Below are positions 1 through 49,194 of a stretch of DNA of 49,194 nt, in pieces (the stretch's first letter is position 1; each line of letters begins with the position of its first letter). Position numbers and translations under genes: made by a program. Source of the stretch: a virus (taxonomy: Duplodnaviria; Caudoviricetes). The DNA is taken from the IMG/VR virus record IMGVR_UViG_3300032318_001844, positions 1 to 49,194 of that record; one strand, 5' to 3'. The notes beneath the pieces are model-generated. The model was not told the origin of the DNA, searched no databases, and saw nothing but the letters and a program-made list of their open reading frames with translations.

Positions 1-38
1 CATTTTGCAAAACCGTGGCGGAAATGGCATGGGGTTTG
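1..38. repeat. Terminal overlap with 49104-49141 (circular or circularly permuted genome)
   Basis: CATTTTGCAAAACCGTGGCGGAAATGGCATGGGGTTTG at 1-38 aligns with 49104-49141 with 4 mismatches. Confidence 0.9.
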
Positions 39-64
39 CCCCCCCCCCCCCCCCACCCTAGATT
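36..64 (+). promoter_or_regulatory. Sigma70-like promoter with poly-C spacer
   Basis: TTGCCC (36-41), 17 nt spacer, TAGATT (59-64); C16 tract at 39-54. Confidence 0.6.
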
Positions 65-69
65 CCCAG

Positions 70-213
70 CCCTACAGGAGCGATGGACGCAAGGCCAGTA
101 CACGGAGACGGGGTGGAACCCCGGACGCATGGAGGCAGATCGCCGCTGACGCAGGACGGGGACGCGGCGGGTTTTGACTGAGGATCGACAACGCAAGAAA
201 GCGAGGAAACGGA
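70..213 (+). ncRNA. Candidate CsrA/RsmA-binding multi-GGA RNA or 5' leader
   Basis: 11 GGA motifs between 77 and 213, several in short hairpin loops; stem 141-146/164-169 followed by TTTT. Confidence 0.5.
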
Positions 214-1101
214 ATGGTTCAGATTCGGAAGGCTCGCCGCAGCGCCACGAAGCTGCGGCTCCTGCTCACGGGACCGAGCGGCAGCGGCAAGACCTACGGG
301 GCACTGCTCGTCGCGAAGGGGCTGGGCTCTCAGAGAACGATCGTCATCGACACCGAGCAGGGTTCGAGCGATCTCTATGACAGGCTGCACGACTTCGATG
401 TGATCGACCTCGTGCCGCCCTTCACGCCCGAGGCGTACATCGAGGCGATCGACGCCGCCGAGGCGGCCGGTGCCGACTGCATCGTGATTGACTCGATCAG
501 CCACGAGTGGAACGGCAAGGGCGGATGCCTGGAGCTCGTGGACGAGATCGCACGGGCGAAGTTCAAGGGCAACACGTGGTCGGCGTGGAGCGAACTCACG
601 CCGCGTCACCGGGCGTTTATCGACCGGATGCTGCGGTCGTCGGCCCACGTGATCGCCACGGGCCGGTCGAAGACCGAGACGGCCCAGGTGGATGACCACG
701 GGCGTAAGAAGGTGGTGAAGCTCGGGATGCGTGTCGAGTCGAGGGACGGCGTCGAATACGAATTCACGACGTGCATCGACCTCGTCCACGACGGTCACTT
801 CGCGGTGGCGTCGAAGGACAGGACGGGCATCTTCGGCGGCGATCCGAAGCCGATCAGCGTGGACACGGGCAAGGCGTTCGCCGAGTGGCTCGCTGGCGGC
901 ACGCCTGCACCGAATCCGCTCGTCGCACAGATCCGCGAGTTCGTGGCGACGGCCGAGCCAGAGCGACTGAAGGCGACGACGAAGCGGATCGATGCCCTTC
1001 TCGCCGAGGGCAAGTTGACGAGTGCCGAGTGGGAGTCGCTGACCGATGCGATCACCGCTCGCGTGGACGGACAAGCGGCAGTCGTTGCTGCCGCTGAGTG
1101 A
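214..1101 (+). CDS. AAA_24/Sak4-like ATPase (single-strand annealing recombinase)
   Basis: Walker A GPSGSGKT, IDTE, Walker B VIDSISHEW, KDRT motif; followed by an SSB-like gene. Confidence 0.85.
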   Translation: MVQIRKARRSATKLRLLLTGPSGSGKTYGALLVAKGLGSQRTIVIDTEQGSSDLYDRLHDFDVIDLVPPFTPEAYIEAIDAAEAAGADCIVIDSISHEWNGKGGCLELVDEIARAKFKGNTWSAWSELTPRHRAFIDRMLRSSAHVIATGRSKTETAQVDDHGRKKVVKLGMRVESRDGVEYEFTTCIDLVHDGHFAVASKDRTGIFGGDPKPISVDTGKAFAEWLAGGTPAPNPLVAQIREFVATAEPERLKATTKRIDALLAEGKLTSAEWESLTDAITARVDGQAAVVAAAE

Positions 1102-1128
1102 GGACGGACCCTACAGGAGACAGACCCC

Positions 1129-1623
1129 ATGCAGTGGGACATCGGAGAGGAATTCGACACGCCGACCGCAGTGGCGGCGACTGAGCGGCAGATCATGCCG
1201 GTTGGAAAGCACTTGATGATCGTGAAGTTCGCCGAGGAGGGACCGAACGAGTACAAGCGGAGCGACGACAACCCCGATGGGTTCTGCCTGAAGCTGCGGC
1301 TCAGCGACCTTGAAGGGCGGTTCAAGTTCGTCTTCGACGACCTCCCGCAGTCGAAGTCGCTCGCGTGGCGGGCCAAGCAACTGGCGGCGGCGATCGGCAT
1401 CATCCCGCACGGCGAGACGCTGTCGCTGACGCCCGACGACGTGATCGGGCAGACGATCGAGGTGGAGCTCAGCCACTACACGAGCAAGGCCGGGAAGTTG
1501 TCGGCGACCGTGAAGCGGTACATCGAGCGGACCAGCGACGCCCGGCCGAAGGCGGCGGCGAAGCCGAGGACGCAGGCGGCGCGGGTGACCGAGATGCTCG
1601 ACGACGATGTCGTCCCGTTCTGA
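1129..1623 (+). CDS. Single-stranded DNA-binding protein-like (DUF669-type)
   Basis: Acidic DDDVVPF C-terminus; position after Sak4-like gene; AGGAG RBS. Confidence 0.65.
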   Translation: MQWDIGEEFDTPTAVAATERQIMPVGKHLMIVKFAEEGPNEYKRSDDNPDGFCLKLRLSDLEGRFKFVFDDLPQSKSLAWRAKQLAAAIGIIPHGETLSLTPDDVIGQTIEVELSHYTSKAGKLSATVKRYIERTSDARPKAAAKPRTQAARVTEMLDDDVVPF

Positions 1624-1635
1624 GGAGGTGGCGTC

Positions 1636-1902
1636 GTGAACTGGCACATCAAAACTGGCGAGCGATCGGTCATCGGCCCTGGCTCAGCGATCGACATCGT
1701 GGTCGGTCGCCTGGAGTACATCCTCGCTCAACCTAGGTGCAGCCGCGAGAAGCTCATGGCAGAGGCGATCCAGTACGCGAAACTCGTCCGGGGGTGGATT
1801 CGTGAGCACGAACCGAAGTTCGAGCGTCCAGTTTTCGACCCCGACAAGGAGTACATCGGCGCGAGACAGGGCGGAAAGCCTGGACCGATGAGCGACGGCT
1901 AA
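1636..1902 (+). CDS. Hypothetical protein
   Basis: GGAGG RBS before GTG; fills the operon. Confidence 0.65.
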   Translation: MNWHIKTGERSVIGPGSAIDIVVGRLEYILAQPRCSREKLMAEAIQYAKLVRGWIREHEPKFERPVFDPDKEYIGARQGGKPGPMSDG

Positions 1903-2062
1903 TAGGAGACACAACGGCCCGCCCTGTCCGCAGCGGATGCTCCACCAGCCGCATGGGTCGCGCAGCGGAAGTCGCGAGTAACAACCGCAGTCGAGGCCGC
2001 TACGTTCCGGCGGCGATTCGACCGTCAGCGGCACGTGACGCCGCAAATACACGGAGGTTGAG

Positions 2063-2398
2063 ATGAGCGACTACTGGCCCGACATCTACCACAGGTGCGC
2101 CGACCTGCCGCTTTTCGTACCGCGAGCCCCGGCCGTTCGCGGTTCGCAAACGTCGAACGACGCCGCGGATTCGCTGGACGCGCCGACGCTCAACGCCATG
2201 CAGCGGCGCGTGCTCGAAGTGCTCCAGGCGACGCCAGACGGGCTGACAGACGAGGAAATGCAAACGCGGCTCGGGATGAACCCGTCAACGCAGCGGCCAC
2301 GGCGGATCGAGCTTGCACGGCGCGGGCTCGTGGTCGAGGCCGGGACGAGGAGGGCGGCGAGCGGACGGTTGGCGACGGTGTGGAGGGTGGCGTGGTGA
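2063..2398 (+). CDS. Winged-helix DNA-binding protein
   Basis: RVLEVL..GLTDEEMQTRLGMNPSTQRPRRIELARRGLV pattern; GGAGG RBS. Confidence 0.7.
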   Translation: MSDYWPDIYHRCADLPLFVPRAPAVRGSQTSNDAADSLDAPTLNAMQRRVLEVLQATPDGLTDEEMQTRLGMNPSTQRPRRIELARRGLVVEAGTRRAASGRLATVWRVAW

Positions 2399-3117
2399 TC
2401 GTAGATTCCTACAAGCATCCTATGTGGCAGAAGACGCGGCTCCGAATTATGGAGCGTGACGGGTGGAAGTGCTTTGCGTGTTGCGATGCTGATTCAACGC
2501 TGCACGTTCATCACTTCTTCTACGACGGCGAGCCTTGGCAGGTTCCAGACGATTACTTGCAGACTCTGTGCGAAAAGTGCCATTCGCGCCTCGGCCAGCA
2601 CCCCAAGGGTGGCGTGTATTACACGCTAGGCGCAGACGGTGATGCTGGCGTTGCCTTGTGCTGGTGCCCTCAGTGCCACGGTTTCAAGTTCACTAAAAGC
2701 ACGCATTTGAAGTGCTGTGCATGTGGCTGGAGTTCCTCAGAAATCCGGGCTAACTATTTTCTTTTTGGTCAACGTATCGAGCTGATTGAGGAAGCAAGAA
2801 AAGCCAAGCCAAAGGAATATTCGGTGCATTGGCTCAAGGGAATGATCACAAAGATTCGCAAGGGCGGCGCGACCGATGTGCAGATTTTTGAGGCCATTTG
2901 GCCTGATTCGCCAGCGATGCAGTACGTCGAGCAACTAGTGAAGCTAAACAAGCAGTTGGTTCATGCACTAGGGAATGAAGAACTCTCCGAAGAGGATGAG
3001 ATCGAAGGCCTAGAGCTTCTAGTTAGAGTGCGTCGCAACATTCAGCGGATACTGTCTGGCGGCCGTGACAGTTTCTCTTCACCTACGGAGGCCACGGATG
3101 GCACGCCACAAGGTTGA
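2395..3117 (+). CDS. HNH endonuclease-domain protein
   Basis: WQKTRLRIMERDGWKC..C...LHVHH...LQTLCEKCH; GTGA overlap with upstream stop; visibly more AT-rich. Confidence 0.75.
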   Translation: MIVDSYKHPMWQKTRLRIMERDGWKCFACCDADSTLHVHHFFYDGEPWQVPDDYLQTLCEKCHSRLGQHPKGGVYYTLGADGDAGVALCWCPQCHGFKFTKSTHLKCCACGWSSSEIRANYFLFGQRIELIEEARKAKPKEYSVHWLKGMITKIRKGGATDVQIFEAIWPDSPAMQYVEQLVKLNKQLVHALGNEELSEEDEIEGLELLVRVRRNIQRILSGGRDSFSSPTEATDGTPQG

Positions 3118-3949
3118 CATCTACATGCCGCTGTACGTCAGGGACTTCCTGACGAGCACGCTCGGCTGGTCGGCCGAGGAGCGCGGGCACTACCTCACGC
3201 TCTTGATGGTCGCCTGGGATCGTGGCGGTCTGCCCGCTGAGCTCGACCAGATCGAGCGGTTGTCGCCCGGCGTCACGAACGTCTGGCCCATGCTGCAAGA
3301 CAAGTTCCCGGTGGACGAGGACGGTCTGCGCCGAAACGCCCGCCTGGAGAAGCACCGCGACCGGTGCGTCGAGCTCAAGGACAAGCGGATTGAAGCCGGG
3401 AAAAGGGCGGCGGCTGCGAAGGCTGCGGCGGTCGCCGCGCGAGCAAACGGTGAGCAATCGTGCAGCAAACGTGCAGCAAACGTGCAGCAAACGGTACCGA
3501 TTGCTGAACCAATCGTGCAGCAAACGGTACCGATTGGTGCGGCAATCGTGAAGCATCCAACGTCAACGTCAACGTCAACACCAACGTCAACTTCTCCTAA
3601 CGGAGAAGATAAATACACACACACACACGGCGGCGACGACTTTCGCCAGCCGGGATGGGCGGCAACCGAGTGGCAGCGGTTCGTGGCGGCGTGGAACGTC
3701 ACCGAGCGGGCCGAGCCGTGGCCGCACCTGACGCCGCCTGACGGCTGGGTTGACCTCGCTGCGTCGCCTGGGTGGCTTGAACGAGCCCGCGAGGCTCTCG
3801 CCCGCCTGCCGAGCCGCCAGTTCTTCGACCGACCGCTCCCGGTCACCCGTTTCTTTGACTTCGTGGACAGGATCAGAGCTGGCGAGTTCGCCGATCCGAA
3901 GGGCAGCACGAGATCCCGACCGAGGCAACCGGCAGGAGGGAACCTATGA
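3098..3949 (+). CDS. Replication initiator, DUF1376/YdaU family
   Basis: N-terminal YMPLYVRDFLTST..WSAEERGHYLTLL motif; internal iteron-like repeats. Confidence 0.8.
   Translation: MARHKVDIYMPLYVRDFLTSTLGWSAEERGHYLTLLMVAWDRGGLPAELDQIERLSPGVTNVWPMLQDKFPVDEDGLRRNARLEKHRDRCVELKDKRIEAGKRAAAAKAAAVAARANGEQSCSKRAANVQQTVPIAEPIVQQTVPIGAAIVKHPTSTSTSTPTSTSPNGEDKYTHTHGGDDFRQPGWAATEWQRFVAAWNVTERAEPWPHLTPPDGWVDLAASPGWLERAREALARLPSRQFFDRPLPVTRFFDFVDRIRAGEFADPKGSTRSRPRQPAGGNL
3441..3628. repeat. Iteron-like repeats, probable replication origin within the initiator gene
   Basis: CGTGCAGCAAA at 3459, 3470, 3481 and 3514; 23-bp direct repeat 3481-3503/3514-3536; CAACGT tandem repeats 3558-3590; (AC)7 at 3615-3628. 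Confidence 0.7.
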
Positions 3950-4494
3950 ACCGCACGTGGGATGAGAACAAATCTGCGATCAACCAGCTCTGGCCGGTCG
4001 CCCAGTTCACCGAGGAGGAAAAGCGCCTCTGGAACGACGACCTGTCTGGTCTCGACCAGGACACGCTCTACGACGCGATCCGCAACGCCAAGCGGACGCA
4101 CGATTCGATCTACCCGCAACTCAAGTGGATGCTCGACGCCTACCGCGACCTCGACGCTCTGCGGAGGGCGGCGCTACGTGTCACTCGTCCGATGGAGAAG
4201 AAGACCGAATGGAACATCAGCGACGAGCGTGATCGAGAGAAGTGCAACGAGATGATGGAGTGGGTCGATCGCGCTCAGCCGAACGAGTACGAAACCATCC
4301 GGCACGCCGTCTTCTCGGACGACAACTTCCCGCAACTGCACAGCACGACGTGCCTGCGCATCCTCGCCTACGCGAAGGAGCGCCTGTGCGGCATCAAGCC
4401 GCAGTTCGGTCGCGTGAACGACGAAGGCTGCGTGACGCCCGCATTCACGACAGAAGGCATCCAAGGCAGGACGCCGCTCGCACTCAAGGATTGA
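3946..4494 (+). CDS. Hypothetical protein, positionally a helicase-loader-like partner
   Basis: ATGA overlap with initiator; function inferred from lambda O/P synteny only. Confidence 0.6.
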   Translation: MNRTWDENKSAINQLWPVAQFTEEEKRLWNDDLSGLDQDTLYDAIRNAKRTHDSIYPQLKWMLDAYRDLDALRRAALRVTRPMEKKTEWNISDERDREKCNEMMEWVDRAQPNEYETIRHAVFSDDNFPQLHSTTCLRILAYAKERLCGIKPQFGRVNDEGCVTPAFTTEGIQGRTPLALKD

Positions 4495-4498
4495 GCAC

Positions 4499-4756
4499 AT
4501 GACCGCCACCACGCTCCCACCCATCACCGACCGCCAGCGCGAGGTCTGGCAGTGGGTCCGCGACCACCACGCCCGCGAGCGTATCGGCTGCGGTGTCCGC
4601 GACATCTGCGTGGCGTTCGGGTTCGCATCGCCCGAGGGCGCTCTGTGCCACTTGCGACCGTTGCGGAAGCGCGGCTGGATCGAGTGGCGAGACGGTCGTG
4701 CCAACACGATCATCCCGACCCTTGAATCGCTGGAGGCATCCGATGACGAAACGTGA
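4499..4756 (+). CDS. LexA-type N-terminal DNA-binding domain protein (no peptidase domain)
   Basis: TDRQREVWQWV...VRDICVAFGFASPEGALCHLRPLRKRGWI matches the LexA wHTH pattern. Confidence 0.75.
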   Translation: MTATTLPPITDRQREVWQWVRDHHARERIGCGVRDICVAFGFASPEGALCHLRPLRKRGWIEWRDGRANTIIPTLESLEASDDET

Positions 4757-4988
4757 AATCAACGCGATTCACTCGGCGGTCTTTCGCCGCTCGTGGGACG
4801 ACGACACCGACGACGTATCGCGGCTTGTGTTGGAGCAGGCTTCGCAGGCGATCACCGCGCTCAAGCGGCAGTTGAAGGATCGAGACGCTCGCCTAGCCCG
4901 TCAGGCGGTCGCCCTGGAGCGTGCCGAACTCGACGCCGAGATCATGCGTCGCGCGGCATTCGGCGAGCAGAAAGGCGGCGCGGCGTGA
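4743..4988 (+). CDS. Hypothetical coiled-coil protein
   Basis: GGAGG RBS; ATG at 4743. Confidence 0.6.
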   Translation: MTKREINAIHSAVFRRSWDDDTDDVSRLVLEQASQAITALKRQLKDRDARLARQAVALERAELDAEIMRRAAFGEQKGGAA

Positions 4989-5245
4989 CCGAGCTCGCCC
5001 TTATCGCAATCGGGATCGTGATGCAGTCGGCGACGTTCGCCTTCGGCATCCTGGTAGGAGCGTCACTCAGGAGGAGAGGACATGACGGCAACAGCTACGA
5101 AGAGGCGAAGGAGTACTGGCATCACGCTACCGGCCGCCACGCTCAAGACAGCGCTCGCGGACGTGTCCGCAGCGGTGCCGACGCGACCGGCGAAGCCGGT
5201 GCTCGCGTGCATCCGAATTGGCGATGGCACGCTGACGGCGACTAA
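4985..5245 (+). CDS. Small putative membrane protein
   Basis: GTGA-coupled start, hydrophobic N-terminus; 3' part overlaps dnaN. Confidence 0.4.
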   Translation: MTELALIAIGIVMQSATFAFGILVGASLRRRGHDGNSYEEAKEYWHHATGRHAQDSARGRVRSGADATGEAGARVHPNWRWHADGD

Positions 5246-6203
5246 CCTGGAACTCCAGATCGAGGTCGAGATCGACTACCACGGCGAGACGCTGCTCCTG
5301 CCGTTCGCCCGGCTTCGGGCGATCGTTGCCGAGGCTCGCTCCGAAGAGGTGACGATCACTCCTGACGGCACGTCGTGCGTCGTGACGGCCGGGCGTGGCA
5401 CGTGGCGGCTTCCGGTCGAGAGCGCCGACGCGTGGCCCGAGTGGAACCACGAGCCGCTCAGAACGCTCGTGCGTGTCCCGTGCGACCAGTTCGCCCGTGC
5501 CGTGAAGGGCTGCGTCTACGCGACGGACAACGACAGCAGCCGCTACGCGCTCGGTGCGGTTCTCATCGAAGTGCAGGGCGTCGAGTGCTCGTTTGTCGCA
5601 ATGGACGGGCGGCGTTTGTCACTTGTGAAGGTCGAGCACGACCAAGCGGTGGACGACGCATTCGCGCTCGTTCCGGCGCAGGCACTCGCGAGCGTTTCGG
5701 CTGTGGCTTCCAAGAATCCGCACGACGCGGTGCAACTGGAGGCGAGCGAGCACGAGCTCGTCGCCACGCTGCCTGGATGCGTCGTGACGGCTCGTCAGAT
5801 CGCCGGGCGGTTCCCTCGGTGGCGTGACGTTCTTCCGAAGGACCGGTCCGGTGCGATCGAGACCGTCGTGGCTCGGGAAGATCTACTCGCGGCGACCAGG
5901 GCGGCGGCGATCGTGACCAGCGAGCAGTCGAAGGGCGTTGACTACACGTTCTCAGCCGACGGCGTGACACTTCACGGCCAGAGCGCCGAGTACGGGCAGA
6001 GCGATGTGACAATCGAGGTCGTCAGCGGCGGCGAGCCCGTGAAGGTCAAACTCGATCCCAAGTTTGTTGAGGACTGGCTTGGCGGAATCCCTGACGAAGA
6101 GAGTCCGCACATCACGGTCGAGCTCGTGGACGCACAGTCCGCGTGCGTGCTCCGCAACGGCGACGCGTACACCGGCGTGATCATGCCCCTGTCGAACGAC
6201 TGA
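5082..6203 (+). CDS. dnaN: DNA polymerase III beta sliding clamp
   Basis: ATNLE, SRYALGAV, AMDGRRL, GRFPRWRDVLP and C-terminal VIMP motifs; 373 aa. Confidence 0.9.
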   Translation: MTATATKRRRSTGITLPAATLKTALADVSAAVPTRPAKPVLACIRIGDGTLTATNLELQIEVEIDYHGETLLLPFARLRAIVAEARSEEVTITPDGTSCVVTAGRGTWRLPVESADAWPEWNHEPLRTLVRVPCDQFARAVKGCVYATDNDSSRYALGAVLIEVQGVECSFVAMDGRRLSLVKVEHDQAVDDAFALVPAQALASVSAVASKNPHDAVQLEASEHELVATLPGCVVTARQIAGRFPRWRDVLPKDRSGAIETVVAREDLLAATRAAAIVTSEQSKGVDYTFSADGVTLHGQSAEYGQSDVTIEVVSGGEPVKVKLDPKFVEDWLGGIPDEESPHITVELVDAQSACVLRNGDAYTGVIMPLSND

Positions 6204-6214
6204 GGAGGTGCAAC

Positions 6215-6559
6215 ATGGCTTATCCACGGATCAAGGACGCTGCCATGCTCTTCCGGCTCTGGCACGACGAGACGCTCACGGTCGAGGACATCGCCCAGCG
6301 TCTCGGCGTATCGGCGAATACGGTCTGGGCGACGGCACGTCGCTTCAAGATGGGGCGACGCGATCACGTCGTGCGAGAGAAGCGAGAGCGTAAGGCGATC
6401 GACGAGGTCGATGATCTTGTGACGTGCGAGGATCTGCGCCTCGACGATTGGACCGAGGAGCGAGCCCGGCCGATCCGCGAGGGGTGGAGCGAGGACGAGC
6501 GGTACCAGCGGCGTGTGACGAAGGTGCAGCCCATCTGCTACGGCGGGGTGTTCCAGTGA
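6215..6559 (+). CDS. HTH DNA-binding protein
   Basis: LTVEDIAQRLGVSANTVWATARRF; GGAGG RBS. Confidence 0.7.
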   Translation: MAYPRIKDAAMLFRLWHDETLTVEDIAQRLGVSANTVWATARRFKMGRRDHVVREKRERKAIDEVDDLVTCEDLRLDDWTEERARPIREGWSEDERYQRRVTKVQPICYGGVFQ

Positions 6560-6699
6560 GCGCACCGCTGCTCTTCGTCGTCTCTCTGATCTACTGGGCT
6601 GTCGCGATCGAGCAGTGGTGGAAGGGCTCGCCAGCAGGGTTCGTCGTGTGGGCGAGCTACGGCACGGCGAACTGGGGGCTGATGTGGCTGACGAGGTAG
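6556..6699 (+). CDS. Small two-TM membrane protein
   Basis: GTGA overlap; two hydrophobic segments. Confidence 0.55.
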   Translation: MSAPLLFVVSLIYWAVAIEQWWKGSPAGFVVWASYGTANWGLMWLTR

Positions 6700-6843
6700 G
6701 GCATTTCGCGCAGATTGCGTGGCAGGCAATGGTCGAGAAATAGAACGCCGAAGGAAAAGGGCTAAACAATGGAGACTTGCGAGGTCGCGAAGGCTGACGT
6801 GCAATTGCCGATGGCACTGGATCTTCACTCGCGAGGAACAGAC

Positions 6844-7524
6844 GTGGCAAAGAAACATCAGTCTGCATTCAAGGCAATGACAGCAGAGGTCCAGAAGCTG
6901 TGCTCGCAGCTAAAGAAACTCGACACTGACGACGCAGTGGCTTTTCTGAATGAAGCGCGACGAATGCTTCACGAGGCAAGCCCGTTCAGGGATGAGCCAG
7001 TAGACCTCGTGCTGTGGGTCAAGAACGAGACGGTACACGCGAACGACTACAACCCCAACAGCGTCGCGCCACCAGAGATGAAGCTGCTAGAGCACTCGAT
7101 CACGGAGGACGGGTACACGCAGCCGATCGTGTCGTGGCAGCGCGAGGAGGCCCACGAGGTAGTTGATGGCTTTCACCGGCACCGCGTTGGAAAGGAAAGC
7201 GAAATCGTCCGCAGTCGCGTGCTGGGATACCTTCCGGTCGTCACTATCAACACGACACGGCTCGATAAAGGCGACAGGATGGCGGCAACCATCCGCCACA
7301 ATCGCGCTCGCGGCAAGCATCGCGTTGACGCGATGTCGGAGATTGTGATCGACCTAAAGCGTCGCAGATGGTCAGACGAAAAAATCGGCAAAGAGTTGGG
7401 CATGGACCCAGACGAAGTACTGCGGCTCACGCAGGTGAGTGGATTGGCGGAATTGTTTGCCGATCGCGATTTCTCACAGGCGTGGGAGGCGGATCGCATT
7501 GATGAGGAGCTCGATGAAGGCTGA
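6844..7524 (+). CDS. ibrB: ParB/Srx-like protein, IbrB/YbdM family
   Basis: ANDYNPN, DGYTQPIV, VVDGFHR, TIRHNRARGKH; start could alternatively be 6769. Confidence 0.85.
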   Translation: MAKKHQSAFKAMTAEVQKLCSQLKKLDTDDAVAFLNEARRMLHEASPFRDEPVDLVLWVKNETVHANDYNPNSVAPPEMKLLEHSITEDGYTQPIVSWQREEAHEVVDGFHRHRVGKESEIVRSRVLGYLPVVTINTTRLDKGDRMAATIRHNRARGKHRVDAMSEIVIDLKRRRWSDEKIGKELGMDPDEVLRLTQVSGLAELFADRDFSQAWEADRIDEELDEG

Positions 7525-7909
7525 TCTGCGTCCGTACACCGAATGGGAAGATTGGCAGGCGGGCATGTACCGGGACGTGCCACGCGAAGCCGAAGAGCCA
7601 CTGACGCTTGCGGCGGCGTCGCTCCTATCTGACGCCCATAGGTTGGCGGCAGCAATGCGTGACGTGACTACGGAATGGAAGCACGCAAGCGAAGCCAACC
7701 TCCATGAGCCTCCAAATAACCGTTCGTGGCTCGGGCAAGCAGCTTGCGCTTTCGCTTCCGAAGTTCCTGAACATCTCACGCGAGTCGCTTGGGGCCGATT
7801 GACCGACGCGCAGCGAGTCGAGGCAAACCGGATAGCGGATCGCGTGATCGACGAGTGGAAATACCGCACGCGACGCAACCCACAGATGGAGTTCTGCTTC
7901 GATGCCTAA
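7514..7909 (+). CDS. Hypothetical protein between ibrB and ibrA
   Basis: Overlaps both neighbours; WEDWQAGMY and WLGQAAC motifs. Confidence 0.7.
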   Translation: MKADLRPYTEWEDWQAGMYRDVPREAEEPLTLAAASLLSDAHRLAAAMRDVTTEWKHASEANLHEPPNNRSWLGQAACAFASEVPEHLTRVAWGRLTDAQRVEANRIADRVIDEWKYRTRRNPQMEFCFDA

Positions 7910-9110
7910 GCGGATGCTAGGAAAGAACGTGCTTGAGGCGGCACGCGAGCGTATCGCGTGGACGTTCGACAACTGCGAGCGGGTCTACTGCTCGTTCAGT
8001 GCTGGCAAGGACTCAACAGCCATGATGCACTTGGTTATGGAGGAAGCGAAGCGCCGCAACCAGACAATCGGCGTGCTGTTCATTGACTGGGAGTGCCAGT
8101 TCTCAATGACGATCCAGCACGCCCGTCGAATGTTTGACCAATACGCGCAGTGGATAGAGCCGTACTGGGTGGCCGTCCCGATGACTACGTGGAATGGATG
8201 CTCGCAGCACGAGCCAGAGTGGATCGCATGGGACGAGAACAAGACCTGGGTGCGCGACAAGGAAGACGTGTCGATCAAGCGTGGTGATTTCTTTGACTTC
8301 TATATTCCAAACATGATGTTTGAGGAGTTCGTGCCGCTGTTCGCCCAGTGGTACGGTCGAGGCAAACGCACCGCTTGCTTCGTTGGCATTCGCACACAGG
8401 AAAGCCTCAACCGCTTTCGCACAGTCGCCCGCGACAAGCCGATGCTCGATGGAAAGCCGTACACAACGAACGTCGTGGAAGATTGCTGGAACGTCTACCC
8501 GATCTACGATTGGCAGACGGAAGACATCTGGACGTACGCGGCGAAAAGCGGGACCGCCTACAACCGACTCTACGATCGCATGCACCAAGCGGGCATGACG
8601 ATCCACCAGATGCGAATCTGCGAGCCGTTTGGTGACACGCAGAGGCAGAGTTTGTGGCTCTATCAAGTTGTCGAACCTGAGATGTGGGCCAAGCTCGTTG
8701 AGAGAGTTGCCGGTGCAAATACCGGAGCGTTGTATGGGAATGAACGAGGGAACATCCTCGGGAAAGGGGACATCGCCTGCCCGAATGGGCACACGTGGAA
8801 GTCGTATGTCCACTTCCTGCTCGGCTCAATGCCGCCTCGGACGGCTGAGCACTACAAAAACAAGATCGCCGTCTACCTGAAGTGGTGGAAGACTCGCGGC
8901 TACCCAGAGGAGATTCCGCACGAGGCAGACAAGAAACTGGAAACGCTCGGTAAGGCTCCAAGCTGGCGAAAGATCGCCAAGTCAATTTTGCGGAATGACT
9001 ACTGGTGCCGTTGGCTTGGGTTCAGCCCAACGAAGACGGCCGCCTATCAGCGATACATGGACCTCATGAAGCGTCGCCGTAAGGAATGGAAAATTTACGA
9101 GCCGGAATAG
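7902..9110 (+). CDS. ibrA: PAPS-reductase-like/DUF3440 protein, IbrA/YbdN family
   Basis: PP-loop SFSAGKDS, GIRTQESLNR, YPIYDW, MRICEPFG, NDYWC. Confidence 0.88.
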   Translation: MPKRMLGKNVLEAARERIAWTFDNCERVYCSFSAGKDSTAMMHLVMEEAKRRNQTIGVLFIDWECQFSMTIQHARRMFDQYAQWIEPYWVAVPMTTWNGCSQHEPEWIAWDENKTWVRDKEDVSIKRGDFFDFYIPNMMFEEFVPLFAQWYGRGKRTACFVGIRTQESLNRFRTVARDKPMLDGKPYTTNVVEDCWNVYPIYDWQTEDIWTYAAKSGTAYNRLYDRMHQAGMTIHQMRICEPFGDTQRQSLWLYQVVEPEMWAKLVERVAGANTGALYGNERGNILGKGDIACPNGHTWKSYVHFLLGSMPPRTAEHYKNKIAVYLKWWKTRGYPEEIPHEADKKLETLGKAPSWRKIAKSILRNDYWCRWLGFSPTKTAAYQRYMDLMKRRRKEWKIYEPE

Positions 9111-9119
9111 AATGCACAG

Positions 9120-9183
9120 CGATCCCGGCGGGCAGGCGGCGGAAGGATAAACCGCGCGGCCGAACCCGCCGGGGTCGTTTTTC
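9120..9183 (+). terminator. Intrinsic terminator closing the early/ibr operon
   Basis: 13-bp stem 9120-9132/9165-9177 (one G-U) followed by TTTTT. Confidence 0.65.
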
Positions 9184-9294
9184 TAAATTCGCGAATTGCG
9201 AAACAGGACACTACACGGGCGCGAAACGGTGTAGTGAGAACTTGTGTTTCTACTGTCCGTATAACCCGCCGCTTCCGTGTATTACGCCGCCCCT

Positions 9295-9327
9295 AACTGC
9301 AAGGCCACTGGCCTCGCGTGCCATGAT
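9295..9327 (+). promoter_or_regulatory. Class A promoter motif AACTGCAAG-N18-YANNNT
   Basis: AACTGCAAGG...TG.CATGAT; ATG follows 5 nt later. Confidence 0.65.
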
Positions 9328-9332
9328 CGGGC

Positions 9333-10124
9333 ATGCGACTCGTGGCGACTCTCATCGCCGTGTCGGCCCTCGCGGCATCGGCCGCCACGATCGATGAGTC
9401 GAGAGGCGACTCGCGATACCTCGACTACGGTGCGACGTTCGCTGGCTACGTCGTGCGAGTCGTCGGGCCGAACGCCGAGGGCGTGCCGCTCGCGGGCTCT
9501 GGCACGCTGGTCTCGCCGCACTGGGTTTTGACGGCGGCCCACGTGCCTCACGAGATGCAGTCGGTCACCGTCGTGCTCGGCGGCGAGCGTCTCGCGTGCG
9601 ACCGAGTCGTGCGGCATCCCGAGTGGACCGGCATCCACGGGTGGCACGACATCGCCCTGGTGCGACTCGGACAGCACCGGCACGCCGAAGTGTACCCACG
9701 GCTCGCTGACGGCACTGAGCGTCTCGGCAGCGTCGCCGCCGCTGCAGGGTACGGCATGACAGGAACGCTCACGCGCGGGCTCACGGGCGGCGACCAGCGC
9801 CTGCGGGCCGGGACGTGCGTCCTCGGGTCGATCGAGCACGGCGTGTACGTGTGCCCGATCCGCAGGACGCCCGACGCTGGCCCGCTCCCGGCGTGCATCG
9901 CGCCGGGCGACTCGGGCGGCCCGCTCTGGGCGACGGCAATCGACGGCAGCACGCGGCTCGTGGGCGTGAACTCCTACGTCGCGAGGGTCGGCGGAAAGAC
10001 GAGGTACGTCCTCGGCGAAGAGAGCGGGCACACCCGCGTGGTTCTCTACCTCGACTGGATCCGGAGCGTGGTCAGCGAACTTGACTCGCCATGCACGATG
10101 CCGGAATGCCGACCGCCACGTTGA
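9333..10124 (+). CDS. Secreted trypsin-like (S1) serine protease
   Basis: Signal-peptide-like N-terminus; LTAAHV (His), HDIAL (Asp), GDSGGP (Ser). Confidence 0.92.
   Translation: MRLVATLIAVSALAASAATIDESRGDSRYLDYGATFAGYVVRVVGPNAEGVPLAGSGTLVSPHWVLTAAHVPHEMQSVTVVLGGERLACDRVVRHPEWTGIHGWHDIALVRLGQHRHAEVYPRLADGTERLGSVAAAAGYGMTGTLTRGLTGGDQRLRAGTCVLGSIEHGVYVCPIRRTPDAGPLPACIAPGDSGGPLWATAIDGSTRLVGVNSYVARVGGKTRYVLGEESGHTRVVLYLDWIRSVVSELDSPCTMPECRPPR
10081..10099 (+). promoter_or_regulatory. Class B motif TTGAC(A/T)-N7-CACNRT
   Basis: TTGACT cgccatg CACGAT; ATG 6 nt downstream. Confidence 0.6.
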
Positions 10125-10327
10125 GATTCCGATTGCCCGAGGACGAGGGCGAGTTCCGCGACTGCGTCGAGGGCTCGCGGGCGAAGTCGATCGTCATCCT
10201 GCTCGATGACCACCTCGCCACCGAGATCAAGGGCGGCGAGCTCGGCCACGACGTGGAGGTCGCGTACCAAGAGCTCCGCGAGTGGCTGCGGAGTCAGTGT
10301 GCGGAGCACGGGCTCGATCTGCTGTGA
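10106..10327 (+). CDS. Hypothetical phage protein
   Basis: ATG just downstream of the class B motif; coupled to rusA. Confidence 0.65.
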   Translation: MPTATLRFRLPEDEGEFRDCVEGSRAKSIVILLDDHLATEIKGGELGHDVEVAYQELREWLRSQCAEHGLDLL

Positions 10328-10722
10328 CCATCACGCTTTCCATCCCCGGCGATCCGGTGCCGCAACCGCGCCCGCGAGTGTCAACGCAGGGCGGGTTCGC
10401 TCGGGCGTACGTGCCGAAGTCGCACCCGGTCCACGCATACCGACAGGCGATCGCGATGGCAGCAAGCGTCGCCGGGCTCCGCGAGCAGTCGCGGCCCGTC
10501 AGCGTCGTCATTGACGCGGTGTTCGCACGACCGAAGTCGCACATCAACAAAGCAGGCGTGAAGCCGACCGCACCGGCGCTGCCGCGTCCCGACGTGGACA
10601 ACCTGGGCAAGGCGGTCCTCGACGCATTGCAGGACGTGATGGGCGACGACACACACGTGGCTCGGCTCGTCGTCGAGAAATCGTGGGGCACCGAAGGTCG
10701 CACGACGGTGCGGATCACATGA
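10324..10722 (+). CDS. rusA: RusA-family Holliday junction resolvase
   Basis: PGDPVPQPRPR, RPDVDNLGKAVLDAL, DDTHV. Confidence 0.88.
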   Translation: MTITLSIPGDPVPQPRPRVSTQGGFARAYVPKSHPVHAYRQAIAMAASVAGLREQSRPVSVVIDAVFARPKSHINKAGVKPTAPALPRPDVDNLGKAVLDALQDVMGDDTHVARLVVEKSWGTEGRTTVRIT

Positions 10723-11288
10723 CCTACGAATTCACGCACGATTGGTTCTCGATGCGAACGAACGCCTGGCGTGAGCACGTGCTGCCTCGCCTGCCGCACC
10801 CGTGCCGCTGGCTGGAGATCGGATCGCACGAGGGCCGCTCTGCGTGCTGGATGCTCGATGAAGCACTGAAGCCTGGCGACACCATCACGTGCGTCGATAC
10901 CTGGGGCGGCCCGTTTGACGGGTTCTCGGCAGACAATCCCGAGGCGCGGTTCGACGCCAACCTCGCCGGACGTGCGGAGAAGTTCAAGGGACGCTCGCAC
11001 GTCTTTCTCGCCCGCGCTCTCGCCGAGCATCGGCTCTTCGACGGCATCTACATCGATGGCGGGCACGAGGGCCGCACGGTGCTCGAAGACACAGTCCTCG
11101 CGTGGCGTCTGCTCAAGGTCGGCGCTGTCATCGTCTGGGATGACTACGAATGGCGTGACCCGCATCCGCACCGGCAGCACCTGCCGACGCCGGAGCCCGC
11201 GATCGACGCGTTTCTCGCGATCTACGGCGGATGCGTCGAGGTCGTGCACCGCGAGTGGCAGGTGATCGCTGTGAAGCGGGGCGAGTGA
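10719..11288 (+). CDS. Class I SAM-dependent methyltransferase (Methyltransf_24-like)
   Basis: LEIGSHEGRS, CVDTW, IYIDGGH, WDDY. Confidence 0.85.
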   Translation: MTYEFTHDWFSMRTNAWREHVLPRLPHPCRWLEIGSHEGRSACWMLDEALKPGDTITCVDTWGGPFDGFSADNPEARFDANLAGRAEKFKGRSHVFLARALAEHRLFDGIYIDGGHEGRTVLEDTVLAWRLLKVGAVIVWDDYEWRDPHPHRQHLPTPEPAIDAFLAIYGGCVEVVHREWQVIAVKRGE

Positions 11289-11894
11289 ATGGACATCTAC
11301 GCGATCACGACGAGCGTCAACTACGCGGACTACCTGCCGCACTGTCTGCACTGCCTCGCGGGGCAGGTGTCGGGAGTATGCGTCGTCACGGCGACGAACG
11401 ACGCGAGCGTGGACGTGGCCCAGCGATTCGAGGCGACTCCGCTGATCTATGACGGGTGGCACGCCGACGGTGCTGCGTTCAACAAGGCGGGTGCGATCCG
11501 GTTCGCGCAGGAGCATCTGCACGCCGCGTACCCGGAGGCGTGGTATCTGCTGATCGACGCCGACGTGATGGTGCCGACGAACGCTCGCGAGATCATCGAG
11601 CAGGACGCGACGAATCCCGAGACGCTCTACGGAGCAAGGCGGGTCGATTTCCACACGCCCGAGCGGCTCGCCGACGGCAAGCCGAACAAGGCGTACGCCT
11701 CAATGTTCGCCGGGTTCTTCCAGCTCTACCGTCGGCACGTGCTGTATCCGGAGTGGTCGCGTACGGCCGAGCTCTGCGACCTGTCGTTCGCGAAGCAGTT
11801 CGCGTCGTGCGTCGTGCTGCCGATGACGGTCGGTCACTGCGGCGTCGAGGCGGTCAACTGGGAGGGGCGGCGGTCGCCGCTCTGGAAATGCTGA
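11289..11894 (+). CDS. Glycosyltransferase (GT-A fold)
   Basis: FNKAGA, LLIDADV DxD motif, GFFQL. Confidence 0.75.
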   Translation: MDIYAITTSVNYADYLPHCLHCLAGQVSGVCVVTATNDASVDVAQRFEATPLIYDGWHADGAAFNKAGAIRFAQEHLHAAYPEAWYLLIDADVMVPTNAREIIEQDATNPETLYGARRVDFHTPERLADGKPNKAYASMFAGFFQLYRRHVLYPEWSRTAELCDLSFAKQFASCVVLPMTVGHCGVEAVNWEGRRSPLWKC

Positions 11895-12661
11895 CCATCT
11901 TCACGCTCGTGCTCAACGGGCAGCCGTATATCGAGCAGCACCTAGCGACACTTCGCCAGCTCACGATCCCGTGGCAGTGGCGGATCGTCGAGGGCGTCGC
12001 GGCACCGACGCACTGCACGGCGTGGTGTCAGACGATGCCGGATCGCTGGCACCGCGACTACGTCAGCGTGGACGGGACGCACGAGTACGTGCGAGCGGTG
12101 AACAACACGCCGAACGTCACCTGCTCGTGGCGGCACTCACCGTGGGACGGCAAGATCGCGATGATCGCCCGCGCTCTCGAAGGCGTCGAAGGCGGCGTCG
12201 TCATGCAGGTGGACAGCGACGAGCTCTGGCAATCGTGGCAACTGGAGCGGATCTACTGGCTGTTGATGCAACAGCCGGTGGCGACGGCCGCGCGGTTCGC
12301 CTGCCGCTACTGGGTCGGACCCTCGAAGCTACTGTCATCGACGACGGGCTGGGCACGCGGCGAACTTGAATGGCTGCGGGCGTGGCGTTGGGGGCCGGGC
12401 ATGCGGTTCCTCCGACACGAGCCGCCGATCGTCACGGGGTTTGACCGGTGCGTCACGATCGAATCAACGCAGGCGGCCGGGCTCGTGTTCGATCACTTCG
12501 CGTACACGACCGAGCAGCAGATCGCCATGAAGCAGGACTACTACGGGTACACGGGGCTGACCGATGCGTGGCATCGGCTCCAGGCGACGAGCGGGCCTGT
12601 GAACTTGCAGGAGTTCTTTCCGTTCGCCATCGGGGCGACGGCGGATGACGTGGGGATATGA
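11888..12661 (+). CDS. Glycosyltransferase (GT2-like)
   Basis: IFTLVLNG, IVEG, SVDGT, QVDSDELW. Confidence 0.75.
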   Translation: MLTIFTLVLNGQPYIEQHLATLRQLTIPWQWRIVEGVAAPTHCTAWCQTMPDRWHRDYVSVDGTHEYVRAVNNTPNVTCSWRHSPWDGKIAMIARALEGVEGGVVMQVDSDELWQSWQLERIYWLLMQQPVATAARFACRYWVGPSKLLSSTTGWARGELEWLRAWRWGPGMRFLRHEPPIVTGFDRCVTIESTQAAGLVFDHFAYTTEQQIAMKQDYYGYTGLTDAWHRLQATSGPVNLQEFFPFAIGATADDVGI

Positions 12662-13518
12662 CGACCTTCACCATCACCGCCGCCGACATCGAGGCTTACC
12701 GCCCCGACGTGCTGCTCCCGCCAGACGAGGAGTTCGCTGAGCAGTACGCAGCCGACGTTCGCATCGGGCGAGAGATCGCCGCCGAGCGGACGGTTGCCTT
12801 CGTTGCCATCTGCCGCAACGCCATGCCCTGGCTACCGCAGACGCTCGGGCTCGTAGAGGAGACGGGCGCGATGTTTCGCTCGTGGTCGGCGTACATCTTC
12901 GAGAACGACTCGTCCGACGAGACGAAGGACGCGCTCGCGGCGTGGGCTGATGGCACGCAGAGGCAAGTGTCGCTGAACATCAACCACCGGCCGCACCTCT
13001 CGCACACGATCGCCACCGAGCGAACGATCGCACTCGCGGAGTACCGCACGCAGTGCCAGTGGTGGGTGCGGCACGGCGAGCCGTGCGACTATGTCGTCGT
13101 GTTCGACTCCGATGCCTGGGGCGGCTGGAGCGTGGACGGCGTGGCGACGAGCGTGGCACATATCGAGGCTGCTCGCGAGGCGTCGTGCATGGCGAGCTAT
13201 TCGTGGGCGGAGCACAACGGGCACGCGATCCACTACGACGCATTCGCTGCACGCCAGAACCACTGGAGGCGTCGCGACCAGACGTGGTTCCACCACTGGC
13301 ACCCGCCTGTCGGCTCGCTGCCTCTGCGATTCAACAGCGCCTTCGGACAACTGGCGCTCTACCGGAGGGACGCCTACCTCGCCATGCGGTACAGCGGCGA
13401 GGACTGCGAGCACGTGTGTGCTCATCGCACGATGCCGGGGCGGTTGTATCTCAACCCGTCGAGCCGGTGCGTCTCCTACTGGACACCACGCGATGCCCGG
13501 CAACACGGCGACAATTGA
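12658..13518 (+). CDS. Glycosyltransferase, CAP59/mannosyltransferase-like
   Basis: AICRN, FENDSSDET, VFDSD, SAFGQLALY, CEHV. Confidence 0.7.
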   Translation: MTTFTITAADIEAYRPDVLLPPDEEFAEQYAADVRIGREIAAERTVAFVAICRNAMPWLPQTLGLVEETGAMFRSWSAYIFENDSSDETKDALAAWADGTQRQVSLNINHRPHLSHTIATERTIALAEYRTQCQWWVRHGEPCDYVVVFDSDAWGGWSVDGVATSVAHIEAAREASCMASYSWAEHNGHAIHYDAFAARQNHWRRRDQTWFHHWHPPVGSLPLRFNSAFGQLALYRRDAYLAMRYSGEDCEHVCAHRTMPGRLYLNPSSRCVSYWTPRDARQHGDN

Positions 13519-13888
13519 CGCCGCGATCCTCCGCGTGCAGTGGGAATCGCAGATGCCGATGGCGGAAATCTGCACGCACTGGACGATCGCTAAGGACCAG
13601 CTCATACGCCTGCGCGACGTGTGGCATCTGCCAAAGCGTCACGACCGCTCGCTCCGCTACAAGCCGCCCCGTGATCCTGGCCCCGATGACGAGGAGGAGC
13701 GGGCAAGCCGCGAGAGCCTGTCGCTGGCTCCGCAGGTCGCCGCCCGTGCGACGTGCGTGCAAGCGCTCTGGACTGAGCAGCAACGCCTCGATCGCACGAT
13801 GGCGACGACGCCGAGCGAGGGGATGCTTCGCTGGATCAAAGCCAAGGACATCGTCCAGCGGTTCGTCGGAGACGAACTGCAAGGCTAG
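13493..13888 (+). CDS. HTH-like protein, probable paralogue of 6215-6559
   Basis: Similar W..HTH N-terminus and W.E..R..R C-terminal motif. Confidence 0.6.
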   Translation: MPGNTATIDAAILRVQWESQMPMAEICTHWTIAKDQLIRLRDVWHLPKRHDRSLRYKPPRDPGPDDEEERASRESLSLAPQVAARATCVQALWTEQQRLDRTMATTPSEGMLRWIKAKDIVQRFVGDELQG

Positions 13889-13907
13889 GGGGACACCGTG
13901 GCAGACT
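13875..13907 (+). promoter_or_regulatory. Class A promoter motif
   Basis: AACTGCAAGG-N17-CAGACT with upstream TG. Confidence 0.65.
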
Positions 13908-13932
13908 CGTGGGATACCCCGGAGTACGTGCC

Positions 13933-14238
13933 ATGGATGCCCGCGAGCTCGGTGCCACGCCCGACGAGATCACGCAGTACGGCGCGACGCTGTCGTTCTG
14001 GGACGCGCTTCGCCTGCTCCAGAAGTACAGCCCGGTCGTGAACTACGCCCGTGCGTTCATCGGCGAGATCGACCCGTACAAGAAGGGCTTGGTCGTCGCC
14101 GATGCGTGCGAGTGGATCGCGCAGCAGACCGACGCGCGGCTCGACGACGAGCTCGTGCGGCACGTTGCGGCGGTGCTGAAGACCGCCGAGGGCGAGGCGC
14201 TGGTCCGGTTCTGCCTCTTCCAGGTCGGGGTGAAGTGA
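13933..14238 (+). CDS. Hypothetical protein
   Basis: GGAG RBS; first gene after a class A motif. Confidence 0.65.
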   Translation: MDARELGATPDEITQYGATLSFWDALRLLQKYSPVVNYARAFIGEIDPYKKGLVVADACEWIAQQTDARLDDELVRHVAAVLKTAEGEALVRFCLFQVGVK

Positions 14239-14239
14239 G

Positions 14240-14842
14240 ATGACGACCGATGCACTCCTACGCATCCTCGCCGTCGCTGCTGCGGTTGCTTTGCTCGCTG
14301 CGCCGTACGCTGGGCAAATCCGCGCTGCGGCCACCGCAGCCGCCGAAGCCATCCGGCAGCACAGCGGGATCATCGGGCGTCTGATCGCTGCGAGCCTGCT
14401 CATCGCCGCCGCGTGGGGCAAGGTGCCGATGCCGACGCTGCCGACGCCCGAGGCCCAGGTCGTGATCGAGGTCGAGGAGCCCACGCCGGAACTACGGCGG
14501 CTCGTCGAACCCGTCAGGACCGCCCTCGCGTCGGCGTCGATGCGTGACCGTGCGACATGGGCCGAGACGTGGATGAAGTCAGGCGTCGTCGTCGCTGCCG
14601 ACAACGTGCAATCTGCGCCCGTGCTCGCGGACGTGCGGGCTCTGCGTGCGTTTCAGGTCGTCGCTCTCGACGTGGCGTGGCGTCGTATCGGTGGCGTCGC
14701 GCCCGGAAAGTACCCCGGACTGAAGGACGGCGTCGAGACGGCGTTCGCCGATGTGCTCGGGCTCGATGACGTTACCGTCGATGCGTCGCTTCGTGAGCGG
14801 TACGTGGCTCTCGTGCGTGCTCTGGCGTGGGCTGCGAGGTGA
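14240..14842 (+). CDS. Membrane-anchored protein (two N-terminal hydrophobic segments)
   Basis: Hydrophobic helices, then a Pro-rich linker and helical domain. Confidence 0.7.
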   Translation: MTTDALLRILAVAAAVALLAAPYAGQIRAAATAAAEAIRQHSGIIGRLIAASLLIAAAWGKVPMPTLPTPEAQVVIEVEEPTPELRRLVEPVRTALASASMRDRATWAETWMKSGVVVAADNVQSAPVLADVRALRAFQVVALDVAWRRIGGVAPGKYPGLKDGVETAFADVLGLDDVTVDASLRERYVALVRALAWAAR

Positions 14843-14845
14843 CAC

Positions 14846-15778
14846 GTGGCACTCGACGCTCACGCCTTCGGCTACGATCCCGATCCGGCTGGTGCCGAGG
14901 CGTTCGCCTCGACGCTGCCGCGTCCGACGCTCGCCCAGGCGGGGCCGGATCTCGTCGCTGACGGCAAGACCGAGACGCACCTCTGGCCCGCCCTGCTCCA
15001 GTGCTCACCCGGCTGGAAGCGTGGTTCGCAGGGCACGGTCGGCTCGTGCGTCGGCTGGGGCGCGAGCCTCGCGGTGGATCTCACGAGCGCGTGCGACATC
15101 GTCTACCGACGCGAGCCCGAGGTCTGGCGTGGCCGCACGATCGAAAGTTCTCTGTACGGGTTCTCTCGCGTCGAGGCTCGCGGCAAAACCGTGAACAACG
15201 GCGGCGACGGCTCCACGGGCTTCCACGCTGCGAAGGCGATCCGCGAGTTCGGGTGCCTGCACTACGGCGTCGAGTACGGGTCGGTCGTCATCGCCGAAAG
15301 CGGCAAGCAAGATCGCGATCGATCGTGGGGCCGCAACGGCGTGCCGGACGAACTCGAACCGTACGCCCGCGAGCGGCGGTGCAGCGAGGTCACGCTTGCC
15401 GTGGACTTTGAGCAGGCGGCGGCGGCGATCCAGAACGGCTACCCCGTCGTCGTGTGCAGCGGTCAAGGATTCTCGATGTCCCGCGACGCTGACGGCTTCT
15501 GCAAGCCGGGCGGCACGTGGTGGCACTGTATGTGCCTGGCTGCGGTGAGGTGGGGCAAGCGTCCCGGTTTGCTGTGCCTCAACTCGTGGGGCGACTCGAA
15601 CACGACCGGCAAGCACTACCCCGAGACGATGCCGACAGCGGTGCGGAATTGCTCGTTCTGGATCGACGCGGACGTATGCACCCGGATGCTTTCGGGCCGC
15701 GACTCCTACGTCTACGCCGGGTACAGCGGCTTCAAGCGAACGCAGATCCCCAACTGGACCGGAGACATTCTCGGATGA
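14846..15778 (+). CDS. Papain-like (C1A) cysteine peptidase
   Basis: QGTVGSCVGW (oxyanion Gln, catalytic Cys), WWHCM (His), NSWG (Asn). Confidence 0.85.
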   Translation: MALDAHAFGYDPDPAGAEAFASTLPRPTLAQAGPDLVADGKTETHLWPALLQCSPGWKRGSQGTVGSCVGWGASLAVDLTSACDIVYRREPEVWRGRTIESSLYGFSRVEARGKTVNNGGDGSTGFHAAKAIREFGCLHYGVEYGSVVIAESGKQDRDRSWGRNGVPDELEPYARERRCSEVTLAVDFEQAAAAIQNGYPVVVCSGQGFSMSRDADGFCKPGGTWWHCMCLAAVRWGKRPGLLCLNSWGDSNTTGKHYPETMPTAVRNCSFWIDADVCTRMLSGRDSYVYAGYSGFKRTQIPNWTGDILG

Positions 15779-16029
15779 GATGGCTCGTCGCTTTTGCCAT
15801 CGTGCTCGTGGGCTGCGTGGCGTCACTGCCGCGTGACGATGCCGCGATCACTGCGGACCTCGCAGCCGAGACGGCACGTGAGGTGATTCGGCTGCGTCAC
15901 GAGGTCGCACCGACGCCGGTGCCGCCAGCGCCGGGCAGCAAATGCTCGAACTGCGACGGACGCGGGTACGTCGGTGACGGGAGGGTTCGCGTCCCGTGTC
16001 AGCCGTGCGGTGGAGACGGAGTTCTATGA
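15775..16029 (+). CDS. Lipoprotein with DnaJ-type CxxCxGxG zinc finger
   Basis: Lipobox LVGC; CSNCDGRG and CQPCGGDG. Confidence 0.7.
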   Translation: MRWLVAFAIVLVGCVASLPRDDAAITADLAAETAREVIRLRHEVAPTPVPPAPGSKCSNCDGRGYVGDGRVRVPCQPCGGDGVL

Positions 16030-16385
16030 CCCGCGACGAACTCTACGAGCACGTCTGGAAGCGCCTCCCCATGCGGAAATACATGGTGGGCCGCGAGACC
16101 GTCCACGACCTGACGACGCTGGCGATCGAGAACTGGGAGGGCGAGTACCTGGGCCACGCCGAGAGCGAGGAGGGCCGCGACATCGTCGCGATGTCGATCG
16201 CCGGGAAGGTGAAGCGGTCGCACCAGTGGCAGAGCGGTCGCGAGCCACAGGAGTACGGGTTTTTCTGGACGCTCATGCTGGGTGCGATCGTCAATGCGAT
16301 TGTGCAGATCATCGTGAAATGGTGGCTCGAACGCAGTGTCAACCGCGTTCTCATGGCGGCGTGGCAACAGGAGTTGACTCGATGA
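16026..16385 (+). CDS. Single-TM membrane protein
   Basis: YGFFWTLMLGAIVNAIVQIIVKWW; ATGA-coupled. Confidence 0.65.
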   Translation: MTRDELYEHVWKRLPMRKYMVGRETVHDLTTLAIENWEGEYLGHAESEEGRDIVAMSIAGKVKRSHQWQSGREPQEYGFFWTLMLGAIVNAIVQIIVKWWLERSVNRVLMAAWQQELTR

Positions 16386-16651
16386 CGCGAGAGGAAGTCA
16401 CGACGAGCCTGCACTCGATCATGGAGCGATGGGGCTTCCCCGTGCTCGTCGCCGTGGCGGTTGGATACGTCATGCGGCAGGACGTGCTGCTTCCGCTCGT
16501 CGAGGCTCACCGGCAGTTCCTCACGCAACTCGGCGAGACGCAGCGGGAGATCGCTTCGGCGGTGCAGGAGCAGACCCGCCTGCTGTACGCCTTGCAGCCG
16601 AACGCACGCGAGACGCCGTACAAGGTCAGCGCCCCGGTGCAGGAGAAGTGA
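16382..16651 (+). CDS. Holin-like single-TM coiled-coil protein
   Basis: WGFPVLVAVAVGY TM followed by a coiled coil, a BhlA-like architecture. Confidence 0.5.
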   Translation: MTREEVTTSLHSIMERWGFPVLVAVAVGYVMRQDVLLPLVEAHRQFLTQLGETQREIASAVQEQTRLLYALQPNARETPYKVSAPVQEK

Positions 16652-16652
16652 A

Positions 16653-16988
16653 ATGGCAGAGTTCAGCCTGCTCCCCGGTCAACTCGCGCTGAAGACGCGG
16701 CGCGGCGACGAGTTCAGCGCAACCGTCACGCTCTCACAGGGCACGGCGTCGTTCTCGCTCACCGGCTACACCGTCACGGCGGGCATCACGTCGCTCGTGG
16801 ACGGCACCAGCGTGGACGACTTTACCTGCTCGGTCGTCTCGGCGACTGCGGGCACGGTGTCGATCTCGCTCCAAGAGAACGAGACCTCGGCGCTTGCGTC
16901 TGGTTCGTATGCTTGGTCACTGCGGTGGATCGCGCCGGGCGCGGTCACTCGCACCGCACTATCCGGTGTGCTGGAGGTGACGCGGTGA
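16653..16988 (+). CDS. Ig-like/BppU-like virion adaptor protein
   Basis: GDEFSATV...GTVSISL..ETSAL..G.Y.W.L beta-rich pattern. Confidence 0.6.
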   Translation: MAEFSLLPGQLALKTRRGDEFSATVTLSQGTASFSLTGYTVTAGITSLVDGTSVDDFTCSVVSATAGTVSISLQENETSALASGSYAWSLRWIAPGAVTRTALSGVLEVTR

Positions 16989-17269
16989 GCATCACGGCGA
17001 GCGTCTCGGGATCACCGATCACGGCAAGCGTGACCGAAAGCGGCGCGAGCGTCGCAGTGTCGCCCGTGGCGATCTCGGCGACCGTGCTCGCGGGCATCGG
17101 GCCGCAGGGACCGGCTGGCGCTGGCGGGCAAACGGGCAGCGCGACAAGCCTTGCCGAGCTCGCCGACGTGCAACTGACCGCAGCCGCCGAAGGAGACGTG
17201 CTTCGATACAACGGCTCGAAGTGGGCCGACTACGCCGAGATTCAACTCACCGATGGAGGGAACTTCTGA
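16985..17269 (+). CDS. Short fibre/adaptor protein with collagen-like segment
   Basis: GPQGPAG, LADV....EGDVLRYNGSKW, C-terminal DGGNF. Confidence 0.65.
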   Translation: MSITASVSGSPITASVTESGASVAVSPVAISATVLAGIGPQGPAGAGGQTGSATSLAELADVQLTAAAEGDVLRYNGSKWADYAEIQLTDGGNF

Positions 17270-18345
17270 TGCCCAACACAATCCGCATCAAGCGTCGCGC
17301 GTCGTCCGGTGGTGCCGGAGCGCCGTCGTCGCTCGCGAACGCCGAGCTCGCGTTCAATGAAAACTCGAACATCCTCTACTACGGCACGGGCACCGGCGGT
17401 GCTGGCGGCTCGGCCACGAGCGTCATCGCGATCGGTGGCTCGGGTGCGTTCGTCTCGATCACCGAGGTCCGCGCTGCGAACACGGTCCTCGCTGGCCCGA
17501 CGAGCGGTGCCGCAGCTGCGCCGACGTTCCGGGCGCTGACCTCCGCCGACATCCCGTCGCTCTCGGGCGTCTACATCCCGATGTCGGGCACGGCGACGCC
17601 GACCGGGACGTACACGTTCTCGGGCACGGTCAATGTCACGGGCACGCTCCAGGTCGGCAGCACGACCGTCACGTCCTCGGCCGCCGAACTGAACCTCGTC
17701 GATGGCTCGATCGCGAACACGGTGGTGAACTCGAAGGCTGTCATCTACGGCTCGGCCGGTCAGATCGCAGCGACGACGATCACGACCAGCGGCAACGCGA
17801 CGGTCGGCGGCGATCTGACGGTGACCGGCAACCTCACGGTCAACGGCACGGTCACAACGGTCAACTCGACGACGGTCACGGTGGATGACAAGAACATCGA
17901 GCTCGGGTCGGTCTACTCGCCGACTGACACGACCGCCGACGGTGGCGGCATCACACTCAAGGGCTCGACCGACAAGACGATCCTCTGGGTCAACAGCACC
18001 GACTCGTGGACCTACAACCAGAACATCGAGCTCACTGCCACCTACGCCTACCGCATCGACGCCGTGTCAGTGCTGAGCAAGACGACTCTGGGTTCCACGG
18101 TCGTTTCGTCCTCGCTCACGAGCGTCGGCACGATCGCCACGGGCGTCTGGCAAGGCACTGCGATCGGCGTCGCCTACGGCGGAACCGGGCTCACGTCTGC
18201 ACCGCAGGGCTCAGTGCTCGTGGCGAACACGGCGAACACGTACACCGCGCTTGACGGTGGCGGTACGAACGATGGACTCCTCGCCTACACGGCATCGAGC
18301 GACACGATCGCCTGGGCGACGAGCATCGACGGGGGCACCTTCTGA
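17269..18345 (+). CDS. Fibre protein
   Basis: N-terminal IRIKR..P..L...ELAFN; GDLTVTGNLTVNGT repeats; YGGTG; C-terminal IDGGTF. Confidence 0.75.
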   Translation: MPNTIRIKRRASSGGAGAPSSLANAELAFNENSNILYYGTGTGGAGGSATSVIAIGGSGAFVSITEVRAANTVLAGPTSGAAAAPTFRALTSADIPSLSGVYIPMSGTATPTGTYTFSGTVNVTGTLQVGSTTVTSSAAELNLVDGSIANTVVNSKAVIYGSAGQIAATTITTSGNATVGGDLTVTGNLTVNGTVTTVNSTTVTVDDKNIELGSVYSPTDTTADGGGITLKGSTDKTILWVNSTDSWTYNQNIELTATYAYRIDAVSVLSKTTLGSTVVSSSLTSVGTIATGVWQGTAIGVAYGGTGLTSAPQGSVLVANTANTYTALDGGGTNDGLLAYTASSDTIAWATSIDGGTF

Positions 18346-18347
18346 CG

Positions 18348-20234
18348 ATGCCCACAACAGTCAAGATTCGCCGCAGCGGCACAGCGTCGGCCACGCCGTC
18401 GGCGCTTGAGCACGGCGAGATCGCGATCAACTACGCGGACGGGAAGGTGTTCTGGAAGAACGCCTCGAACGTGATCACGTCGTTCACGTTCCAGAGCTAC
18501 GCGCTCGCCAGCCATACGCACTCGATTTCTGATGTGACGGGCCTGCAAACAGCCCTCGACGGCAAGGCTTCGTCATCGCACACCCACGGCAACATCAGCA
18601 ACGCCGGTGCGATCGGATCGACGGCGGATCAATTCGTCGTCACCACGACGAGCGGCGTGCTCACTGCGGTGTCGGCCGCGACGGCACGCACCACGCTCTC
18701 GGTGCAGCCTACGGCGAGTCCGGCGTTCACTGGTGCGGCGACGTTCGCTGGCAGTGTGCAACTCAACCTTACGAACGCGCCGCTGGACAGCGCAGGAAAC
18801 CTGCGCGTGTTCACTACAGACACGCAGGCAGCAGACAAAGGCGGGCAGATAGGGCTAGGAGGGCAAAACGGTAGCGCAGGGTCTTTTGATCCTTGGTCGT
18901 TCGCTGTCATCAAAGGGGCAAAGGAAAACTCTACCAGCGGGAATCTTGCAGGATATGTGGTGTTCGCCACCGCAAACAGCGGTGGTGTTCTGGGAGAGCG
19001 GCTTCGCATCTCCTCCACCGGCACCGCCACGTTCGCGGGGCAAGTAAGAGTCAACACCGCAGACTCTGCCACTGCGCTGCTGGTCAACGGCGCAACCAGA
19101 GGCGTGCGTTTCAACACCAGCACGGACGGCACGCGAATCGAAGGCGTAGACAACACAGGTGTCGGTTCGTATCAGCCGCTGATCCTCAATGGATCGACGG
19201 TCACCATCCAGAGCAACGGCGGAACGTCCGCTATCACCGTCGGCACAAGCCAGACCGCCACGTTCTCTGGGCAGATTGTCGGACAGGCGGGGGCCGTCCT
19301 CACCGGTACCGTCGCAGGCAACGTCCGTCAACTGCGGATGCAGACCAGCGGCAGCACTCGCTGGGAGGTTGGGCCGGGATTCGACGCTGAGAGCGGCAGC
19401 AACGTCGGGTCCACGTTCTGGATCACGCGATGGTCGGACGCTGGCGTGTTTCTCGGCACGCCGATCGCCATCGCACGGGCGACGGGCGTCGTCACGTTTG
19501 AGTCGCAGGTACTCGTCAACGTAGGCAGCGGCAGCGCCGGCTCGTACAAACCGGGCATGGCGATCAGCGGCGACGACGACACTGGCGTGCAGCAGGTAGG
19601 CGGCGCGAACACGCTGTCGGTTGTGACGGCAGGTAATGAGCGGCTTCGCGTTACCGATAGCCGGGTTTTTATTAACGGCAACGGCGAGCAGTACGGACTT
19701 GGAGTGCGCTACGTTAGCACTGGCGGCGCTGTGCATTTTGGCGCGACAAGCAACAGCGCCAGCCCAGACGCAGCGATTAGTAACGCTGGGGGCGGCACGC
19801 TGATGACGTTTGCCAACGATGGCAAAATCACGGCTTCTGGCGTCTACAACAACACAGTCGGCGGGACGAACAGAGACGTGTTTGTCGATTCCGGCGGCCT
19901 CATCGGCTACGTCTCCTCCATCCGCGAGAGCAAGACCGACATCGTCACGCTGGATGATGTCTCATGGCTTTCGGCGCTCTCGCCAGTCTCGTACCGCTAC
20001 CGAAAGAAGAACGCCGACGGCACGTACAGCGACGAGGCCGACGGCGTCACCGACTACGGTCTGATCGCTGAGGACGTGGAAGCGGTCAAGCCGGAACTCT
20101 GCTTCTACGACGGCGTGGACGGCGAGCCGCAACTGCGTGGCGTCACGTACAGAAAACTCATCACGCCGATGCTGCGGTACATCCAGCAACTGGAAGCACG
20201 CATCGCCGCACTAGAGGAGAGGATCAATGGCTGA
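18348..20234 (+). CDS. Tail fibre/receptor-binding protein with C-terminal intramolecular chaperone (S74)
   Basis: HTH.ISDVTGL repeats, ERLRI repeats, SS.RESKTDI...GLIAEDV and a terminal coiled coil. Confidence 0.85.
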   Translation: MPTTVKIRRSGTASATPSALEHGEIAINYADGKVFWKNASNVITSFTFQSYALASHTHSISDVTGLQTALDGKASSSHTHGNISNAGAIGSTADQFVVTTTSGVLTAVSAATARTTLSVQPTASPAFTGAATFAGSVQLNLTNAPLDSAGNLRVFTTDTQAADKGGQIGLGGQNGSAGSFDPWSFAVIKGAKENSTSGNLAGYVVFATANSGGVLGERLRISSTGTATFAGQVRVNTADSATALLVNGATRGVRFNTSTDGTRIEGVDNTGVGSYQPLILNGSTVTIQSNGGTSAITVGTSQTATFSGQIVGQAGAVLTGTVAGNVRQLRMQTSGSTRWEVGPGFDAESGSNVGSTFWITRWSDAGVFLGTPIAIARATGVVTFESQVLVNVGSGSAGSYKPGMAISGDDDTGVQQVGGANTLSVVTAGNERLRVTDSRVFINGNGEQYGLGVRYVSTGGAVHFGATSNSASPDAAISNAGGGTLMTFANDGKITASGVYNNTVGGTNRDVFVDSGGLIGYVSSIRESKTDIVTLDDVSWLSALSPVSYRYRKKNADGTYSDEADGVTDYGLIAEDVEAVKPELCFYDGVDGEPQLRGVTYRKLITPMLRYIQQLEARIAALEERING

Positions 20235-20541
20235 CATCCCCACGCTCTTTGCATCCGAGCCGCTGTCGATCTCGGCCACGTTCGACAAGTTGTGGGTCCG
20301 CGAGATCGTCATCTCCGCACAGTCAGTCGGCGGCGAAGCCGAGGCCCGCGTGACACTGGTCCGATTCCGCACCACTGAGACCGGCGTCGAAGAGGCACCA
20401 GCCGAGCCGGTGCGGCTGCACGTCCGCGACCTGCTCGCGGGAGCGGAGGCCGACGCGGACCTCGCGGCGGCAGTTGGGGCGTTGATGAACTACGTCGCGA
20501 AGGTGGGCATCGAGCAGGGCGTCGTCGCGGCGGGCGAGTGA
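20227..20541 (+). CDS. Hypothetical protein (possible fibre chaperone)
   Basis: Coupled to the fibre gene; GAGGA RBS. Confidence 0.6.
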   Translation: MADIPTLFASEPLSISATFDKLWVREIVISAQSVGGEAEARVTLVRFRTTETGVEEAPAEPVRLHVRDLLAGAEADADLAAAVGALMNYVAKVGIEQGVVAAGE

Positions 20542-20542
20542 T

Positions 20543-21478
20543 ATGGTCGTCCTGTCGTCGATCCTGCGTCGCGAGGAACCGCAGCGCGAGCGACGCGAGC
20601 GCGTGCCGCTACCCGGCGAGCTCGCCGTCGTCTGCGTGTTCTGGAATCCTGCCGGGTGGCGATCGCTGCGGAGGAACTACCTCCGGTTCTTGCACGAGAT
20701 GCGGTGGTGGGGCGTTCCGACGTTCAATGTGGAGCTCGCCTACGAAGGGCAAGCGTTCACGTGCGACGACGCGTGGCTCCAGGTCCGAGGCGGCGACCGG
20801 AACGTCCTGTGGCAGAAAGAGCGCCTCATCAACCTCGCGGTCGAACGCCTGCCGGATCGGTTCGACAAGATCGCGTGGATCGACGCCGACATGATCTTCC
20901 TCGATCACCAATGGCCCGAGCGACTATGTCGCACGCTCGAAGAGTGGCCCGTAGTGCAGTGCTGGAACGAGTGGCACTGTGCCGGGCCAGACGGGCAGAT
21001 CGAGAGCAAGAAACTGTGCGTCGGGCATCGCTGCGAGCGATACCTGAGCGAACAGAACTGCTGTCCCGGCGGTGCGTGGGCGGCACGACGCGACATCTGG
21101 CCGCTCTACGATCGGCACATCGTCGGCAGTGGAGACTCGATGATGGTCGAGGGCTGGACGAACCACCAAGTGAAGCGATGTCTGCGGTTGATGAATGAGC
21201 CGATGGCGAAGCACTTCCGCGAATGGAGCGACGTGGCGTACGCGAAGGTCCTGGGCGAGATCGCGTGCCTGCCCGGTGACGCGATGCACCTGCATCACGG
21301 GAGCCTCGCCGATCGGCAGTATCACTCCCGCTGGTTCCCGGTCGTGAACGGCGGCTACGACCCGGCAACCCACGTCGAGGTGGACGAGAACGGGCTGCTC
21401 CGCTGGACGGACTCGGCACCGCCGCAACTCGTCGAGTGGGTGCGAGGCTACTTCGCCAGCCGGAACGAGGACGGCTGA
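20543..21478 (+). CDS. Glycosyltransferase-like protein (GT-A)
   Basis: WQKERLINL, AWIDADM DxD, PGGAWAARR, GSGD, HLHHG; adjacent to fcl/gmd. Confidence 0.7.
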   Translation: MVVLSSILRREEPQRERRERVPLPGELAVVCVFWNPAGWRSLRRNYLRFLHEMRWWGVPTFNVELAYEGQAFTCDDAWLQVRGGDRNVLWQKERLINLAVERLPDRFDKIAWIDADMIFLDHQWPERLCRTLEEWPVVQCWNEWHCAGPDGQIESKKLCVGHRCERYLSEQNCCPGGAWAARRDIWPLYDRHIVGSGDSMMVEGWTNHQVKRCLRLMNEPMAKHFREWSDVAYAKVLGEIACLPGDAMHLHHGSLADRQYHSRWFPVVNGGYDPATHVEVDENGLLRWTDSAPPQLVEWVRGYFASRNEDG

Positions 21479-21479
21479 G

Positions 21480-21498
21480 TTGACACGCCTTGCACCAT
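21480..21498 (+). promoter_or_regulatory. Class B motif
   Basis: TTGACA cgccttg CACCAT; ATG 6 nt downstream. Confidence 0.65.
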
Positions 21499-21504
21499 GC
21501 GGGC

Positions 21505-22431
21505 ATGGAACTCTCAGCCAAGCGAATCCTCGTCACGGGCGGTGCCGGGTTTCTCGGCAAGGCAGTCTGTCGCGTGTTGCACGGTCGCGGATGCCGCCAC
21601 GTGATCGTGCCTCGTCGGGTCGCGTGGGACTTGACCACCGAAGATGACGCCGTCGAACTCTTCGACGACGTGCGGCCCGAGGTCGTGCTTCACCTCGCGG
21701 CCGAGGTCGGCGGCATCGGCGCGAACATGGCGACGCCTGGTCGGTTCACGTTCGCGAACCTCGCGATGGGACTGCATGTGATCGAGCAGTGCCGACGGTT
21801 TGAGGTCGAGAAGGTCGTCGTCGTCGGGACCGTGTGCAGTTATCCGCTCAACCCGCCCGTGCCGTTCGTCGAGTCGGATCTCTGGAACGGCTACCCGGAG
21901 GCAACGAACGCGGGATACGGCGTGGCGAAGCGAGCGGTGTACGAACTGCTGCGGCAGTACCACAAGCAGTACGGCCTCCCAGGCGCGGTCGTGATCCCGA
22001 CGAACCTGTACGGGCCACACGATAACTTCGACCCGGTGTCTTCGCATGTGATCCCGGCGATGATCCGGCGATTCTGCCGCACCGATCCGGTCACGCTCTG
22101 GGGGACGGGCTGTGCGTCGCGTGAGTTCCTCCACGTGGACGACGCTGCCGAGGGCATCGTGCGAGCAGCGGAGACGGTGACGACGCCCGATCCGATCAAC
22201 CTGGGCGGCGGCGGCGAAGTGCAGATGCGGAAGTTGGCCGAGATGATCGCGGGCGAGTGCGGCTACATGGGCGTGATTCGCTGGGACTCATCGAAGCCAG
22301 ACGGTCAGCCGAGGCGTGCGGTCGATGCCACGCGAGCCCGCGAGATTCTCGGGTGGACGCCGAAGGTCAGCCTGGAGAACGGCATCGCCGAGACGGTCTC
22401 GTGGTGGAGGGATCAATGCGCGTCGCTCTGA
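21505..22431 (+). CDS. fcl: GDP-L-fucose synthase
   Basis: [56 protein letters not shown]. Confidence 0.93.
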
Positions 22432-23384
22432 TCACCGGCATCACCGGGCAGGACGGCTCCTATCTCGCTGAGCTCCTGCTCGCGAAGGGCTATATCGTCC
22501 ACGGCATCGTGCGACGGTCCAGCACGTTCGGCACGCAGCGGATCGAGCACATCTTCAATCGGCTGAACCTGCACTACGGCGACGTGACCGACGGCGGCGC
22601 GATGGCACGGCTCGTCGCCGAGATCGAGCCCGACGAGCTCTACAACCTCGCGGCACAGTCGCACGTGCGGGTGTCGTTCGACCAGCCCGCGTACACGGCG
22701 GAAGCGGTCGGCATCGGAGCGCTCAACGTCCTCGAAGCAGCCCGCGTCGTGCCTGGGTGCCGTGTCTATCAAGCGTCCTCCTCCGAGATGTACGGGCAGG
22801 TCGCCGAGACGCCCCAGCGGGAGACGACGCCGTTTCGCCCACGGTCGCCGTACGGCGTGGCGAAGGTCTACGCTCACTGGATCACGGTGAACTACCGCGA
22901 GAGCTACGGGATGCACGCATCGTGCGGCATCCTGTTCAATCACGAGAGCCCGAGGCGGGGCGAGACGTTCGTGACCCGCAAGATCACGCGGGCAGCGGCA
23001 CGCATCGCCAGCGGCATCCCCGAGACGCTGTACCTGGGCAACCTCGACGCCCGGCGTGATTGGGGCCACGCAGCGGACTACGTCGAGGCCATGTGGCTGA
23101 TGCTCCAAGAGGACGACCCTGACGACTACGTCATCGCGACCGGCGAGACGCACAGCGTGCGGGAGTTCTGCGAGCGGGCGTTCGCCCACGTGGGGCTGGA
23201 CTACCGCGACCACGTGGAGATCGACCCGCGCTACTACCGACCGGCCGAGGTGGATCTGCTCCAGGGCGACGCGAGCAAGGCACGCAGGCAGTTGGGCTGG
23301 GTGCCGAGGGTGACGTTCGACGGGCTGGTGGCGGGCATGATGGACGCGGAACTGCAAGAGATGCGGGGGCGCGTGGTAGCGTGA
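22416..23384 (+). CDS. gmd: GDP-mannose 4,6-dehydratase
   Basis: [55 protein letters not shown]. Confidence 0.96.
23350..23382 (+). promoter_or_regulatory. Class A promoter motif
   Basis: AACTGCAAG-N18-TAGCGT; ATG 6 nt downstream. Confidence 0.65.
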
Positions 23385-23388
23385 AGTC

Positions 23389-23730
23389 ATGCCGCAGCGG
23401 ATACCGACGTGCCGCCCTCCTCGGCTCCGCACGCCACGCAAGCCCGAGGCTCGACCCAACGCCTACCAGCGTGGCTACTGCGACGAGCGGCACCGGGCGT
23501 GGCGGATGGCCGTGCTACTGCGTGACGCGTGGACGTGCCGCCGGTGCGGTCGCCTGTGTGCGGACAAGGGTGAGGCCCACGCGGACCATGTGAGCCCTGT
23601 CGTGCATGGCACTGACCACTGCGAGGATGGACGCAGTCGGTATGACGTGGATGGCGGGCAGTGCCTGTGTCACGCCTGCCACAACACGAAGACGGCCTCG
23701 GAGGCAGATAGGAAAAACAGGTGTACTTAG
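23389..23730 (+). CDS. HNH endonuclease (terminase-associated, HK97 gp74-like)
   Basis: RGY...W...VLLRD..CRRC, ADHV, CLCHACHNTKT; upstream of terminase. Confidence 0.8.
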   Translation: MPQRIPTCRPPRLRTPRKPEARPNAYQRGYCDERHRAWRMAVLLRDAWTCRRCGRLCADKGEAHADHVSPVVHGTDHCEDGRSRYDVDGGQCLCHACHNTKTASEADRKNRCT

Positions 23731-23761
23731 TACACTAGTGCCGCCCACAAGGAGGTGGCGA

Positions 23762-24931
23762 ATGGCGGTCGTTCTTTTGAGCAGGGATTCGGCTAGGGTT
23801 TTCTTTTGCCATGGGTGCGGAGAAAAGCACTCGTGTGCTTCACATGTCGGAAGATTGCCGAAGTGGTGTAAGGATTGTAGGCGTAAACAAAAGTCCAAGT
23901 CCGAGCGAGGGAGGGTCCGCAAAAAGCACAATCGCTTACACGGCAAGGAATGTGAGCAATGCGGCCTGCATTGGACGCCCAAGCGTCAGTCAACTCGATT
24001 TTGTAGCGCAAGGTGCCGATCGCTCGCTGCCGGATCTAGGGTCGTGTTGCAGTGTGTTTTTTGCGAAAAGGCATTTGAGGTGTGTTCTGCATATGCAGAA
24101 TCTCGGAAGTACTGCTCTCGCGAATGTGGCCAGAAGCACCGCAGTGTCGAGGAGCGTACGTGCGCGGAGTGTGGCCAAGCATTCAAGAGGAGCAGGCACG
24201 CAAGAGACAAGAGGAAGTATTGCGGGCGAAAATGCTACTTTGCCGCAAGGAACGCAGGACGGCAGCCATGGCTTAGGTCAGATGCTCAAAACGAAGCTAT
24301 ATGGCACATTGGTGGACGATGGTTCCGTGCTCCATCGAGAGTGCCAATGAGAGAGATGATGACGAATATGTCGTCATTTCTAGCTAGGGTTGGTGCTCTT
24401 TACGAAAAAGCGTCCCGCCACATGCCAACATGCGAGGTGTGCGGATCTTTCTGCAAGACGCAACAAGCCAGGTTTTGTTCGCCTCGATGCTGCGGCCAAA
24501 GCGTGCATGAGGTAAGTTGTTGCAAGTGCGGATCGCGGGTGAAGCGACGCGGAGTAGGCAGGGTCGGCCTGTGCCATGCTTGCAAGCAGAATGCCAAGCG
24601 AGAGGCGCTTCGGCGCATAAAAGAGACGTGCGGAAAGAACCACCCGAGTCGTGCGAGGCACTACGGCGTTCAGTGCGTTAGGTTTCCTCGCGAGATGATA
24701 TTTGATCGTGACGGATGGAGATGCCAACTGTGCGGCACTGGCGTGTTTAGGAAGACCACATATCGCAAACGGGATGGCAAGATTCATCCACGATCGCCCA
24801 CCGTTGACTGCATTGTGCCCATGAGCAAGGGCGGAAACTACGAGCCGGACAACTGCCAGACTGCGTGCTTCATATGTAATAGCAAGAAGGGCGCAAGGAC
24901 GATCGGACAACTACGCTTGCCTATTGTGTAG
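23762..24931 (+). CDS. HNH endonuclease with multiple zinc-finger repeats (homing-type)
   Basis: Repeated CxxC...F/YCS..C units; C-terminal RDGWRCQLC..TVDCIVPMSKGG..NCQTACFICNSKK; AT-richer; AGGAGG RBS. Confidence 0.82.
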   Translation: MAVVLLSRDSARVFFCHGCGEKHSCASHVGRLPKWCKDCRRKQKSKSERGRVRKKHNRLHGKECEQCGLHWTPKRQSTRFCSARCRSLAAGSRVVLQCVFCEKAFEVCSAYAESRKYCSRECGQKHRSVEERTCAECGQAFKRSRHARDKRKYCGRKCYFAARNAGRQPWLRSDAQNEAIWHIGGRWFRAPSRVPMREMMTNMSSFLARVGALYEKASRHMPTCEVCGSFCKTQQARFCSPRCCGQSVHEVSCCKCGSRVKRRGVGRVGLCHACKQNAKREALRRIKETCGKNHPSRARHYGVQCVRFPREMIFDRDGWRCQLCGTGVFRKTTYRKRDGKIHPRSPTVDCIVPMSKGGNYEPDNCQTACFICNSKKGARTIGQLRLPIV

Positions 24932-25116
24932 GCACGTGATGCCAGGGTGGGGTAACCTTGCCGGGGGTCTGTGTGGAAATCCCGATGTGGCTATGGGTAT
25001 AGGGGAGCGTAGGTAACGCTTGCCAGGTAGGTCTAGCTGCCGTTTCGCCCCCGATCGGCACCGCTGACGCCTAGTCATGCTGCACAATCACGCAGCGCAT
25101 TTTCGGAGCATCAAAA

Positions 25117-25614
25117 ATGGGCAGACGCGGCCCCCGGCCCGAGCCGACGCAACTCAAGATCCTTCGGGGCAACCCCGGCAAGCAGAAGCTCAACGCCGCC
25201 GAGCCGCAGCCGCCGTCCGACGGCGTGACGATGCCGCCGCATCTCGGCGAGGTCGCAGCGGCTCGATGGGCCGAACTCCTGCCGATGCTCCAGGCGACGC
25301 GGGTGATGACGCGAGCCGATGTCGAGGCGCTCGCCCGCTATTGCGACACGTGGGAGTGGTGGCTGGCGGTGCGTGCGAAACTCAAGGCCGAGGGCGACAC
25401 GTACCCGATCCTGAACGACGGCGGCGAGGTGAAGTACATCGCTCAGCGGCCCGAGGTGAGCATTGCCCACAAACTCTCGCAGCAGTTGCGGCAACTGGAG
25501 TCCGACTTCGGTCTCTCGCCTGCGGCCCGAGCGTCGCTGAAGGTGGAATCGGATGCCAAGGCGGAAAGCGCCATCGAAAAGTTCAGGGCGATCAAGGCTT
25601 CCCGCAAGGCGTGA
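25117..25614 (+). CDS. terS: Terminase small subunit, P27 family
   Basis: MGRRGPRPEPT.LK.LRGNPGK, FGLSPAAR. Confidence 0.9.
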   Translation: MGRRGPRPEPTQLKILRGNPGKQKLNAAEPQPPSDGVTMPPHLGEVAAARWAELLPMLQATRVMTRADVEALARYCDTWEWWLAVRAKLKAEGDTYPILNDGGEVKYIAQRPEVSIAHKLSQQLRQLESDFGLSPAARASLKVESDAKAESAIEKFRAIKASRKA

Positions 25615-27190
25615 GCCTGAGCGCGTCGATGGCTACACCTACGATCAAGACGCTGCCGACCTCGTCGTCCGGTTCTTAGAGTCGGTCTGCTGCCACACCA
25701 AAGACAGCCCGACCGCGAAGGCCGGTGAGCCGATGCGTCTGCTCGACTGGCACAAGCACGACGTGATCGAGCCACTCTACGGCTGGCGTGTCGCGGGCGA
25801 GGACACCCGACGCTATCGGCTCGCGTACCTGGAGGTGCCCAAGAAAAATGCGAAATCCACCTTGCTTTCGGCGCTCTCGATTTGGCACTTGATCATGGAG
25901 GGCGAAGGTGAGCTCGGGTGCATCGCGGCGAAGGATCGCAACCAAGCCGCGATCATCTTCGACGAGACGGCTGCGATGGTGACGCGGTCGCCAGAACTCG
26001 CGGCGACGCTGGAGGTGATCGACTCCCGCAAGACGATTTTCTGTCGCTCGACCGGCTCGAGCATGCGGGTGATCTCGCGAGACGCCGGTGCGGCGGAAGG
26101 CCCGTCCTACTCGTTCGTCTTCTGCGACGAACTGCATGCGTGGCCCGACAGAAAGCTATTCGAGGCGCTCCGCTACTCGGGCCGCTCCAGGCGCGCCCCG
26201 CTACTCGCGACGATAACTACTGCCGGCGATCGCCGCGACACGATCTGCTGGGAGCAGCACGAGTACGCCGAGCAAGTGATCGCCGACCCGAACTACGATC
26301 CCCGGTTCTACGGGCGGATCTACGGTGCCAAGACGGACGGCACCGATGACTACTTCGACCCGGCGGTGTGGCGTCGCGTGAATCCCGGCATGGGCATCAC
26401 GATGACCGAGGAGTCGTTCGCCGCCGACGCCCAGGAGGCGAAGAACAAGGCCACAAAATTGAACGGCTGGCTCAGGTATTCCTTGGGAGTTTGGACCGAG
26501 TCAACGAATAGGTGGCTGGACCCTGACAAGTGGGCCGCGTGTGCCAGCGGTCCACGCGAGCCCTTCGCCGGTCGGAAGTGCATCATCGGGATGGACCTCT
26601 CGAAGACGACAGACCTCTCGGCGATGGTCGCCCTGTACCCGTGCGAGGGCGACGAGTTCGAGGTCGATGCGATGTTCTGGGCTCCCCGCGATCTCATCAT
26701 GGAGCGGGAGCGAACCGATCGCCAACCGTTCTCCCACTGGGTGAGTTCTGGGTACATCACGGCGACAGACGGCAACATCATCGACCACTCGAAGATCCGC
26801 GAGTACGTGCTGGAGTACGCGAAAACCCACGAGCTTGAGCACGTCTACATGGACTTGACCGGGGCGGTGCAGCTTGCCGTGGAACTGCAAGGGGCGGGGC
26901 TGCGCGTGTCAGGATGGAGCCAAGGTTTTCGCGGGATGTCGTCGCCGACGCGCCGCCTGGAGTCGCTCGTGTTGCAGCAGCGCCTGCGGCATGGCGGCAA
27001 TCCGGTGCTCTCGTGGATGGCCGCGAACGTGACAGTGGAGACGAACGCCTACGAAGACGTGCGGCCGGTGAAGAAGAAAAGCACGGGACGCATCGACGGC
27101 ATCGTGGCTCTCATCTTCGCCCTCGGCGGTTGGGAGTCTGACCAAATCACGAACAAGCCTGGATCCGAACCCTCCATCCTCTTCCTATGA
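25553..27190 (+). CDS. terL: Terminase large subunit
   Basis: VPKKNAKS Walker A, FCDELH Walker B, ITTAG, GMDLS..DL, RIDGIVA. Confidence 0.95.
   Translation: MPRRKAPSKSSGRSRLPARREPERVDGYTYDQDAADLVVRFLESVCCHTKDSPTAKAGEPMRLLDWHKHDVIEPLYGWRVAGEDTRRYRLAYLEVPKKNAKSTLLSALSIWHLIMEGEGELGCIAAKDRNQAAIIFDETAAMVTRSPELAATLEVIDSRKTIFCRSTGSSMRVISRDAGAAEGPSYSFVFCDELHAWPDRKLFEALRYSGRSRRAPLLATITTAGDRRDTICWEQHEYAEQVIADPNYDPRFYGRIYGAKTDGTDDYFDPAVWRRVNPGMGITMTEESFAADAQEAKNKATKLNGWLRYSLGVWTESTNRWLDPDKWAACASGPREPFAGRKCIIGMDLSKTTDLSAMVALYPCEGDEFEVDAMFWAPRDLIMERERTDRQPFSHWVSSGYITATDGNIIDHSKIREYVLEYAKTHELEHVYMDLTGAVQLAVELQGAGLRVSGWSQGFRGMSSPTRRLESLVLQQRLRHGGNPVLSWMAANVTVETNAYEDVRPVKKKSTGRIDGIVALIFALGGWESDQITNKPGSEPSILFL
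26883..26915 (+). promoter_or_regulatory. Class A promoter motif inside terL, upstream of portal
   Basis: AACTGCAAGG-N17-CAGGAT with upstream TG. Confidence 0.5.
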
Positions 27191-29277
27191 TCGCACCATC
27201 CGACCGCATCCTCTGGCTGCCGACTTCCGAGTACGAGTCCCGCAACTGGGACTACGAGTCGGGTGGCTACGGCGGCAACCGCAATCCTTCGGGCGTGCGG
27301 ATTGACCCCGAGACGGCGCTCCGCTCGACCGTCGTTCTTGCGTGCGTCCGCGTGCTCTCGTCCAGCGTGGCAGGGCTCCCGTTGCATCTCTACCGGCGGT
27401 TGCCCAACGGCGGCAAGGAAATCGCCCGCGAGGTGCCGCTGTACCGCATCCTCCACGAGCGTCCGAACGGCTGGCAGACGAGCTACGAGTGGCGAGAGCA
27501 GATCATGCTCCACCTGCTCACGCACGGGCAGGCGTTCGTCGAGATCGCCGGTGCCGGTCCTGCCACGCAGTTGATCGTGCTGCACCCGAGCCGGATGCAG
27601 GTCGAGCGGATCGAGAACGGCAGGCTCCGTTACCGTTACCGGGAGGATCGCGGCACCGAGACGATCTACTCGCAGGACGCAATCATGCACCTGCGGTGGC
27701 TGTCTGACGACGGCGTCAACGGCATGGTGCCGGTCGAGCTCGCCCGCGACGCGATCGGGCTGGCCCGTGCGTGCGAGATTCACGGCGCGTCGTTCTTCGG
27801 GAACGGCGCTCGGCCCGGCGTGGTTCTGTCTACGGACAGCACGATCTCAGCCGAGGCGGCCGAGGCGCTCCGCAACGGATGGGAGCGTATGCACCGTGGC
27901 AGCGAGCGAAGTCACCGCACGGCAGTGCTTCAAGGCGGGCTCAAGCCGATCGAGCTCGGCGGCGGGAATATGCAAGAGAGCCAGTTCCTTGAGACCCGCC
28001 GCTTCGCGGTCGAGGAAATCTGCCGCATCTACGGCGTGCCGCCGCATCTCGTGGGCGACCTGACGCGGTCATCGTTCTCCAATATCGAGCAGCAGTCGCT
28101 CGACTTCGTGACGAACGGGCTGATGCCGTGGCTGCGTCGCATCGAGCTTGCGGTCGGTCGCGACCTCATCACCGACGACACGCTCTTCGCGGAGTTCGAC
28201 ACTCGCGGCTCGCTGCGGGCAGACGCTGCGGGTCGTGGCTCCTACTACAACACGCTCTGGAATCTCGGCGTCCTGAGCGTCAACGAAATCCGGGCGCTGG
28301 AGAACCTCAACCCCGTCGATGGCGGCGATGTGCGGTTCGTGCAGTTGAACATGACGACGCTCGACAAGGCTGCGGCCGATCCCGGGCCGACGCCGGTCGT
28401 CGAAGAGATCGTCGTCGATGAGCCGGTTGCCGAGGCGGTTCCGACCGACGCTCCGACTGTGCTAGAGGTTGTCGAGCAGTACCGCACAGGTGCACTGACG
28501 ATTGACGGTGCGAAGGCGTTGCTGATGGTGTCGTTCCCTGGCACGTCGCCGCAGATGATCGACGCGATCCTCGCAGGCGTGGTTCTGCCGCAGCCTGAAC
28601 CAGCAGCGGATACGCGGCCGCAGCTTGTGCCCGATGTGGCTCCCACGCCCGCGAGGTCGCTCGAGTCTCGGTCTATGACGATCTCAATCGACTTCGACCG
28701 CACGTTCGCAGCCGACCCGCAGTTGTGGGGCGAGTTCGCCCGCAAGTCGGTTGCCGACGGCAACACGGTCGTGATGATCTCGCGTCGCCCCGAGGCTGAT
28801 CGTCAGTCAGTCATGGCGACGCTCGGCGACTACGCCGATGCGTTCTCGCAGGTGCTGCTCGTGGGCGGCGACACGCTCAAGGCTGACGCGGCCGAGGCGG
28901 CTGGCATCGAAGTAGACGTATGGGTGGACGACTCGCCGCAGACGATCCGCTCCGCAGAGAAGCGTGCCGAGCCCGGCAGCGTCGCCGAGGGCGACTACGT
29001 CTCGTGGGGCTCGTCTGGCGGGCGAGCTCGCGGGCGCATCGACCACGTGATGGACTACGGGCGGCTCGACGTGCCCGGCACCGACTTCGCGATCGACGCG
29101 ACCGAGGACGACCCGGCGGCGCTCATCACGGTCTACGAAGAGGTCAGCGGCGGCTGGCGGGCGACCGACACGCAGGTCGGACACAAGGTCTCGACGCTCA
29201 CGAAGATCGACCCGCTGCCCGAGCCGCCGCCTGCGGAGGAGCCACGGGCGAAGCCACGGAGGCGGAAGCGTGGCTAG
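27187..29277 (+). CDS. HK97-family portal protein with ~300-aa C-terminal extension
   Basis: ACVRVLS..VAGLP, FFGNGARPG, QFLETRRF..EEICRIYGVPP, NEIRALENL; extra domains after ~aa 395. Confidence 0.93.
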   Translation: MIAPSDRILWLPTSEYESRNWDYESGGYGGNRNPSGVRIDPETALRSTVVLACVRVLSSSVAGLPLHLYRRLPNGGKEIAREVPLYRILHERPNGWQTSYEWREQIMLHLLTHGQAFVEIAGAGPATQLIVLHPSRMQVERIENGRLRYRYREDRGTETIYSQDAIMHLRWLSDDGVNGMVPVELARDAIGLARACEIHGASFFGNGARPGVVLSTDSTISAEAAEALRNGWERMHRGSERSHRTAVLQGGLKPIELGGGNMQESQFLETRRFAVEEICRIYGVPPHLVGDLTRSSFSNIEQQSLDFVTNGLMPWLRRIELAVGRDLITDDTLFAEFDTRGSLRADAAGRGSYYNTLWNLGVLSVNEIRALENLNPVDGGDVRFVQLNMTTLDKAAADPGPTPVVEEIVVDEPVAEAVPTDAPTVLEVVEQYRTGALTIDGAKALLMVSFPGTSPQMIDAILAGVVLPQPEPAADTRPQLVPDVAPTPARSLESRSMTISIDFDRTFAADPQLWGEFARKSVADGNTVVMISRRPEADRQSVMATLGDYADAFSQVLLVGGDTLKADAAEAAGIEVDVWVDDSPQTIRSAEKRAEPGSVAEGDYVSWGSSGGRARGRIDHVMDYGRLDVPGTDFAIDATEDDPAALITVYEEVSGGWRATDTQVGHKVSTLTKIDPLPEPPPAEEPRAKPRRRKRG

Positions 29278-30286
29278 GTATGACCACATCGACTTCACGC
29301 CCCCGGCTGGCGTGCGTGAAGAGGCTGCGAAGGGGCTCGCATGGCGAAGAGAGTACGGCCGAGGCGGCACGGCAGTCGGCGTGGCTCGCGCAAGAGACCT
29401 GAGCAACGGCACGACGATCAGCCCCGAGACGGCACGCAGGATGAAGGCGTACTTCGATCGGCACGAGATCGACAAGCAAGGCGAAGGGTGGAGCCCGAGC
29501 CAGGACGGCTTCCCGTCGAACGGTCGGATAGCGTGGGCTCTGTGGGGTGGAGACTCGGGGTATTCATGGAGCAAAAAGTTGGTGAGGCAGATGAACGCAG
29601 CAGACGAAGGCGCAAGGAGTAACGCGATGAACGTCGAGCGACGCAGTCTGGCGATTGACGAGGTCGAGTCGGCTGTCCCGCTGCTCGCGGTCGAGAGCCG
29701 CAGCGAGGACGACGGCAGCGAGCGTGAGTACATCGTCGGCTACGCCGCGAAGTTCGGCGTGCTGTCGCTGGAGCTCGAAGGCTCGTTCATCGAGCGGATC
29801 GACCCTGGTGCGTTCGGCATCGTCGCCGAGCGTCGCGGGCGGCGACGGCCGCTGGAGACTCGCGCCCTCTGGAATCACGACGCGAACTACCCGCTCGCGA
29901 GGTATCCCGGCACGTTGTCGATGAGCGTGGACGAGGTGGGGCTGCGGTATGAGTTCCCCGTGCCGGACACGACGTACGGGCGCGACATCGCGAGCAATAT
30001 CCGGGCGGGCATCGTCAAGGGCTCGTCGTTCTCGTTCACCGTGCCGAGCGGCGGCGACTCGTGGGCGGTCGAAGATGGCCGCAGTGTGCGGACGATCCAG
30101 AGAGTGGATTCTCTGATCGATTTGGGGCCAGTCTGCTTCCCAGCATACCCGGATGCTGACGTGACGATCGCCCAGCGCTCCTACGATGCGTTTCGCCGTC
30201 AGCGTGACGCCGAGGCTCATCGCCGCATGGCTGCGGCGGCCCGTGCCCGAGAACTCCGCGAGTACCTGACCCAGCATGGCCGCTAG
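29270..30286 (+). CDS. HK97-type prohead protease (S78) with extra N-terminal domain
   Basis: GYAAKF, FIERIDPGAF, LWNHD, GSSFSF, PVCFPAYPDA. Confidence 0.9.
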   Translation: MARYDHIDFTPPAGVREEAAKGLAWRREYGRGGTAVGVARARDLSNGTTISPETARRMKAYFDRHEIDKQGEGWSPSQDGFPSNGRIAWALWGGDSGYSWSKKLVRQMNAADEGARSNAMNVERRSLAIDEVESAVPLLAVESRSEDDGSEREYIVGYAAKFGVLSLELEGSFIERIDPGAFGIVAERRGRRRPLETRALWNHDANYPLARYPGTLSMSVDEVGLRYEFPVPDTTYGRDIASNIRAGIVKGSSFSFTVPSGGDSWAVEDGRSVRTIQRVDSLIDLGPVCFPAYPDADVTIAQRSYDAFRRQRDAEAHRRMAAAARARELREYLTQHGR

Positions 30287-30461
30287 TGGCGACTCGTGCC
30301 CGAAGTGCCGGGCCGGTGTGTATGTGATCGCGTCGAGCCAGCGGTCTGGCGACTACCAGACGCGATACCTGCGCTGTCCGAGGTGCGGTGCGACCGACAA
30401 GCAGACGCTTCTGGCGGTCGAGGTCAGGCGGCGAAAGTTGTTTACTAACGCCCCGTCGTGA
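30276..30461 (+). CDS. Small zinc-ribbon protein (Ogr/Delta-like spacing)
   Basis: CPKC...SS.....RYLRCPRCG. Confidence 0.6.
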   Translation: MAASGDSCPKCRAGVYVIASSQRSGDYQTRYLRCPRCGATDKQTLLAVEVRRRKLFTNAPS

Positions 30462-30492
30462 CTGGATGGGTGCCGTTCTGGCTCCGTAGGTT
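30460..30492 (+). promoter_or_regulatory. Class A promoter variant upstream of the capsid gene
   Basis: GACTGGATG-N18-TAGGTT; extended similarity to 35551-35592. Confidence 0.6.
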
Positions 30493-30542
30493 TTGGATAG
30501 GTGGCGTGATCGCCGCCGCATCCCGACCAAGGAGATCGCACC

Positions 30543-31910
30543 GTGGACAAGATCAAGCAGCTTCTCGACGAGCTCGCCCAGGTGGTCGCCGAGATGGAGG
30601 CGATGAGCGAGGCTCCCGCCGAGGGCGACGCCCCCGCGATGAACGCGGAGGAGGAGTCGTCGCTTCGCTCGCTGTCCGAGCGTGCTGACAAGCTCCGCAG
30701 CCAGATCGAGCTGCTGCGTGCCATCGAGGCGAAGAACCTCGAACTGCGTGCCGTGCTGGAGCGTGGTGCTCCCGCCAAGGCGATCGAGAAGGCTGCTGCC
30801 GAGGAGGCTCCCGTGGAGAAGCGAACCGTCCCCGCGATCCCCGTGTCGCACGGCCCGCTCAAGGCGTTCCGTTCGGCCGAGTCGGCGTACCGCGCTGGCA
30901 TGCACCTGCGTGCGTACACGTTCGGTGACGCCGAGGCTCGTCGGTGGTGCAACGATCACGGCGTCGAGAGCCGCGCTCAGGCTGGCGGCGTCAACTCGCT
31001 CGGAGGCGTGCTGACCAGCCCCGAACTGAGCAACGAGATCATCCGGCTCGTCGAGGAGTACGGCGTGTTCCCGCAGTACGCTCGTCGCGTCTCGATGAGC
31101 ACCGACACGATGAACTGGGCGCGTCGCACCGGCGGGCTCGCGGCTCGTCCGGTCGGCGAGAACGCCGAGACGACCCAGAGCGATGTGACGTTCGACAACG
31201 TCGAACTCACCGCGAAGATTTGGGGCGTGCTGAACCGCATCCCGAACTCGCTCATCGAGGACTCGGTGATCGACCTCGCAGACGCAATGGCCGTTGAGAC
31301 GGCTCAAGCATTCGCCGAGGCGGTCGATAACGCCGGATTCATCGGTGACGGCACGCTGGCCTACCACTCGGTCGAGGGCATCACCAAGAAGATCGTGAAG
31401 TCGGCCTACTCGGCTTCGGTCGTCACCACGACCGCCAGCACCGAGGACACCTACGGCACGCTGACGATGAAGCACTTCACCGACATGGTGGCGAAGCTCC
31501 CGCTCTACGCGAGGCGCAATGCCCGGTTCTTCATCTCGCCCGCTGGCTGGGGCTCGGCGATGCTGCGTCTCGCGATGCTGCCCGGCGGTGCCGCTGGCCC
31601 CGGAGGCAACTCGTCGAGCGACGTGGCCGCTGGGTTTGGCGAGCGCTTCCTCGGCTACCCGGTCACGCTGGTGCATTCGATGCACTCGTCGCTGACCGAC
31701 TCCAGCGGCGAGGTGGCGTGCCTGTTCGGCGACCTCTCGCAGGCTGCGATGTACGGCGAGCGGCGGGCGATCTCCGTCAAGACGCTCACCGAGCGTTACG
31801 CGGAATACGATCAGGTCGGAACCTTCGCGACCACCCGCAACGCGATCGTCGTGCATGACCTGGGCTCAACGAGCAAGGCTGGCCCGGTCGTGGCTCTCAA
31901 GTTCGGCTGA
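30543..31910 (+). CDS. Major capsid protein, HK97 fold with delta domain
   Basis: Coiled-coil N-terminus, GGVL..ELSNEII, VGENAE, IGDGT, LGYPV, FGDLS; AAGGAG RBS. Confidence 0.95.
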   Translation: MDKIKQLLDELAQVVAEMEAMSEAPAEGDAPAMNAEEESSLRSLSERADKLRSQIELLRAIEAKNLELRAVLERGAPAKAIEKAAAEEAPVEKRTVPAIPVSHGPLKAFRSAESAYRAGMHLRAYTFGDAEARRWCNDHGVESRAQAGGVNSLGGVLTSPELSNEIIRLVEEYGVFPQYARRVSMSTDTMNWARRTGGLAARPVGENAETTQSDVTFDNVELTAKIWGVLNRIPNSLIEDSVIDLADAMAVETAQAFAEAVDNAGFIGDGTLAYHSVEGITKKIVKSAYSASVVTTTASTEDTYGTLTMKHFTDMVAKLPLYARRNARFFISPAGWGSAMLRLAMLPGGAAGPGGNSSSDVAAGFGERFLGYPVTLVHSMHSSLTDSSGEVACLFGDLSQAAMYGERRAISVKTLTERYAEYDQVGTFATTRNAIVVHDLGSTSKAGPVVALKFG

Positions 31911-31951
31911 TCCGACTGACTGACTTTCAACCCTCCGAGGAGATCTAGAAC

Positions 31952-32401
31952 GTGAACCATCTCGAAGCGACGAAGAGCGTCGTCGGTCACACCGAGAACC
32001 TGACGGCGGCGCAGACCCACACGCTGGTGATCGACCGTCTCGGGTATGAGTACGTGTCGCTCGACGTGTGCCAGGAGCCGTGGGCGAATGCGGGCTACAC
32101 GAGCCAGGCGGCGTTCACCGTCCTGAAGCTCGCCGAGTCCGACAACAACTCGTCCTACTCCGACGTGACCGAGTTCGTCGGCGGCGGCACCGGTGGATTT
32201 ACGATCCCGACGCCGACCGCCACGGCGGGTGACGTGGTCGTGCGGATGGACGTAGACTGCCGTGGCAAGAAGCGCTATCTGCGTGTCACCGCCACGCCGT
32301 ACACGACCGGCACCGTCTACACGGTCGCCAGGCTCGGCAAGGGCAACGACGGCCCGGTCAGCGCCTCCGCGAAGGGCGTCAACGCCACGGTCAGCGGCTG
32401 A
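31952..32401 (+). CDS. Capsid decoration/cement-like protein
   Basis: Directly after MCP; L.ESDN.S.YSD and KRYLRV motifs. Confidence 0.65.
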   Translation: MNHLEATKSVVGHTENLTAAQTHTLVIDRLGYEYVSLDVCQEPWANAGYTSQAAFTVLKLAESDNNSSYSDVTEFVGGGTGGFTIPTPTATAGDVVVRMDVDCRGKKRYLRVTATPYTTGTVYTVARLGKGNDGPVSASAKGVNATVSG

Positions 32402-32405
32402 TGGC

Positions 32406-32424
32406 TTGACAGTACCGACACAGT
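32406..32424 (+). promoter_or_regulatory. Class B motif
   Basis: TTGACA gtaccga CACAGT. Confidence 0.6.
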
Positions 32425-32426
32425 GA

Positions 32427-32463
32427 GCGGCGGGTGGCGACGAGCCGCCCGCCGTTTCGCTTT
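32427..32463 (+). terminator. Intrinsic terminator after capsid genes
   Basis: CGGCGGGTGGC/GCCGCCCGCCG stem followed by TTTCGCTTT. Confidence 0.65.
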
Positions 32464-32475
32464 GGAGGGTGACGC

Positions 32476-33210
32476 GTGATCGTTCAGGTCGGCGATACGT
32501 CGGTCGAAGTCCGTGCCGAGGCAGTGCTGTCGGCTCCACGGTTCGGGCCGCTCACGAACGTCTTCGCGTTCGTCGAAAGCCTCATGCCGCTGCACATCCG
32601 CCCGACGCTGGGCCAGGGTGCGTTCTGGGCACAGGTGCTCACGCGGATGCTCGAAGAGTTTGCACCGACGACCGAGTACATCATCACGCTGGACTACGAC
32701 ACCTTCGTCACCCGCTCCGACATCGAGCGTCTCTTCGCGATCGCCATGACGTGCCAGTGCGACGCTCTCGCCCCGATCCAGGCGAAACGCGAGGACGGGC
32801 GGCCGATGCTCACGCTCCTCGACACGATGGACGATCCGCCTGCCGACGGCAAAACGGAACTGCCGCTGTCGTGGTTCGCCGAGCCGGTGCAGCAGGTCGA
32901 TACGGCGCACTTCGGTTGCACTGTGATCTCGACCAGGGCACTCAGGCGAACGCTCAAGCCGTGGTTTCACTCGAAGCCAGACGCCGAAGGCGGCTGGGGC
33001 GACGGGCGGGTCGATGATGATCTGTGGTTCTGGTCGCAGTTCAAGAAGTCGGGCAACCGCCTATTCATCACGCCTCGCGTCGTGATCGGTCACGGCGAGT
33101 ACGTCATCTCGTGGCCGAGCAAGGATTTCTCCGGTCCGGTGTTTCAGCACACGACCTCGTGGCAGCGGACGAAGCGACCGCCCGAAACTGCATGGAGGGT
33201 CGGCGAATGA
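32476..33210 (+). CDS. Glycosyltransferase-like protein (GT-A) within the head module
   Basis: TLDYDT DxD, HFGCTVI, PWF, DDLWF, IGH. Confidence 0.7.
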   Translation: MIVQVGDTSVEVRAEAVLSAPRFGPLTNVFAFVESLMPLHIRPTLGQGAFWAQVLTRMLEEFAPTTEYIITLDYDTFVTRSDIERLFAIAMTCQCDALAPIQAKREDGRPMLTLLDTMDDPPADGKTELPLSWFAEPVQQVDTAHFGCTVISTRALRRTLKPWFHSKPDAEGGWGDGRVDDDLWFWSQFKKSGNRLFITPRVVIGHGEYVISWPSKDFSGPVFQHTTSWQRTKRPPETAWRVGE

Positions 33211-33419
33211 CGACAATCAGAGTGCGGATGAATCGTGCATACGGTGCCTACAAGGCGGGCGAGCTCGTCGAGGTGGACGAGTCCTTCGCTGCTCGGCTCT
33301 TCGCGTGGGGCTACGCCAAGCGAGAGACACAGCAATCGCTGATCGAGACGGCAGCGGTGGAGCCGGTCGCGGAGCGGGCAGACGTGACGCCACGACGCAG
33401 GGGGCGACGCCATGAATGA
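33207..33419 (+). CDS. Small head-associated protein
   Basis: YKAGELVEVDESFAARL..GYA pattern, typical of genes following capsid genes. Confidence 0.6.
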   Translation: MTTIRVRMNRAYGAYKAGELVEVDESFAARLFAWGYAKRETQQSLIETAAVEPVAERADVTPRRRGRRHE

Positions 33420-34023
33420 CGGCAAGCGATACCGATCACTGAAGGTCGCCACGCAGCCGGTCGTCGAGCCGGTGAGCGTCGCCGATGCCAAGGCTCACAT
33501 TCGCGTCGATCACAATACCGACGACGCCTACATCGCTGCGCTCATCTCTGCGGCCCGCGAGTACTGCGAGACGTACATGGACGAGACGCTCGTCGATACG
33601 CAGTACGTCATGCGGCTCGATGCGTTTCCGGCGGTCATCGAACTCCCGCGACCGCCGATGTCGCAGACCACCGGACGCACGGCGGTGTCGATCGTCTACA
33701 CCGCGAGCGAGGCGGGCAACACGGCGACGCTCTCGGTGGCCGAGTACCGTGTCGATCGGGACACGAAGCCGGGAACGCTGCGGACGCTGTACGCCGGATC
33801 GTGGCCGAGTCACCTCCTCGACTACGGCAGCGTCACGGTGACGTGGTGGGGCGGGCGTGGCGACGACGGCAGCAAGGTCTCGCCCCGTGTGAAGGCGGCG
33901 ATCCTCATGCTCGTCGGGCAGTGGTATGAGCGCCGCATGGCGGCCGACGCCGTATCGCTCTCCGAGATGCCGTTCGGCGTGAAGGCGTTGCTCGACAGCG
34001 TGAAGTGGGGGAGCTACACGTGA
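33412..34023 (+). CDS. Head-tail connector (gp6/phiE125 gp8-like)
   Basis: EPVSVADAKAHIRVD..DDAYI..LI.AAREYCE; AILMLVGQWYERR. Confidence 0.88.
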   Translation: MNDGKRYRSLKVATQPVVEPVSVADAKAHIRVDHNTDDAYIAALISAAREYCETYMDETLVDTQYVMRLDAFPAVIELPRPPMSQTTGRTAVSIVYTASEAGNTATLSVAEYRVDRDTKPGTLRTLYAGSWPSHLLDYGSVTVTWWGGRGDDGSKVSPRVKAAILMLVGQWYERRMAADAVSLSEMPFGVKALLDSVKWGSYT

Positions 34024-34433
34024 CCGGACGCATCATCGTCGATTCGCAGTTCACCGACACGGCGTCGTCCACGGGCGTGTCCTCGACGAAGGTCGTGGCG
34101 CTCCAGACCTCGAACGAGTACACGTCTGGCAAGGTCGCCGTCGTCTCTGGTACGTGCGGCACGTCAGCCGTGACGATCACGCTCGCCTCGCCTGGATACA
34201 CGGCGGCGTCGGGCTCTGCCGTATCGTTCTCGTCGGTCTCTCGGATCGTGTTCTCGGCGACCGGCGCGACGCTTGTGAAGTGCGTCGGCGGTGCCACGGG
34301 CAAGCCGCTCGTGATGTCGCGTGCCGAGCAGGGTGCCGTCTCTGATGTCGGTTCGACGGAGACCTCGCTTCAAGTGAGCGTGGATGCAACCGCTGGCACG
34401 TCGTCCTACACGCTGGTGATGTATGGCGATTGA
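34020..34433 (+). CDS. Hypothetical virion protein
   Basis: S/T/V/G-rich beta protein coupled between neck genes. Confidence 0.6.
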   Translation: MTGRIIVDSQFTDTASSTGVSSTKVVALQTSNEYTSGKVAVVSGTCGTSAVTITLASPGYTAASGSAVSFSSVSRIVFSATGATLVKCVGGATGKPLVMSRAEQGAVSDVGSTETSLQVSVDATAGTSSYTLVMYGD

Positions 34434-34746
34434 TCCGGGACGCCTCCGCGAGCGAGTCACGATCCAGCAGGCGACCGCCACGCGGAATCGCATCGGTGAG
34501 ACAGTGCAAACGTGGGGCACGTTCGCCGAGGTGTGGGCGAGCGTTGAGGGGCTGTCCGGTCGCGAGGTGCTTCAGTCCGGTCAGCAGCAGACCGAGGTGA
34601 CGCACCGCGTGCGGATGCGATACGTGGACGGCATGACGCAGCAGATGCGGCTCTCGTGGCGCGGGCGGATTCTTGAGATCACGTCGCTGCTCGAACACAA
34701 CAACCGCACCGAGCACGAGCTTCTGTGCGTGGAGGATACGGACTGA
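34423..34746 (+). CDS. Head-tail adaptor/closure (SPP1 gp16-like)
   Basis: GRLRERVTIQ, WASVEGLSGRE, RMRY. Confidence 0.88.
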   Translation: MAIDPGRLRERVTIQQATATRNRIGETVQTWGTFAEVWASVEGLSGREVLQSGQQQTEVTHRVRMRYVDGMTQQMRLSWRGRILEITSLLEHNNRTEHELLCVEDTD

Positions 34747-35525
34747 TGGCGACCGCAGGGATCACGATCACCGCAGAGATCGCCGAACTGCGCGAGTTGC
34801 AGACTGCGATCGGTCGCATCTTCACGCCAGCGGACAAGGCAAAGATTTTGCAGGACGCTTTGAAGAAGGCGCTCGCCCCAGCTCTAGAGCGGCTCAGGGC
34901 AAACACGCCCGAAGGTCCGACCGGCAACCTCAAGCGTGCGGCATCGGTGAAGATTGTGGCGTACTCGCGGGACGGCAACGCCGTCGGGCTGCTCGGCTAC
35001 CGGCGGGCTGGCAAGGGTGCGAGCGAGTCGGCCCAGGGCGGTCGTGTCCGCAAAGGACCGGATCGTGCGTTTCATCAGTGGTGGCTCGAAAACGGCACGA
35101 AAGACACCGTCATCGACAAGCTCTCAAACACGCCGTATGCCCGCAAGTCGCACACCAGACGCAACCGCAGCGGCAGCGTCACGACTGTGCGGGCTCATCA
35201 AGTGAGCGGGCAGAACGCCTACTACGCCTCGTCGTTCAATAAGCTCGGACCGTTCAAGATTCAGCCGACTCCCCGACCGCCCCGAGGCGAGGAAGGGCAG
35301 CGAGTGCAGACGACGCCCGGCTACCCGCAAGCGTTCTTCAAGCGGTCGGCAACGCCGATCACGATCAAGGGTCTGCGGGCTGGCGGCATCCTCGGCCAGC
35401 CGCCGCTGAAAACGACGTGGGAGCAGACCTCGGCCACGGTCGCCGAGATCCTCCAGCGTGAGCTGCGAATCTCGCTGGAGCGTGCCCTGAGCACGCTGAC
35501 GAGATCGGCTACTGGAACGCTCTGA
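34746..35525 (+). CDS. HK97 gp10-like neck/tail-completion protein
   Basis: TPEGPTGNLKR, WWLENGT; synteny. Confidence 0.75.
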   Translation: MATAGITITAEIAELRELQTAIGRIFTPADKAKILQDALKKALAPALERLRANTPEGPTGNLKRAASVKIVAYSRDGNAVGLLGYRRAGKGASESAQGGRVRKGPDRAFHQWWLENGTKDTVIDKLSNTPYARKSHTRRNRSGSVTTVRAHQVSGQNAYYASSFNKLGPFKIQPTPRPPRGEEGQRVQTTPGYPQAFFKRSATPITIKGLRAGGILGQPPLKTTWEQTSATVAEILQRELRISLERALSTLTRSATGTL

Positions 35526-35550
35526 TAACGCCGATGTTTCATCGTTTGGT

Positions 35551-35583
35551 AACTGCAAGGGTGGGGGTGTGACTCCATAGGTT
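35551..35583 (+). promoter_or_regulatory. Class A promoter motif upstream of the tail operon
   Basis: AACTGCAAGG-N17-TAGGTT in an intergenic gap. Confidence 0.7.
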
Positions 35584-35610
35584 CGGGATAGGCGAAGGCC
35601 GATCCCGAAC

Positions 35611-36033
35611 ATGGCATTCAAGTCACCAGAAAAAGCCGTCGCGGACGCGCTCGTCTCCGACCCGGACGTGGCCGCGATCCTCGGTGACCGGATTCACCCG
35701 GTGGTCGCTCCCGCCACGGAGACCCTCCCGCTGGCGACGTGGCGGCGTCAAGCGGTCACCCGCGAGACAACCCTCGGCAACACCCGTGGAGGTCTGCCGG
35801 TTGTGACGCTCGCCCTGGAGCTCTACGCCGAGACCTACCAGGAGGTCAGGGAACTGGCTGACGCCTGCCGGTCGAAACTGGATGGGTGGGGGAGTGCCGT
35901 GTCATCATCAGTATCGGTGCGGCACGTCGCGCTCCAGAACGAGCAGGACGGGTTCGTACAGTTGGCGGGTGGCGACCTGCCTCCGGTGTTTTCGGTGACG
36001 CAAACGTACACGATCCTCTGGCAGGAGACTTGA
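35611..36033 (+). CDS. Tail terminator (DUF3168-like)
   Basis: GDRIHP..AP, LELYAETY..V..LAD.CR..LDG. Confidence 0.75.
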   Translation: MAFKSPEKAVADALVSDPDVAAILGDRIHPVVAPATETLPLATWRRQAVTRETTLGNTRGGLPVVTLALELYAETYQEVRELADACRSKLDGWGSAVSSSVSVRHVALQNEQDGFVQLAGGDLPPVFSVTQTYTILWQET

Positions 36034-36035
36034 CG

Positions 36036-36437
36036 ATGCCCGATCCCTCGACGCCTCATGATGGTGTTGGAACGGTCCTCAACCTGTTCGGCACCGTCTA
36101 CACCGTCACGAATATCGTGATCTCGAACACGAACCCCGGTGCTGCCGCCGAGGCGACCGTGGACGTTGGGCACCTCGCTCAGACGACCGGCGAGACGCTC
36201 GCGAGGCTGAGCCGTCCGCTCGTGATTCCGGCCGACGACGGCGGCACGGGCCGCTCGGTCACGTTCGACTACCTCGGCAAGACCATCATCCTCGACGCGG
36301 CGACGGGCACGATCACGATCACGACCGGCGGCACCACGCTCATCAACGGCAAGGCCGCCACCGTGTCGTCGAGCACGCTGACGCTCGCGACGAACGACGC
36401 GATCCGTGGTCAGGCGACGATCACCGTGGCTCGCTGA
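36036..36437 (+). CDS. Putative tail tube protein
   Basis: Synteny; Thr-rich beta protein; AGGAG RBS. Confidence 0.6.
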   Translation: MPDPSTPHDGVGTVLNLFGTVYTVTNIVISNTNPGAAAEATVDVGHLAQTTGETLARLSRPLVIPADDGGTGRSVTFDYLGKTIILDAATGTITITTGGTTLINGKAATVSSSTLTLATNDAIRGQATITVAR

Positions 36438-36455
36438 CCGTGACGGAGGTCCGTC

Positions 36456-36833
36456 ATGGCTACGCGAGTCTCGGGCGTCTCTGTCACGTGGGGCGGCAGC
36501 GCCGTTCAGCAGGTCAGTAGCGTCACGCTCGATCTCGTCCGCGATATGCCTGCCGCGCGCACGGCACGGTGGACCCTCGACTTGGGCGAGGTCACGCTGC
36601 CTGCGTTTACTCGCACGGCGGTCCCCGAGAGCCAGTACGGCGTGCGGGCTCGTCTGACCGTGACGGCGCAGGACGACCAAGGCACCGCCACGTCGAGCAC
36701 GTTCACGGTTTTCGACGCCGACTGCGTCTACCTCGGTGCCGAGGTCCGTGGCGAGCTCAACGGCGTCTGGCAATTTGACCATCGGTTCAAAGTCATGGAT
36801 ACGGTCGGCGTATCGACCGCGTATCCATCATGA
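36456..36833 (+). CDS. Second tail-tube-like protein
   Basis: Similar size and beta pattern; GGAGG RBS. Confidence 0.5.
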   Translation: MATRVSGVSVTWGGSAVQQVSSVTLDLVRDMPAARTARWTLDLGEVTLPAFTRTAVPESQYGVRARLTVTAQDDQGTATSSTFTVFDADCVYLGAEVRGELNGVWQFDHRFKVMDTVGVSTAYPS

Positions 36834-36845
36834 GGTAAGTGGCAC

Positions 36846-37196
36846 ATGGCGACACTGACGGCAGAGCAGATTCTTGCGTCGAACGACGCCGGGCTCATGG
36901 GGCCGATCACCGTGCCCGAGTGGGGCGGCGACGTGTACCTCCGCGTGATGAACGTCGGAGAGCGTGACTCCTACGAGCGGCTCTGGATCGGAAAGAAAGA
37001 GACGGGCATTGAGAACTTCCGCTCGGAGTACCTCGCTCGCTGCCTGTGCAACGAAAAGGGCGAGCTCCTGTTCACCCGTGCCCAGGTCGTCGCGCTGGCG
37101 AGCCGCAGCGGTGCGGTCGTCGGTCGGCTCTTCGACTCGGCGCTCAAGCACAACAACATGACGGAGGCCGATGTCGAGCAGTTGGCAAAAAACTGA
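36846..37196 (+). CDS. Tail assembly chaperone (gpG-like)
   Basis: VPEWGGDVYLRVM..ERD; ends at a slippery site. Confidence 0.8.
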   Translation: MATLTAEQILASNDAGLMGPITVPEWGGDVYLRVMNVGERDSYERLWIGKKETGIENFRSEYLARCLCNEKGELLFTRAQVVALASRSGAVVGRLFDSALKHNNMTEADVEQLAKN

Positions 37197-37513
37197 ACGC
37201 CTCGCCATCGCGTCGGTTCCTCTTCGCGCTGGCGGGGCATCTGCGAATGACCGTTCGCGAGTTGTGCGAGCGGATGGATTCGCGGGAGTTGTCGGAGTGG
37301 ATGGCTTACACGCGGTATTTCGTTCCGCTGTCCGACCCGTGGCTTCAGACAGGACTGCTCGCATCGATCGCGATGGCACCGTACACGGACCCGAAGAGAG
37401 GAAAGCCGCCGACCGCAGAGGATTTCATTCCGAAGGCTCGGCCACCGCAGCACGAGTCGCAGGACCGCGAGGCGATCCTTCGGCTACGGCGTGAGATGGG
37501 GATCATCGACTAA
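37187..37513 (+). CDS. -1 frameshift extension of the tail chaperone (gpGT-like)
   Basis: Slippery A AAA AAC at 37187-37193 before TGA; -1 frame open to 37513 (LAGHLRMTVREL..MDSRELSEW). Confidence 0.82.
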   Translation, partial: KKLNASPSRRFLFALAGHLRMTVRELCERMDSRELSEWMAYTRYFVPLSDPWLQTGLLASIAMAPYTDPKRGKPPTAEDFIPKARPPQHESQDREAILRLRREMGIID

Positions 37514-37515
37514 TC

Positions 37516-40500
37516 ATGGCGAACATCCTCGGACTCGCGCTGAAGATCAGTGCGGACTCGACGCAACTGAAGCTCACGCCCGCAGAGCGTGCTCTTCAGA
37601 CGCTTGGCGCCGAGGCGGCGAAGCTCACGAGCGTATTCGCTCAGTTCACGGGCGAGTCGTCTGCCGCCTCCGCTGCGCAGCAGAAGTTCGCCACTGACCT
37701 CGCGTTCTTGAACTCGGCGCTGAAGACCGGGCAGATCACCGCCCAGCAGTACGCCGAGGAGTTCGCGAACCTTGCCCAGGCGTCGGAGCAGGAAGCCGCT
37801 GCTCTCCGCGAGGCGGCCCGAATCACCGAGTCGGTGCGGACGCCGTTCGAGCGGTTCCAGCGGACGGCGGGCGAGCTCGCGGTCCAACTCGAAGCAGGGC
37901 GGATATCGCAGGAGACGTACAACCGGGCGGTCGAGCAGGCGTCGAAGGGGCTGACGGACGCGGAGCGTGCCGCTGCGGGGCTCGCGGTCCAAGACCGTGC
38001 CATCGAGGAAGCCGCAGCAGCCGCAGCGGCAGCGGAGTCGGCTCGCGTCGAAGCACTGCGGCGAGGTGCCGCGATCACGGCATCGCTCCAGACGGACGAA
38101 GAGCGACGCGCTGCGAGGCTTTCTGAACTCGACGATCTTCTTCGCGCCGGTGCGATCTCGGAGGAGACATACACACGTGCCGTGGAGCAAGCTAGTGGCG
38201 TGCAGGAAGCAGCGTCGCGTGCCGAGCAGGAACGGCAAAGAGTCTTGGAGGAAGGGCGACGCATCACGCAGCAGTTCGCCACAGTCGAGGAACGTCGAGC
38301 CGACGAGCTCGCCAACCTTGATCGTCTGCTCGCCGCCGGTGCGATCTCGCAGGAGACATACAACCGGGCATCCGCAGAAGCGAGCGGTGCGAACGAGGCT
38401 GCGGCACGCGCGGAGCGAGAGCGAGCCGACGCCACGGCTGCGGCGAACAGAATCATTCAGGCGGGTCTCACTCCGCAAGAGCGGTACGACGCCGCAATCG
38501 TAGAACTGCGAGGGCACCTTGAGGCTGGCCGCCTGTCGCAAGATCAATTCAACCGTGCGACCGAGAGGGCACGGCAAGACCTCGACCGCACGACAACGTC
38601 AGCGCGAGCGAACGACCAGGCGTTGCAAGGCATCTCGCGTCAACTCACGGTCATCTCCCGGCTCCAGATCGGGCGTGCAATCGTCGATGGGTTTCAGGTG
38701 TTGTCCGGCGCTGTGCGTAGTGCGACCAGCCAGATCAGCGGCATCGTGTCGAGCGTGTCCACGTCGCTCGATTCGCTAAACGATCTCAGCAACCGGATCG
38801 ACGTGCCGGTCCAAAAGCTCCAGGGACTCGGGCTCGCTGCGAAGCTCTCGGGCATTGACACGGAGCAGTTCGCCACGGCGGTGACGCGGCTCGGCGTGTC
38901 GATCGGCAAGGCTGACCCAGGCGGTGCGTTCGACAAGACGCTCCGTTCGGTAGGCGTCTCGCTCGCCGAGATTCGCGGGCTGCGGCCCGAGCAGCAGTTT
39001 GAGGCGATCTCGGCGGCGATCGGTGCGTTGCCGACATCGGCAGACCGTGCCGCCGCTGCGGTTGAAATCTTCGGCAAGCAGGGTGCCGCTCTCGTCCCGC
39101 TGTTCAAGGAGGGCGCTGCAAGCGTCGAGGAGCTCACGGCGAGAGCCGAGCGTCTCGGGATCATCGTGAGCGAGGATCAAGTGTCGAACATCGCCAAGAT
39201 GAACGACGCGTTCGACCTCGTACGGGCGACGGTCGAAGGCATCATCGGTCAGGTGACGGGCAATCTCGCGCCGGTCGTCACCGCGATCGCCGATGAGTTC
39301 CTCGCGTTCGTTGAGTCGTTCTCCGGCGCGAATGGAGAAGGCGGCACGGCGATCGCCGATGCGATCACGGACACGCTTCTCAACGGTGCCGAGTTTCTTG
39401 CGGGCGTGTTCGATTCGTTCGTCTCGCAGTTCGGCGACCTGTCCAGTGTGCTCGTCGATGCCGGTGCTGTTTTTCAAGCGACCGGCGAAGTGTTCACGAT
39501 CGTCTACGAAGGGCTGCGTGCGGCATTCAATGCGTTCGAGATTGCTGGAAACTCTCTCGCCCTTGCTCTCGGCAAGGCGCTCGAAGCGATCGGATCGTAT
39601 CTCAACTCGGACCTCGAAGCGTTCGGGCGTGACTTGGTTGCAGCGAGCCAGGCGGCACTCGATCAGAACGCGCAGGAACTGATCGACGCAGCGTCTAGTG
39701 TCGGCGACGCCACCGATCGGTTGCTCAATGGAACCGACGGCGACGCTGCGGCGGCAGGCCCGGCCGAGCAGTTTATCGAAGGCATGAGGAGCCGGATCGA
39801 GCAAGCTCGCTCTCCAGAGTTCAAGGTCAACACGAACATCGACAAGACACGCGAGGCATTCGACGAGTTTTTCAACGGCATCGTTGATGAGTCCAGCCGG
39901 GTGACAGGCTTGATGCGTGAGTTCGAGGCGGCCGTCGCTGCGGCGCAAGAGGACGGCGAGCTCACGGCAGACGAGATCGCTCGCATCAACGAATTGCAGC
40001 AAGGTGTCAACGCTGCGATTCAGCAAGAGCTTGCCCTGCGTACCGAGGCGGTGACGGCTGCTCGCGAGCAGGCTGACGCCGACGCCAAGCGAATCGATTC
40101 GCTGCTCAAGACAACCGACGCAACGCAGAAAATCATCGACGACCTGTCGGCTGTCGAGCGCGAGATCGCCCGCGTTCAACAGGAGATCGCCGAGACCGGC
40201 ACAGGCGACAGCGGTGCCGCACAGGGGCGGCTCGATGAACTGCGGGCGCTGCAGGGTCAACTCGACGAGCAACTGCAAGCCGCAGCCCAAGGGTTCGAGG
40301 GCGGCTTCGAGAAGGCTTTCGAGGCCGTGGGCGGCAACTTCAACCGTCTCGCCGAGCAGGCCGCACAGTTTGGCGACGCTGGCAACGCAGCCGCCGCACG
40401 ACTCCAAGATGGCATCGCCGCCGCCCAAGAGCAGGCCCGCGACGGCATCCTCAACCGCGAGGCGTTCGAGGCCGAGGTCGCCCGCCAGCAGCAACTCTTC

Positions 40501-41154
40501 GAGCAGGAGATCGCGAACGTCAAGGCGGTCGCCGACGAACGGGCAAAGGTCAACGAACTCGTCGATCAGCGGTTCCTCCTCGCCCGGTTCGGTGGCGATC
40601 AGCAACGCCTCACGGCGGCACAGAACCTCGCCGCACTGGAACGAGAGATCGGGCGCGTCCAGGCTGACGTTCAAGCGGCCCGTGCTGCCGGGAACCAGGA
40701 GGAGGTCAACGCTGGGATCGCCCGCCTCGGGCAACTCGACCAAGTCGCCGCACAGGAGCGAGACATCGCGAGCGGTCGTCGTCAGTTGGAGCAGCAGCTC
40801 GGGCAGCAGAGGGAGCAGTACCTCAGGCAATTGGAGCAGCAACAGCAACAAGCCCAGCAGGCCCAGCAGAAATACCTCGAAGAGCAGGCGAAGGCCGTCG
40901 AGGCAGAGAACCAGCGGCAGGTCGCCCGCATCCGCGAGCTCAACACACTCGGCAGCGGTGTCATCCAGGGCAACGACATCAGAACCGCCGAAGGCGCAGC
41001 GCTCTTCCTCAACCTCGCCGCCAATCAGCAAGACCCGGCGCTCATCGAGGCGCGGCTCCAGACGCGGCGGCTCACCGAACTACGTGACACGCTCGTGGCG
41101 ATCTCGGCACAGTTCGCCGGGCCGGTCGTCCAGATTGGTGGAGGAGTCGGCTGA
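37516..41154 (+). CDS. Tape measure protein
   Basis: 1212 aa, Ala/Gln/Glu-rich helical; G.IS.ETY.RA repeats; follows the chaperones. Confidence 0.92.
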   Translation: MANILGLALKISADSTQLKLTPAERALQTLGAEAAKLTSVFAQFTGESSAASAAQQKFATDLAFLNSALKTGQITAQQYAEEFANLAQASEQEAAALREAARITESVRTPFERFQRTAGELAVQLEAGRISQETYNRAVEQASKGLTDAERAAAGLAVQDRAIEEAAAAAAAAESARVEALRRGAAITASLQTDEERRAARLSELDDLLRAGAISEETYTRAVEQASGVQEAASRAEQERQRVLEEGRRITQQFATVEERRADELANLDRLLAAGAISQETYNRASAEASGANEAAARAERERADATAAANRIIQAGLTPQERYDAAIVELRGHLEAGRLSQDQFNRATERARQDLDRTTTSARANDQALQGISRQLTVISRLQIGRAIVDGFQVLSGAVRSATSQISGIVSSVSTSLDSLNDLSNRIDVPVQKLQGLGLAAKLSGIDTEQFATAVTRLGVSIGKADPGGAFDKTLRSVGVSLAEIRGLRPEQQFEAISAAIGALPTSADRAAAAVEIFGKQGAALVPLFKEGAASVEELTARAERLGIIVSEDQVSNIAKMNDAFDLVRATVEGIIGQVTGNLAPVVTAIADEFLAFVESFSGANGEGGTAIADAITDTLLNGAEFLAGVFDSFVSQFGDLSSVLVDAGAVFQATGEVFTIVYEGLRAAFNAFEIAGNSLALALGKALEAIGSYLNSDLEAFGRDLVAASQAALDQNAQELIDAASSVGDATDRLLNGTDGDAAAAGPAEQFIEGMRSRIEQARSPEFKVNTNIDKTREAFDEFFNGIVDESSRVTGLMREFEAAVAAAQEDGELTADEIARINELQQGVNAAIQQELALRTEAVTAAREQADADAKRIDSLLKTTDATQKIIDDLSAVEREIARVQQEIAETGTGDSGAAQGRLDELRALQGQLDEQLQAAAQGFEGGFEKAFEAVGGNFNRLAEQAAQFGDAGNAAAARLQDGIAAAQEQARDGILNREAFEAEVARQQQLFEQEIANVKAVADERAKVNELVDQRFLLARFGGDQQRLTAAQNLAALEREIGRVQADVQAARAAGNQEEVNAGIARLGQLDQVAAQERDIASGRRQLEQQLGQQREQYLRQLEQQQQQAQQAQQKYLEEQAKAVEAENQRQVARIRELNTLGSGVIQGNDIRTAEGAALFLNLAANQQDPALIEARLQTRRLTELRDTLVAISAQFAGPVVQIGGGVG

Positions 41155-42032
41155 TGGGCGTCGCACACCATCGCGAACTACCGCGCTCGAACAAGTTCCG
41201 CCTCGGCGAGTCTCGCGACCTCACGCGGCAGTTCGTCGTCACACACGACGCGTCCGGGCAGGCGACGACGGCGAACCAAGTCGCGACGGCGCTGTCGCTG
41301 GACATCGGCACCGCTCATCCCGAGTACGCCGACGTGCGGTGCGTCGAGATCGAGTACGAGGAGAACTACGAGGGCTCGCAGTACCACTCGCTCGTCACGG
41401 CGAAGTACGGCTTCCCAAGCGGCGGGCTCGATCAACTCGCGGCACCGACGAGCCGACCGGCGTTGTGGACGTTCACCACGCAGGGCGCGACTGTGCCTGC
41501 GCTCTTCTACTACCACGGCAGCGGCAACGGCGACCAGCGTCCGCTGACCAACTCGGCCTACGACTACTTCGAGGGCCTCACGACCGACGAGGCTCAGTGC
41601 AAGGTCGTGATCTCCGAGAACCGTGCCACGTTCCCGTCGGCGCTCGCGATCGCGCTCACGAACACCATCAACTCGTCCTCGTGGATCGGCGGTGCGACGC
41701 ATTGCTGGAAGTGCCAGGGCATCTCGGGCGAACTCCGGTTCGAAGAGTACGGCGGGACGCTCCATCGCTTCTGGGCGGTGAAGGTCGAGCTCCTATTTCG
41801 TCAGACCGGCTGGCCGCTGCAACTACCCGACGTTGGATTCAACTTTCTAAGCGGCGGGCAGAAGCGACGCGGCATGGTGTTCGACTTTCAAAACGCCGAG
41901 TGGGTCGCGTCGCCCGGCCCGATTGGTCTCGACGGCAGCGGCAACCAGACGCTCGGTGCTCCCGCGATCCTGACGCGTCGGGTCCATCGCGAGGTGAACT
42001 TCAACGATTACTTCGGCTCCCCGCCAGCGTGA
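41154..42032 (+). CDS. Tail tip/distal tail protein
   Basis: Coupled directly after the tape measure. Confidence 0.6.
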   Translation: MGVAHHRELPRSNKFRLGESRDLTRQFVVTHDASGQATTANQVATALSLDIGTAHPEYADVRCVEIEYEENYEGSQYHSLVTAKYGFPSGGLDQLAAPTSRPALWTFTTQGATVPALFYYHGSGNGDQRPLTNSAYDYFEGLTTDEAQCKVVISENRATFPSALAIALTNTINSSSWIGGATHCWKCQGISGELRFEEYGGTLHRFWAVKVELLFRQTGWPLQLPDVGFNFLSGGQKRRGMVFDFQNAEWVASPGPIGLDGSGNQTLGAPAILTRRVHREVNFNDYFGSPPA

Positions 42033-42035
42033 TCT

Positions 42036-42566
42036 ATGGCCGACCCGGTGATCTTCGATCGCTCGTCTGCCGAGCGGATCGCGAACGCCGTGCGTCGCGT
42101 CGAGATCGGCGATCGCACCGAGGCACCGCTGCGGTTCGACACGGTCCCGCCGTCACAGCAGCGAAAGGCGTTCCGCGTTGCTACGTTCTCTGGCCCGTGG
42201 AGCCCAAACAGCACGAACACTGTGCAGATTGTATCGACCGGACAAACGGTCCAGGTGCTGAATCGCACGTTTCCTTTGTTCAGCGTTCCAGGTCACCTTC
42301 AAATTGCGTGCAGCATTGCCAGAGACGGCACGGCATGGCACCTCGTGGACGTTGGGAAGAACCAGAGTTTCGGCCACCTGTTTGCAGGCCAGTTTGCGAC
42401 CCGCACCGTCGTCACCGACATCCAGATCGCGGCGACGCTAAACACGACAAACTGCCAGATCACGGTGACGAAGACTCCGGTCACTGCCACTGTGACGATA
42501 GTGTTTTCGACATACACGGCTTCGTTCTTGTCGCTGGCCGGAATGACCTACCAGCCTGGAGTGTGA
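42036..42566 (+). CDS. Putative tail-tip protein
   Basis: Synteny; beta-rich C-terminus. Confidence 0.55.
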   Translation: MADPVIFDRSSAERIANAVRRVEIGDRTEAPLRFDTVPPSQQRKAFRVATFSGPWSPNSTNTVQIVSTGQTVQVLNRTFPLFSVPGHLQIACSIARDGTAWHLVDVGKNQSFGHLFAGQFATRTVVTDIQIAATLNTTNCQITVTKTPVTATVTIVFSTYTASFLSLAGMTYQPGV

Positions 42567-42569
42567 GCC

Positions 42570-43082
42570 ATGGCGTGCCCTTGCTGCAATCCTCAAATAT
42601 CATGCGCAAATCAATGCAACGGAAATGGAGTGCCATCGCAGATAGCGATGCAAATTACCGGAGTGTCATTTGGCGCGAACTCCGAATTTGACGCAAGCGA
42701 CCTAGAGTTCGACGTGCCGTCCACGTTCATCCTTCCACTGCTAGATCCTCAATCTGGGTGCAGGCTGTGGGGCGCAAGTTTTTTGCCTCGCACGACACTA
42801 TGTCGTGAGTGCGGCACCACTGGTGGATTCGGCGCTATTTCAGGTCTGGGAATTAGCGTTGGACGCCCAGCATTAGACCTCGACCAGCTCAATGTCTCGA
42901 TAGGCATCGCATTCGGGGCAGCAAACGCCTCGGGGAACTGCCTTGGCGCTTCGGGGTTTTTCATTGCTAATTCGATCGGCAACATTTGTGCGCTGCCACT
43001 GAGCGGCACGGCCACCACCCAGAACTCTGTATGCGCGGCGACGAACATTAGTTCCGTCGCGTTTACGCTGGAGGCGGCTTGA
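42570..43082 (+). CDS. Cys-rich protein
   Basis: MACPCC N-terminus; AT-richer segment. Confidence 0.6.
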   Translation: MACPCCNPQISCANQCNGNGVPSQIAMQITGVSFGANSEFDASDLEFDVPSTFILPLLDPQSGCRLWGASFLPRTTLCRECGTTGGFGAISGLGISVGRPALDLDQLNVSIGIAFGAANASGNCLGASGFFIANSIGNICALPLSGTATTQNSVCAATNISSVAFTLEAA

Positions 43083-43459
43083 TGCACTGTGAGTGGTTGC
43101 CGTGCGACGGCGGCAGCATGCGATGCTCTCGGTGCGGTCGCGAGGTGAAGTGTCTAGGGCATCCAGTATTCGCTACGTGCGCCATTGGTTCGCCACCACC
43201 ATCCGGCCCCGGCACCGAACTCTCCAAACTCTTGAAGCGATTCGGCATCGAGCCGACGCCGACTTGCCAGTGCCGGGCGAAAGCAACTGAGATGAACGCG
43301 TGGGGTGCAGACGAGTGCGAGAAGCCCGAACGCATCGAGGAGGTCGTCGCCGTGATGCGTGCGGAAGCCGAGGCTCGCGGCCTCCCCTTCTTCGATGTCG
43401 CCGGTCGCCTGCTCGTGCGTCGTGCGATCCGCAACGCCCGTCGTGCCGCTGCGAATTGA
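43082..43459 (+). CDS. Cys-rich protein with GPGTEL..CxC motif
   Basis: CSRC, GPGTELSKLL, CQC...MNAWG..C; TGATG coupling. Confidence 0.65.
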   Translation: MHCEWLPCDGGSMRCSRCGREVKCLGHPVFATCAIGSPPPSGPGTELSKLLKRFGIEPTPTCQCRAKATEMNAWGADECEKPERIEEVVAVMRAEAEARGLPFFDVAGRLLVRRAIRNARRAAAN

Positions 43460-43474
43460 CAAAGTATCCACCAT
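43456..43474 (+). promoter_or_regulatory. Class B motif
   Basis: TTGACA aagtatc CACCAT. Confidence 0.6.
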
Positions 43475-43495
43475 GGACGCAGGAGGACGGGTGCC

Positions 43496-43783
43496 GTGGC
43501 GGATGATCACACGATCACGATAGCGGGCGAGAAGTGGCTGCTCCGCTTCTCACGGCTCACAGGCAAGGCTGACGGCTGGACGTGCTATGACGAAAAGCCG
43601 CCGAAGATGCTCGTCGATTCTCGACTGACCGGCTCGCAGCGTCTCGAAACCGTCCTCCACGAGATCGCCCACGCTGTCCTCGGCTCCACGATCAGCGAGG
43701 AGACGGTGACCGAGCTGGCCCGCGTCCAGCGTCGTGTCCTCTGGCAGATCCTGCGTTACCGGGAGGTGCCGCGTGGCGAGTAA
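43496..43783 (+). CDS. Small zincin-like metallopeptidase (HEXXH)
   Basis: TVLHEIAHA followed by EE; AGGAGG RBS. Confidence 0.7.
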   Translation: MADDHTITIAGEKWLLRFSRLTGKADGWTCYDEKPPKMLVDSRLTGSQRLETVLHEIAHAVLGSTISEETVTELARVQRRVLWQILRYREVPRGE

Positions 43784-44045
43784 GGGCAAGCCAAAGTCGA
43801 TCGCTGACGAGATCGTCTCTCGCGTGCAGAACTACAGGCCCGGTTTCAACGCCTGGCACTGCGACCTGCCAGCCGACGTGCTCGCGGAACTAGAGGCACT
43901 TCGCGAGCGGTGGGTGAGCGGCGAACTCGGGCTGCAAAAGCGGGCACTCGCACGGTCCATCATTCAGTCCCTCAAGGATCGCGGTCTGCCCGTGAGCGGC
44001 GTACAGGGAGTCGAACATTGGCTGTGCGCAAACAAGCGTCGCTGA
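43773..44045 (+). CDS. Hypothetical protein (possibly HTH-like)
   Basis: GGAGG RBS before GTG. Confidence 0.6.
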   Translation: MASKGKPKSIADEIVSRVQNYRPGFNAWHCDLPADVLAELEALRERWVSGELGLQKRALARSIIQSLKDRGLPVSGVQGVEHWLCANKRR

Positions 44046-45094
44046 CCGACGCCGTCATCGCTGCCGCCGCGACGGCCGAGCAACTCGCCGCTGACGCCGA
44101 GGTCGCACGGCTTCGTGCCGAAGTTGCGGCGCTCAAGGGGCGCTATCGATCCGCACTCGCTCAGATCGACCGCGAGCGGGAGCGTGCCGACGCGTTCGTC
44201 GGGCTCAAGGGAATCGAGGGCAAAAAGCCCTTGACCAAAACTGTCAAGGGTCGTCGTCACCCGGCGACGATGGTCGTGCTGCTCAGCGACATCCACTGCG
44301 AAGAGACCGTGCGGCCGGAGACGGTCAACGGGCTCAACGCCTTCGACCTGGACGTGTGCGACGCCCGACTCTCTGAACTGTCGGAGCGATTCTTCGCCCT
44401 GCTCGAACACGAGCGGCAACTGTGCAAGATCGACCGCGTCGTCGTCTGGCTCGGAGGTGACCTAATAAGTGGCATGATCCATCCCGAGCTCGCGGAGGAG
44501 AACGCGCTGCACCCGCTCGCGGCGCTGCGGTGGATCGGCGAGCGGCTGCGTGGATTCATCGACGCCGTCAGCGACACGGCCAGCGAGGTGCTCGTCGTCA
44601 CGTCGTGCGGGAATCATGGACGCACCACGGAGAAGCTCCGCACGAACGAGGCCGACACGTCCTATGAACACCACCTCTACGTGACGATGGCGGCTGCGGA
44701 GTCGAGGAAGAACGTCACGTGGCTCGTCGGAGAAGGACACTTGAACTACGTCGATCTCGACGGGTTCACGATCCGGTTCATGCACGGGCACGCGGTGCGA
44801 TACCAGGGCGGCATCGGCGGCATCCACGTGCCGCTGAACAAGGCGATCGCCGCGTGGGACTCGACGCGACGCGCGGACCTCACGTGCCTCGGGCACTGGC
44901 ACCAGTTCTCGTGGAGCCGCTCGGGCCGCTACGTCACGAACGGAAGCGTGATTGGACCGTCTGCGTACTCTGTGCGAATCAAGGCGAGCTACGAGCCGCC
45001 GTGCCAAGCGGCGTTTGTCGTCGATCACCATCGACGCGAGGTGACGCGAGCCTATCCCGTGTTCTGCGACAGAGACCTGAGAGGAAAGACGTGA
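44018..45094 (+). CDS. Calcineurin-like metallophosphoesterase with N-terminal coiled coil
   Basis: SDIH, GGDL, GNHGR, HGH, GHWH motifs; TTG start inferred from RBS. Confidence 0.85.
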   Translation: MAVRKQASLTDAVIAAAATAEQLAADAEVARLRAEVAALKGRYRSALAQIDRERERADAFVGLKGIEGKKPLTKTVKGRRHPATMVVLLSDIHCEETVRPETVNGLNAFDLDVCDARLSELSERFFALLEHERQLCKIDRVVVWLGGDLISGMIHPELAEENALHPLAALRWIGERLRGFIDAVSDTASEVLVVTSCGNHGRTTEKLRTNEADTSYEHHLYVTMAAAESRKNVTWLVGEGHLNYVDLDGFTIRFMHGHAVRYQGGIGGIHVPLNKAIAAWDSTRRADLTCLGHWHQFSWSRSGRYVTNGSVIGPSAYSVRIKASYEPPCQAAFVVDHHRREVTRAYPVFCDRDLRGKT

Positions 45095-45732
45095 CCGAAG
45101 CAACGCTCGAATCCGCCAACGCCGCACTCCGCAACGCCGTCGAGTCACGCCTCGCTGGACGATCACCGATGGCGGCGAGCCTGGAGGGATGCCCGCCTGC
45201 ACTGGAGGCGGCGACGAGAGCGCTGAGCGACGCGGCAACCACCGAAGAATCATCGGAGGTCTACGCGGAGTGGACGCCGCCCGAATACGCCACGCGCGTC
45301 GAAGCGGTCAAAGGTTTCGCCCGGCTCGTCGAGGAGGCAAGGCCCGCGCGGGTCGCGAGGACGCCCCGGCCCGGCGTCACCGAGAAGTTCGGCACTGGAG
45401 CGGTTCGCTCGGATGCCGTCGAGGAGTTTCGGTATGACCTCGTCTCGCCGATCGGACTTCGCGAGGTTGCTCGTGCGTGTGCAGAGGGTGCCGCGAAATA
45501 TTCCGATTTCAACTGGGAGCGCGGTATGCCCGTGCATGACCTGCTCAACCACGCGATCGCCCACGTCTACGCGTTCCTGAGTGGCGACCGCAGCGAGCCG
45601 CACCTCGGCCACGCGGCGTGGAACCTGCTGTCTGCGATCCACTCGCACGAACTCTGGCCGCATCTCAACGACGGTCACCTGCGTCAGCCTGGGTGCAGGC
45701 TCCCAGCGGAGGCCCGCAATGCCACGTCATGA
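45091..45732 (+). CDS. dATP/dGTP diphosphohydrolase-domain protein (DUF5664-like)
   Basis: F.TGAVRS...RYDLVS, GAAKYSDFNWERG, HLGHAAWN. Confidence 0.8.
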   Translation: MTEATLESANAALRNAVESRLAGRSPMAASLEGCPPALEAATRALSDAATTEESSEVYAEWTPPEYATRVEAVKGFARLVEEARPARVARTPRPGVTEKFGTGAVRSDAVEEFRYDLVSPIGLREVARACAEGAAKYSDFNWERGMPVHDLLNHAIAHVYAFLSGDRSEPHLGHAAWNLLSAIHSHELWPHLNDGHLRQPGCRLPAEARNATS

Positions 45733-45904
45733 GCACCCTCCGCTCACCGAGGACGACCTCGCCCAGATCGAGCACCGCGCCCGGCGGTTCAGCGGTGCCT
45801 ACACCGGCACGAGCGGCACGCTCGCGGGCGACGTGATCCGCCTACTCGCGGAGCGGGCGAGGTTGCTCGCCATCATCGCCGTGCTCCAGAGCGAGGACGC
45901 GTGA
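45719..45904 (+). CDS. Hypothetical protein
   Basis: GGAGG RBS; coupled. Confidence 0.6.
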   Translation: MPRHEHPPLTEDDLAQIEHRARRFSGAYTGTSGTLAGDVIRLLAERARLLAIIAVLQSEDA

Positions 45905-46134
45905 TGTTCGGCGACCTGCGGCGACGCATCGAGCAGTTGGAGTCGGTCGTCTCGATCATGGCTGTGAATCAGCGCACGATGGCCGAGTCGATGAAGACGC
46001 TCGTGGAATCGGCGAACCAGAACGCCGACCACTGCAACAGAAATTTCACGTCGATCGTGGCGTCTCTGCAGCAGATCGTCGATCGGCTCGCCGAGGACGC
46101 TAGCGACGATTGGTGGAAGCGCCCGCAGGACTGA
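45901..46134 (+). CDS. Hypothetical coiled-coil protein
   Basis: GTGA overlap. Confidence 0.6.
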   Translation: MMFGDLRRRIEQLESVVSIMAVNQRTMAESMKTLVESANQNADHCNRNFTSIVASLQQIVDRLAEDASDDWWKRPQD

Positions 46135-46144
46135 CCCATGGCGG

Positions 46145-46189
46145 CCGGGTGCGGCGGCGCGAGTCCTCCTCCGCTCGCGCCGCCCCCGG
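46145..46189. terminator. GC-rich hairpin between convergent genes
   Basis: GGCGGCGCGAG 46153-46163 / CTCGCGCCGCC 46174-46184; no U-tract. Confidence 0.5.
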
Positions 46190-46193
46190 TCTG

Positions 46194-47342
46194 TCAGGCC
46201 GCGTCGCCCTGACCGGCGATCCACCCGTCGAGCAGACCCCGGCTGAACGCCGCCACGTCTTCCGGCTCGATACCCGCAGCCGCCGCCAGGGCGTCGTGCT
46301 GAGCCCGTGGTGGGCAGGCGAGCCCTCGGGCAGCCATCGATCGCCCGACCGACGCACCGGCTTCTACGGGGCCGCTGGACGCCCGTGCAGCCGTGGGCGG
46401 CTCCGGGGCCGGTGGCGGGGCTGGGCGGGCCGTGCGTCGCTCGCTAGGGAGCTTGGGCAGGAGGTCGAGCGGGTCCGCTCCACCGACGATCTCGGCCACA
46501 AGGTAGTGCTGGCGCGTCGTGGACGGGTCGCTGTGCGAGAGGTACTCCGTGGCGTCGCCGCCAGCCGCCGCGACGTAGGAGCCTGCCGCCTTGCGGATCG
46601 GATGGAAGCCGTGGACGGCGACGCCCGCCGTATCCCCGAGCAGCTTCAGCGAGATCCAAAGCGATGCCGGTAGGCGGTGCTCAAGCCACGGCCAGACGAG
46701 CTCGTCGTCGCCCCTCCGGTGCTTTCCGAGCAGTCGGGCGAGCTCGGGCGTGATGGACCGCACGATTGTCTTCGTGCCCCCCTTCCTGCCGCTGCCGTCA
46801 TACGTGATGCGACGGGCGTCGAGATCAACGTCTCGCCAGCGGAGGGCGAGGAGCCCGCCGATCCGCTCGGCGGTCTGCCACGCGGCTTGCAGGATGGTCA
46901 CCCAGAACCACCACGCAGGGACCGGGCCGACATCGCCGCGTCTGCGTCTGGCCGCTTTGACGAGCGCGTCGATCTCCTCCAGGCGGTAGCCTTTCGGTGG
47001 GCGCAGCGACACCTTGACGAGACCTCGCGGGAGGTCAGGGTGCTCGATCAGCACGCCGTCGGATCGCGTGAGCCGCTTCTTCGCCGCGTGCGTCCAGAGC
47101 GCCGACAGGTGGGAGATGTCCTTCTTGACGGTCGCCGGTCGCGGCAACTTGCCTCGCCAGTGACGATCCTCGGCTCGCCACTTCGCGAACCGCGCGAGCG
47201 TCATGTCGTCGAGGTCATCGAGCGTCGCCGGTCGCCCGAGGAACGCATCGAACCGGTCGAGCGTAGAGGACAGAAGGGCCGTCGTGCGGTCCTTGAGTCC
47301 ATGCCGAGTTGAGTACACCGAGAGAAGATCACGCAGAGTCAT
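46194..47342 (-). CDS. int: Tyrosine recombinase/integrase
   Basis: Catalytic R (AERIG), K (RKGG), HxxR (HPIR), H (LSHSD), Y (HYL); GGAGG RBS. Confidence 0.88.
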   Translation of the reverse strand: MTLRDLLSVYSTRHGLKDRTTALLSSTLDRFDAFLGRPATLDDLDDMTLARFAKWRAEDRHWRGKLPRPATVKKDISHLSALWTHAAKKRLTRSDGVLIEHPDLPRGLVKVSLRPPKGYRLEEIDALVKAARRRRGDVGPVPAWWFWVTILQAAWQTAERIGGLLALRWRDVDLDARRITYDGSGRKGGTKTIVRSITPELARLLGKHRRGDDELVWPWLEHRLPASLWISLKLLGDTAGVAVHGFHPIRKAAGSYVAAAGGDATEYLSHSDPSTTRQHYLVAEIVGGADPLDLLPKLPSERRTARPAPPPAPEPPTAARASSGPVEAGASVGRSMAARGLACPPRAQHDALAAAAGIEPEDVAAFSRGLLDGWIAGQGDAA

Positions 47343-47488
47343 CGCCACGCCTCCGTATCTAGATGGGACTAGTATACGGGCGACCACTGGAACCTCTGTC
47401 TACCATGCCCTCCGCTCAAAAGATCGCCCGTAGGACTTAAAACTCTAGGAGAGTCCGAGTCCTACGGGCAAGGCGACGAAGCGGCGAT

Positions 47489-47516
47489 TTGACCGCCAAA
47501 TCCCGCTAAGTATGAT
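47489..47516 (+). promoter_or_regulatory. Sigma70-like promoter, probably producing a leaderless mRNA
   Basis: TTGACC-N16-TATGAT; ATG at 47523. Confidence 0.65.
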
Positions 47517-47522
47517 TTGGGC

Positions 47523-47798
47523 ATGGTCTCAATGGCGCACAATATCGACGGCGAACCGCACATGACGATCGCGGAGGCGGTCGATTTCATGGGCTGCACC
47601 GACGGTTGGGTTCGAGCTCTCCTCCGCGAGGGCAAGCTTCGCGGGCAGCGGCTCGGGGAGCGGCTCTGGCTCGTCTCGGTGAGCTCGGCCACGGAGCAGC
47701 GCGACGCCTTGACCACCAGAGCGGCCGGGAAACGGCATCTTGCCAAGCGTCCCGCAGCCAAGCGGGCGAAGAAAAAGACCGCCAAGCGGCGGAAGTAG
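47523..47798 (+). CDS. HTH_17/excisionase-like DNA-binding protein with basic tail
   Basis: MTIAEAVDFMGCTDGWVRALLREGKLRG.RLG..WLV; divergent from int. Confidence 0.8.
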   Translation: MVSMAHNIDGEPHMTIAEAVDFMGCTDGWVRALLREGKLRGQRLGERLWLVSVSSATEQRDALTTRAAGKRHLAKRPAAKRAKKKTAKRRK

Positions 47799-47846
47799 GC
47801 GTTTTCCCCCGCGAAAACGCCCCCAAAAAAATCTTTTCTCATCCCC

Positions 47847-47875
47847 TTGACGCCTAACTACCGATAGCCTATAGT
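47847..47875 (+). promoter_or_regulatory. Sigma70-like early promoter overlapping an operator-like repeat
   Basis: TTGACG-N17-TATAGT with an upstream A/T tract; CTACCGATAGCCTA in the spacer/-10. Confidence 0.75.
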
Positions 47876-47931
47876 ACCCCCAGACGCGAGCGAATGAGAC
47901 TCGCGGAGACAAACGCAAGGGAGACCGAACG

Positions 47932-48135
47932 ATGGAAACGATCATCCTCAAGAATCGGAAGTACACGGTGGCTCAGGAGCTCGGAGTTGGCGTCAACGTC
48001 GCCCGCGAGCTCGGGATCATTCGCCAGTGCATCATCGAAGGCGTGCAGGGCTCGACCTTGCTTCTGCAAGTGTTCGCCAACGGCACTCGTCGCACGATCA
48101 ACGCGGTCGGCAACCGCGTCACCTACTACCGCTGA
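47932..48135 (+). CDS. Hypothetical early protein
   Basis: AGGGAG RBS; first ORF after the promoter. Confidence 0.6.
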   Translation: METIILKNRKYTVAQELGVGVNVARELGIIRQCIIEGVQGSTLLLQVFANGTRRTINAVGNRVTYYR

Positions 48136-48202
48136 CCAACCACCCCGCCCGCTGGCACCTGGGCCAGCGGGCACGACACCACGAGACGAAAGGGAACGAA
48201 CG

Positions 48203-48394
48203 ATGACCATCACGCTAGACACCCGGCCCAAGTTTCTTGCCATGCTCGATGCCTTGCAGCAATACATCGACAACTGCAACGACGCCGAGTTTCTGATCGA
48301 CAACGGCGAGCTCGATGAGTTCTATCGCAAGATCGCAGCCGCCGAGGAAATGCGGGATCAACTTGACGCCACGTTGGCGTCGAGTGCGAACTGA
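48203..48394 (+). CDS. Hypothetical early protein
   Basis: AAGGGA RBS; ATG at 48203. Confidence 0.6.
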   Translation: MTITLDTRPKFLAMLDALQQYIDNCNDAEFLIDNGELDEFYRKIAAAEEMRDQLDATLASSAN

Positions 48395-48422
48395 CCGACA
48401 ACACGAAGACAAGGACAACGCC

Positions 48423-48602
48423 GTGACCACCACCTACCGCATCAAGAAGATCTCCGACCCTCGCAGCCGTGGCACGTGCTACTGGTTCGAGATCCTCGCT
48501 CAGCGTGGCGATGATCGATGGAGCGTCGGCACCTACGACACGTCGGACGAGGCCCGCGAGGCGCTCGTCCAGATTCGGGCGGCGACCGCCGCGACGGTTT
48601 GA
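48423..48602 (+). CDS. Hypothetical early protein
   Basis: AAGGA RBS; GTG at 48423. Confidence 0.55.
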   Translation: MTTTYRIKKISDPRSRGTCYWFEILAQRGDDRWSVGTYDTSDEAREALVQIRAATAATV

Positions 48603-48634
48603 TCCCACCACCACCGGGCAAGGAGGCCCACGCC

Positions 48635-48706
48635 ATGAACCCGACGATCTGGATCGAGCTCGCAATCGTCCTGCTCCGCATTCTCGCTGCCGGACTTGCC
48701 GATTGA
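48635..48706 (+). CDS. 23-aa hydrophobic peptide
   Basis: AAGGAGG RBS; MNPTIWIELAIVLLRILAAGLAD. Confidence 0.6.
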   Translation: MNPTIWIELAIVLLRILAAGLAD

Positions 48707-48761
48707 CCCACCTACCGATAGCCTACAGCCAAACTACCGCTAGCGATTCTGCGTTCGGTCC

Positions 48762-48789
48762 TTGACACTAGTGAACATCTGTATACCAT
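48762..48789 (+). promoter_or_regulatory. Sigma70-like promoter
   Basis: TTGACA-N16-TACCAT downstream of two operator-like repeats. Confidence 0.6.
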
Positions 48790-48817
48790 CGCCCCACCAC
48801 GAAAAGGAGCATCCCCC

Positions 48818-49111
48818 ATGTCGCTGATTTCGTCAACCCGCCACCCCGGTGACGCCGAGGCCCACGCCGCAGGCGAGTACCTCGCCGAGCTCTACGGCTC
48901 GCCCGCGCAGGGCGAGGGCCGCTGGGTCAACGGTCGCCTCGTCTCAACCTACGCGGTCGGCGACTCGGTGAACGTCGCCTTCAAGGACGGCCGTCGCCGC
49001 TGCGTGGTCATCGAGGCGCTCGACGACAACCGCTACCACGTCGTCGAGCACCTGCCCGGCGGAGGTCGCAGGCACCACGAGATCGACGGCGACGCGATCG
49101 CGACTTTTTGA
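48818..49111 (+). CDS. Hypothetical protein (SH3-like C-terminal part); 3' end uncertain
   Basis: AAGGAG RBS; the stop lies in the terminal overlap, where the copy at 1-38 reads TGC instead of TGA. Confidence 0.6.
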   Translation: MSLISSTRHPGDAEAHAAGEYLAELYGSPAQGEGRWVNGRLVSTYAVGDSVNVAFKDGRRRCVVIEALDDNRYHVVEHLPGGGRRHHEIDGDAIATF

Positions 49112-49138
49112 AAAACCGTGGCGGAAATGGCCTGGGGG

Positions 49139-49194
<56 letters not shown>

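Follow-up and report, generated by a model that had tools for sequence, protein, structure and literature searches.

A region near the start of a phage genome encodes what comparative sequence evidence indicates is a real, selected and structured multi-GGA element and not a reading frame. The element appears to represent an undescribed family of phage RNA motifs, which resembles a multi-site CsrA target and falls, by the features tested, outside both the CsrB/RsmZ and the TwoAYGGAY groups. We judge CsrA likely to be its ligand, and we assign a probability of roughly 0.55 to the reading that the element acts in cis as a CsrA-responsive leader, or as a leaky attenuator, before a recombinase gene. 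The features discussed are collected in Table 1, where positions refer to the window, meaning the whole stretch of DNA that was analysed; its 49,194 bases make up a complete virus record.

Table 1. Features of the GGA element and of its genomic surroundings in the window
Feature	Position	Strand	Remarks
Predicted sigma70-type promoter with poly-C spacer	36-64	+	TTGCCC 36-41, 17 nt, TAGATT 59-64
5' add-on with two extra GGA sites	70-99	+	ACAGGAG 74-80; GCG-AUGGA-CGC 80-90; insert, varies in L001 and L003
Single-stranded 5' site ACACGGAGA	100-108	+	GGA at 104, present in 20/23 rows of A3
Hairpin H1	109-123	+	6-bp stem, GGA triloop; closing pair U-A, C-G or A-U
Hairpin H2	127-136	+	2-bp stem, ANGGAN hexaloop (GC-AUGGAG-GC)
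Hairpin H3	142-168	+	5-bp stem, 3x3 internal loop, 3-bp stem, AGGAC pentaloop
Short U-run after H3	172-175	+	Candidate leaky terminator or pause
A-rich spacer and ribosome-binding region	176-213	+	GGA at 182, 205 (Shine-Dalgarno) and 211 (abuts ATG 214)
Sak4-like single-strand annealing protein (AAA_24)	214-1101	+	Directly under the element; Pfam and PHROG matches
SSB-like gene	1129-1623 (1095-1623 with ribosome-binding region)	+	Weak PHROG 378 match, E 7e-4
Integrase	46197-47387	-	
Promoter-like site before the small gene	near 48763-48791	+	
Small gene, N-terminal helix and Tudor/SH3-like barrel	48818-49111	+	Across the circular junction from the element

GGA content and coding potential

A preliminary description of the region at 70-213 had listed 11 GGA triplets, all of which are present where it placed them, and had proposed a scan of GGA density across the genome against a shuffled background. 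This segment proves to be the 144-nt segment with the most GGAs on either strand, the plus-strand mean being 2.4 per segment. Taken alone, the count is marginally significant, with p = 0.049 against dinucleotide shuffles of the region, p = 0.008 against mononucleotide shuffles, and 3 of 30 whole-genome shuffles reaching at least 11 GGAs somewhere. The folding energy of the region is ordinary (z of +0.42, +0.82 and -0.36 for three choices of boundary). There is no Rfam gathering match in the window, and a scan of positions 1-2400 returned three chance matches (E 5-8), none of them to a Csr or Rsm family.

Such marginal numbers would be compatible with a chance cluster of GGAs, and an ATG that follows GGAG at position 83 might be read as the start of a short translated ORF. 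The region had been described as having no convincing ORF; a 32-codon ORF does exist at 83-181, yet relatives preserve neither its start nor its frame nor its stop, and for this lack of conservation it was rejected. The strong covariation and the fixed loops found across more than 130 distinct sequences, detailed below, largely refute both forms of this explanation, and we regard it as highly improbable.

Architecture and covariation

The hairpins named at the outset are present in the predicted fold, at 80-90, 109-123 and 141-169, the last followed by UUUU at 172-175. The second of these had been drawn with a 4-bp stem and a UGGAA loop (GGGG-UGGAA-CCCC), and it takes the form of a 6-bp stem with a GGA triloop. 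The proposed extent of 70-175 did not hold, given that the conserved unit spans 100-213 and that approximately 90 nt upstream, to which the promoter belongs together with the GGAs at positions 77 and 85, constitute an optional insert. An 11-nt repeat, CCCTACAGGAG, does occur exactly twice, at 70 and 1109, but we do not take it to be functional because the pair is not conserved in relatives (the 5' copy differs in L001 and L003).

Within the conserved unit, the core at 100-175 is a three-hairpin motif whose stems covary and whose loop GGAs are fixed. Among sets of loci picked by protein homology, the loop GGAs of H1, H2 and H3 are kept in 22, 23 and 21 of the 23 rows of alignment A3 and in 26, 25 and 25 of the 26 rows of alignment A4. 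The H1 stem varies freely in sequence yet is 99-100% paired, with covariation at 5 of 6 pairs in alignment A2 and at all 6 in A4, and a G-C pair of H2 is changed to C-G in 13 of 36 rows. The internal loop of H3 conserves GA and A, and the adjoining 3-bp stem has one G.G mismatch in the window. Downstream of the core, a GAAAG in the spacer is conserved, and the spacer GGA occurs in about 15 of 23 rows of A3 and in few rows of A4.

Counted over whole alignments, 96% of cells are paired in A2, with 69 double-change cells against 21 in shuffled alignments, and 95% in A4, with 84 against 25, although A2 fixes parts of H3 through its search pattern and A4 was fitted to the model, such that both lean towards structure. 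This level of covariation was matched by none of 500 shuffles, and slid controls reached at most 19 (A2) and 14 (A4). The covariation across related phages that had been proposed as a check is therefore evident, with near-invariant loop GGAs. Invariant loops on variable stems suggest a protein-binding RNA.

The sequence context of the GGAs is in part that expected of CsrA sites. The element typically holds 7-11 GGAs, at a density of 5.9 per 100 nt compared with 1.6 in downstream coding DNA. An A at position -1 or -2 (AGGA or ANGGA) precedes 787 of 1236 family GGAs, against 315 of 725 in downstream coding DNA, which leaves 449 of 1236 that are non-canonical. In the window, 8 of the 11 GGAs fit the CsrA consensus in this respect and 3 do not, including that of the H1 triloop.

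GGA and AGGA are also the core of the Shine-Dalgarno sequence of this phage, and the element sits between a stop codon and a start region. The triplets could be Shine-Dalgarno-like standby sites through which the recombinase is translated more efficiently, or could protect the transcript from nucleases, without any regulatory protein. Three-base loops closed by covarying pairs are ill-suited to pairing with 16S rRNA, however, and no other gene of the genome has a comparable GGA array. This explanation would also leave unaccounted for the link to csrA in three lineages described below, and we consider it improbable.

Distribution of the motif

Relatives were first chosen by their AAA protein regardless of the element, which yielded 50 loci. 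A model, R1, built from alignment A2 matched 25 of the 26 close AAA loci that have upstream DNA, many of which lie within or near its training set, and gave no match in the 15 distant loci searched of 20. The one close locus without a match, L017, keeps only the 3' end. A pattern for H3 alone found 73 viral loci, of which 59 showed H1 and H2, neither being demanded by the pattern. The other 14 were dropped by eye before counting (13 without H1 or H2 and 1 truncated), as were the L017 remnant and, from the type II set, L668, L733 and L786.

A RecT-like protein query returned 80 loci, with R1 matches in 27 of the closest 36 and in 1 of the other 44, and revealed a type II form with an extra 5' hairpin. 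A pattern for this form found approximately 130 viral stretches, and the GGA-triloop hairpin, which was not asked for, is present in 84 of 88 distinct sequences. The two viral pattern scans together gave 135 distinct versions. A metagenome scan added 1 true match among the 80 loci searched of 119.

In cellular sequences, the full-length element was not found by R1 in 151 Pirellulales genomes, a weak negative with only 23 candidates scored per genome, and a combined H2 and H3 pattern matched in 30 of 301 Pirellulales genomes without any match scoring as the element. The H3 pattern in genome contigs gave mostly chance matches and one full element (L131). The latter, whose 1.3-kb contig was assigned to an alphaproteobacterial MAG lacking csrA, is probably a mis-binned piece of phage.

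Genomic context in the phage

The phage is temperate and tailed, and its record encodes, in addition to the integrase, a terminase, portal, capsid, LexA-like regulator and beta clamp. No tRNA was found in the phage. The contig end at 49108-49140 overlaps window positions 5-37 and then runs into poly-G. Since the end overlaps the start, the GGA element sits within an early rightward region, whose order is a promoter-like site, a 97-codon gene, approximately 90 nt with the poly-C promoter, the GGA element, the AAA_24 gene and the SSB-like gene. The poly-G run that closes the record (49141-49194), after a copy of its first 37 bases, probably arose as a sequencing artefact, the circle having been opened at the poly-C tract; this is a familiar pattern at such tracts.

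The Sak4-like gene is recognized by Pfam AAA_24 (E 1.4e-26) and by PHROG 124, Sak4-like (E 6e-12). The ribosome-binding region of the SSB-like gene, a gene kept in close relatives, is GGA-rich as well (1101, 1105 and 1115). With 4 GGAs each in the 60 nt before their starts, the SSB-like (1069-1128) and beta-clamp (5022-5081) genes carry, after the Sak4 gene, among the highest loads in the genome, by a crude count in which some starts are longest-ORF starts only. These two genes are possible further CsrA targets.

Two other observations were made along the genome. Adjoining genes for a GDP-mannose dehydratase and a GDP-L-fucose synthase lie at 21490-23384. Another intergenic element at 1916-2062, a few genes 3' of the recombinase, is conserved too; it seems to form several hairpins and has few GGAs. 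A rough pattern placed this second element at 11 distinct loci, and it is seen in the window and in L002, L003, L006, L026, L050, L052, L059, L095, L105 and L370; nothing in the Rfam scan of positions 1-2400 matches it.

Position of the element, promoter and U-run

Among the loci examined, the element is single-copy in each genome, is always on the coding strand and was never seen free-standing or in a second copy. By motif-based classes checked on representatives, the gene that follows 78 distinct elements is of the AAA_24 type in 32, RecT-like in 31, Bet-like in 3, of another kind in 10 and unread in 2, and the other kinds, in the cases inspected, are mostly a gene of approximately 150 codons inserted before the recombinase. 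The distance from the end of H3 to the start codon is 26-58 nt in the 76 of 78 elements with a readable gene. On the 5' side, the stop codon of the small gene lies no more than a few bases from the start of most elements. A run of 3-7 U (median 4) within 8 nt follows H3 in every one of the 78 elements, and H3 itself is weak (-7.7 to -16.5 kcal/mol).

The element had been proposed to be under the control of the poly-C promoter and to be transcribed as an RNA of approximately 105 nt. Such a promoter does lie upstream in 10 of 78 versions, from several lineages, but 68 of 78 lack it by a poly-C test, and in the present phage it belongs to the optional insert of about 90 nt that is absent in L002, L025 and L026. 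A consensus scanner called no promoters and no terminators, the poly-C promoter and the H3 stem with its four U residues both falling below its thresholds. The ~105-nt promoter-driven RNA is thus possible in this phage but does not describe the family as a whole, where only 10 of the 78 versions carry the promoter.

Poly-C tracts in promoter-like positions, mostly right after TTG, were seen in several lineages (L001, L003, L011, L040, L056, L058/L076/L095, L067, L086 and L386). Three phages that are nearly identical have tracts of 11, 12 and 9 C. Promoters can undergo phase variation by tract length, and these differences could reflect either that process or assembly error.

The same features bear on whether the RNA acts in trans. 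A short RNA ending at the U-run might titrate host CsrA in the manner of RsmY or RsmZ and thereby free mRNAs of the phage or host, with the recombinase made by read-through. Such an RNA would be a ~105-nt primary transcript where the poly-C promoter is present and, where it is absent, the 3' end of the mRNA from the small gene. The number of GGAs and the way in which loop types replace one another in the additional 5' hairpin of type II are consistent with a sponge, as are the U-run in 78 of 78 elements, the internal promoter in several lineages and the 3'-UTR-like beginning of the element at an upstream stop codon. H3, moreover, is the same as an arm of the TwoAYGGAY-like repeat of the hosts, and RNAs of this class have been proposed as Csr sponges. 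The shortness of the U-run, the weakness of H3 and the absence of room for a promoter belonging to the downstream gene argue against a free RNA, as do the lack of any free-standing or second copy and the leader position of sister arrays before csrA. We therefore treat the sponge as a tentative alternative, noting that a cis-acting leader and a trans-acting sponge can coexist.

The small upstream gene

A homologue of the small gene lies just upstream in most element loci and is the element's most constant neighbour. Its product has no significant Pfam or PDB sequence match. An AF2 model (pLDDT 76) gave Tudor domains as best Foldseek matches (E 0.012), with an OapB-OLE complex at rank 47 (E 0.17). 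The protein is very variable (mean column identity 29%), and only E14 and A18, both in the N-terminal helix, are invariant. The family combines this conserved helix with a mosaic barrel and corresponds to an ESM Atlas cluster of 235 viral members.

Antitermination sites such as lambda nut and HK022 put occur in phages, and the ligand of the element could be the small Tudor/SH3-like protein or RNA polymerase, with the element as an antitermination or translational-control site of the early operon. The constancy of the small gene as a neighbour and the ability of small beta-barrels to bind RNA are compatible with this proposal, as are the H1 triloop, which is non-canonical for CsrA, and a location in an early operon before recombination genes. 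The barrel varies too much, however, for the small protein to be a likely reader of invariant loops. The H3 module is also found in host chromosomes, and sister arrays accompany csrA without the small gene (L399, L792). We consider a ligand of this kind unlikely.

Probable hosts and their CsrA proteins

The hosts are probably Planctomycetes of the order Pirellulales, judging from gene similarities. For the GDP-fucose synthase, all 4 named cellular matches are from Planctomycetia/Planctomycetota, and the best 27 of 301 Pirellulales genomes, mostly small, match it at 58-63% identity. The best genome match of the integrase is a Pirellulaceae MAG, although this integrase is present in just 1 of 401 Planctomycetota genomes. 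The names in the integrase cluster include Caulobacteraceae and Proteobacteria MAG labels on short contigs; these disagree with the Planctomycete call, and we read them as putative mis-binning. Homologues of the terminase and AAA proteins gave no host assignment.

It had been advised to check that the host encodes csrA, and in the inferred host group all 27 of the best-matching Pirellulales genomes do so, with 3-14 csrA genes each; fliW was found in 5 of 5 candidate host genomes. The host CsrA proteins keep L2, L4, R6 and R44, which we take to be the RNA-binding residues of CsrA. A multi-GGA leader also precedes one of the host csrA paralogs. In several genomes, the csrA paralog that adjoins fliW follows a conserved leader that holds 3-4 GGAs and ends in CAGGAAGGA; leaders of this type (L498, L502-L504 and L506-L511) are likely autoregulatory sites. 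According to PMC13443453, CsrA is widespread in Planctomycetota.

Phage csrA genes and sister arrays

No csrA is present in the window, and among element-bearing phage records the gene was found in 1 of 29 and 0 of 44 (1 of 73 in total), the single case being L023, where csrA lies two genes before the element. Other phages carry related arrangements. In L399/L789, a three-hairpin array with a GGA triloop and a last hairpin of CCCGC/GCGGG stands directly before csrA, which is followed by RecT. In L792/L793/L797, recovered by a search that selected for CAGGAYG near csrA, an array of 10-13 GGAs with the type II linker GGAAGGA and a C-GGA-G hairpin stands directly before csrA, which is followed by AAA_24. 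These arrays give only partial matches to R1 (at most 11.9 bits), so we call them sister arrays and propose homology to the motif by architecture only. Of 76 distinct regions that precede canonical phage csrA genes, the majority do not form GGA arrays, and R1 gave no match below E 0.5 at any of 80 phage csrA loci.

Phage csrA genes were repeatedly observed at the entry of a recombination module, before exonuclease, AAA_24 or RecT genes. This arrangement occurs in L796/L799, L803, L792/L793/L797, L399/L789 and L023, and L803 has two csrA-like genes.

Proposed function

Of the two options raised in the preliminary description, a leader that couples recombination or replication to CsrA status fits the evidence better, and a free sponge of the CsrB/RsmZ type fits less well. 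We favour the cis-acting leader because the element is single-copy, because its spacing to the start codon survives replacement of the downstream gene and because GGAs lie over the ribosome-binding site. The GGA-rich starts of the SSB-like and beta-clamp genes and the autoregulatory position of sister arrays before csrA favour it as well. Two caveats apply, in that the start-proximal GGAs are partly just Shine-Dalgarno sequences, with the spacer site poorly kept in RecT-type elements, and in that 7-11 sites and a variable number of hairpins exceed the need of a simple leader.

By this cis-acting mechanism, host CsrA would land on the GGA-loop hairpins of the early transcript, and the recombination and replication genes would be held down when free CsrA is high. 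CsrA dimers loaded on the loops could bridge to the GGAs at 205 and 211 and block ribosome loading on the Sak4 gene, and CsrA on the loop of H3 might stabilize that hairpin before the U-run and increase premature termination. The short GGA-rich RNA released by termination would, incidentally, titrate CsrA. Once free CsrA drops, or once strong early transcription saturates it, the recombinase and SSB would be made. Where a sister array precedes a phage-borne csrA, the phage would regulate its CsrA in a closed loop, and the present phage, having no csrA, would rely on that of its host.

A broader scheme, which we put forward as doubtful, is that temperate Planctomycete phages use the element as an RNA switch that is both sensor and decoy, in which CsrA stops transcription and the released RNA titrates the CsrA paralogs. 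The resulting threshold might time recombination-dependent replication and the choice between lysis and lysogeny, and might be tuned by a phage csrA or by poly-C length; this further step is equally speculative. If the sensor-decoy reading is true, the element would be the first phage-encoded Csr RNA as far as our literature search shows. A motif family with more than 130 natural variants before three types of recombinase offers a handle on how phage replication might be coupled post-transcriptionally to the host. The element, including its unusual GGA triloop, is also a candidate natural ligand for the 3-14 CsrA paralogs of Planctomycetes.

Comparison with known systems

Like the leaders of Escherichia coli pgaA and Bacillus subtilis hag, the element has several GGA sites, placed in loops and over the Shine-Dalgarno sequence and start codon. 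It shares with CsrA leaders generally the presence, on the same strand, of GGA sites upstream of and overlapping the ribosome-binding region. In PMC7652899, CsrA binding to pgaA is tied to both translation and termination, and PMC13443453 presents hag as a multi-site leader repressed by CsrA. Unlike these two, the element is phage-encoded, precedes interchangeable recombinase genes in a polycistronic early operon, and consists of serial short stable hairpins that include a GGA triloop; in place of Rho sites it has a U-run of the intrinsic type. Its most conserved loop, the NGGAN of H1, is without an A at -1 or -2, unlike the CsrA SELEX consensus RUACARGGAUGU given in PMC7652899.

CsrB/CsrC and RsmX/Y/Z resemble the element in having repeated loop GGAs, a variable number of sites and a final hairpin with a U-run. 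The loops of RsmZ include ANGGAN hexaloops and AGGAN pentaloops. As in sponge sRNAs, loop and linker GGAs are conserved while stems vary; a promoter of its own combined with a strong terminator was not found for the element at the level of sequence. Unlike these sRNAs, it has no Rfam match, has a weak U-run, is always directly before a gene and is borne by a phage.

The third comparison is with TwoAYGGAY RNAs, whose loops are proposed, rather than demonstrated, to be Csr/Rsm sites in PMC4333381 and bioRxiv 10.64898/2026.09.22.753630. The H3 core is multicopy in candidate hosts: a search of 27 genomes gave 72 matches, spread over 20 of them, where a reversed control gave 16, and its inner stems covary there. 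The corresponding host repeat of ~140 nt (loci L513-L541 on Pirellulales chromosomes of G048, G073, G745, G755 and others) has a long covarying basal stem, two arms with GA loops, AGGAU loops and z scores of -7 to -8. Its loci have no Rfam match and score below threshold against RF01731 TwoAYGGAY (best 30 of 43 bits). RF01731 gave no match in G000 or G010 at E<=5 and none in the window, and this TwoAYGGAY-like repeat is apparently undescribed. H3 resembles one of its arms, with a short stem, a GA-containing internal loop, a 3-bp stem and a GGA loop, and the host arm GCGGAGCCAGGAUGGCGAAGC recurs without any change in several of the phage versions. Unlike TwoAYGGAY, the element has a single arm-like hairpin (AGGAC), no basal stem and a single copy. 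The shared H3 module would tie the host repeat to the Csr system.

Phage motifs in similar positions have been catalogued by Fremin et al. 2023 (PMC10690425), the consulted portion of which places DNAVirus_1662 and DNAVirus_8244 before AAA_24 genes and DNAVirus_1649 before csrA. These motifs are from freshwater Caudovirales, lie at most 25 nt from AAA_24 or csrA and are unannotated in that portion. Compared by description, the AAA_24 motifs have 6-8 sequences of 64-72 nt, versus more than 130 of ~120 nt for the element, and one of the catalogued motifs may be a piece of the element or of the sister arrays. In the searchable full-text literature, outside which most subscription papers lie, we found neither a Csr leader or sponge encoded by a phage nor a CsrA-binding RNA or CsrA target from Planctomycetes.

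Mobile elements reach the Csr system by another route as well, and RsmQ is reportedly a CsrA-type protein found on them. PMC7366521 covers csrA genes on phages and plasmids and the control of prophage activation by CsrA in Serratia. Like these mobile csrA genes, the element would tap the Csr system, but they do so as proteins, whereas the element is an RNA in a phage that has no csrA.
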